Shown here: positions 1 through 64,000 of the stretch, piece after piece
Position numbering within the stretch: the first letter of the stretch is position 1
Layout of the letters: the number at the start of each line of letters is the position of its first letter
Assembly: GCA_964016885.1 (NCBI GenBank)
Contig: OZ024741.1
Span: forward strand, 113,460,001-113,524,000
Origin: Eledone cirrhosa
Lineage: Eukaryota
DNA length: 64,000 nucleotides
Direction of reading: 5' to 3'
Position numbers and translations under genes: made by a program
The notes under the pieces: model-generated
The model's input: the letters and a program-made list of their open reading frames with translations, nothing else
The model's database searches: none
Told to the model about the DNA's origin: nothing

Positions 1-90
1 GACCTGGCATTGCCCACAACAGGACAACCCGTCTAACCCATGCTAGCATGGAAGAATGGACGTAAAACGGTGAGGATGATGATGATGATG
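1..90 (+). mobile_element. 3' tail of RTE-related LINE/SINE with (GAT)n end
   Basis: CCCATGCTAGCATGG stem, then GGACGTAAAACG and (GAT)n; near-identical reverse copy at about 52921-53000. Confidence 0.75.
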
Positions 91-749
91 TGGGTATGTG
101 TGGGTGTGTGGTGAGAGAGAAAAAATATTTTGTAATATTATATATAACATTAATTTTTACCAGGAACCTTAAAAAGTTTTCTATGTTTTTCTGTTTCACA
201 CAAAATTTCTTTGTCGATTGAATAAAATTCAGACATCAGTAATATTTCTTTTAACTTCATTAAATAGAATAAAATGAATGAAATATAGTGGAACAAATAC
301 AAAAATTGATAATTACAAAAACACAATTTAAATATGAGTAATAATTAAATAAATTGTCGGATATAAACAGAATTAGGAGAAATGATAAATTAAATAAATT
401 TCCAAACAAAAAAGATGAATTAAAAAAAAATATTAAAAAATGAACAGTAATAAAAGCAACAATCAATTTGTCTCGTAGAAGTTGTTAATAATATTGTTGT
501 ATAGTCGTGATAGACATGGCCATGGGGCTTAGGAGTTCACTTTGTAAGCATGTTACACCTACTTTACAGTGGGGACTGAGGGATGTATGAAGGAGGTACT
601 GGGGGATTGGTGAGGTGGATATAGGGTAGAGCACTTATCTGAAGAAGGGTGGAGTTATATGGACAGAGATGAAGGTGAATTAGGACGTGGATGGTGCATG
701 GAAGGGGGAGGGATGTGGATGAAGGATGGGATTTAAAGTTAGATGTTAG

Positions 750-2210
750 GACATGGGAGATGTATGAAAGGAGGAGAGGAAAGTAGTGTATACAAGATGT
801 ATGCTTCAACCCATGCACATAGGAAGCTGGTCTTCTGTATTACTGCATAACACTAGAGATATCAATCCTGTGTCATCGTATTTGAGAAGTACAATTGTGC
901 AAGGTCAGCTTTTATCACTTCATCCTGAGTCTTCATTAACTTTGAGAGCCCTGCACTTTTTTTATACAGCTGTCATACTTCATATGCATCTGATACCTCA
1001 AGTTTCTCTGTCAGTTCATTTATGCTTTGTTCTTCATGTATATTACTATTACACAGCCACCGGAGAATGCCAGCTGCATTTCTTCCCAATCTTCACTGGA
1101 CCTCTGCACACAGCACCCAAGTCTCACTACCATGCAACAGTGATGTTCATATACATGCATCATACAATCTGCCCTTTATTTTGAGGGAAAAACCTTTTGA
1201 AGTTAGCAGCAGTAGTAGCTCTCTGAACTCTCTCCATCTCATTCTCACTCTGGCTACATTATTTTTGAACACCCATCTCCACTGCTAATTTGGTCGCCCG
1301 GGTAATAGAAACTATCATCTACCTCTACCAAGCCATCTGGGTATTTAAAGGAGCTAGTATCCTGTGGGCTCTTGCTACCTACTGCACCTGTGCAACAACC
1401 ACATATAAAATCTGTGATCTTTGCTAGCCTACCTGATATCCAACTACATCTCTTGTGTGCCCATATTTTGCAGGTGGAGCATAGGATGGAATTTCTACTC
1501 CTTCCTTTCCTGCACACTGAACAAGGCCATTTTCCCAAGGGAATCTGGGCCCTGTTTTCCTTTCTACATACTAGGACTTTGATCTTTGGCAAATTGACTT
1601 TAAGACCTTTTGATTCTCAGCTTTGCTTCCAGATTTGGAATTTCTTCTCTAGTTCTGCCATAGATTCAGCGATAAGGGTTAGATCATCTGCATACAGGGG
1701 TTGTCATGGGCAGCCAGTCTTAAACTTTCTGTTATAGCCTGCAGAATGATAATAAACTGTAAAGTGCTAAGAATGGAGCTTTGATGCAATCCTACCTGCA
1801 CACTAAATTTTTCACTGTAGTCGTTATTAATTCTAACCTTACAGACTGTTCCTCTATTCATGACATATACTGTCCTAACTAGCCACTCATCTACTCCTAA
1901 TTTTCTAAAAGACCACCAAATAATCCACAAATGCTAAGTAGATGGGTTTGCTTTTAGCTAGGTACTTCTCCTGCAGTTACATCACAAGGAAGAGAGTATC
2001 AGTGCTGCTTTTACCTGGCACAAATTTGAACTGCATCTCATCTAAGTTAATTTGGTCACTGATCAGCTGTGCTATTAATCTTTCTGTGACATTCATGACC
2101 CAGTCAATCAACTTGATGCCTCTATAGTTTTCTCTGTCTAGACCAACTCCTTTGCCCTTGTAGCAGTTGGTGATGACATCATAGGCAATTGTGTAACAGT
2201 ACTGAAACAC
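750..2210 (-). mobile_element. Decayed RTE-type LINE reverse transcriptase fragment
   Basis: Minus-strand ORF pieces YKGKG..DRENYRGIKL, QFKFVPGKSSTD, VQVGLHQSSILS, KVLV..KWPCSVCRKG, DSFYYPGDQISS; frameshifted. Confidence 0.85.
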
Positions 2211-2483
2211 ACATAAGAGACCATACTATGCAATAAATCTTTCTTTGATTTTCAACGGATTTTACTTATTTTTACTTTGTACCCTATTCACTTTAAATTA
2301 CTCTGTGAAATTTCCTTGGAGCCTATGTACCATACTTGATGACAACCTCATATCATTAAGATACTCCACCAACTACGTTGAGCACATTTAATTAGTAAGC
2401 TGCCTCTTCCATTTTTTGTTTAGCATATTCACTTTACATTAATGCGAATTATCCTACATAAAATGGATAATCCTATTTCCTCT

Positions 2484-2484
2484 C

Positions 2485-2552
<68 letters not shown>

Positions 2553-2595
2553 GTATATGTATGAATGGATAGATGGATGGATGGATGTGTGTGTG
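2484..2595. repeat. (TA)n/(GATG)n microsatellite
   Basis: Seen directly. Confidence 0.95.
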
Positions 2596-3899
2596 ATGCA
2601 AAAATTAAACCGAAATAACAAAGCAAACGACGCAGTACAATAAAGAAATATATATAGTTTAATGTGTCATATAGTATGACAAATAAGATAGAATGACAAA
2701 TAAGAAGATAGAATGACAAATAAAAGATGAAATAGAAAGATAGTGAGGGAGAAGTGTAAGGAACGAGAAAACAAATTTTGAGAAAAAGCATGTGTGTATT
2801 CAATCAGCCATTTTGGAGAAAAAATATGTGAGTGTGTTTTATGCTTACTTATGTCAAGTAACTTTGTTTGACAAAAAGAGATCAATAAAATAAGCAGCAA
2901 ACTTGAAAAGAAACAAGTACTGGTGTTGATATAATTGAGTAAATTCTTTCAAGTGGTACCCCAGCATGGCCAAAGTCTAATGACTAAAACCAATAAAATA
3001 CAAATTAATAAATATTGATGTAGTTAATAATATTGGTTATATAGTATTGATAGTTTTTTGATAATTTAACTACAACCTATTTATCATAATCATGAACATT
3101 TCCATGATTGATTTTTCATGATGCTTCACATTGAAGGTGTTTGCTATATACAGTATATATATAATATATTAAAATTAAATGAGAAAAAACTCTAATTACT
3201 GGAGATGGAAATATTTTTTCCTCTAACTTTGCTTCTATATAGATCTCCCTACTATGGTTTCGTATGGGGAAGAACCATTATTGGAATGGAATAACCAATA
3301 ATTCAAGAGCCAGCATATTCTTCACGGGAGTTATATTCTTCAAGTCTAAGCGAAATGGAACAAGATATAATACATAATGTTTCCAAAGCCGAGGCAGCAG
3401 GCAATATAATACCAGAGCATCAGATAAAATACTATTCCAGTATTTTTTCTGGCTTTTAATATTCTGAGTTCAAATCCTGCTAAGTTCAATTTTAACTTTC
3501 ATACTCCTGGGTGAAGTTCAGGGGTTTATTTAATCAAATTTGCCCTACCCCAATCAATATGACTGATCACTATTGCTATCAGCTACATCAATTGGAGTGA
3601 CTGTAAAATTCAGGTCAAATTTGGTTCACAAATTCATTTGGTAGGACAGCTTATTTTGTTTGCCCTACAGCACTTGTGGAAAATAGTAATGTAGATTTGG
3701 TTTTAAAATTCTTCATCATTAATGAGAAAATAGCTTCCAGATAAAAAGCAAGTGTACAGCGGCCTTCATAGAAAAATTTATTGGAAGTTGTTAAGAAGAC
3801 AAATAAGTGTAGCAGTGAGAGAATTTGGTATCTAGAACAAACTTATAAGAGAAGAATATCAAACAATCTACATGTAGTGTAAAACATAATGTGTGATAA

Positions 3900-4338
3900 C
3901 AGAGATAATACTTGCAAGTTGTCACAACTGGAGAAAATATTACATTGTAGTTCTTGGAAATTATCAAGATGGAAAATGTGTAACTCAAGAGAAATGTTGA
4001 ATAGCAGCCCAGAGCTGCTTTAACTATATCCTAGAAGCAGCACCCTATCAAAAAGCAACTCTACATCAATCTGCCTGCAAACTCTCCAAACATCTAAGAG
4101 GGATGAACTAGATTTGTGGGACACAGTTGGAGAGCAAAGAATGAAATTGCTAGAGATGTGCTGCTGTGGGCACCAGGGCGTGGACATTCTAACATTGTCA
4201 GATTTCACAGAACCTAAATCAAACAGCTATGTTAGGATACTGAATGAATTCAGGAGGACCTGTTACAAGCAATGTATGTCAGAGTCGAACAGAGGAGTCA
4301 TGGTAATCCATGCAACCAGTTTGCCTAGATGATGATGA
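3900..4338 (+). mobile_element. Decayed LINE 3' end (RT C-terminal region) with (GAT)n tail
   Basis: Fragments QHP.KKQLY and RFVGHSWRAKNEIARDVLLW resemble the C-terminus of the element at 5126-5573; ends GATGATGATGA. Confidence 0.6.
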
Positions 4339-5125
4339 ACAAGGTACATAATACAGTATGACTTAACATTTTGTTAGAAATTGCAAATTGTGTAAAGCTT
4401 GCATTCTCATCTGATCTAGTGAATTGAATTAATAGACTTGTTAGAGCATTAGATTAAATGCCTTGGGATCTGTTCCAGCTCACTGCACTCAGTTCAAATC
4501 TTATGGAAGTCAACTTTGCTTTTCATCCTTTTGTGGGTCAATTAAGTAAAGAACTAGTTCAGGAGCAGTGGATTAGTGAAATTGTTAAAAAGTTAAATAA
4601 GATGCTTTGTGCTATCTGATTTGGCTCAGAGTGTTCTGAGTTCAAATCTCACCTCTTACTGCCAGGAGTTGTGATTGAAAGATTGTATCAGCAATGGAAA
4701 TACCAATGGAAACATTGTTTCTTTGGTTCAATCAGATGGTATCTCCTTTTCTTTTATCCATTTTTGATTTAGATGATAAGAAACTATGATGATAGATAAG
4801 GGTTTTACCAATTTAGTAATCAGAATTCAGCAGAAGAAAGGTAAAATGTTATCATGTATTAGAAACATTAACAAAACACTTATAAACTTTAACATACCAG
4901 AGAAACAAACTCTGAACCAAATAAAAGAGAAAGCTGTGCCAATGGAAGCTGCTTCAAATGAGAAAATCCTGTCAATTTTTTTTGTTTTACTAGCTTCAGT
5001 CATTTAGACTATAGCCATACTAGGTCTACCTTGAAAAGGTTTAGTCGATCATATTGACATCCAGTAATTATTTTTTCAAGACTGGCACTTATTTTATCAA
5101 ACATTTTTTGTCAAACCACTAAGTT

Positions 5126-6174
5126 CTAGGGCGGATAAAATTCCTGAGATCCATGGACGAGTTCTCTCCAGCGGTCTCTGTCCCTCATTATCGCTGCCAT
5201 GTCCTACGTCTCCAACAGATCAGTGTCTGTCCTTAGGGCATCAACATACATTAACCTTGGTCTTCCTCTTCCAGTGTGTCCATGTAGGGGCTCCCACAGG
5301 AGCACTGAGTGCAATGTCAACTCTGGATGTCGGTGAGCATGTCCAGCTAACCTCAGTCTCCTCTGTTTCATTTTTGAGCTGACTTTTTGGAGGCTCCCAT
5401 ACAGCTCATAGTTTTTTATCCTCAGTGTATACTGATCAATGTTCAGAGCCATCCTCAGCATTCTCGTGTAGCACCCATCCACCAGCTGAGTGAGTTTCTT
5501 GGTCAGTGTCCAAGTCTCAGACCCGTACAGCAGCACAGACTCCACTACAGCAATGAAGAGGCGGATTTTCAGTCACTGCCTGATGAAGATCTTACAGGCT
5601 TATGGAATCCCCAAGAAGATAGTGGACCTGATATCACTGCTCTACACCAACACCAAAGCCCAAGTCATTACACCTGATGGGATGACAGAGTTCTTTGAGA
5701 TACTGGCTGGAGTGCTCCCGGGAGATACATTGGCTCCCTACCTTTTTATCATCGTAGTGGACTATTGTATGCACCTTGCACTGGAGAAACACCAGGACTC
5801 TGGCTTTACTGTAGCACTGGCTCAGAGCAGGAGAGTTAAGGCAAAAAAGGTATCAGATGCTGAATTTGCTGATGACATAGTTTTGGTGACAAATACAGTG
5901 AAGGAGGCAGAGGATTTGATGCAGGAGGTTGAGACTGTGTCTATGAGTGTGGGGCTGAGAATGAATGAGACTAAAACAAAATATCTGGTAGAGAATGTTG
6001 AGAAGCCAGAAGGGATCACTAATGTAGGTGGGAAGCTGCTAGAATTGGTTGAGGACTTCCTGTATTTGGGAGCAAAGATTGAGAATACAGAAGATGATGT
6101 GGTTGAGAGGAAGAGCAAAGCCTGGGCAGCATGCCACAGCTTGAGATCGGTGTGGAAGTCGGACCTTCGTAAAG
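5126..6174 (-). mobile_element. 5'-truncated RTE-like LINE with inverted 5' segment and 11-bp target-site duplication (TSD)
   Basis: RT core on + strand about 5574-6176 (GVLPGDTLAPYLF, FADD, DFLYLG, ending DLRKD) continues on the - strand from 5572 (LKIRLFIAVVESVLLYGSETW ... RDRDRWRELVH ... stop at 5126); ACCACTAAGTT at 5115-5125 and 6175-6185. Confidence 0.9.
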
Positions 6175-6469
6175 ACCACTAAGTTACAGTACATAAACAA
6201 ACAGCAAAAGTACATAGATACATGTATATACACACACACACATATATATGACTGGCTTCTACACAGTTTCCATTTACAAAATTTAACTCACAAGGTAGTG
6301 ATCAATCTGAAGCTATAATAAAATATACTTGCCCAAGATACCACACAGTGAGACTGAACCCAAAACTATGTGGTTGTGAAGCAAACACCTTAACCACACA
6401 GACTTACCTCTGGTTTACTTGAGTTTATGCGGGGTGGGTACATGTAATAGTAATGTGCATAAACAATGA

Positions 6470-6980
6470 AGCATTAATAGGAAGAGAGAAAAACCAATTG
6501 TTATTTATCATAGAACAACTAAGCTAAATGAGAAATTTCCAAAAGGAATAGTTGTACCTATGTAACATCAGGGCTGCATGGATGAATATGGGCGTAGACA
6601 ATGGATAAAAGAAATTTAAAATTTGGTGGCCTTTAGAAGGAAATCATTGGAATTGTCTGGGATTAGTTTAGGTCACATTTAGGATATAGTGTTGTTAATA
6701 ATATCAGATCACACTGACATAGCAGTAATTCCTGGTTGACTTACAATTGCTTTGCAGCCATTAGGTGTGGGTATTAATAAGCTATTTAAGAACCTGATGA
6801 GGATGAAATGGAGTAACTGGATGTGTGATGGAGAAAAATTATACATGAAAAATCAGGCAGCATGCAAACTACATCAGTGACTCTGATCAATGAATGGATC
6901 ATTAATTCATGAAAGGAAATAAAAGCTAATGTTTATTACCAGATCATTCAAGAAACGCAGAATTCGAAATGCAGAAGGTA
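6470..6980 (+). pseudogene. pogo/Tigger-like DDE transposase relic
   Basis: Hand translation EKFPKGIVV..GCMDE, TDIAVIPG*LTIALQPLGVGINKLFKNLMRMKWSNWM, TRSFKK matches the pogo IPGGLT..LQPLDV..NKPFK motif; stops and frameshifts. Confidence 0.8.
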
Positions 6981-7209
6981 TCTGTGAAAGATGATGATGA
7001 TGGTGATGGAGAAATCAACATGTATAACTTGTAATTACAGACATTGATTATGTAGAGGATCCATATGATAATATATATCATCATCATCATCATCTTTTTT
7101 ATGTTGACTTCTTCATGCTGGCATGGGTTTGATGGGACTTTTTGAGGCAATGTTTGACAACTGGATGACTTTCCTGACATCAACACATTTAGACACAATT
7201 TTTAACATG

Positions 7210-7540
7210 TAAGGATATGGTGTGCCTGTTCTAAACCGAGAGAGAAACTGTGTATAAGAGGGATAAGTTGTAGTGTGCAGGAGAGAAGACTGCGATAGTA
7301 TGGACATGTGATGTACATGGAGGATGACCACTGGGTAAAGAAGTGCCAAGAAATCCCAGTAGAAGGGAGACCATGAAAAACATGGACAGAGGTGATGAAA
7401 GCTGACCTCAGATCGCTGAAGCTCACGGAGGAGATGACGAAGAACCATGACAAGTGGAAAGATGCTGTGCTGAATAGGACCCATCCCACCCTTGCAAGCA
7501 GGGAAAAGCGGACATAAAATGATGATGATGATGATGATTG
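7210..7540 (+). mobile_element. RTE LINE 3' end with (GAT)n tail
   Basis: VQERRLR*YGHVMYMEDDHWVKKC and W.EVMKADLRSL fragments; tail CCCTTGCAAGCAGGGAAAAGCGGAC..(GAT)n. Confidence 0.75.
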
Positions 7541-7748
7541 ACATGCTGTTTTTTGCCATATGAGTCTGCCCTGTATTACTTTGCTTGTTTGTATTTGGAT
7601 GCTTGTATCAACATTCATGCTTCTGAGGATATGTAGAGCAGCAGGGGGATGCCCAGTATATTTATTGAGGTGTGGCTGGCCCTCCTACATTTAAACATTC
7701 GTTGAGTAAAATCATGTTGTAAATCTAAACAGGTTATTCATTGTTAAT

Positions 7749-7792
<44 letters not shown>

Positions 7793-8701
7793 ACAAGGGC
7801 CTGTAACTCCTTATAGAGTCGTAGGGGTGCTGTCCTGATACACAGCATGTCTAAGATAATTTTAAACCTGGTGGAGCCCATCCCCCTCCACGTCAAAACA
7901 CAGCTAATTGATTCCTTCCAGAAAGAGATGGGAGAGAGTGTGATATATAGGGATAGGGGAAGAGCTATCCACAGTACTGGCCTGGTACTTTATTTATCGG
8001 GAATAAAGTGAGAGAATTTGGTGTTTGGGAGAAACTTTTAAGAGATTGTATAAAAGTTGCAAAGAAACTATAGAGAGTAGGAAAAACAATGTGTGTTGAC
8101 TGTGATCACTTTTACAAATGGCCACCATTGGAATTAAATGTTACAGTGTAGGTATTTGGAAAATGTCAAGATATAACATTTGTAAATCATGGAGACAACT
8201 AATGTGTAGTCTATAATTATAGACAGTGATGACGAAGAAGATATGTACATCTATACAATTCATCTAGATTATTATGAATTTTTATTCAGTGCTGTGTGAT
8301 TTTAATGAATTTTTGTGCTTGAAGTGTTTAAGATCTACCCAGTAATTGTAATTTAAAACCATATTAAATTTCAACCTCAATTTTATATGCATAAATAAAG
8401 CTTACAAATTTTTCATTCATTGTATTTCACATTTCATTTAAATATTTATAGCCTTAAACTGCATGTAATTACTGAATTAGAAAAAAGATTCAACTCTGCT
8501 ATATAGTATTGCAAGTAATACAACTTCTATGAAGGTAGCAGATCAAATAGGATGGATAAAAGTTAAAGAGCAAATGTAAATATTTTTGAAATCTACAGAG
8601 TAATATTTATTTAATAGGATGTGTGTTTTGATGTGTGTTTTACATGGATAGATACTAATAGCTACTAATTAGTAGTAACACAAATCGAGTAGTATTCATA
8701 A

Positions 8702-9048
8702 TTGAGGTGCATATGAAGGTATATACGATGTGTTTATACATAATAAACATATGTAAGTCATGCTATGAACATTTTAAACCATGATCATATCACAGCTATT
8801 TCAGTAACTATGTGAGAACGCCAGACATTAGTGTTTCAGGATGTTCTATCTATGATCAATGATATTCACTTACTCAGTACTGTGACAATAATAAGCTATA
8901 GAAGCTGAAGGGAAAATCCTGAAATACTAGTGTATAGCATTCTTACACGGCTACTAAAATAGCTTTGACAGCTTAAAACAGTTATAGCAATATTTATATA
9001 TCTTTATTATACATAAACATATAGTATATACCTTCATAAACACCTCAA
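8702..9048. repeat. Diverged fold-back element (~140-bp inverted arms) with degenerate hammerhead motifs
   Basis: 8702-8842 is the imperfect reverse complement of 8916-9048; TCCTGAAATACTAGTGTATAGC in the right arm and TCCTGAAACACTAATGTC on - in the left arm. Confidence 0.65.
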
Positions 9049-9952
9049 CTTCCAGTAGTATTTACTCTAATTTACTGTTTTGTTTGTTATTTCTTTTCCA
9101 GTATTCATTTTAAAAGTATTCTATGGTTTAGCTGATGATATGGTACATTGGAGTTTACATTGAATTTCAGCCCCTCAATATTAGTAACAATTGATCCCAA
9201 AAATGTTCAACACTCCAATATTATATAAGAGCTGATCCTTGAAATTTCATTCCCTTACTGTTAGTGCCATGTAATAATTGATCCCTAAAATTTTAGACAC
9301 TCAGGTAAGAGAAGATTCCTAAAATTTGCCCTAAGGATCTTCTCTAAAAATTCTATTCAGGGGTATATTATATGTATTCAAATCATAATCATTTTATGTC
9401 CGATTTTGAATGCTTACATGGATTGGATAGGTCTTTCCCAGCACAGCATCCTACCATTTGTTGTCTTCTTGATTGTTTATTTGACCCTATAACTGTCAAT
9501 TTCAATAGCTAGTCTCTCTGGTGGGTTAACTGGGGATAGACACTCTTCTTCCTACTCATTCTCCACATTCATCAACCTCTCATTATAGCATTTCCAGCAA
9601 TCTATCTTTTGATATATATACAGTTATAATAAATATGAAGACCAAAATCCGAAGAGGGCTCCATACAAGCCCATAGAAAAAACATTTATTATTAGCACAG
9701 ATTATAGGTTAAGCAAAGAATTTCTGCTTTCAATCTATTACAAAAAGATAATGCTTAAAACAATACCATTACTTTCAACAATAAACATTTGATTTATTTA
9801 TCAATATTTAAATCATATTGTAAGACATATAACTTGACAGAACTATAGATGGGGGTACTGATAAGAAATTCTTGCAAATATTTGGTATTGAAACTGTATG
9901 TATAGAGATATGTGTGTACGTGTTCAATATGTAATGTTAGTGTGCAAGTATA

Positions 9953-10810
9953 TCATCATCATCATCGTTTTTATGCCTGTTTTTCCATACTTGCATAGGT
10001 TAGATTGGTCCTTTTCAATACAGCATATCTAAACTCGCTGCATTCCTTCATCATCTCCTCTGTGAGACTTAGCTATTTGAGATCAGTTCTCACAACCTCT
10101 GCTCAAGTTTTCCTTTGTCTGCAGCTTCCATACACGGAGATTTCCTGGTACTCCTTCATCCAGTGGTCTTCATCTATGCACATCACATGTTCGTACCAAC
10201 ACTGTCATCTCTCGCACACTCTACTTCTAAACCCAGTTTCTCCCTCAGTTCATCGAAGCTCTGCCTTTCTCTCACATTTACATTGCACAGCCAATAAAGA
10301 ATAGTAGCTTCATTTCTCTCCAGCCTATGCATGTCCTCTGCAGTCACTGCCCAAGTTTCACTATCATGCACCATTGCACTTTGTATACAATCATTTGTAC
10401 AATCATCTTTTTGGACATAGGGAGAAACCTTTTGTTGCCAACAGTAGGAGTAGCTCTATAAACTTCATTCCCATCCTTATTCTAGCTATTATGCTCCCAT
10501 AACACCCCACCCACAGCTAATTAGGTCACCTAGTTAGCAGATTCTATCAACTACTTCTATGGAATTGAAGAGGTTTATATCATTGGTGCTCTTCCTCTTG
10601 ATTACTCCTGTGCATATTTTACATACAAAGCTTTCTTTTCCTGTTTACTCGATATCCCACTGCATCTCGTGTGTGTCCATGATTTACATTGTATACATCA
10701 TATACAGTGTATGCCTACTCCTTTCTATATATTGAGCAGGGCCACTTCCCTGACCTGAGAGAATCAGGTCCTATCTTCTTTCCTACTTACTAGCACTTTA
10801 ATTTTGGCTG
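9953..10810 (-). mobile_element. Decayed RTE LINE 3' fragment
   Basis: MVHDSETWAVTAEDMHRLERNEA on - strand; (CAT)n tail at the left end. Confidence 0.8.
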
Positions 10811-10831
10811 ATTCCAAATTTTATATATGTA

Positions 10832-12085
10832 TCATCATCATCATCATCGTTTTATGTTCATTCTTCCATGCTAGCATGGGTTAGATGGGTTGTCCTGTTA
10901 TGGGCAATGCTAGGTGAGGTGACCATGTCTTGTTCATACAGAACTGATTTTGGCTTGATTTCTACAGCTGGATGGCTTTCCTAACACCAGCCTCATTTAC
11001 AGTGAGTACTGGGTGCTTTTTACTGTGGCGCCTACACAACAACTTTACAATGGGAGGGGAGTGGAGGCATACTGTCTATATGCTTCAGCTTCCCATAGGA
11101 AGTTGGGGTTTCTGTATTACTGTGTAATGCCAAATGTCTCGATCCTGTGTCATCAACTTTGAGAGGTGTAATTGAGCAAGATCAGCTTTTGTCACCTCAT
11201 CCCAGGTCTTCTTGGGTCTCACCACTCCAAGGCTTCCATCAACTTTAAGTGCTCTGCACCTTTTTATGCAGCTATCAGCCTTCATAGGCATCACATCCCA
11301 ATACCAATGTAATCTCCTCTCCTGCACACAGCATTTGATTCCTCTTATGCTCAGTCTCTCTCTCAATTCATTTATGCTTTACTGTTCACGTATATTACTA
11401 TTACACATCCATCAGAGCATGCAAGCTTCATTTCTTTCTAATCTACACATCTTCTACACACAGCATCCAGGTCTCACAACCATGCAACATTGCTGTTCGT
11501 ATGCACGCATCATACAGTCTGCCTTTTATTTTGAGGGAAAAGCCTTTCACAAGTAGCAGTGGCAGTAACTCTCTGAACTTCTTCCATCCCGTTCTTACCC
11601 TGCTTACTGTACTTTCAAAACACCCACCTCCACTGCTAATTCAGTCACCTAGGTAGCAGAAACTGTCTACTGTTTCTACAGAGCTCTACCAGAATTGGGT
11701 AGTGCTTGTTTCCTGTGGTTGTTAGCTGCTTACTGTCCCGGTGCAACCACTACATGGAAAGCCTACATTCTTAACTAAACTTCCTGAGATTCCACTACAT
11801 CTCTTGTGTACCCATAGTCTGCATTTGGGGTAGAAGATAGAATTTCTACCTACACCTTTCCTACATACTGAGCAAGACCATTTCCCTGAGAGGATCTGGG
11901 TTCTGTTTTCTCTTCTACTTATGAGGACCTTAGTATTTGTCAGGTTGACTTTGAGGCACCTTCTTTCTAGGCCCTGCTTCCATGTTTGGAATTTCTTCTC
12001 TAGTTCCACCATAGATTCAGCTGTAAGTGTAAGATCATGTGCATACAGAAGTTCCCATGAGCATTCAGTCTTAAACTCCTCTGTA
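10832..12085 (-). mobile_element. RTE LINE 3' fragment with 3' UTR
   Basis: WELLYAHDL..AES, KWSCSVCRKGVGRNSI, VQERRLHWYW, RPKKTWDEV; (CAT)n tail at 10832-10848. Confidence 0.85.
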
Positions 12086-12587
12086 AATATATAAACATAT
12101 GTATATATGTGTTGTTGTGGCACTAGTAATGTCACCATACAGAGTGGACTGGGTTCTTTTGGGGTGGGGAGTGAGTCTATCTGCAAGCATGCATGAGTTG
12201 GAGAGGAGAGGTATATCAGGGGTATGGGAAATGTGGAGGGAGGAACATTGGAGTAGATAATTAGACATCTATTTCCCAAGCCCAACTCAGCCCCATGGGC
12301 TGCCATTCTCTGAGATTAGGCCAGACAAGAGACTACATCTAGTTGAAACATTTCATTTTTGTCAGATGTCTTTGTGAAACCTCTAACCAAGCATTTTATC
12401 ATGGTATAAGGGAGAACATGCCCGACTTTCCATGTTGGAATCGATTGGATGGAGGAATGGAGGCAATTATCTTTGTATGCTGACATGGATGAGGAGAAGA
12501 GGAAATGAATGTGAGCACTGTCATTCCATGCTGGAAGAAATGCAAAAAATGAGGAAGACAAATAGTCTCTCCCTGCTGCCATATATA

Positions 12588-13260
12588 TCATCATCATCAT
12601 CATCAACGTTTAACGTCCGTGTTCCACGCTTGCATGGGTTTGGACGGGGATTTTCCCACACTTGAGGCAAGAGTGATTGTCTTGCTCGCATAGGACTGTC
12701 TGGCAGGTTTTCTACAGTTGGATGCCCTTCCTAACACCAACCACATTTACAGTGTGGGTCTGGGAGGTTTTTACCGTGTTGCCTACATGGCCACATTACA
12801 GCGTGGACTGTGTGTTTTTTTGTCGTGACACCTACACGATCTCATTTGTTTCGGCCTGGATGGTGTGGCACCAACATAACTTTACATAGAAGGGGGCGGT
12901 GTGGATGGGGTGGGGGGTGGTGGGACGGGGGTGTATTTTGTTAGAGATGCCTACTGACTGTAGTAGGTTTTACTTTGTATTTAGGTAAGGCGGGTCTTCT
13001 CTATTACTGAGTACCGCCAAAGGTCTCGGTCCAGTGACATTGTCTTGGTGAGGTGTAAGTGTGTGAGGTCGGAGTTTATCAGCTCGTCCCAGGTTTTTCT
13101 GGGTCTGCCTATTCCGTGGCTACCGTCTATCTTTATTGCCCTGCACTTTGTTATACAGCTATCGTCCTTCATGCGCATCACGTGACCATACCAACGTAGC
13201 CTTCTCTCTAGTAAACAACATCTGATCCCTCTTATTTTTAATTTTTTCCTTAGTTCGTTT
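12588..13260 (-). mobile_element. Young RTE family: ORF C-terminus + ~390-bp 3' UTR + (GAT)n
   Basis: [31 protein letters not shown]; UTR highly similar to six other copies in the window. Confidence 0.9.
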
Positions 13261-13421
13261 ATATATATATATATATATATATATATGTAGGAGGTGAGTT
13301 TTATTGTAGTACAATAAAGCAATGCAGATATCGGATAAGAAACACTCTACAGTTTGTAGGACTGGAGTATACATAATATATAAGATCAAAAGATGGAACT
13401 CCTTTAACCATCTTTTGATCT

Positions 13422-13473
<52 letters not shown>

Positions 13474-13755
13474 TGGTGTGCCCATGTGCAGAGAGGCTAT
13501 AAAATAGCTTATAAAGTTGGGTGAAGACCCTTAAAGACAGAAAAAGAAGTTGCTATTGGTATGTTTGCATGGTTTGGATGGGGTTTTTTCCAGCACCGCC
13601 TCCCTCTTACATCATCCCTTTGTCATCTACTCAGATAAGTTCAGTGTTCTGAGATCCACTCTCACCAGTTTTCCCAAGTTTTACTCAGCTTTCCTCTACT
13701 GCAGCTTCCTTCCACTGGGAACCCCTGGCAATTTTTCACCATATATCTAAATATG

Positions 13756-13855
<100 letters not shown>

Positions 13856-14281
13856 TGTGTGTGTGTGTGAAAAAGTTCAGGACCCCGATGGCTGAGCTCT
13901 GGCCATTTCAATAGCTAGATCCGAACTGGAGAGAGTAATCATTGACAGCTGATACAATAATGACAAGCAGACATAAATACAGTACATAACAAACCAATCT
14001 TTTTATATATATCTTTTTCCTTGCAGCCTCACTCTGATCTTCAGCCAAGTGTTGAAAGTATTTTAAATACATTTTTTAGTAGTTTCCTAATTAGCATCAG
14101 TTTGATGACTTACTTTTCTCAAATTTAAAAAAAATTCTCCAGAATTTGTTTTGTATGCAGGTGAATGATGCTAATCTTGTTGACAACGATTCAAAAAGTT
14201 CATATATATATAATATATATCATCATCATTTTACGTCCACTTTTCCCTGCTTTGCAAGGGTGGGACGGGAACTGATTCTGG

Positions 14282-14346
<65 letters not shown>

Positions 14347-14476
14347 GTGAGGTTTTTTTTACAAAATGAAAAATAACTGAGGTGTCCTACACGAGTGAAA
14401 GTATAAAGAAAAAAAGATGAAATCGAAAATGCAACTGGAGTCTTATTTAAAAAAAATATAAATATATTTATTTGGT

Positions 14477-14516
14477 TCCTTTACCGGTTTCGCAGTTCTT
14501 CTGCTTTTCAAAAGTA
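14477..14516 (-). ncRNA. Mirror copy of the U3-A8 hammerhead motif
   Basis: Reverse complement of 15719-15758. Confidence 0.7.
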
Positions 14517-15718
14517 GAGTTGAGATGGAGGGTCTGTGGTTTTTCTCACATCTGGTTGGTCTCTGAATGTTACTTGTTTTATATGGAAAAAGTGGCTCGA
14601 AATGCCAGGTTTTTCGAGAAGTAATTTGATTGGTTGGTCAATAATTATAATAAATTTTGCGCCAGTTCGCGTTACAAAGTTCTTCAAACAAGGATGGGGG
14701 GGGGGGGGGGGGGGGGTCACAGGTTGTTTTTTTCATATATGAGTGTTTGAATTTCTTTTTACTTGAAAAAAGGGGCTCACGAAGGCTTTTTTTTTAATAA
14801 GCGTAATTTGATTGGTTATAAATGAAATTATGGCTGTCACGTAAACAAGTTTTCATTAAATTTTCGTGCCCTTATTTGGAAATCCATTCTGTAGCCTTTT
14901 TAGAGAATTTTATGATAAGTAAAAGATAATGGTCAATAGAAATGGGATGGGAGAATTGTTCTGGTTCAGTGAATATGGTTAGTTCGCCAATCAAATTACA
15001 TTTATTAAAAAAAAGCCTTCGTGAGCCCCCTTTTTTTTAAGTAAAAAGAAATTCAAACACACACACACACACACATACACTCGCACACACACACACAAGC
15101 ACACAGATAAACATACATATCTTTATTTTCTTTATTCAATAGAAAATCTGAATTCTGACACCCCAGCGAACTAACCATATTCACTGAACCAGAACAATTC
15201 TCCAATCCCATTTCTCTTGACCATTATCTTTTACTTATAAAATTCTCTAAAAAGGCTACAGAATGGATTTCCAAATAAGGGCGCAAAAATTTAATGAAAC
15301 ATGTTCATGTGACAACCATAATTTCATTTATAACCAATAAAATTCTCTAAAAAGGCTACAGAATGGATTTCCAAATAAGGGCGCAAAAATTTAATGAAAC
15401 ATGTTCATGTGACAACCATAATTTCATTTATAACCAATCAAATTACGCTTATTAAAAAAAGGCCTTCATGAGCCCCTTTTTTCAAATAAAAAGAAATTCA
15501 AACACTCATATATGAAAAAACAACCTGTGACATCCCCCCCCCCCTTGTTTGAAGAACTTTGTAATGCGAACTGGCGCAAAATTATTATAATTATTGACCA
15601 ACCAATCAAATTACTTCTCGAAAAACCTGGCATTTCGAGCCACTTTTTCCATATAAAACAAGTAACATTCAGAGACCAACCAGATGTGAGAAAAACCACA
15701 GACCCTCCATCTCAACTC

Positions 15719-15758
15719 TACTTTTGAAAAGCAGAAGAACTGCGAAACCGGTAAAGGA
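15719..15758 (+). ncRNA. Minimal type I hammerhead motif, U3-A8 core variant
   Basis: CTT-TTGAAAA-GCAG aagaa CTGC-GAAA-CCGG-TA-AAG: 4-bp stem II, palindromic ACCGGT stem III, GUA site; stem I only 3 bp. Confidence 0.7.
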
Positions 15759-15843
15759 ACCAAATAAATATATATATTTTTTTTTAAAATAAGACTCCAG
15801 TTGCATTTTCGATTTCATCTTTTTTCTTTATATATATATATAT

Positions 15844-15907
<64 letters not shown>

Positions 15908-15908
<1 letters not shown>

Positions 15909-16340
15909 TTGTACTTAGGCAAGGCAGTAATACAGAAGACCCGCCTTGCCTAAGTACAAAGCGAAACCTACAGTCAGTAGGCACCTCTAACAAAAATAGA
16001 CTCCCGTCCCACTACCCCCACCCCATCCACACCACCTCCTTCAATGTAAAGTTATGTTGGTACCACAACATCCAGTCCGAAACAAATGAAGTCGCGTAGG
16101 TGTCACGACAAAAAAAAAACACAGTCCACGCTGTAGTGAGGCCGTGTCGGTAACACGGTAAAAACCTCCCAGTCTACACTGTAAACGTGGTTGGTGTTAG
16201 GAAGGGCATCCAGCCGTAGAAAACCCGCCAGACAGTCCTATACGAGCAGGACAACCAATCTTGCCTGAAGTGAGAAAACTCCCGTCTAAACCCATGCAAG
16301 CGTGGAAGATGGCCGTTAAACGATGATGATGATGATGATG

Positions 16341-16342
<2 letters not shown>
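15908..16342 (+). mobile_element. Young RTE family 3' UTR copy
   Basis: Reverse complement of the 12588-13020 UTR; (GAT)n tail. Confidence 0.9.
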
Positions 16343-16376
<34 letters not shown>

Positions 16377-16425
16377 GTATTTATATATATGTGTATATAT
16401 ATATGTATATATATATATATACATA

Positions 16426-16470
<45 letters not shown>

Positions 16471-16664
16471 GTATATATATATATGTATATATATATATGT
16501 ATATATATATATGTATATATATATATATGTATATATATATATGTATATATATATGTGTATATATGTATATATATATATACATATATATATATATACATAT
16601 ATATATATACATATATATATATATACATATATATATATACATATATATATACACATATATATAA

Positions 16665-16735
<71 letters not shown>

Positions 16736-16736
16736 C

Positions 16737-16817
<81 letters not shown>

Positions 16818-16820
16818 TAT
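16343..16820. repeat. (TA)n microsatellite with TG/CA interruptions
   Basis: Seen directly. Confidence 0.95.
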
Positions 16821-16939
16821 AGCCAAGAATTGAACTCACTTAGATTGCAAGCCCAATGCTCTAACCACTAAGCCATGCGCCTTCACCTATCCAAACCCAT
16901 GCAAGCGTGGAAGATGGACGTTAAACGTTGATGACGATG

Positions 16940-16988
<49 letters not shown>

Positions 16989-16991
<3 letters not shown>

Positions 16992-17459
16992 TCATCATCA
17001 TAATCGTTTAACGTCCATCTTCCACGCTTGCATAGGTTTGGACGGGAGTTTTCCCACTTGAGGCAAGAGTGGTTGTCTTGCTCGCATAGGACTGTCTGGC
17101 GGGTTTTCTACGGCTGGATGCCCTTCCTAACACCAACCACGTTTACAGTGTGGAACTGGGAAGTTTTTACCGTGTTACCTACACGCCCACATTACACCGT
17201 GGACTGTGTGTTTTTTTGTCGTGACACCTACACGACCTCGTTTGTTTCGGGCTGGATGTTGTGGTACCAACATAACTTTACATTGAAAGGGGTGGTGTGG
17301 ATGGGGTGGGGGTAGTGGGACGGGGGTGTATTTTGTTAGAGGTGCCTACTGACTGTAGTAGGTTTCACTTTGCACTTAGGTAAGGCGGGTCTTCTCTATT
17401 ACTGTGTAGCGCCAAAGATCTCGGTCCAGTGACATTGTCTTGGAGAGGTGTAAGTGTGT
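16989..17459 (-). mobile_element. Young RTE family 3' UTR copy
   Basis: Same orientation and sequence as 12588-13060. Confidence 0.9.
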
Positions 17460-17669
17460 ACATATATATGTATATATATATATGTATATATATATATTAT
17501 ATATATATATATGTATATATATGTATATATATATCATCATCAACATCATCATCGTTTAACGTCCATCTTCCACGCTTGCATGGATGGGTTTGGATAGGTG
17601 AAAGCGCATGGCTTAGTGGTTAGAGCATTGGGCTTGCAATTGAAGTGAGTTCAATTCTTGGACTGGGTA

Positions 17670-18100
17670 CTAAGTGTGATGCTGCATGGTAGTGAAATGT
17701 GGGCAGTGGCAGCAGAGGATATACATAGGCTGGGGAGAAATGAAACAACCATTCTTCGATGGATGTACAATGTATATGTGAGAGATCAGTAGGAGAATCT
17801 GGGTATATGAGGAATCAGAAGTGGTCTGCAAGAGAGAAAACTACATTGGTATGGACATGTAATGCACATCGATGATGATTGCTGGGTCAAGAAGGGCTAG
17901 GAAAACCCAGTGGAAGGTAGCCACGTTAGAGGTAGACCAAGAAACACATGGGCTGAGATTGTGAGAGCTGATCTCAAATCGCTGAGACTCACAGAGGAGA
18001 TGATGAAGGGACGCAATGAGTGAAGAAGTGCTAAAACGAACTCATCTAACCTGTGCAAGTAAGGATAAATGAATGTATAAACAATGATGATCAAGATGAT
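17670..18100 (+). mobile_element. Decayed RTE LINE 3' end
   Basis: MLHGSEMWAVAAEDIHRLGRNE, LHWYGHVMHIDDD, GRPRNTWAE. Confidence 0.8.
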
Positions 18101-18610
18101 GTTAGATGCCCAAGGTTCCCTACGATGAGACTGAATTCCAAACCATATGTTTGTGAAAGGAACTTCTTCATCACACAGCCATTCCTACACCTATGCATTA
18201 TTTCTTGAAATATAATTTCTTCTGAACTCAACAGAACATTAATACACATATTTTTTTAAGAGTGTGAAGTATACCAGCAGTATTAATGAAGGCAGATAGG
18301 GAACTACAATCACCAGCTGCTGTGAATTGTAGTTTGCAGCAGTCAGAAAATGGAATTGATACTGACTGGAAAGTCACCAAAGAGAAGAAATAAGTGTAAA
18401 AAGCAACATTCATTTTATATCAGCTGCATAGGTGTAGGTGCAGACATGGCTGTGTGGTTAATAAGTTTGCCTTGCAGCCTCATGGTTTTAAGTTCAGTCC
18501 TATTGTGTTACATCATGAGCAAGTATTTTCTACTATAGCATCAGGTTGACCAATGCCTTGTGAGCGGAATTTAGAAGACAGGAACTGAGTGGAAGCCAGT
18601 CATATATCTA

Positions 18611-18655
<45 letters not shown>

Positions 18656-18663
<8 letters not shown>

Positions 18664-21214
18664 ATACTTGGGGAGGGTCATATTTGTGTAATATTGCCAG
18701 AATTAATAACAGAATACACTCACTGTTTGGTTGGTTTTCGCTTCTCGCTTCTGTGTCTTTTATATCGGTAATCTAACTTACTCGGTCCTCAATGTTGCCA
18801 TTGACTGACCGACGGTCAAAAATAATACAGATACAATATAGACACAAACACATATATATAGTTTATCATAAATCTTTTGTTGCACATCTGCAACATCATC
18901 AGTGGTGTTATATTTTCCTCCTGTTGTATTGTATGTCTACGCCCCATAATCAAGATGTCCCCAGATGTATGTGACAGTACAGAGGACCTCCTCAGCGGAA
19001 TCAGTAAGTGCAACAAAACCAGGAGCCTATCCAACTGCATAATAGGCAGCATGGATGTGGTGTCACTGTACCCATCCATTAACATTGATTTTGCTGTGAA
19101 AAGATGTGTGGAGATGATCATTGAGAGTGAGGTGGAGTTCTGCGATGTCGACACAGACGAACTGGGCCTCCTACTTAGACTTACCTACGACACTGACTAC
19201 CTAGACAGCCATGACCTTAGATGCTTCTGCCCTAGTAGACCTATAAGAGGTAGACCCCCCCACCATAACCTCAATGGCAAAAAAGACTCCCATGGGAAGG
19301 TGGATTGGGTGGACCAAAGCTATACGGACCCCCCAAAACAATGATCAGGTAAGAAAAATGGTCGCACATGCAATAGGGGCTAGTATCAAAACTACCCTAA
19401 AGAGCCACATATTTAAGTTCAACGAGAAGATCTACACCCAAAATGAGGGAGCAGCCATCGGCGTCAGCATAGCTGGTGATGTTGCCAACCTTTTCATGGT
19501 ATGGTGGGAAAGGAGACTTAAAGATCTCCTTAATGAGAGCTCCATAGACCTCATCTTGTACTCTCATTATGTAGACGATATCAATATAGTTATAAGAACA
19601 CCCCCACTAGAGAGCACTAACAAGTTTGATTTAGAATGTAGCACGATGGAAAGCATCCAGCAGATAGCTAATTCCATACACCAGAGTATAACTGTAACTA
19701 TCGATATCCCTTCCAAACACCCTAACAATAGACTACCTGTATTAGACACAGAACTCTGGATTAACACTATAGACGAGAGAGCCCAAATTCTCCACTCACA
19801 CTATGCTAAACCCATGGCCTCCAAATACCTGATACTCAAAAACTCAGCAATTTCCAGTAGTGCTAAGTTTAATATTCTGATCGCAGATTTGGTACGAGTG
19901 AGGAAGAATGTGTCCCGCATGTGCGACCCAACAAAAATGGAAAAACACATCCAACACTTCATCAACCGCATGCAGTTTTCTGGCTACAACCAAAGAGACA
20001 GAGTCAGAGTATACGAAGGAGCCATGGAAAAGTATAAGACCCTCATAGAACTGGACATGAAAGGAATTTGCCCATTATACAGGAGCAAATCATGGAATAG
20101 CTTAGATAGGGCTAGACATAAGATAGGGAAAGCCACCTCATGGTACGACAACCAGAGATACCAGAGTGTCATGTTTGTGGACTCCACCCCTGGAGGGAAA
20201 TTAGCTAACCAGTGTAGAAAGGCCCTGAGAAAGACCCACTTAAAAATAAAGGTGGTAGAAAAGCCAGGAACCACCATAAAATCCCTGATCAGCAAAACCT
20301 ACCCTTTTAAGAAAACCCACTGCACCAATAGGAAATGTATCATATGTAAGGTGAACCCCGGATAAACTGTAAAACTAGAAACGTAGTCTATAGCATAAGA
20401 TGTACAGAGGGTACTTGCAGAAACATGACAACAACATACATAGGTGAGACAGCTCGTAGCATAGGTGAAAGGATAGACCAACACTGGGGGGAACTAAAAG
20501 GACGAAAAAACGGGTCAGTACTATACGAACATGCTAGACAACAACATGACGGTAACATAGACAACATAGAAATTAGAATAATATCTAAACACAGAAATGA
20601 CCCAGCAGATAGGCAAATCAGAGAGGCCAGTGAAATAGAAATTAGAAGACCAAGGCTAAACAGAAAGAATGAATGGAATAACAACAACACCCAAACAAAC
20701 AACACTGACCTAAGAGAAGTATAAATAAGTAAATAAAATAAAATAAATAAATAAATAAATACATACACAAGCACAATAACAACAAGCACATAAACAGACA
20801 CTAGTCACCCATCACACAGCAAACAAAACACTATACACACACGCAAACGCATGCGCAAAGAAGACAAAATAAAATAAACAAACAAGCAAATAAATAAATA
20901 AATATATAGACAGACTGAATAAAAATGGCGTAGACATACAATACAACAGGAGGAAAATATAACACCACTGACGATGTTGCAGATGTGCAACAAAAGATTT
21001 ATGATAAACTATATATATGTGTTTGTGTCTATATTGTATCTGTATTATTTTTGACCGTCGGTCAGTCAATGGCAACATTGAGGACCGAGTAAGTTAGATT
21101 ACCGATATAAAAGACACAGAAGCGAGAAGCGAAAACCAACCAAACAGTGAGTGTGTTCTGTTATTAATTCTGGCAATATTACACAAATATGACCCTCCCC
21201 AAGTATAACAATAT
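18656..21214 (+). mobile_element. 5'-truncated Penelope-like element with 288-bp inverted terminal copy of its 3' end
   Basis: 18656-18943 is the reverse complement of 20927-21214 (two mismatches seen); RT + GIY-YIG body between the arms. Confidence 0.92.
18944..20724 (+). pseudogene. Penelope-like RT plus C-terminal GIY-YIG endonuclease, two frameshifts (~19260, ~20360)
   Basis: GSMDVVSLYPSI, QNEGAAIG..AGDVANLFM, HYVDD, LPVLDTELW, RMQFSGY, Cys linker CTNRKCIIC..NC, NVVYSIRC, YIGETARSIGERIDQH, RQIREASEI..RPRLN. Confidence 0.92.
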
Positions 21215-21288
21215 TTGTTTCGACACACGATTTCATATAAAAAACCTTGCAAAACTAATTCATCGCCGCTATATATATATATATATAA

Positions 21289-21422
21289 GGAAAAAAGAGG
21301 AAATCGAAAATGCAACTGGAGTCTTTTTAAGAATATTTATTTGATTCCTTTACCAGTCTCGCAGTTTTTGTGCTTTTCAAAAGTAGAATTGAGATGGAGG
21401 GTTTGTGGTCTTTCTTGCATCC
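21289..21422 (-). mobile_element. Short diverged copy of the 14402-15832 arm terminus
   Basis: AAATCGAAAATGCAACTGGAGTC..TGCTTTTCAAAAGTAG..GAGATGGAGGG; hammerhead GAAA mutated to GAGA. Confidence 0.75.
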
Positions 21423-21454
<32 letters not shown>

Positions 21455-22021
21455 ATATATATATATATATGTATGTGTGTATGTGTGTGTGTGTATATAT
21501 ATGCATGTGTGTATGTGTGTATGTATGTATATGTATATATGTATGTGTGTGTGTGCTTTTGATTATGTATGGTAACTAAGTTGTTTGGCAAAATAAGATT
21601 GATAATATAAGGACCAAACTTCTACAACTAAGTGCTGGGGTCAATATGATCACCTAAATGATATTATGATGGAAGATTTTTAAATAAATATAAACATTTT
21701 AAATCTAGCAACTTAGTATCATAGAACCAGGGCATTTTCCTGTAATTTCAGACCTAAAAGTTTAAAGAAATTAATATTGTGTCCGTGATAATTATATAAA
21801 TCTACAGATGTCTGTTATAATTGGCTAATATCATTTACTGAAGTTATAAAAGCAATACACTATAAATATTGTCCCATACATCAAACTGGTTGTCACCTTA
21901 AATAGTTCTGACTACATACATGAATGGAAAAGTATGCCACCTTACAATATAAACATAGAAATGATATCACTGATTAGATAGTGTGTATGTGCTGTATTAT
22001 AAATAAATTTCAGGAATTGTA

Positions 22022-22441
22022 TTAACCTTTTAGCATTTAAACAGGTCGTATTTGGCCAAAATTCTCTCACCTCTTTCTGTTCAAACCAGCCATAACTGGC
22101 TTCTCATACTGATGTTAAGGTATTGTTCTCAAAATAAATAATTGTTTCTACTTTAGGCACAAGGCCAGCAATTACCCAGTGCATTACTGATACTTTATTT
22201 TATCGACCACGTAAGGATGAAAGGCAAAGTCAACCTCGGCGGGATTTGAACTCAGATCGTAAAGGGACGTAACTATGCTGGAAAGCATGGCGTCCGACCC
22301 TCTACCGATACTGCCAATCCCACAATAAATAATATCAAAATCTCATAGATTCAATATTATGTGAGATAATTACGTGAAATAAAGTGTTTACCACAAAAAT
22401 ATAATAATGAATATAGAGTAATGTAAATGCTAAAGGGTTAG
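22022..22441. mobile_element. MITE with piggyBac-like TTAA-CC ends, interrupted by a SINE
   Basis: TTAACCTTTTAGCATTTA at left and TAAATGCTAAAGGGTTA at right form terminal inverted repeats. Confidence 0.6.
22139..22323 (-). mobile_element. tRNA-derived SINE with Nin/Deu-like central domain
   Basis: On - strand: B box GAGTTCAAATCCC then GCCTTTCATCCTT..GTCGATAAAATAAAGTA; close inverted match to 29080-29270. Confidence 0.8.
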
Positions 22442-23267
22442 AAACAGAATAATTAGGTAATCTAAATGATATGAGATGATTTTCAAAGTTTAGTAGAAAT
22501 ATGGTGTATAAGATATTCATGCCCTTTAATTATTCAGTATCAATATCAAGATTGCAATAGTAATATAAGTTAGTTAACACAATAATTAACAAGGTTGAAC
22601 TTTATATGATGTTACAAGAGGTGAAAGATTGTCTGGTCTGGGAACAGAGTTTGTATCAAGAAAACTTGTTGCTTACACCTCTTGATACTATATTTCTTAA
22701 GAAAACCACAGCCTATAATTTTCAAATCATTTTGAAAATAATCAAAAATTCTGAGGCCTCTATTAATATAGCTAACTTTCTCTTTATCAAGTTGGTGTTT
22801 GTAACATAACTTAAAGTTTCTTACATAGAATTTTGATGGGCGATTTATATATAAATATAAGCACTTTAAAAAAGAGCTTTTTATGGTAGAATCAGGGACT
22901 GTTTCTGGTGGTTTTGTATCAAAAGGATTCAGTTATTTCTTGTTTTGTTTGTGAGAATTATATGTATTAGATTGTTGTGTGAAGTAGCTGACTAATAAAA
23001 TATCTTTCAATGTACCATTTGTTCTTCTTTCCTTTGATACTTCATCACCTCAAAGATACCAAATCTTCAAAGAGGCATCAATTTATGAGCTATCTTGACA
23101 TTGAATTGGTCCATTTTTTTTTTTATTTATAATCTAAACATTTTTGTACCTAGTGGAAGAAAACCTTTCAGTTCAACTTTTTCTGTTTGATCATTATTGA
23201 TTATTTCCAACATTGTATCTGTTCATAGAAGTTTTTCATGCAAATTCGGTCCTTTTTATTGTATATT

Positions 23268-23756
23268 GTAACCCTTACATTACCATATTTCTGATGAAAA
23301 ACACTGCCTATTCAAATAATTTTGAAAATAATCAAGAATTTGGAGAGATTTGATAATATAACTTTCTCATTATTAAGTTGGAATGTAGGGCAATAGATTG
23401 CAGCATTGGTAGAGCATCGGTCAACATTCTTTGTGGCATATAATTACAGTCCTTTACGTTCTGAGTTCAAATCCCACCGAGGTTAGCTTTGTGTTTCATT
23501 CATTTGAGCTCGACAAACTACAGTAGCAGTAATGCATAGGGTCAATTTAAGTGACTTTCCCTTCCCTCAAAATTATTGACCTTGTGCCTAAATCAGAAAC
23601 CATTATTAAATTTGTGTTTGAAGCATACTTTAAAAAAAGTTTCTTACATAAGATTATGGTAGATGGTTTTTAGATAAATATATACTCTTCAAAATATATA
23701 GTGTTATAGCATAGAATTATAGGCATTTTCAGGTGAGTTGGTATCAAAAAGGTTAA
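23268..23756. mobile_element. MITE (TAACCCTT..AAGGTTAA ends) with a degenerate Nin-type SINE inserted at ~23385-23607
   Basis: Ends and internal ATTTTGAAAATAATCAAGAATTT shared with copies near 26670-26922, 50927-51180, 52146-52404 and 53809-54292. Confidence 0.6.
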
Positions 23757-25392
23757 TTAATTTTTCTATCAAATAAAGGCTTGATAGGTGATGTATTTAG
23801 CAAAATTTACACATTTCCTCATGAGATACTCAGCATCAAGTCTAACTTCAATTCAATGTTCGTGCCTACCCTTACCTCTAGTCATGAATCTTGGGTAGTG
23901 ACTGAAAGAATAGGATTACAAATACAAGCAGCCAAAATGGGATTCCTCCAAAGGGCTCTAAAATAATATTACTCAATAGCTCGGAGATCAGGGAGTTGCT
24001 CCAGGTAGAGCCACTACTTCTTCAAATTGAGAGACCACAGCTCCAATACTATGGACAGGTGGTTAGAATGCCCAAGGAAAAAAAAATCACAAGACAAATA
24101 TTTTACAGGAAAAACCAACCACCAACAAGAGTCCTAGAGGTAGACCATAAGCAAGAGGGTTGGATAATATCCAGCTTAATCTGTTGGAGAAAGTTGCTTT
24201 AGACAGGGCCCACTGGAAGTAGGACTCTGCCCCTATGATCCTCCCATGAATAAGTGAGCAAAGGAGAAGGTGGTAGTGGCGGCGGTGGTGGTGGTGGTGG
24301 TGTTGGTGAACATTTAAAGTGTTTGTGGAGATAATTCATATTTACAATGGTTGCATGAATAGCTGATGCAAGAAGTGCTGAGTTTCTTTAAAGTGTCCTA
24401 AGATTTCTATTCTAATTATAAAACAAAACACAACCAGTATTTAAGGCTGTTTTCCTTCTAAAGCTAGAGAGAGCCATATATCAAGTTTTTCCATTTTGCT
24501 CTAAAATGTACATGCCTCCATTACCAACCGCCTGGTTTTCATTTTCTCCTCCATTTTTAACTATGTCTTTCTTAGTCTTTCTCTTTTTCTACTTGCTTTG
24601 GCATTAATTTTCTTCACTCCTCACACCCAGTCACTTTAAACTTTCCTCAATACATGATTCGACCATCTCATTTTATCTCTGTTTATAAGTGAAGCTCTTA
24701 TTTTGTATACTACGTAAGGAAGCCAATCTATCTCTAGCAGGTTCACGTGACGGAATTGGATGATGCTAGTGAGTATAAATATCAGTATTTGTAATCCCTC
24801 TTATTTAAACAGAGGAATTAGCTAGATTTATTTTGATCCTTGTGTAGGGATTTCATCAGTGACTGAGTAAACTTTTCAATTATCTACAGACATACTACTT
24901 ATAAACCCATTACTATTTAGTGGCTTCAATAAACAAGCTAGATCAATTTGTGAACAGCTCTCGCACTACACTAATCTTCTGCAAATTTCTCTCTTTTTCT
25001 TTTTCACTTTATCTCTGTTTTCTTTTCCTTCCAGTTTTTTCTTTTCTCTTGTTGTTCTCATTCTTGTTTCCATTGTAATAATTATTAATGCTTTTGGTAC
25101 CCACTCACAACCACCTCTTGCTCTACGATTAAAACCATATGTTTTAAAGAGTTCTTTTTAATTTAATATCACCAAACATAATTTGATATCAGAATATTTT
25201 GTTGTGCTATTTCAATAATGAAATAATTAATAGTTTTAGGAAACCCTTTAAATTTGTTTAAATATAATGTATTTCATTTGAAATATGGTCACAAAAAAGT
25301 TAAGCTCGAACTCAGTGTCATCAAATTAGTTCATATAAGTATTTGTATAAAGATTAAATAGTGGTTAGAGCATTGGCCTTGCAATAGAAAAT

Positions 25393-25739
25393 GGAGGCAC
25401 ATGGCTTAGTGGTTAGAGCATTCGCCTTGCAATCGAAAGGTTGTGAGTTCAATTCTCAGACCGGGTGATGTGTTGTTTCCTTGAGCAAGACACTTTATTT
25501 CACATGGCTCCAGTTTACTCAGCTGTAGAAATGAGATGATAGGGACTGGGGTCCATATCATTCCACTGCAAAGTGGTCGTGGAGGTGCCACGGCAAAAGG
25601 GCACCCAGCACTCACTGTAAATGAGGTTGGTGTTAGGAAGGGCATCCAGCTGTAGAAATCAAGCCAAAATCAGTTCCTGTCCCACCCTTGCAAGCAGGGA
25701 AAAAGCTGACGTAAAATGAAATGATGATGAAATGATGAT
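25393..25739 (+). mobile_element. tRNA-derived CORE-type SINE with RTE-derived tail
   Basis: A box TGGCTTAGTGG, B box GAGTTCAATTC, MIR/CORE-like CCTTGAGCAAG..CAGTTTACTCAGCTGTAGAAATG, tail AGGAAGGGCATCCAGC..(GAT)n. Confidence 0.85.
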
Positions 25740-27329
25740 TAACCCTTTCATTACCATATTTCTAATAAATGAAACTGCCTATAAAGTTCAAATCAAATAT
25801 TTGACTACACCTCACTCTGTGGACAGAAGCCAATTAGCTGTGAAACATGAAAAGGTAACCCCTTATGTTTTTTGTGCACAAAGAGAATAACAATGTTTTT
25901 TTCACATTCGTTTAAATTTTTGCACTGAGGCCTATAAACTGTAGATAAATCTACATGTAACTTATCTCAGGTTTTCTAATTTATCATTTAATGTTTGTTT
26001 TCCTTGCTAACATGTTGTTACAGAAGGATCAGTACCCAAGTGGAGCCTCTGACATACAATTCTGCACTCTACTGAGTGCATGTTATCATGGCACCAACAC
26101 AAGGGAAGTTATGTTTTTTGGCATTGCTGAAGAGTCCTTCTGACCCTTTGTTTAGCAGTTTTTTTGGGTTTTTTTATAGACATATGCCTTTCTTATCACA
26201 ATGTACTTTACACAGAGTATTGGAGGAGTTGTTTATTATGTAGTTTGCCAATGCTTAGGAATGTCGACATATCTATGGCACAGCTGAAAAGTCCTCCCAA
26301 CCCTTTGGCAGGTTTTCTATATCACCAACTAATTTACTGTGTGTAATAATTATTACTAACTTAATTACACTGATGAAAGCCCACAATGCTAATTAAATTG
26401 ACAATTTTAGTTAACAATTTGATTACCATATTTCTAATGAAATACACCACCTATGATTTTCAAATAAATTTGAAAACAATAATTTGGAGGTTTTAAGTAA
26501 TAAAACTAATTTATAGAAAGGTTTTGGCATCTGATTTGCATCTGGGTTTAGGCACTGCTTAGGTGAACTGAAGATCATTGTTGTCTTTTGGTTTAGCTTA
26601 TTTGTTTGGTATCTACAGTTCATATATTAGTTCATACCTACTTTTGAAAAGGTTTTCCTTCTTTTTTACCTTTTACTCCCAGTTTCTAATAAAAACACAC
26701 TGTCTATAATTTTGAAATAATTTTGAAAATAATCAAAAAGAGGAAGGATTTAGTAAAATAACTAGCATAAAACTGATTTTTGGAACATAAATTGACAGAG
26801 GCAGTAAGATAAAAATATAATGCAAGGTTTTTACATAAATATAAGCAGTTTGAAATAAACAACTTTATATCTTAGAAGCAACAGATGGATCAGATTTTAG
26901 GTAGTTTGGTATCAAAAGGTTAATTATGTTTACGGTTTCAGGATGATGGTGATAATAGCTATGTAAAAGAACAGCTTGCATTGAGACAGTGATTCTCTTT
27001 AGATGATAGGCTTTAGCTGCCATTTATCAGAATTATATACTGGAAAATAGTTTGGTTAGGTTTATATAGTAGCCTATATTATATTATTTGGGGGATTTGA
27101 CTGAAAAGTCTTTTATTTTCTGTCATTGGAATTATTTATTGCTAGCATGTCAAGCCAAGATATTTTTCTAAGCTGTGCTTTCTATATAATTATCTCAGAA
27201 TATATGGAAATCAAATCAGCATGCAATGCATTTAGGCTGGAGACTTAGGAGTTAAAAATATTTCAGGAAGGACTGGAGTAAATTTAAAGTGGTCATTTAC
27301 CATTTAATACTAAAATTACTTTACGTCAG

Positions 27330-28650
27330 GTCACTCTTGAGTGCTACTGGTAACATATAAACCAGTACAACCTGTTGCATGGTCGAGTCGTCGTCGACTA
27401 AACTGGCAACCCCACCAAGTTTACTTGGTTAGGAGGGTGATTTTGGACACCCTGCAGGACAAAAAACAAAACCTGGCAAAGGGCGGAAGAACTGATAAGA
27501 GTCAACGGCCTTCCAAAAATGTGTAAATATGTATATACACATGTACATATGTATGTGTATGTATATACGTGTGTATATGCCTGGGGTGTCAGGGAGGGGC
27601 ATGTACCTCTGTAGGGGGGCTAGCCATGCCCTTTTCAGGACAGCTCGTCCTGCATTGGGTCCCACCTGACACTCAGCTCTCACATGTGGCCCCAAGAAGC
27701 TGTAGCATGTGACAGCGGCCACTCCCTGGTTGAGGGTAGCCGGATGGGTCTGAAACTCCCCGGTGAGTTAGATAAGGGATGCCTGTTCCTGCATGCGAAG
27801 ACTGGACCCGGTGGAGTGAGTGGAGGAGGACAACATCGTTCCAATAATCACGAAGGCGGCAACAGCAAGCGGTGTGGAGCGCTAGGGCATGGCAAGGCAC
27901 TACAGACATGGTGGCCATCCACTGCAACCAATAGGTCCCTGGTCGTGACGGTCCTCCATACCACCGGATTCTGGCTTCTGGGAGTTGCCAGTCTCATCAT
28001 AGCAAGGGAATTAGCTCGCTACCGGATCGACATAGCCGCCCTCAGTGAGACTAGACTTGCCGAAGAAGGATCTTTAGCAGAACCGAAAGGAGGCTACACC
28101 TTCTTCTGGAAGGGCAATGCAAAGGACAAGGACAGAATCCACGGGGTAGGCCTGGCCAACAGGACTTCACTCTGCAAGCAGCTACCAGACCTCCCAATAC
28201 CTGTGAGTGAGTGGCTGATGATGCTCCGCTTCCCCCTCGACCCATCTCGGCATGTCACAGTCATCAACGCGTACGCCCCCACTCTTACCAGCAGCGATGA
28301 AGCAAAGGACGCTTCTAAGGGGAACTCAATGCACTCGTGAAGGGCGTCCTCCCCAAACGATAAACTCATCCTACTGGGGGACTTCAACGCAAGAGTCAGG
28401 TCTGACAGCAGCAACTGGAGAGGTGTGCTGGGACCTCACGGCACAGGGAAGCTGAACTCTAATGGCCTCATACTGTTAATCTTCTGCACTGAGAACGACC
28501 TCACCATCACTAGCACACTGTTCTGCCAATCAGACAAGTTCAAGACGACATGGATGCACCTCAGATCCAAACAGTGACATCTGATTGACTTGGCCATATG
28601 GCACAGGAGGGACATCCGTGATGTCAGAATCACCAGGGCCATACGTGGTG
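27330..28650 (+). mobile_element. 5' portion of RTE/BovB-clade LINE: 5' UTR and AP endonuclease (decayed)
   Basis: ELARYRIDIAALSETRL, GYTFFWKG, HGVGLA, AYAPT, LILLGDFNARV, TTWMH; GC-rich relative to flanks. Confidence 0.9.
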
Positions 28651-29079
28651 CATCGTTTACGATGGACAACCAAGAAAGACTAAAATTACTGATGGATTCT
28701 CCAGTGATTTTAACAATGGACATTTAGTGGTAAGATCAACTGAATATGCAACTTCCACAACTCCCTGTACCCTTATAATACATCCAACAGGCTTCTTTAT
28801 AGTTTCTGTCTACCTAATTTCCCTCACAAGGCTTGGATTAACCTAAGAAAACTTCTTAATAATTAAGCCAATAGATAGTGGAATGTAAGAAAGGTGTTCT
28901 ATTTTCAGCATTTATTCTTTCTTTTATTCTTTTACTAGTTTCTGCCATTGGAGCTGGGCTAATGCTGGGGCACCATCTTCAAGAATTGTTACTGTTTACT
29001 CACTTCTACTCACAAGGTACTGGAGAGACCAAATCAACTTTCCACTCCCACCAGAATTGTTGACCTTATGCCTAAATCA

Positions 29080-29270
29080 GGGCGGTGGATTGGCAGTATC
29101 GGTAGAGAGTCAGATGCCATACCTTCCAGCATAGTTACGTCCCTTTATGGTCTGAGTTCAAATCCCGCCGAGGTTCACTTTGCCTTTCATCCTTACAGGG
29201 TCGATAAAATAAAGTACCAGTAATGTACTGGGTTATTGCTGGCCTTGTGCCAAAAGTAGAAACAATTATT
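29080..29270 (+). mobile_element. tRNA-derived SINE with Nin/Deu-like domain
   Basis: GGCGGTGGATTGGCAG head, GAGTTCAAATCCC B box, GCCTTTCATCCTT..GGTCGATAAAATAAAGTACCAG. Confidence 0.8.
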
Positions 29271-29687
29271 ATATATTGCTTGAATAGTGAGACTGAACAG
29301 GAAAACTGAGGGTAACATGAAGTAAACATCTTACCGTCACAGTATATGTAAAGAACTTTCTTGAATTTCTCAGTATAGATTTTTATCAGAGGATAATAAT
29401 CTGGTTTTATTTCCATCATCTTTTTCTTCATTTGACTTGCTGATCTCTATTACTTATTTAGAAATTAGATTGCCTGCAACAATGTTCTGTGTTGGATCAA
29501 TTGCCAGATGTTGGTAATTTCATACCAACAATTCATTAATATTTCAATTGCTATTCCGTGACCACTTTGAACATGTACTTCTGTTCCTATTAGAAAATAT
29601 CATAGTTTTCAGAAATATATATAGTAAATCGTGTTTGAAGAAATGTTTTCTATGTATATGTGTATATAAGTTTATATGGATCTATGA

Positions 29688-30354
29688 CGCATATACGAAC
29701 TAAGGAAAAAATTAGAAATAAGAGGGATCAGATGTTGTTTACTCGAGAGAAGGCTACGTTGGTATGGTCACGTGATGCGCATGAAAGACGATAGCTGTAT
29801 AACAAAGTGCAGGGCAATAAAGATAGATGGTAGCCATGGAGTAGGCAGACCCAGGAAAACCTGGGACGAGCTGATGAATTCCGACCTCACACACTTACAC
29901 CTCTCCAAGACAATGTCACTGGACCGAGACCTTTGGCAGTACTCAGTAACAGAGAAGACCCACCTTACCTAAATACAAAGTAAAACCTACTAGTCAGTAG
30001 GCATCTCTAACAAAATACACCCCTGTCCCACCCCATCCACACCGCCCCCTTCAATGCAAAGTTATGTTGGTGCCACAACATCCAGGCTGAAACAAACGAG
30101 ATCGTGTAGGTGTCACGACAAAAAAACACACAGTCCACGCTGTAATGTAGCTGTGTAGGCAACACGGTAAAAATCTCCCAGTCCCACACTGTAAATGTGG
30201 TTGGTGTTTGGAAGGGCATCCAGCTGTAGAAAACACGCCAGACAGTCCTATGCGAGCAAGACAACCACTCTTGCCTCAAGTGGGAAAACCCCTGTCCAAA
30301 CCCATGCAAGCGTGGAACAGGGACGTTAAACGACGATGATGATGATGATGATGA
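29688..30354 (+). mobile_element. Young RTE family 3' end
   Basis: [21 protein letters not shown]; conserved UTR; (GAT)n tail. Confidence 0.9.
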
Positions 30355-30623
30355 CTCATAATGATGTCATAAAAACACTGCTGGGAGGGACATACTGGCA
30401 CTTTAAACCAGGCAGCACATATCCCCTTTCAGGTCTGAACATAATCAGTTTCTTCCAGAGACACAGATAGTGAGACAGAGTGAGAGACTGTCAGAAAAAG
30501 AGAGAGAAAGAATCGACTGCAGTACTGGATGGATATTCTTTTAACAATTCTTGGCAGGACTTGAACTCATTGAGTACAGAAATTCAGCTAATTTGCCACC
30601 TTCTATATATATATATATATGTG

Positions 30624-30799
<176 letters not shown>

Positions 30800-30867
30800 T
30801 ATATATATATATATGTAAGTATGTATGTATACATACATACATATATGTATACAGACGTACAGTAGCA

Positions 30868-30929
<62 letters not shown>

Positions 30930-31138
30930 CAGGTACACATACATATATGTACGTATCAGTTTAGCAGACGTTTATTATAACGCCCGCTTTGTCCGTGTTG
31001 AACAAAAAGGTGACGTGGTTGCCTTAACACCGTACGGCATAAATTCAGGCTGTCAGTTTGTTTACAAACGGACAAAGCGGGCGTTATAATAAACGTCCGC
31101 TAAACTGATACGTACATATATGTATGTGTACCTGTATG

Positions 31139-31263
<125 letters not shown>

Positions 31264-31417
31264 GCATGCTACTGTACGTCTGTATACATATATGTATGTA
31301 CGTATACATACATACTTACATTTAAGTAAGTTCCGTACTAAGAGTGAGAAATGAAATTTCGTTTTCATTTTATTAGAACTTATCGTTTTTGGTGCGCCTG
31401 GCCGACTGAACTCACTC

Positions 31418-31494
31418 GATATGCAAATTAGGCTGCTCAGCCGTTAATTTTCATAAGCAAAGTATATACTTTCGAACGTTCAACCATCTGGCAG
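31418..31494 (+). promoter_or_regulatory. Putative snRNA/H1-type promoter: octamer, PSE-position segment, TATA, +1 GGCAG
   Basis: ATGCAAAT at 31421, TATATA at 31463, TGGCAG at 31489; same spacing recurs at 34180/34137/34111 on - strand. Confidence 0.5.
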
Positions 31495-31502
31495 AAGGGT
31501 AT

Positions 31503-31545
31503 ACGGTGCTGATGATAGCTAAGAAGCTTGAAACTAGTACATCGT
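31503..31545 (+). ncRNA. Minimal type I hammerhead ribozyme
   Basis: ACGGTG-CTGATGA-TAGCT aaga AGCTT-GAAA-CTAG-TA-CATCGT: 6-bp stem I, intact core, palindromic ACTAGT stem III, GUA site. Confidence 0.85.
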
Positions 31546-31862
31546 TCCTGTGTCAGTGTTGAACAAAAAGGTGACGTGGTTGCCTTAACACCGTACGGCA
31601 TAAATTCAGGCTGTCAGTTTGTTTACAAACGGACAAAGCGGGCGTTATAATAAACGTCCGCTAAACTGATACGTACATATATGTATGTGTACCTGTATGT
31701 ATATATATATTAATATATATATATATATGCATGCTACTGTACGTCTGTATACATATATGTATGTACGTATACATACATACTTACATTTAAGTAAGTGCCA
31801 TACTAAGAGTGAGAAATGAAATTTCGTTTTCATTTTATTACAACCTATATATATATATATAT

Positions 31863-33256
<1,394 letters not shown>

Positions 33257-33257
33257 C

Positions 33258-33304
<47 letters not shown>

Positions 33305-33354
33305 TATACAGACACACACACACACATATACAGACACAAACACACACACACACT

Positions 33355-33391
<37 letters not shown>

Positions 33392-33814
33392 GTATGTATA
33401 TATGTATGTATTATTACATTCAAAGTAAAGGATGTCATGATTGATATTAAATCAAACATATGTCTTGTCTCTTAAAAACTGCTCATAGAATAAAATTGAG
33501 CATTCAATCATTATAAAAAAGTGACTGATATATATCTATATACACATAGGTGTATAATAAGATACATCAAACTTAAACTAAAGACAATCTGTACATAATT
33601 CATTGAGTATCATATTTTAAATTTAACTAAAAATTAAAACATAGTTACCTGATAAAGATCAATATATCTCCCTCATATGTATTCACCACAAAATCAGAAT
33701 ACATTTCACCAAATAAAGGTGAAGTTAGATATCTTGATGTATCTTAATATACACTTATGTGTGAATATATATATATTCACTTTTATATATATATATATAG
33801 GCATATGTGTGTGA

Positions 33815-33866
<52 letters not shown>

Positions 33867-34047
33867 ATATATATATATATTTTTTTTTTTCACTCTACAT
33901 GGCTGAATACCATAAATGTAATCTGAGTTTTTCGAATATTAATAATAACATTCGATTCGTTTGCAATTATGCAAACAAGCATCATTTTTATACCCATGTC
34001 AGTAGAATGAACTCTTCATTCTTGCTCTTGTGTTGGCAGGTAAACAG

Positions 34048-34095
34048 AACTGCAGACACTAATGTTTCTGGGTATCCACCTTCATCAGTACAGCT
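34048..34095 (-). ncRNA. Type I hammerhead motif
   Basis: AGCTGTA-CTGATGA-AGGT ggat ACCCA-GAAA-CATTAGTG-TC-TGCAGTT: 7-bp stem I, GUC site, base of stem II imperfect. Confidence 0.75.
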
Positions 34096-34105
34096 CACTG
34101 TTCAC

Positions 34106-34183
34106 CTGCCAACTATCAGAGCTAGTGAAAATATATGCTATTCTCTAAAATATACAGTGCCTGATTGGCCTGATTTGCATATC
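34106..34183 (-). promoter_or_regulatory. Putative snRNA/H1-type promoter of element B
   Basis: GATATGCAAATCAGGC..TCAG, CATATAT 43 nt after the octamer start, TGGCAG 26 nt further. Confidence 0.5.
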
Positions 34184-34519
34184 AGCAGACTGGCCAGTCA
34201 GTTTCCTGGGCGACACCCAGAAACATTAGTGTCTGCAGTTCTGTTTATATGCCAACACAAGAGCAAGAATGAAGAGTTCATTCTACTGACATGGCTATAA
34301 AAATGAGGCTTGTTTGCATAATTGCAAACGAATTGAATGTTATTATTAATATTCAAAAAACTCAGATTACATTTATTGTATTCAGCCATGTAGAGCGAAA
34401 ATTTTCTTTTTTTTATTTGAATGTGGCAAAGACAGCTATTTCTCGTTCATATACAGGAAACTGACTGGCCAGTCTGCTGATGGCAGTAGGATAAAGGATG
34501 ACAAATAAAACAAAACAGG

Positions 34520-35065
34520 GCAACCTTTATACATTATTATATATAATAAATTATGCGAGGTTACATGAAGTCATTTTTAATTTTGAAGTGAAATTTGGGA
34601 TCTTCGAATAAGTAGTTGTAGACTTCTTTTTACTTCAGGATCTTTAATTATGGTTAGCAACGTTGCATTCCTCAATATCTTTCTTAGTAATTTGGTTAGC
34701 TTTTACATTTTATAATTGTGCATTTTTGTAAAAGAATTTTCCTTTTTTTGTACCTTAGTAAAATAGGTAAGTTTAGATATATGTAAGTGTAGATTTGGAT
34801 TAAAAGTTGAAATATATGGTATAACCCTTTTCATATTTTAAATTGTTTTTGTTTCTCAGTGTCCCTGGATGTTAATTTGTCACACTCTTTGAATACTATT
34901 GTTGATTAAATACTGAGGATATTTTCTCTTGAAGAGTCTGTGATCTCTTGTTGCCAGATTTAAGATTCTTGTGTAGATTTGATTAACTAAGGCGAATATT
35001 GGTACAGATGTGTGTTTGGGAGAGAAGATGTAAAATAAAAGGTATTGTCAGGAGTCCATAAGGTT
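34520..35065 (-). pseudogene. Old Penelope-like RT thumb to GIY-YIG start relic
   Basis: Fragmentary hand translation QYL..TSSLP, KYPQYLINNSIQRV, VIPYISTFNPNL, IIKCKS*PN, NLYII..KGC; many lesions. Confidence 0.55.
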
Positions 35066-35100
<35 letters not shown>

Positions 35101-35165
35101 CAAAAAAAGGAAAAGAATGACTTCACTTGTAGTTCTAAACAATTTAATTTAATTTTATAATATTA

Positions 35166-35944
35166 CTAGCAGAATGGCCCGGCGTTGCTTGGGCTTCTAA
35201 ACATAGATTGGCATGTCTATCCCTCCTTTCTGAAACAGTACAGAGAAGTATGGAATACCTCAGCCTGGGGATGGTGACTACATCTTGTGCTTATAAAAAA
35301 AATTCGTCGTAGATTACAAGGGATTTAAATTAATTGGGTGCCTGAGAGTAAAATGTTCAACCCACGAAAGCCAAGATGATAGAGTTAAGTAAAAAGGCAT
35401 TCAACAAACCGAACATGTATTTGTTGTGCTATGGTACAATGCAAGCAATAGTTACAGAGCAGTAAGCATGTGGGACTGCAGTGATGGAGAGCATGAATGA
35501 ATTTAGTTGGATACTTTTAAGGTTACAAAAATCTACCCAAATTTGATATAGACCGAACTGTTATATGGAATGCCAAATGCATCGGAGTTACTATTGGGGA
35601 CACCATCAACAATTTCAAGGGATGTACGTTTAATTAGGGATAATATAGTCTATAAAGAGAGGTAACTCTTTCAAAATATTAAAGAGTTGTCTCGAACATT
35701 GTAGACAAAATTTCCGAACTAACTGACAAAAAGGGCTTAAAGTTTTAGTGAAAAAAACGCCTTTAACAACAGAAAATTGAAAAATAAAAGCTGCAGTTAA
35801 TATATTTAGACCGCAAGGAATATATAAATGCAAGTTTGAAGTCAATCAGAGTAGAAATGTGGATTTGTATAGACTTTGCCAAAATTAGGACACACACAGA
35901 CACACACACACAGACAACTTCAGTTTTATATATATATATATAGA
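35166..35944 (-). mobile_element. Non-autonomous Helitron
   Basis: On - strand: 5' A|TC.., subterminal GC hairpin GCCCAAGCAACGCCGGGC, 3' ..CTAG|T; inserted at AT, no TSD. Confidence 0.8.
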
Positions 35945-36075
35945 TGATTTTACTATTTGGTCTGGTAGATCTAGTAAGTTCTTTGTTAACTTCAGTGGGG
36001 AGATTTTTTAATATTCTTGGTTAACTTTCCTGGAGAACTTTCTTGCATTCATTGTTGGTGATTGTCAAATTGACA

Positions 36076-36107
<32 letters not shown>

Positions 36108-36109
36108 AT

Positions 36110-36203
36110 TATAGAAATGCCTTCTACAGGACTAAAACTGTTTCCTGATGATTCATATGAATCATCAGGAAACAGTTTTAGTCCTGTAGATGTCATTTCT
36201 ATA
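36110..36203. repeat. Perfect 68-bp palindrome (36123-36190) with imperfect extension
   Basis: 34-bp arms, no spacer, centre ATTCAT|ATGAAT. Confidence 0.95.
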
Positions 36204-39200
36204 TGAAATAATGATGCCTATATGCTACTAATGTATTGAGTTCTTTTTTTAACTGTGGTCCCCCGTAATTATATATATATATATATTTGCCTATTTGTCA
36301 CCTGTTAGTTTTATAATATTAGAAGGATGAAATTATTGATATATTTGTAATATAATATTTTTAGAAGACTTGATTGACTTCCAAAATCTAAATTGAAGTG
36401 AAAGGAGGAAGTTATGACAAAGAAAATATGGGTCATTCCATTTCTGAGATATAAGGAGTGGAATATTGAATAGAGTATAGGACTGAGTAGTTCAGACAAA
36501 TGAAAGGAAGTTATTTTAATTATATGCTGCTTTTCACAACAAAATTGTAGCATTGATATTGTTCTAGTTTAGAGCAGCTTTGAGGCAAAAATATTAATAA
36601 CTGTAAATGTAAAAGTTTTAGAAGAAAATTGCCTGAATTGGCATGTAAAGAACGTTTCATATAAAGTTATTGAAAGGATAAAAAGGGTAATTGATGTTGA
36701 AACAGTAAAAGGAAATGCTGGTTTTGAGAATATATCGAAGGAAATAACTGAATTTTGGCGTAAACAAAAGAAGATTTTCATGAATGATATCTTCCGCAAT
36801 GGTTTAAATAAAACTATCTCAACTCCTAGATATAGATAAGGACATCGAGCTGTTATCTAAACAAAAGGAAAGGAATGAAGCAAATCATTAGATTAAACTA
36901 AGAAAACTATGTTTCCATTGTTGATACTATCTACCAGTTGCAACTCCTACCAGGAAACAGGATTTGAAATCAGAAAGCACAGAGTCACAAAAGTCCTGTC
37001 CAATTGATATTGTATTTATCAACCCCAAAAAGATGAAAGGCAATGTTGACCTTGGTGAGATTTAAACTCGGGTTACTATGGTTGGAACAAATACCAATAT
37101 ATTTAATTCAATGCTCTCAAGACTCTGTCACATTTCCACTTTGGAAAAACTACCTTACATCTTAGATAAGGACACTGAGCTGTGTAGCTCTACTTGAGTA
37201 ATGTTAAGCTTCAATTACAAAGAAGCATACCATTTTTTAATGCTTTTTGCTGTTGTTTTGTTTTTCAACACCAGAACATGTTGGGGAAGAAGACTATTCT
37301 AAGAAATTACAACTAACATTACAACCCTGTATATTGAATTGTTCATTGGAAGCTAATTGGAGCCTATACATTGGATGGTGAGATGATGAGGTTCATATGA
37401 ATACAATCCAGAAGTTATAATCAAAGGTAGTGAGATCCTGAAAAATGTTACTATCCAATATGATAGGACATACATCCTGCTACTAGTACCATGTAACCCA
37501 GTACAACCTACTTCATGGTTGAGTAGTTGGCAACCAAACCAGCTCCCCCACCAGACCCTGGTCTGATGAGGAAGGTAAATGGAACCCCCAGCAGCACAAA
37601 AAAACAAAAGCTGTTAAAAGAGCAGAGTCAACAGCCATCCACCCCAACTATGGATTATATAATCCTACCAATCTGCAATTTTCCAAGCATGATGCATACT
37701 GCTAAACATAACCAGAACTAAACAGAAAGTATTGGAGGTCAACCAAGGAGGGGTTCCTCCAACAGGAGTGAGAAAGCACTGGCATGGGAAACACATGGTA
37801 GTAAAAAAATACCATACCTTATTAGAGTAATAGGCACATCAAGAGACAAACTAATTAAAAGATAGTTGTATTACACAATACACAGAGTTGAAAATAAAGT
37901 TTAAAGGATAGCAAACCACCTGAAACATTACAAAATTCTTTGAAAATTATTTGAAAATAATAGTCAGTGTTTTTCATAAAAAATATGGTAACCATATGTC
38001 AAAGATAGGTAACTGCTAAAGCAAAGCATGAGTTTATATTAAATTAAAAGGGTGAGAACAGTACATAAGTTTACATTAAGGTGACAAATTTAGTAAATAT
38101 AACCAATAAATATATTAGAGAGTCGGTTGATAAATTTCAATTAAATTATAAAATATTTGCAAAAACAAAATATTAAAAAACTAAATAATGATAGTAAATG
38201 GAATGAAAGAAGGAACAGCAGACTCTTTACCCCAGTCTGGGTGGTATATGTCAACTCCACTCTGCAGACATTATGGCTAAAGTACTTCCACAGAGAACAG
38301 TCAGTAACAGCTGCTGCAAATATAGCAAGTCATTAGGACAAAATGACTTGTGATATTTTTCCCTAGCTCTCAATCAATTATTCCTCTGCTCTACAATTGT
38401 ATGACATTGTATCAAATTTAAGATATAAGTATTCAAGATAATTTAATAAGTAGTACATTAGTGAAAATCAACAATATTTTATAAACATATCAACAGATAT
38501 TTTACAACCTTTTTTAGTTTTCTGTATTACATGATACCATGCATCATAACTCTTAATTTGATAATGTTGTTAATATCACATTGTTGAAATCACACTGTGT
38601 AGTAATATTCTGCAATTCATAGAAAGGATGTTGCTAATATCATAAAATGTCCATGAACAATAGAAGGAATATGAAGGGATGAGTCATATGACAATGAGTA
38701 GATTACACAAACACAATAGCCTCACAAACTTTATCCCCATAGGACTGTTCTGCAGGCAAGAAGGATTCTAGGATAGAACAGGATCCAGACAGATGGGGAC
38801 TGCAGGGGCTGCTGAATATCCAGTCTGTTAGAGATTACCTCAATCTCCACCTTCAAGACATGTGTGAGGGGCGATATCAGCCTATGCTGGCACTTTGAGG
38901 GCCCTTGTATTTAGTGTTGCAGAGAACCCTCAAGCCCTTCTCACCCAGGTGAGCTGGGTAGGGTTGCCAGTTTAGTCACTAATGGCCTGACCATGACTTG
39001 CGGGTGGGTGGGGAGTATGGATTATATGGTTACTGTAACACCCTTAGTTGATCAGGGTGCCTAGAGTTATAATAAAACTGTTGGTAATGAAACTCTTCAC
39101 AGAAAGTGTTGCTAATATTATAACATTTCTGTGATCTATGACAAAACTGCTGCTAATGAGGATACACATCATATTGTATAACTATTAAGTAGGCAATGCT

Positions 39201-40040
39201 GCTAACATGACATTGTCGATATTACACTGTTTGTAATGAAGCTCTGTAATTTACAGGATGTTGCTAACATCACACCATTTACATGATATTGTACTTTAAT
39301 GACTGCTGCTAATGGTTATGTACATCTAAAAAATATGTTTTACTTGTTTCTGTCATTAGATGGTAGGGATTTAGTTGACCATATTGACTTTAACACTTAT
39401 TTTACTCGGGTACTTATTTCATCATTTGTTTTTGTTGAACTGCTAAGTTATGGGACATGAGCACACACAAATACACTAATGCACTAATATAAGAAAGAGA
39501 CACACACACACTCAGATATGTGTAAAGTGGTTGGTGGTAGGAAGGGTATCCAGCAGTATAATGTAAACAAAGGGTTGGGAGGACCCTTCAGTTATGTCAA
39601 CGGTATGACAACCTCTCCAGTGCTGATGCCATGATAAAATGCACTTAGTAGAACATGGAACCATATGTGAGATGTGAATCCCCAGTATAATTTTAACTCA
39701 GAAAGTAGAGTGACACAACGAAATGCTACAGTGCATTTCATTTGATGCACTAATAATTTTGTTTTCCTTTTGTAAGGTTTGTCTAGCAATTGGGTGCTAA
39801 GTGAAGTGTGTTGATTGACCTCAGATCAGTCCCTGATCTCAGAGGTTCAATATATCACGTAGGATTCTGACAGTGGTAGTGATGGTAGAAATTTGGGCAC
39901 TGCCTATGATGTAAGGGATCAGTCTGATCACTGTTAATTTCTTTCAGAGAAGGAGGGATATTGAGAGAAAGGATGTGAGAAAGCGATACCACCATAATGC
40001 AGCTATAATATTGCCTTTAAAATAATACAAAACAGATTTG

Positions 40041-42170
40041 TAACACTAACTGTATGCGTGTGTATGCATAACACTAACTGTATGTGTACCACTAACTGTA
40101 TGTGTGTGTATGCATAACACTAACTGTATGTGTGTGTATGCATAACACTAACTGTATGTGTGTGTATGCGTAACACTAACTGTATGTGTGTGAATGCATA
40201 ACACTAACTGTATGCATAACACTAACTGTATGTGTACCACTAACTGTATGTGTGTGTATGCATAACACTAACTGTATGTGTACCACTAACTGTATGTGTA
40301 TGTATGCATAACACTAACTGTATGTGTACCACTAACTGTATGTGTACCACTAACTGTATGTGTGTGTATGCATAACACTAACTGTATGTGTGTGTATGCA
40401 TAACACTAACTGTATGTGTGTGTATGCGTAACACTAACTGTATGTGTGTGAATGCATAACACTAACTGTATGCATAACACTAACTGTATGTGTACCACTA
40501 ACTGTATGTGTGTGTATGCATAACACTAACTGTATGTGTACCACTAACTGTATGTGTATGTATGCATAACACTAACTGCATGTATACCACTAACTGTATG
40601 TGTATGTATGCATAACACTAACTGTATGTGTACCAATAACTGTATGGGTATGTATGCATAACACTAACTGTATGTGTACCACTAACTGTATGTGTGTGTA
40701 TGAATAACACTAACTGTATGTATCTGTATGCATAACACTAACTGTATGTGTACCATTAACTGTATGTGTATGTATGAATAACACTAACTGTATGTGTACC
40801 ACTAACTGTATGTGTACCACTAACTGTATGTGTATGTATGCATAACACTAACTGCATGTATACCACTAACTGTATGTATCTGTATGCATAACACTAACTG
40901 TATGTGTTCCACTAACTGTATGTGTATGTATGCATAACACTAACTGCATGTGTACCACTAACTGTATGTGTATGTATGCATAACGCTAACTGTGTGTGTA
41001 CCACTAACTGTATGTGTGTGTATGCATAACACTAACTGTATGTGTACCACTAACTGTATGTGTGTGTATGCATAACACTAACTGTATGTGTACCACTAAC
41101 TGTATGTATCTGTATGCATAACGCTAACTGTATGTGTACCACTAACTGTATGTGTGTGTATGCATAACACTAACTGTATGTGTACCACTAACTGTATGTG
41201 TATGTATGCATAACACTAACTGTATGTGTACCACTAACTGTATGTGTGTGTATGCATAACACTAACTGTATGTGTACCACTAACTGTATGTGTATGTATG
41301 CATAACACTAACTGTGTGTGTACCACTAACTGTATGTGTATGTATGAATAACGCTAACTGTATGTGTACCACTAACTGTATGTGTGTGTATGCATAACAC
41401 TAACTGAATGTGTACCACTAACTGTATGTGTATGTATGCATAACACTAACTGTATGTGTATGTATGCATAACACTAACTGTATGTGTGTGTATGCATAAC
41501 ACTAACTGTATGTGTGTGTATGCATAACACTAACTGTATGTGTATGTATGCATAACACTAACTGTATGTGTACCACTAACTGTATGTGTATGTATGCATA
41601 ACACTAACTGTATGTGTATGTATGCATAACACTAACTGTATGTGTGTGTATGCATAACACTAACTGTATGTGTATGTATGCATAACACTAACTGTATGTG
41701 TGTGTATGCATAACACTAACTGTATGTGTATGTATGCATAACACTAACTGTATGTGTGTGTATGCATAACACTAACTGTATGTGTGTGTATGCATAACAC
41801 TAACTGTGTGTGTGTGTATGCATAACACTAACTGTATGTGTATGTATGCATAACACTAACTGTATGTGTACCACTAACTGTATGTATCTGTATGAATAAC
41901 ACTAATTTATGTGTACCACTAACTGTATGTGTATGTATGCATAACACTAACTGTATGTGTATGTATGCATAACACTAACTGTATGTGTACCACTAACTGT
42001 ATGTGTATGTATGAATAACACTAACTGTATGTGTACCACTAACTGTATGTATCTGTATGAATAACACTAATTTATGTGTGCGCATATTTTATCACTAACT
42101 GTATGTATATCCATGTATAACACTAACTTTGTGTGTGTATAACACCAACTGTGTGCATGTATACTGCATT
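40041..42170. repeat. Composite minisatellite of 28-bp and 18-bp monomers sharing CACTAACTGTATG
   Basis: TAACACTAACTGTATGTGTGTGTATGCA (28 bp) and CACTAACTGTATGTGTAC (18 bp), often alternating as a 46-bp unit. Confidence 0.95.
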
Positions 42171-42277
42171 GAAACTGTTAAACTGAAGCTTTCTGTATGC
42201 AGCTCAATTTGACATGTACATTTTAAATATAAAACAATTGAAATTATGAAGTAGGAGAAAGTTTGGTTTAAGGTGCC

Positions 42278-42680
42278 ACACACACACACACACACTTACA
42301 AATATGCACATACATTCACATTCTCCCACAATCACACACATGCATTAACATACACACATACATTCACATATTCATATACACACATACATTTATATACATT
42401 GAATATTTACTCACACAGTTACTCACATATGCAAACATCCATCCATATATACACATGCGCTTATATTCACACTCACACACACACACCAACTGGAACATAA
42501 ATACACATTTCCCTCTACTCACACATACCTATGCACACACACTCAACATTTATACATACACTCACATTTATACATACCTAAACACACATATATTTGCACA
42601 TATTTAAACATATATACTCAATCACAGTCAAATTCATTCAGACAGATATATGAATATTCACACAGATTTTAATACATGTT

Positions 42681-42718
<38 letters not shown>

Positions 42719-43080
42719 TATATATATACATATTCACTCACATACTTAAACATATGGACACACACACACATTCAAACATTCATGTACATGCACATTCAAG
42801 CATTTGTATATACACTCACATTTACACATATTACATATAATTACATGTACACATACAAACATTCACACACTCAGCCATTCTCTCTCTCACACACACACAC
42901 ACACATACACATACACTCAGCTATTCACACACACACATACATACACTCACGCACACTCACACACACACAGCTATTCACACACACAACTATTTACACACAC
43001 ACCCACAGCTATTCAAACACACACACACATACACACACACACCACACACACACACAACTATTTACACACATGCATATACA
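42278..43080. repeat. Degenerate (CA)n-rich low-complexity tract
   Basis: Seen directly. Confidence 0.85.
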
Positions 43081-43403
43081 CAAAAACTACTTTAAGAATC
43101 AAAAGAAATTCTTTGGAAACAGTGTAGTTGCAAAGATGTGTTATACACTATGACTAAAATACAGGCAGGAAATCAATTTAGCCCAAAATGACAGCAAATA
43201 TATTTTGATGGTGAAGAAGAAAGTAAATCAAAGAGATTCTTGTTCTTCTTCTTCCTCTTATTGTTGTGGTTATTGTAGTTTTATATTATTTCTTCTTTTC
43301 ACACAAATAAGAAAATAATATTTCTTTAACTTTCCTCCATCTTTTCACCCTGTCTCTCTCTCTCTCTCTGTAACACACACACTATCTATTACAATCTATA
43401 TAG

Positions 43404-43439
<36 letters not shown>

Positions 43440-43605
43440 CATATGTATAATCATGCACACACACACACACACACACACACTCTCTCTCTCTCTCATGTAT
43501 AAATATATATATATGTGTATGTGTATATATACACATACACATACTCATGCACATATATATACTTTCATTCTTTAACAGTCTTCAGCCACATACATACACA
43601 CACAC

Positions 43606-43636
<31 letters not shown>

Positions 43637-43820
43637 GCTGAAAACTGTAACAGAATGAAAGTATACATTATATATGTATGTATGTATGTGTATATGTATA
43701 TCTATGTACATATCTCAGAATTTTATGATGCACTATACTGACAAAGTTATATATATATTTACCCTTTATAGTGCATCTCACACACACTCACACACACACA
43801 CACACACACAGACACACACA

Positions 43821-43862
<42 letters not shown>

Positions 43863-46800
43863 TGTGTGTGTGTGTGTGTATGTGTGTGTTTGTAAGTCAT
43901 TTTTAGTTACCCTCTTTCAGTATCTCTAGGTCTTCCTCTTCCCTATTCTCATTCCCTCACTCTCATTTATTTTTCTCTCTCTCACAATTACATTTCCACT
44001 CCTTTATATTTAGGTTTTCCATTTTTGTTTTTCTATTTTATATATATTTTCTATTTCATTTTGTTTCTTTCTTCCTATCTTTTAATGTGTTCAGTTACAG
44101 AATTTACTGAACTGGAAATATTGTTTGTTTCATTCCACAAAGACCCCCTACCCATTTCTTTCTGGCTTTCTTATTTTTTCTATAATAATTCTCACAATTT
44201 TACAGTTGACAAAAAGAATTTTTCAAACCCAAAAGAGTTCTTTTAAACTAACATAGTACCTGTAAAAAATGATGGAGTTTATTTTGTGTATCATCTTCAT
44301 CACCATCATAATCATCAACTTTATCTCTGTTTTCTAAACAGAAATAGGTTGGAAAAGGCACACTGAAGTGGAATTCTACTGCAAAGTGTCCTTCCTGGTA
44401 TTAACCCACTGTTGTATTTTATGTAAGGTACAGATCTTTACATAACTAACTGCTGAGAAATTAGAGACTTGTTTTTGCTGAATGTTAAAAGCATCAGTGA
44501 CAACAATGCTGAATGTGAAGAAAAAACAAACACACACACACACACACCTTGAGTCAAATATAATCTCAAGACAGTAAACTATCTTGATTTATGTTAAACT
44601 TACAAAACTCACAATTTTACCCATAGAGGAAACCAGATTAGCTATTACATTCGATAATAGTCTCTCCAATGATTTTTACATTATTTCACATAATTTGGTT
44701 ATCTACATCCAGTCTATCTTTTGATGAATCTACATTCAACAATACTTCAAGGTATTGTAATGGAACATTATTACAGAGTGGATTCACTAAAATTAGATAA
44801 ATAAAAAAATGACTGTCCCCAAACTCATGTTAAAGCTGAAGTAATGAGAAATATTACCTCATGTAACTCTCCATTCAACAAAAAATTTGCTATGCCTGTA
44901 ATGAAAATATTCTCTAAACTGCTTCAAAATCCCCCCACTCACATACAAGTAACACAAAATTTCTAATTTCGTATTACCATGATGGTTTCTGACTTAGGCA
45001 TAAAGTCAATAATTTGGGGGAGGGGAAAGTCGATTAAACTGAGCCAGTGCATTACTGGTATTTTATTTTATAAACACCATAAGGATGAAAGGCAAAGCTA
45101 ATCAGTGGGATTTGAACTCAGAATGTAAAAAGCCATAACTCTATGCAGCAAAGCATGCTGTCCAGTGCTCTACCAATAATAAAAATCCAAAGCCCTGAAT
45201 AGGAACACCATAATACTTCCCATTCAACTATACCAAACTTCTTGTGATACATTTTGAATATAAACCATACCAAACTGTAACCTATCTGATGCTCCGAATG
45301 TACAACTTTACACGACATACACTCAATTGCATGTCCGTTAGACTGAATATGCCCATCCTAAGGTAACATATATTCTGCAGCCATTAATACAGACACATTG
45401 TCAAAATGTACTATTGAATTAACCAATAAATCAAGTTTTTATAAGCAGACACACTTTCTAGAACCAACATAGAATTACTGACACTTATTTGGTTTCATTT
45501 AGACCCTAGAAAATAAAGTAGTAAACCATAACATTTAATGGAAATGAATTTTTTTTTGACAAATCAGGTAGATATTTAAAAAAAAAAAAACCTGTTCGCT
45601 TTGTACATTTGAGGCATATGAGATATTATTCTAAAATATCCCTATCCTAAAAAGAAGCACTGAATTAGTCTCCTGTTGTATACATAAACACCAATGTAAT
45701 TAACCTTTTAAACCATTTATACAATATACAAAAATGATAAATATGAGCAAAGCTGTTTACACTCCTAACAATAATCTTACTTATTTATTTATATATCTTA
45801 ATTAATTGTTATAGTTCTGAAGAATATTTGTGATATAAAATATGTTTAATCTACCTGAATAGATAGAAGATAAATTGTATGCTAGTAGTGAGATGATAAA
45901 TGAAAATTAATCTATGTGTATATAAATCTCTTCTAACTCACTCTCTATCTTACTCACTCACAACTGTCCACTTCTCTCTTACTCTGTCAGAAAGTGAGAG
46001 AATATAAGTGAGAAAGAGATATAGAGGAAGAATTGACCCAATACTTGACTGTTACTTTTTTATCGACTTTGGCAGTATTTGAACTCAGAAAGCAGAAAGC
46101 CAAAATGAATACCGCAAAGCATTCTATCCAACTTTGTAATGACTCAGCCAATTCACCACCTTATACAACAATAATGACAGATGATAAATGAAATTATATT
46201 AATAGATTCATCAAAATGAATTAAAAAAAGCTAAAATACACAGAAGTGAAAGCTTGCATACATCAGTTAAAATTGAACCCAGAATATTTGCTGTCTGACC
46301 TTTATTGAAATTGTATCAATTAGAGTCAAATATTTTTCTACATCAGCAGAAGGAATCAACAACAAACAGCAATATATAATCGTTAAAACTATTTATCATG
46401 ATTGAAATATATTCACTGAATATTCAAATTAGAGGGGACAAATAAACAAAAACCAGTAGAGGAATTACCATTTAGTGGTGGTTGTGTTGTTGTTGGTATT
46501 GTTGCTAATGAATAGGTGGAGAGAGTTTAGCAGTAGTGGGTGAGAAGTGAGGTTGCTGTTGGTAATATCAGTTATTTGTGTGTGTGTAATATTCTTTTGT
46601 CTCATTCTCTACTACACACCACCAACCTATTTCTTTTATTTCTATATAATTTTACAGCAGTTAAATTACTTATTTATTTTTATTAATATTTTCTATGATA
46701 TTTATTTTGTTTAGAAATGGACACCAGAAATATGTCCACACAAAGTTCCATGCCAACTATTTAAATGTGCTTTAATATCTGAACATCATGTTTCAGTTAT

Positions 46801-46871
46801 TTATTTTTTTTACTAATATTATTATTATTATTTAGCATTCATAATAGTTATAATAATATGACTGTTTTACT

Positions 46872-49553
<2,682 letters not shown>

Positions 49554-49753
49554 NNNNNNNNNNNNNNNNNNNNNNNNNNNNNNNNNNNNNNNNNNNNNNN
49601 NNNNNNNNNNNNNNNNNNNNNNNNNNNNNNNNNNNNNNNNNNNNNNNNNNNNNNNNNNNNNNNNNNNNNNNNNNNNNNNNNNNNNNNNNNNNNNNNNNNN
49701 NNNNNNNNNNNNNNNNNNNNNNNNNNNNNNNNNNNNNNNNNNNNNNNNNNNNN
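49554..49753. other. Assembly gap (200 N)
   Basis: Run of N. Confidence 1.
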
Positions 49754-51951
49754 TACCCCTGGGTGTCCTGCCAGTTGGTTTTGCCTGCAAAATCTGTTCA
49801 ATGATTTACTTGAACCTCCCCACTTGCTTCATTGGAAATCCACTCACATGTAGAGTGCACAGCATAGGCTTCATTTATAAAATGAGTCATTCCCCTTGTG
49901 AAGCAATCAGCAGTAAACCTATCAAATGCATGTTAAAGATCACTTTCTCATAAGTTAAGTAGTATCATGTTGTCTGCAAATTCCAGCTGACTGAACCTAC
50001 ACACACCAATTGCGATACCATTTCCAACCTGGCTGTGCATGTAAATCTTGTTCATGAAGATTATGAACAGGAGAGGTGAGAGAAAACATCCTTAGCATTG
50101 TTTATCATCAGTTTTGTTTTATGTCCAATTTTTCATGTGGGCATGGGTTGGACAGGATGAGATATTTTACAGCTAGATACCCTTCATGATGCCAACCCAT
50201 TTAGTCACCTCTAACAACATACAGGTATATGATGTATCTATTTTTAAAATTGGGATACAAACGACATATTCTTGTTGTTCTTCTTCTTTGACCACTTATT
50301 CTTTGGAGGATTGTGTAGGCAGAGTTTTCAAGCATGCTTTCCTGTAGGCCCTGTCAGAAGAAACCATTTCCAATTAATCCAATTGGATCCCCAATTGTGA
50401 CCAGCCAAGCTCATGGATGTTATTCAACCATCTTACTCAAGCTCTACCCCAGGGTATCCTGCCAGTTGGTTTTGCCCATAAAATCTGGGGGTTTACAAAC
50501 AACATTTATATTTATCTAAAAAACATTCCATAATTCTATATAGAAACCTTTGTTACATTATATTGCAACTGCAAGCTCAATAATGAGAAAGTTATATTTA
50601 TATTATTAAATCCTCCAAATTCTTGTGTATTTCCAATATTGCTTGAAAATAACAGGCAGTATCTGTAATTAGTAATGTGATAATGAATGGGTTAATGTTT
50701 CTACAACCTTTTTCGTTGTGGATGTCATAAAAACTACACTTATTGTGGCTAGTACTTCTTACTACTTCCCTAAAAGGGATAGCTATTTTGAATGATTAGT
50801 AAATAATTGTGTACAAACTGTAAAATATCAAATGCCCCAAATCAAACAATATTTTCTCTGACAACACCAGAACTGAACTGTTCTAAAATCATCTATCAGC
50901 AAAATATCCAAAAGAAATTTTTTCTTTAACTATTTTGTTGCCATATTTCTAACAAAAAACACTGTCTATGATTTTAAAATCATTTTGAAAATAACCCAGA
51001 ATTTAAAAGGATTTAGTAGTATAATTAAAATTCTCATTATTAAGCTGATATTTGGAGCATAACAACAATGTTTCTTACATAAAATTGTTGTGGAGAGGTT
51101 TTAGATGAATATAAACATCCTAAAACAAACAGCTTTGTATATGTAGAACCTAGGGTGGTTTCAGGTGGTTTGGTATCATCATGTGATGATGATCATCCTT
51201 TTTATGCCTATTCCTCCATGCTTGCATAGCTTAGACAGATCTTTTCTAGCACAGCTTCCTTCTACTTGCATTCTGTTGTCATCTCCTCTCACCACTTCTG
51301 CCCAGGTTGTTCTTGGCTTCCTTCCACTGGGATCTCCTGACACTTTTTCACCCAACTATCATCTTCCATATGTATCACCTGGCTATACCTGTGCAGTAAA
51401 AAGTGTTACGTGTTAAATACAAATATAGTAAATTTAAATTTTTCATGGAGCTGTCCATTCATATATCTGTTTAGCGCTAAAATAATAATTATAATTATTC
51501 CTAATATTATAGGTGATCAGGAAATTTTGTTTCCTTCTTTTTTTTCGGGGGGGGGGGGGGGGGAGAGAATCAACTAAATTGATTCAAGTACATTGCTCAT
51601 ACTTATTTCATTGAGACCAAAAGAATTTGTTTTTAATTTGTGAGTTAGAAGTAACCAGACTCTTTCCAGGGCCTCTGAAACTGTTGGAATGGTAGCATGG
51701 AGGCAAGGAAGAAGGTATACTAAAGTAGAAGTCTCCCTTGAATTGTTGTAATAGAATAGTTTCTGCTACAAGTAAAGTCAACATTTTCAGGATTCAAACT
51801 GAGCACAATAATACTGAAAAAGGACAGGGCCCCACTGAGCTATGAGGCTCTTGGCTACAGCACACATAACCCATATGTAAATTTGTTGGTTTCCTTTTGC
51901 TTGTGATGTGTTCTTTCATTGTTTTATAAATACTTTATTCTTCTTTTGTAG

Positions 51952-52103
51952 ATTTGATTGCCATACCTGACTTTCAAGCTGGGGCTATGGAAAACTGGGG
52001 TCTCATTACATTCAGAACAGTATATCTCCTCTTTGATTCAACTCAAACAGTAGGATTAAAAATGTCAGTAATCACCACAATTGCTCATGAGTTTGCACAC
52101 CAG
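51952..52103 (+). CDS. Internal exon of an M1-family zinc aminopeptidase (aminopeptidase N/A/ERAP-like)
   Basis: (D)[30 protein letters not shown] with GAMEN and HEXXH; polypyrimidine tract + AG at 51950-51951; donor CAG|GTGAGA at 52104. Confidence 0.95.
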
Positions 52104-52145
52104 GTGAGATGTTATATCAGCATTACTTTCATTTGTTTCATTTCT

Positions 52146-52404
52146 TTAACCTTTCTGATACCAAACTACCTAAAACTACCCTGTATCTATGATTCAAAAC
52201 TGTTTGTTTTAAAGTGTTGATATATAAATTTAAATCTTCTGTCATAATTTTATGTAAGAAAATTTAAATATGCTTTCAGACACCAGCTCAATATTGAAAA
52301 AGTTAGATATTTTACTAAATATTTCTAAGTTCTGATTATTTTCAAAAGTATTTGAAAGTCATAGGTAGTATCTATTACTAGAAATTTGGAAATGAAACAG
52401 TTAA
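52146..52404. mobile_element. TTAA-flanked ~255-bp MITE just downstream of the exon
   Basis: TTAACCTTTCTGATACCAAA left end, ..AAACAGTTAA right end; reverse copy of the family at 23268-23756. Confidence 0.6.
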
Positions 52405-52920
52405 TATGCAATGTAGCATATCATAATGCATTTCTTCTACTGTCATATCAATGACACTGAGAAAGTTAATTAAAAATTCAGTAGTTATGTCTTAATAGTT
52501 TCACAAAGCAATCAATTAGCAGAGTTATAAGAGTATCAGATTAAATGCCTTGATATTTATTTGTTCTGGTTTTCTGCACTCAGAATCCAAATGCTGCTGA
52601 GGTCAACTTTGCCTTTCATCAAGGGGTCGATAAATAGAGTACAAGTCCAAAGACAATGGATTGACAGAATTGTTAATGAGACAGGAGGAAACCTTTGCAC
52701 TATGTGCTCTCGCACTATGCTTTTTAAGTTCAAATCCTACATCATTTTACCAAGAGTTGTGCCCAGTAAATAATAGTGGTAATGGAAAGATCAATAGAAA
52801 CATAGTTTCCTTGGTTCGATCTGACAATTGGCTCTTTTTGTTTTCTTGGCATTCAAAAACATTTTCATGAATAAAACCACAAATAGAAAACAAAGAAAGA
52901 TAAATAACTCATCCCTTCAC

Positions 52921-53215
52921 TATCATCATCATCACCATTTTACGTCCGTTCTTCCACGCTAGCATGGGTTAGACGGGTTGTCCTGTTGTGGGCAGTGTCT
53001 GGTCGGCTGACCATGCCTAGCTCATACAGGAACTGATTTGGCTTGATTTCTACAGCTGGATGCCCTTCCTAACACCAACCTCATTTACAGTGAGTGCTGG
53101 GTGATTTTTCGTGGCGCCTACACGTCCACTTTACAGTGTGGGCTGGGTGCTTTTTTGCAGTGGCACCTCCACGACCACCTTGCGGTGGGGGGTGTGGGGG
53201 CATATTGTCTATACA
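52921..53215 (-). mobile_element. RTE 3' UTR / SINE-tail copy
   Basis: Close match to 10832-11080 and 1-90. Confidence 0.75.
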
Positions 53216-53866
53216 TTTAACTAATCAAGATATAAGTTTAACTAACTAGATTTGGTAGTAATGAGAAGTAGTGTCTATGACCAATGCTCTTCTCCTCAAA
53301 CTGAAAATACAGAACCAATGACAGAATTATAGAATTTAAACCATTTACCATTTGGCTGGTTGTTATTAATGATACAGTCAGTGGCAATTTTATAACTAAT
53401 TAAATTAACCAATATTTGATATTTAACATAATAAAGAAGAAAATTATAATTGAAAAATAACTTGATATAATCCTATATTCACCATTAATTTCTCTCTCTG
53501 AATTGCTTTAATTTGTAAACTATATGAGAAGGCCATTGATAGACAATAAAAATTTAATATGTGATGAAATGAATTTAAAACATAAAATTAATTAAACAAT
53601 GTTTGATTTCAAGATATTTTTCCCAATGTAATTAAACATTATAAAAACAAATAAAAATTTAATTCATAAATTATATTTCATTATGTAGACAGGTGTAGGT
53701 GGTATATATCAGAATCAGTAGAGCACTGGAAAAAATGCCTCATAGTGTTCGTATTCTATTATGTTTCTTATATTCTGAGTTCAAATCTCATCAAAGTCAA
53801 TCTTACCTTTAACACTTTTGATACCAAACTGCCTGACACCTCCCCTATTTTTACAATACTAAGTTA

Positions 53867-53903
<37 letters not shown>

Positions 53904-55858
53904 CTATAAACTTTTTATCACAGTATGTCCTTAAAATTGTTTATCATCATTTTTATTTCATGTCCCTTTTTACATCTGGGTATGCATTGGACAGGACTTT
54001 TGAGACAATGTTTTACAGCCAAATTCCCTTCCTGATGCCAACCCTTTTAGTCACTTCTTACAACACACAGGAATATGATTCATCTATTTTAAAAACTGGG
54101 ATACAGCATTGTTTGTATTTATCTAAAAACCTTCCATGATTCTATGTAAAACCCTTTGTTAAGTTATGATCCAAACACCAGCTTAATAATGAAGAAGTTA
54201 GTTTTTTAAATCCTTCCAAGTTCTTGATTATATTCAAAATTATATGAAAATAATAGGCATGCTCTTAGAAATATGCTTACAAAATGGTTAATCTTTCCAT
54301 GGTCAACGATATAATTACCAATGAAGTACTGGAGGCTTGATCCATTAGGTCCATTAGATTGTGCCCTCCAGCTTTAGCTTTTTTTCCAATGTTAAATATT
54401 TTTATACACAACGTGGAGAGGAAGAAACTGTTCAGATCTTACTTTAAGTTGACTTTGCTTACCCACCTTTCAGCTGATTGTAATTATAGGAAATTATGTT
54501 CAGCTATTTAACAGAAATACAAAAACATTTCCACCCTTTTGTGTCTATAATTTTAGTAAAGCCATGTGTACCCCATTTTTAGAATAGATATACTGTATCC
54601 CTGTGTGTCATGAGATGGGACTAAAAGAGTTGGCATCAGGAAGGACATACAGCTGTAAAACATTGTATCAAAACATCCCACCCTACCCATGCCAGCATGG
54701 AAAAGTGGATGTAGAAATGATGATGATGATAATGACGATGTACACTGAAACTTATAAACATGCATACACAAACATATTTATACATGTGCAGAGGTTTATA
54801 TATGCAGAAAATATTTACAACTACATAAATGCTTTTACACATCTTCATATATATGATAATGTCTGTATGTATGGACCCATAACTCCTGATGGATTCATAG
54901 GAGTGCTGTAGTGACTTACAACACGCTTTGGGCACTTTAAGCTTGATGGAGCCAATCTCTTCTTGAGGTCTGAACAAAGCCAATTTATTCTGTAGCAAAC
55001 TTATCACAACAGGATGAAATGCAGACCTATATAGCTATGATGTCATGGCTGAAAATAACTAATATGAAATTCCCTTCATTTCCTCTTCTCACTCTGAGTT
55101 TAACTCAACTCAGCTCTGTTTCTTTGTTCTCACTCTGACTTCCGCTCAATTATTTTTACTCACTCTGTCTGAGATGCCAGACAACGACTTGAGCTATGGT
55201 AGCCTGACTAATATGATAGGCTGTCTCAGCCAAGTCGTAACGCACCCAGGTTAGTAAAGCCATATTTCAGTCTTCAACACATTCACTCAGAATATAAACA
55301 TCTCTCCACAGAAATCATATCAGTACAAATTTTGCTTGTTATAAATATTTCTTCTGTTAACACAAATCATTCAAGGATACGAATGTCATTTCAAATCTTA
55401 TGATGACAAATAAATAACTTATTTGTACTTAACAGTTGACTTCATTTTCTTTTATTTCACAATTTGTCAATATCAAATTGAGCAGGTATGATGAGATTTT
55501 GGCAACGATTTTAAATGTGCTAAACCACAACCAAGTCTTCATGGCAACACACTTTGCAATACTTATAGACAATTGTATAACCATACACATTTTCTCTCTC
55601 ACATCTACACACTTCACTTCCAGAGATGGAGAAAGAATGAGAGAAAGAGAGGGAGAAAGATATAGAAGAAGAGTTGGTCTCAGTACTGGACTGTTTTTGA
55701 TTTTGAAAGGATGAAAGGCAAAGTTGACCTCAACAAGATTTGAATTTGAAGCACAGTAAACTAGAACAAATATTGTAAAGCATTCTAACCAATGTTCTAA
55801 TGACTCTGCCAATTCACCACCTTGATATATGATAATATATACATATAACATAAATACT

Positions 55859-55890
<32 letters not shown>

Positions 55891-56158
55891 CTTATATATA
55901 TATATATATATTGACAGTTGATCGACAAGATCCCAGACTTCATTCAATTAATGAGTGGGGTGGAGCTCATCAAATTGGACCGAGGAAGCAGTGTTTCCAT
56001 TGGTCTTTTCAATTGCTAATACTATCTGTCGGTTGCAAATCCAGGCAGAAGGAGCAATATGAAATATAGTGTTTTGCTCAAGGACATAATGCATCACCTG
56101 GTCTGGGAATTGAAACCACAACCTCGTGATTGCAAATCCAATTATCTAACCACTCAGC

Positions 56159-57613
<1,455 letters not shown>

Positions 57614-57643
57614 ATATATATATAATATACATATATATATATA

Positions 57644-57913
57644 TAATTATGTAATAAACAACACAATATAATTATTCCACTATCCAAGGTTTCATGAAGT
57701 TAGACGATTCTAACAGGAACGTCTGTTTCATTCATCAGATGAAATATCTATGTTATGGATATAAGATATCCATAACATAGATATCCTATATCCATAAGAT
57801 ATCCTATATCCATAATATCTGAAGAACAAAATAGACGTTTCTGTTAGAATCGTCTAATTTCTTGAAACCTTGGGTAATGGAATAATTATATTGTGTTGTT
57901 TATTACATAATTA
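57644..57913. mobile_element. Fold-back element with a long-stem-II hammerhead in each arm
   Basis: 57644-57740 inverted relative to 57817-57913; nested 19-bp hairpin in the spacer. Confidence 0.8.
57673..57746 (-). ncRNA. Type I hammerhead motif with extended stem II
   Basis: TATTTCAT-CTGATGA-ATGAA ac AGACG..CGTCT aac TTCAT-GAAA-CCTTGG-ATA-GTGGAATA; the + copy reads CTGAAGA..GAAACCTTGGGTA-ATGGAATA. Confidence 0.7.
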
Positions 57914-58019
57914 AATAGCTCTGTACTATACATAGAGCACTCTTTTTTCCTTTGCCTTATATATGGAAATACTTAACACACACACATATATATATAAGCT
58001 ATCTAAGAATGTAGATGTT

Positions 58020-59095
58020 ATATATGGCCGATGCTCAGGTGCAATAAGTAGCAAGTGCCCACAGGATACTAACTCCTTCAACTGCCCAGATGGTTCTATA
58101 GAAATAGTAGACACTTTCCATTACCCGTGTGACAAAATCAGCAGTGGTGGAGGGTGCTCTGAAAGTACAGTAGCCAGAGTTAGAACAGGATGGAAAAAGT
58201 TCAGAGAGCTAATACCGTTTTTGGCCACAAAAGGTTTCTCTTTAAAAATGAAAGGCAGATTATATGATGCTTGTATATGAACAGCAATGTTACATGGCAG
58301 TGAGACATGGGCATTGTGTGCAGAGGTCCTGCGCAGATTGGAAAGGAACAAAGTGTGCATGCTCCGTTGGATGTGTAATATTAATATACACGGACAGCAA
58401 AACATATACGAACTAAGTGAAAAATTAGGAATAAGAGGGATCAGATGCTGTTTACTTGAGAGAAGATTATGTTGGTTTGGTCATGCGAGGTGCATGAAAA
58501 ACGACAGCTATATAAAAAGTGCAGGTCAATCAAAATTGATGGTAGTTATGGAGTAGGTAGACCCAGAAAACCTGGAACAACAGGATAAAATCCAACCTTG
58601 CACACTTACATCTCTCTAAGACATTGTCACTGGACCGAGATCTTTGGTGTCACGCAGTAATACAGAAGACCTACCTTCCCTATGTGCAAAGTTAACCTAC
58701 AGTCAGTAGGCCCCTCCTAACCAAATATACACCCAAAACAACTACCCCTACTCCATCCTCCCACTCCCACCAACACCACCCTTTCTCTGTAAAGTTATGT
58801 TGATACCACAACATCCAGTCCAAACTAAAGAGGTCGTGTAGGTGTTACGACAAAAAAAAACAGACTCCACGCTATAATGTGGCCATGTAAGAACCATGGT
58901 AAAAAGGCTCCCAGTCCACACTGTAAATGTGGTTGTTGTTAGGAAGGGCATCCAGCCGTAGAAAACCTGCCAGATGCAGTCCCACACAAGTGAAACATGG
59001 TTAGCCGATCAATCTTGCCTCAAGTGGTACTATTCCCGTCGAACCCTTTCTAGCATGGAAGATGGACATTAAATGATGATGATGATGATGATGAT
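58020..59095 (+). mobile_element. RTE family 3' 1.1 kb, more diverged copy
   Basis: [34 protein letters not shown], (GAT)n. Confidence 0.88.
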
Positions 59096-59867
59096 ATATA
59101 TATATATATATTCTGCACATACATACACATAACTCCATACACATATACACACATGCCACTCTCACCCACACACACCTGCCTGTCTACACAACTACTACCC
59201 TCCCACACAGACAGCAATACTACTAGCCTCTCACTCACCAGTCCTGTTCTGCCAGTTCCACCTCCTTCCCTCCCTCCCACACATTGCACTGCCATCATCA
59301 CCCTCGCCACCCTCTCCTTCCACTCCTTTGACTTGACCATCTTGACCACTTCCTGTTGCGTGCGCCCTATAATATTCCACTTCCTCCTCGTCATTTTTTT
59401 CGACTCTACCACAATGAATCTATCACTTGGATATTGACACAATTTTACCTCTGGATCTTTACCATCCACATACATACACACCGACATCCATTCAGAAACT
59501 TAGACATTTCACCCGAACCCACATCACCTACAAACACACACCACATCATCCTCTTTTAACCACACAAACACACACCAATGCATATCTTCACATACACCCA
59601 GACTCCATCCCACACTGCCTCTGGATTTGACATTATCTCCATCTGACCCTTTCCTTCCATACACAAACAACTCACCTTCCGCCATCCCAGCTCGGACTCC
59701 AATTTTCCTTCACGCCTCCCTTTTCAACTCCACCCACCCCTTACGCGCCACCATACCCATGCCTTCTCGGACCCATACACTCCTCTCATTTTTTAATATT
59801 CTGTTTTTTTTTCAATTCTGCGTTTTCTTTATATATTCCGTTTAATTCTTTTCTATTTATTTTGACT

Positions 59868-60217
59868 TCATCATCATCATCATCATCATTTCATTTTACG
59901 TCCGCTTTTTCCCTGCTTGCAAGGGTGGGACGGGAACTGATTCTGGCTTGATTTCTACAGCTGGATGCCCTTCCTAACACCAACCTCATTTACAGTGAGT
60001 GCTGGGTGCTTTTTTGCCATGGCACCTCCACGACCACTTTACAGTGGAATGATAGGGACCCCAGTCCCTATCATCTCATTTCTACAGCTGAGTAAACTGG
60101 AGCAATGTGAAATAAAGTGTCTTGCTCAAAGAAACAACACATCACCTGGTCTGAGATTTGAACTCACAACCTTTCGATTGCAAGGCCAATGCTCTAACCA
60201 CTAAGCCATGTGCCTCC
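59868..60217 (-). mobile_element. tRNA-derived CORE-type SINE with probable ACTTCAT TSD
   Basis: Reverse copy of 57274-57613; ACTTCAT at both junctions. Confidence 0.88.
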
Positions 60218-61199
60218 ACTTCATGTTTTATATTTATTTTTATTTCTATTTTCCCGTCCTTTCCTATTTTTCCCGATAACTTCCCCCTCACTCCGTCTCG
60301 GAGTTCCTGCCCCCACTCTCCCGGTGAAGGATTTATGTCCGAAACGTTGTAAACCCTCCCCTCTCTCTCCAAGCATGAAATTAGTAACACCATGTACCAT
60401 TTACTCCTGCGCTTGTTAGTTTATTTCAAACTATATATATACACACACACATACACATATATACACATATATTCATACATATTTATACATCCACAAATAC
60501 ATATACAAGAACATTTATAGCAGTGAGTGAGGGATATGTTTATTTTCTAAGTACAAAATAACAACTAAATATCAAGATTCAATTATTTGAATCAATTTAT
60601 TAATAGAGAGAAAATATATTTCAGTGTTGTTAACAACTAAAGCCAATGACTGTTGACAAATCTGCTATTATCTGGTTATCTAAGATCAATATATTGGAAA
60701 GACAGTGTCTAAATATGAGTATAGATTGTGTAAGATTGTGTTAATTAATTATTGGAAAAAATAATTCATCACCATCATCACCATGCAATAATATTGTTTT
60801 CTTTTATTATTTTAAAGGTGAAAACAGTAGATAACCGATTGTTTTGAAAATAACTTTATGAGAAAAAAATAACAATGCTCCTATCACCACATCATTTTTC
60901 TCACTCAAAAGAAATTGTTCAAAATATCCACAGATTGGTCACTATTTTGGAGAGGACATGACTAACATTCAGTACAATTAACTCTTTTGTTACCAAACTG
61001 CCTGAAACTGTCTCCCATACTTTGCAACACTGATATTTATTTTGCTGTGCAGAACTCAGTAGCATTCATATCCATTGCATTTTGGAGATTACCTTCTGAC
61101 AAATTAAGTAGTACCATGTCTACAAATTCCAGTCAAAAGATCTTATACTCACTGGTTTTGATACCACTTCCTACTTAGCTATACATGTTTATCCATCTT

Positions 61200-61830
61200 T
61201 ACACGGTAGAGAGAATATTTTGTTGATCTAAATATGGTCACAACAACATTTGATCTGCATGACGTGCATTTAGGGGTGAAGATTAACCTCTCAGATGCTG
61301 AAGTTACCAGAACAATTATAGCACTCAAATGTAGCAAGGCCTCTGAAGAGGATAATATTTGGCCCAATATTTAAATGGAGAAGGTATGCTTTTGTTGAGT
61401 AATGTGAGCCAGATGGTCTGGATCTCTAGAAAGGCATCAAAGCAATGGCAATCAGGAGTGATAATCCCAATTTTCAAAAAGGGAGATAAGAGATATTGCT
61501 CCAATTATAGAGGGATCTCTTTCTTAAGCCTCCTTGAGTCCATGAGTAGTGTCTGACAAATAGATATAAAGATATTGTTGAGTCCAAACTAGCTGATAAA
61601 TAGTGTGGATATATAGCGCAGCCAACCAAATATTCACTCTGTGGCAGGTCTTCAAGATATTGTGGGAGTTTTACCAAGATGTGTATGCTTGTTTCATGGA
61701 CCTCAAAAAGGCAGAAGAATGGGTTTGATGGACAGCTTCTTGTTACCTTGAGATTCTTATATGAATGCCTTAGTATTTGTGTTCAGATAAATGGTGCAAA
61801 GTCAAAACCATTCAATATTTTTCAAGCAGT
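61200..61830 (+). mobile_element. Decayed LINE RT fragment
   Basis: QWQSGVIIPIFKKGDKRYCSNYRGISFLS, LYE..SICVQINGAKSKPFNI. Confidence 0.75.
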
Positions 61831-64000
61831 GTACTATTGGAATGGACTTCTACTGGCTTCAACAGGGTATGTTCCATTTGTTCAACAAGCAAAATGGTCT
61901 GTTCAGGAAATTAATGCGCAAGTGTCTTAGTATTCCCCAAACATACATACCTTTGATGTAATTCTCAGGGAAATCCAGTATGACACAATGTGTGACAAGG
62001 TTTGCCCTTTGAATTAAAGGTAGTCAATTTGACAGGCTTCCAAACAGTTTCCTTCTACCCAATTTTACTCACAAAGTATGGGTTGACCCAAGCCTATGGT
62101 AAATGACACTTTCCCAAGCTGCCATGCAGTGGAATTGAATCAATGCTGTGTTTACAATTGTATTTTTATCACTATTTCCATAATCACAAATATAACTACA
62201 ATCAACATAACAAGTTGATGTTTGGTTGGATATGATTAAACTATCACAATGCCATACAATTTAATGTTTTTATAATGATGAATAGCCCCACCCCTCATTA
62301 ATTCAGATATTTGTATCACAAGAAATGTGTGGAAATCCCAGTGGAAAGAAGCTGTAGTAGAGGTAGACTAAAGAAGACCTGACGAAGGAACATAACGAGT
62401 GGAGAAATGTTGTGCAGAAAAGAACCCATCCAACCCATGTGAGCATGGAAAAACAGATGTAAAAATATTGATGATGACGATAATGATGATGAATTTATTG
62501 TATGCATATATCTTGCTAAATCATCAAATATACATTCTCTTAAATAATGTCAATCTCTCTTGAGAGATTGACACAGTTTTTAAGTCACTGTTCTTGCCAT
62601 TTTAGATTAATTGTATTGTTAATACTCCAGGGTGAAATTTAAATATCTCCACATTGTCATTTAAATCCAATAAGGCTAATCACATATACACACACTCACT
62701 CTGTACCATCACCACTGCCGCCGCCACCATCTACCCCACTACCACCATCACCACCACCATCCACCCACTGCCATTACCATCATGACTATCAACAACCACC
62801 ACCACATCACCACCACCTCCATCATCATCTGGTGAATTAGTAGACACATTAAAGCATCAGACAAGATGACTTGCGGTGCTTGTTTCAGCTCTTTACACTT
62901 TGAATCCAAATTCCGCTGAGTTCCACATTGTCTTTCATTCTTTTGGAGTCAATAAATTATAATGCCTGTTCAAGGCAATGTCTTGGCTGAGTTATTAATG
63001 CGTCAGTTGAGATACCTTGTATTAATTATTCCAACTCTTTGTGTCATGGTCTACTAGGGCAATAGATTTAATTAATTGCTTAGTCTCACACAATGACCAG
63101 CGCTGGATTAGCCAATATGTAAAATATGCACATGCTGGCATCAAAAGAAGAGAGGCACCATTGCATTCAAATTAATTGTATTTGTTATTCCAAACTTTTT
63201 TTACAGATTTTACATATGAGGGACACCGTAATCTTTTAAGTGATTAAGGTCTGAAAAGGACTTGTTCTAGCTTCGATCACCATCTGCCTCTTAGGATCCT
63301 TTAGAAGCATTCAGACAAGGTTTTCAGATTGAGCATACCGTCCTCCTTCCCACCTGCCAGTTTCAAATGCCCTGAATAGTGTCATGGACACTGATCTTCA
63401 ATCTATGATTAAACAGCTAAAACAAACGATGCTTTTACATTCATCTTTTCAAAGATCGTATGGGTTAGTTGAGCCTCACAGCATCTCCTAACATGTTGCA
63501 GATCATCATCTGGCACAAACAGCAACAGAGAAAAGCACTAATCTTTATTGTTACATATATCATGTTGTTTAGTATGAATATACATCTGGATGTTTTTCTC
63601 ATAACCTGCCACATTACATTATAGACTAAGTGCATTTTATTGAGCCACCAGCACAAACAACTTTGTATGTGGAAAGACTAAAGTGTTTCCTCTACATTGT
63701 ATCAGTTTTTATTCAGAGTAAATGTTCTCCTAGACAGAGTACCTTCACTCTGGCTGACACAGTCTGTCTCCTCTGTGCAGTTTTATTGAGAGTTGCTGTT
63801 CTCCAATACAGATTGCCATCATTGCAGAATTCAGAGCCTATGTTCTCCTAAACAGGTTGCCTTCACTGTGGCTTACGCAGTCTAAGTCTCTTTTATGCAG
63901 TTTTATTCAGAGTCACTGCTCTTCTAGGAAGTTTGCTTACACTTTGACTTGCAGAGTCTATGGTTCTTCTATTTTTTCCTTCCTTTGAAAAAAATGAAAC

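Follow-up and report, generated by a model that had tools for sequence, protein, structure and literature searches.

What kind of RNA could have been copied into a repeat whose end is joined to its own start? The stretch of Eledone cirrhosa DNA analysed here (64 kb, hereafter the window; AT- and microsatellite-rich) holds such a repeat, element B, which an earlier note had described as circularly permuted, with a circle or multimer as the proposed template. In our view element B very probably belongs to the non-LTR retrozymes, or non-autonomous Penelope-like elements (PLEs), as a high-copy, non-coding member. Class and mechanism taken as one, that is, PLE mobilisation from uncleaved read-through RNA, are given a probability of about 0.55. 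The permuted layout itself stands, but it is not distinctive: it is the ordinary partial-tandem layout of PLEs and retrozymes (PMC8557442, PMC4209133, PMC7229834).

Element B spans 33887-34481 and consists of two partial copies of a unit, inverted head-to-head (Table 1). The unit measures 374 bp (322 + 52), where roughly 370 bp had been proposed, and runs from an octamer-bearing promoter-like region through a type I hammerhead and three hairpins to an A/T-rich end and a linker. The proposed joining of unit end to unit start was confirmed to the nucleotide. The 28-mer at 34454-34481 (+) is an exact match to 34208-34181 (-), expected by chance at about 1e-11, and the latter copy abuts the octamer (34180-34173, -), lying immediately upstream of it. 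The T-rich run was likewise found where it had been placed, at 34402-34418. The + arm is real, but its first nucleotide lies near 34208, within the 5' strand of stem II, and not at 34214 in the 3' half of the ribozyme. The arms differ at 9 places over 189 aligned nt, begin with near-identical words of 9-10 nt, and the + arm extends 80 nt past the - arm. Read as a single RNA, 34208-34481 (+) followed by 34180-33887 (-), element B gives 568 contiguous nt, or about 1.5 units, that include the 28-nt overlap and two cleavage sites, both of them intact. GC content is 0.31-0.42, and the one 161-codon stop-to-stop frame overlapping the element had no Pfam match. No target-site duplication was seen at element B. 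Its right flank (34482-34486) starts with GGCAG, the word of the predicted transcript start, possibly by chance.

Table 1. Features of elements A and B and of the PLE remnant in the window
Feature	Position	Strand	Remarks
PLE remnant: RT, GIY-YIG in another frame, inverted 284-bp terminal repeats	18660-21210	+	
Element A, diverged sister family	30812-31853 (outer ends approximate)	.	inverted arm and direct partial tandem
Element A, 5'-truncated copy	30995-31383		
Element A, promoter and hammerhead copy	31416-31559		direct partial tandem with 30995-31383
Left flank of B: (TA)n microsatellite and A-tract at 3' end of - arm	33820-33890	.	
Non-inverted arm: 28-mer, octamer, promoter-like region, intact hammerhead, 3' hairpin domain, tail-like end	33887-34208	-	
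Mirror of tail-like segment 34377-34401	33887-33911	-	
Three hairpins downstream of ribozyme	33932-34022	-	also in element A, where compensatory changes occur
Type I hammerhead with extended stem I	34032-34113	-	
TATA-like tract (putative function)	34129-34137	-	about 27 nt upstream of GGCAG; similar place in element A
Octamer ATGCAAAT	34173-34180	-	GGCAG follows at 70 nt (at 69 nt in element A)
28-mer, copy 1	34181-34208	-	directly 5' of octamer
Inversion junction, 5-bp palindromic hairpin	34206-34220	.	sequence
Inverted arm, truncated at its 5' end: from stem II through cleavage site 34233/34234, 3' domain, T-run and linker to 28-mer	34208-34481	+	
Tail-like segment between two family 3'-end classes (34376; about 34400-34410)	34377-34401	+	depth steps, loose ends
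T-rich run (34402-34418) and linker, unit end to next promoter	34402-34453	+	
28-mer, copy 2	34454-34481	+	overlap of both arms

A greater-than-unit RNA template for element B is well supported. Although located upstream of the predicted transcript, the promoter-like region is copied, and it can have been retrotransposed only from such a template. This travelling of the promoter-like region with the copies, the recurrence of the junction in other DNA copies and the contiguity of about 1.5 units bear out the earlier proposal of a multimer or circle. An uncleaved read-through dimer would give identical DNA, and a circle is therefore unsupported over a linear dimer.

Other copies of family B were retrieved from 4 of 10 sequencing runs (X1, X4, X5 and X8) aligned to 34070-34600, a span that holds the unit once. 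X1 may be the source sample of the window, X4 bears another organism label, X5 is of unrecorded kind and X8 is a RAD library. Among the matches listed, the 28-mer followed by the octamer occurred in 988 X8 reads and one X4 contig, 34481 was joined to the promoter in 1264 X8 reads, and 3308 X8 reads and 36 X1 contigs had a linker homologue on the upstream side of 34208. The joint 34081 to 34208 of the intact hammerhead was present in 5705 X8 reads (among the best 15 of 219 joints). Of the aligned pieces (best 24 of 9570), X4 record 16 covers 34371-34481 with 9 differences and then enters the octamer, and X1 record 7 covers 34327-34464 with 19 differences; head-to-tail repeats are present in both, as in elements A and B. 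Since these runs are of DNA or of unrecorded kind, the junction is genomic. With the X4 contig and thousands of X8 reads carrying it, the end-to-start junction that had been expected in other copies is not private to the element B locus.

Summed X1 depth was 1.3e5-8e5 on the unit against about 20 on unique flank, a rough ratio and not a copy number, which suggests thousands to tens of thousands of family B copies. Depth climbs from the promoter to the hairpin domain and then drops (733k, 407k, 89k and 6k across 34358-34429), falling stepwise past 34376 and past about 34400-34410. Among the loose ends listed (best 21 of 716), at least 49 X1 and at least 3 X5 contigs enter (AT)n behind 34376, giving this class at least 52 contigs, and three single contigs end at 34400, 34404 and 34410. 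Measured from the cleavage site, the two apparent classes of family 3' end lie 143 and about 168 nt downstream, roughly 25-34 nt apart. X1 depth on the linker was 6-10k against about 150k on the promoter (about 4-6%), an underestimate because the window linker has diverged and under-maps. Most family B copies appear to be dispersed and 5'-truncated, not arranged in long arrays, and no array with two complete hammerheads was detected in the window or in the aligned contigs, which are short.

Both arms of element B carry the same letter at all seven family-polymorphic sites checked, one of them a letter of about 4% frequency, and so derive from one subfamily. A probability of 0.003 for this sharing was discarded, as it assumes independent sites and overstates the case. 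Where the arms differ and a frequency is listed (34214, 34248, 34334 and 34355), the + arm carries the private letter, which fits one template lineage followed by ageing. Two further candidates were rejected. An apparent compensatory change from C-G to U-A between the arms in hairpin 3 (34334, 34355) is CpG decay at both sites, private to the + arm. The places where X8 reads begin or end (34249, 34320, 34323, 34400 and 34420) are not element ends but sites of the RAD library, four of the five lying at AATT and one at an inferred CATG-containing site, which we take to be the restriction sites used.

The deepest listed X5 contig (record 19, 34212-34307) has only the 3' half of the ribozyme and the first hairpin in common with the unit and diverges beyond them; at 34302, 4119 X8 reads likewise depart from the unit (again among the best 21 of 716 loose ends). 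Both may possibly represent a sister family or an autonomous partner. Within the 64-kb window, no autonomous partner with a terminal repeat homologous to element B was found.

The hammerhead of element B was recognised by its core motifs. On the - strand these are CUGAUGA (34088-34082), GAAA (34068-34065) and GUC, with predicted cleavage after 34055; the core thus follows CUGANGA, GAAA and NUH, stems I and III are present and stem I is open. The Rfam hammerhead family gave no match at the gathering score, nor any among the 21 matches at E ≤ 10, and the Rfam matches near element B are microsatellite artefacts. A search of viral and metagenome contigs for the hammerhead motif gave 0 matches. Stem I consists of 7 bp, a 2-nt bulge and 16 bp. 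The earlier note had given this extension 13 bp, ending at the predicted +1. The helix exists and includes one G-U pair, but its length is 16 bp (34113-34098 with 34047-34032), 3 bp beyond the assumed +1. Helices of at least 13 bp arose in 2 of 200,000 shuffles and of 16 bp in none, and the folding score of the 101-nt region was z = -6.9. The weaker equivalents proposed for element A, TGGCA/TGTCA and AGGG/TCCT, are both present as pairings.

The helix is probably not perfect throughout the family. The + arm has A at 34249, opposite G34106, where element A has an internal loop. The start of 5131 RAD reads at 34249 fits a CATG-containing cut site, which would need A there, and A>C at this position is absent among the best 40 of 97 variant rows. 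Many family B copies therefore probably carry a G.A mismatch in distal stem I. At 34246, T>C turns the G-U pair into G-C in 37% of X1 depth. Stem II of the family reads A-GGGT-GAT-ACCC-A, with A.A at its base in place of the 10.1-11.1 pair in both the window copy and the read consensus, so that the mismatch is not private to the window copy. Element A has U.U at the same place, a parallel to the U.U of axolotl HHR_Amex2 (PMC7229834). With tertiary contacts left out, the lowest-energy fold (-44.2 kcal/mol) is rod-shaped, with the core paired to stem III, and the active fold reaches -34.5. After cleavage the strands are predicted to remain paired (-45.3 kcal/mol), so a nicked rod would be plausible once cleavage has occurred.

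Structural conservation was assessed against element A. A promoter and ribozyme model built from element B alone retrieved element A (41 bits, E about 7e-7, rough), along with nine further matches at E 0.004-0.6, mostly palindromes or microsatellites. The hairpin-domain model, also from element B alone, retrieved both A copies (E 0.004-0.006, rough) and one further match (E 0.39). All 16 compared pairs of stem I are kept between A and B, five of them changed on both sides: 6/6 proximal pairs (two double changes), 4/4 inner distal (two) and 6/6 outer (one). The compensatory changes anticipated for the extended stem are thus found between A and B. Hairpin 1 keeps 8/8 pairs, four changed on both sides, and hairpin 3 keeps 9/10, three changed on both sides. 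Hairpin 2, alignable only with a 3-nt insertion, was left out of the count. This covariation comes from two lineages, in alignments that were hand-anchored or model-fitted. The hairpins at 33932-34022 (-) are a candidate reverse transcriptase-recognition domain. The promoter spacing, extended stem I and three covarying hairpins of both families are pointers to cis-elements that a PLE protein may recognise. The inversion junction of element A (30995) coincides with the last pair at the outer end of its extended stem I, where reverse transcriptase may have stalled at the foot of the helix; the observation was made post hoc on one case.

The less usual feature of element B is an octamer promoter common to two diverged families. 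Two of the four octamers in the window are those of elements A and B, and the distance to GGCAG differs by a single nucleotide (69 and 70 nt). A TATA-like tract at about -27 hints at what we take to be a U6/H1-like Pol III arrangement. The shared octamer recalls newt satellite 2, whose promoter is said to include an octamer and a PSE. In both A and B, no T4 lies inside the predicted transcript and a T-run follows it; T4 is absent from 32-75% of shuffles, and the pattern lends a Pol III reading no support beyond chance. The CCAAT box of the - arm is not family consensus (34166, 34167). The shared promoter motif had one match each in viral and metagenome contigs (L001, L002), both without a hammerhead core or further similarity and hence attributed to chance. 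Reads over 34161-34194 show that other B copies contain additional tandem repeats of a module about 33-34 nt long, which includes an octamer-like word, and that the number of promoter modules varies among copies.

The class assignment draws on two described groups. Metazoan non-LTR retrozymes share with element B a non-coding unit of 150-450 bp with low GC (below 50%), a type I hammerhead, head-to-tail junctions, very high copy number and coexistence with PLEs (PMC7229834), and the 374 bp of B match the 350-390 bp of the mussel repeats (PMC7229834). They differ in forming long arrays, whereas B copies appear dispersed and 5'-truncated and B is known here from DNA alone. The accessible sections on metazoan non-LTR retrozymes do not describe an octamer promoter or a stem I of about 23 bp. 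These retrozymes are now argued to be non-autonomous PLE derivatives (bioRxiv 10.64898/2026.07.22.740005).

PLE insertions are described as a partial tandem with an inverted 5'-truncated copy and an optional tail of 30-40 bp, and palindromic junctions are usual at the inverted copies (PMC8557442, PMC3846280). EN+ PLEs and pLTR derivatives (PMC8557442, PMC3846280, PMC4209133, PMC11167929) accordingly resemble B in the partial tandem, the inverted truncated copy, head-to-head in both A and B, and the palindromic junction. They may also be alike in having two classes of 3' end separated by roughly the length of a tail; further likenesses are insertion into AT-rich or (TA)n DNA and a hammerhead just 5' of a structured region extending to the 3' terminus. 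The (AT)n behind 34376 and the (TA)n flanks of A and B point only weakly to such targets, the genome being microsatellite-rich. Unlike EN+ PLEs, B has no ORF, its helix I is long against the 4-5 bp of PLE minimal hammerheads, and its longer arm extends 80 nt. That extension is longer than a PLE tail of 30-40 bp, and an overlap of 28 nt lies above the median of 12 for L1 (PMC12016303); both count against the PLE reading.

The mobilising class is present in this genome, as shown by the PLE remnant at 18660-21210, the sole PLE in the window. Its RT matched RVT_1 at E 7e-4 and its GIY-YIG domain the GIY-YIG region of P0018 (37% identity, E 6e-20). The best named match of the longest RT frame in the window was an Octopus vulgaris protein (65% identity; 1 named among 17 matches), which points to an octopod as the probable host. 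The remnant has no similarity to element B. Its terminal repeats are 99.3% identical and contain a degenerate hammerhead-like motif, with (TA)n on the left.

In vitro, a PLE protein nicks AT-rich DNA, begins synthesis at two internal sites, which set the tail, depends on RNA immediately 3' of the hammerhead and has unprocessed RNA as its dominant substrate (PMC11167929). On the reading preferred here, the promoter of one unit would drive read-through into the next unit of a partial tandem. The reverse transcriptase/GIY-YIG protein of a PLE would nick AT-rich DNA, and reverse transcription would start internally near the end of the hairpin domain and copy backwards, taking along the promoter of the downstream unit. 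Most copies would come out 5'-truncated. For element B the template may have been an RNA at least 1.5 units long that retained both hammerhead sites intact, the simplest candidate being an uncleaved linear read-through RNA. Its upstream 274 nt would then have been laid down inverted with a 28-nt overlap, either by twin priming, in which an inverted upstream segment overlaps the non-inverted cDNA (PMC12016303), or by a PLE-type template switch.

The alternative that survives best is a covalently closed 374-nt RNA, formed by two cleavages and ligation and copied about 1.5 times by the PLE reverse transcriptase; we consider it possible but unlikely. RNA circles of 170-400 nt are the main form of the coral, mussel (350-390 nt) and axolotl retrozymes (PMC7229834), greater-than-unit copying of circles has already been proposed (PMC4209133), and rare subfamily letters shared by arms with both cleavage sites intact are as a circle predicts. 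A homogeneous tandem dimer, however, predicts the same DNA. Cleavage would also be disfavoured in B by the A.A at the base of stem II and by a lowest-energy fold that sequesters the core, and elsewhere it was not needed in the PLE in vitro system (PMC11167929), while 8 of 9 Xenopus retrozyme dimers stayed uncleaved in vitro (bioRxiv 10.64898/2026.07.22.740005). The template of animal retrozymes and PLEs is debated on these grounds, circles (PMC4209133, PMC7229834) standing against the dispensability of cleavage in vitro (PMC11167929). Thousands of dispersed greater-than-unit insertions allow a genomic test, by comparing unit with unit within each young insertion.

More doubtful still is an extended version, in which an old octopod retrozyme clade uses a compact, modular octamer/TATA promoter of its own to make an abundant small RNA of about 225 nt whose hammerhead, held by a 23-bp stem, would persist after cleavage as a stable nicked rod, and occasional read-through yields 374-nt circles copied more than once around by a Penelope reverse transcriptase. 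On this view rolling-circle reverse transcription would have left element B as a genomic fossil, and the design of promoter plus hammerhead would have arisen in both cephalopods and newts. Newt satellite 2 resembles B, by description and not by sequence comparison, in its tandem hammerhead unit, similar size and internal snRNA-type promoter (Coats, Zhang and Epstein 1994, as cited in PMC2220036 and PMC6765202). It differs in being transcribed by Pol II, against the Pol III hinted at by the TATA-like tract of B, and the host of B is an invertebrate. Our literature search found no description of cephalopod retrozymes in the sources covered, repeat databases and most subscription papers lying outside its scope; a giant squid paper lists 235 Rfam hammerhead matches, unanalysed (PMC6962438).

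An origin at the DNA level, with a partial tandem folded back or inverted by template switching during replication, would make the layout uninformative about the RNA template. The 5-bp palindrome at the junction (34206-34220), the near-identical words at the arm starts, the missing target-site duplication and the adjoining (TA)n tract all agree with it. We judge it improbable, as the head-to-head layout recurs in four unrelated hammerhead/PLE-type loci of the window (element A, 57656-57901 and 18660-21210 among them) and equals the described PLE insertion product (PMC8557442, PMC3846280), and as the - arm stops at the family 3' end with an A-tract.

It is very improbable that B is SINE-like, in the style of Schistosoma Sm-alpha or newt satellite 2, and was inserted by LINE twin priming on a read-through transcript: the A-tract at the 3' end of the - arm, an inverted 5' part whose 3' end overlaps the non-inverted 5' end as in L1 (PMC12016303), a LINE-like RT fragment in the window (5490-6182, RVT_1 E 2e-11) and described tandem SINEs with promoter and hammerhead (PMC6765202) agree with this, but most listed family ends pass into (AT)n at one fixed position inside the unit, and a second class follows about 25-34 nt on, as in PLE internal initiation; B has no target-site duplication, and among short SINEs mobilised by L1 a 5' inversion is found very rarely (0.02% of Alu; PMC12016303). 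Compared with L1 5'-inverted insertions, B has an overlap of 28 nt against a median of 12, no target-site duplication and a template that crosses the unit boundary.

We therefore retain PLE mobilisation from uncleaved read-through RNA as the preferred reading of element B. Several other repeats lie in the window. The locus at 57656-57901 is a third head-to-head pair, with a hammerhead-like core, a long stem II and short tandem repeats between its arms; the only match to the B model near it is weak (57745-57843, E 0.45). Palindromic inserts occur at 36110-36203 (96% self-complementary), centred on a CTGATGA word without a clear hammerhead, and at 8702-9048 (70%). A 325-bp repeat is present in three copies that are 95-97% identical (25389-25715, 57274-57602 and 59890-60221); its tRNA-like head (Rfam tRNA match at 25402-25459) marks it as a young SINE. 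A complex minisatellite occupies 40036-42200, with many offsets of 80-85%, and a frame with a weak PHD-finger match (E 0.001) lies in a repeat-rich stretch at 11722-12315.
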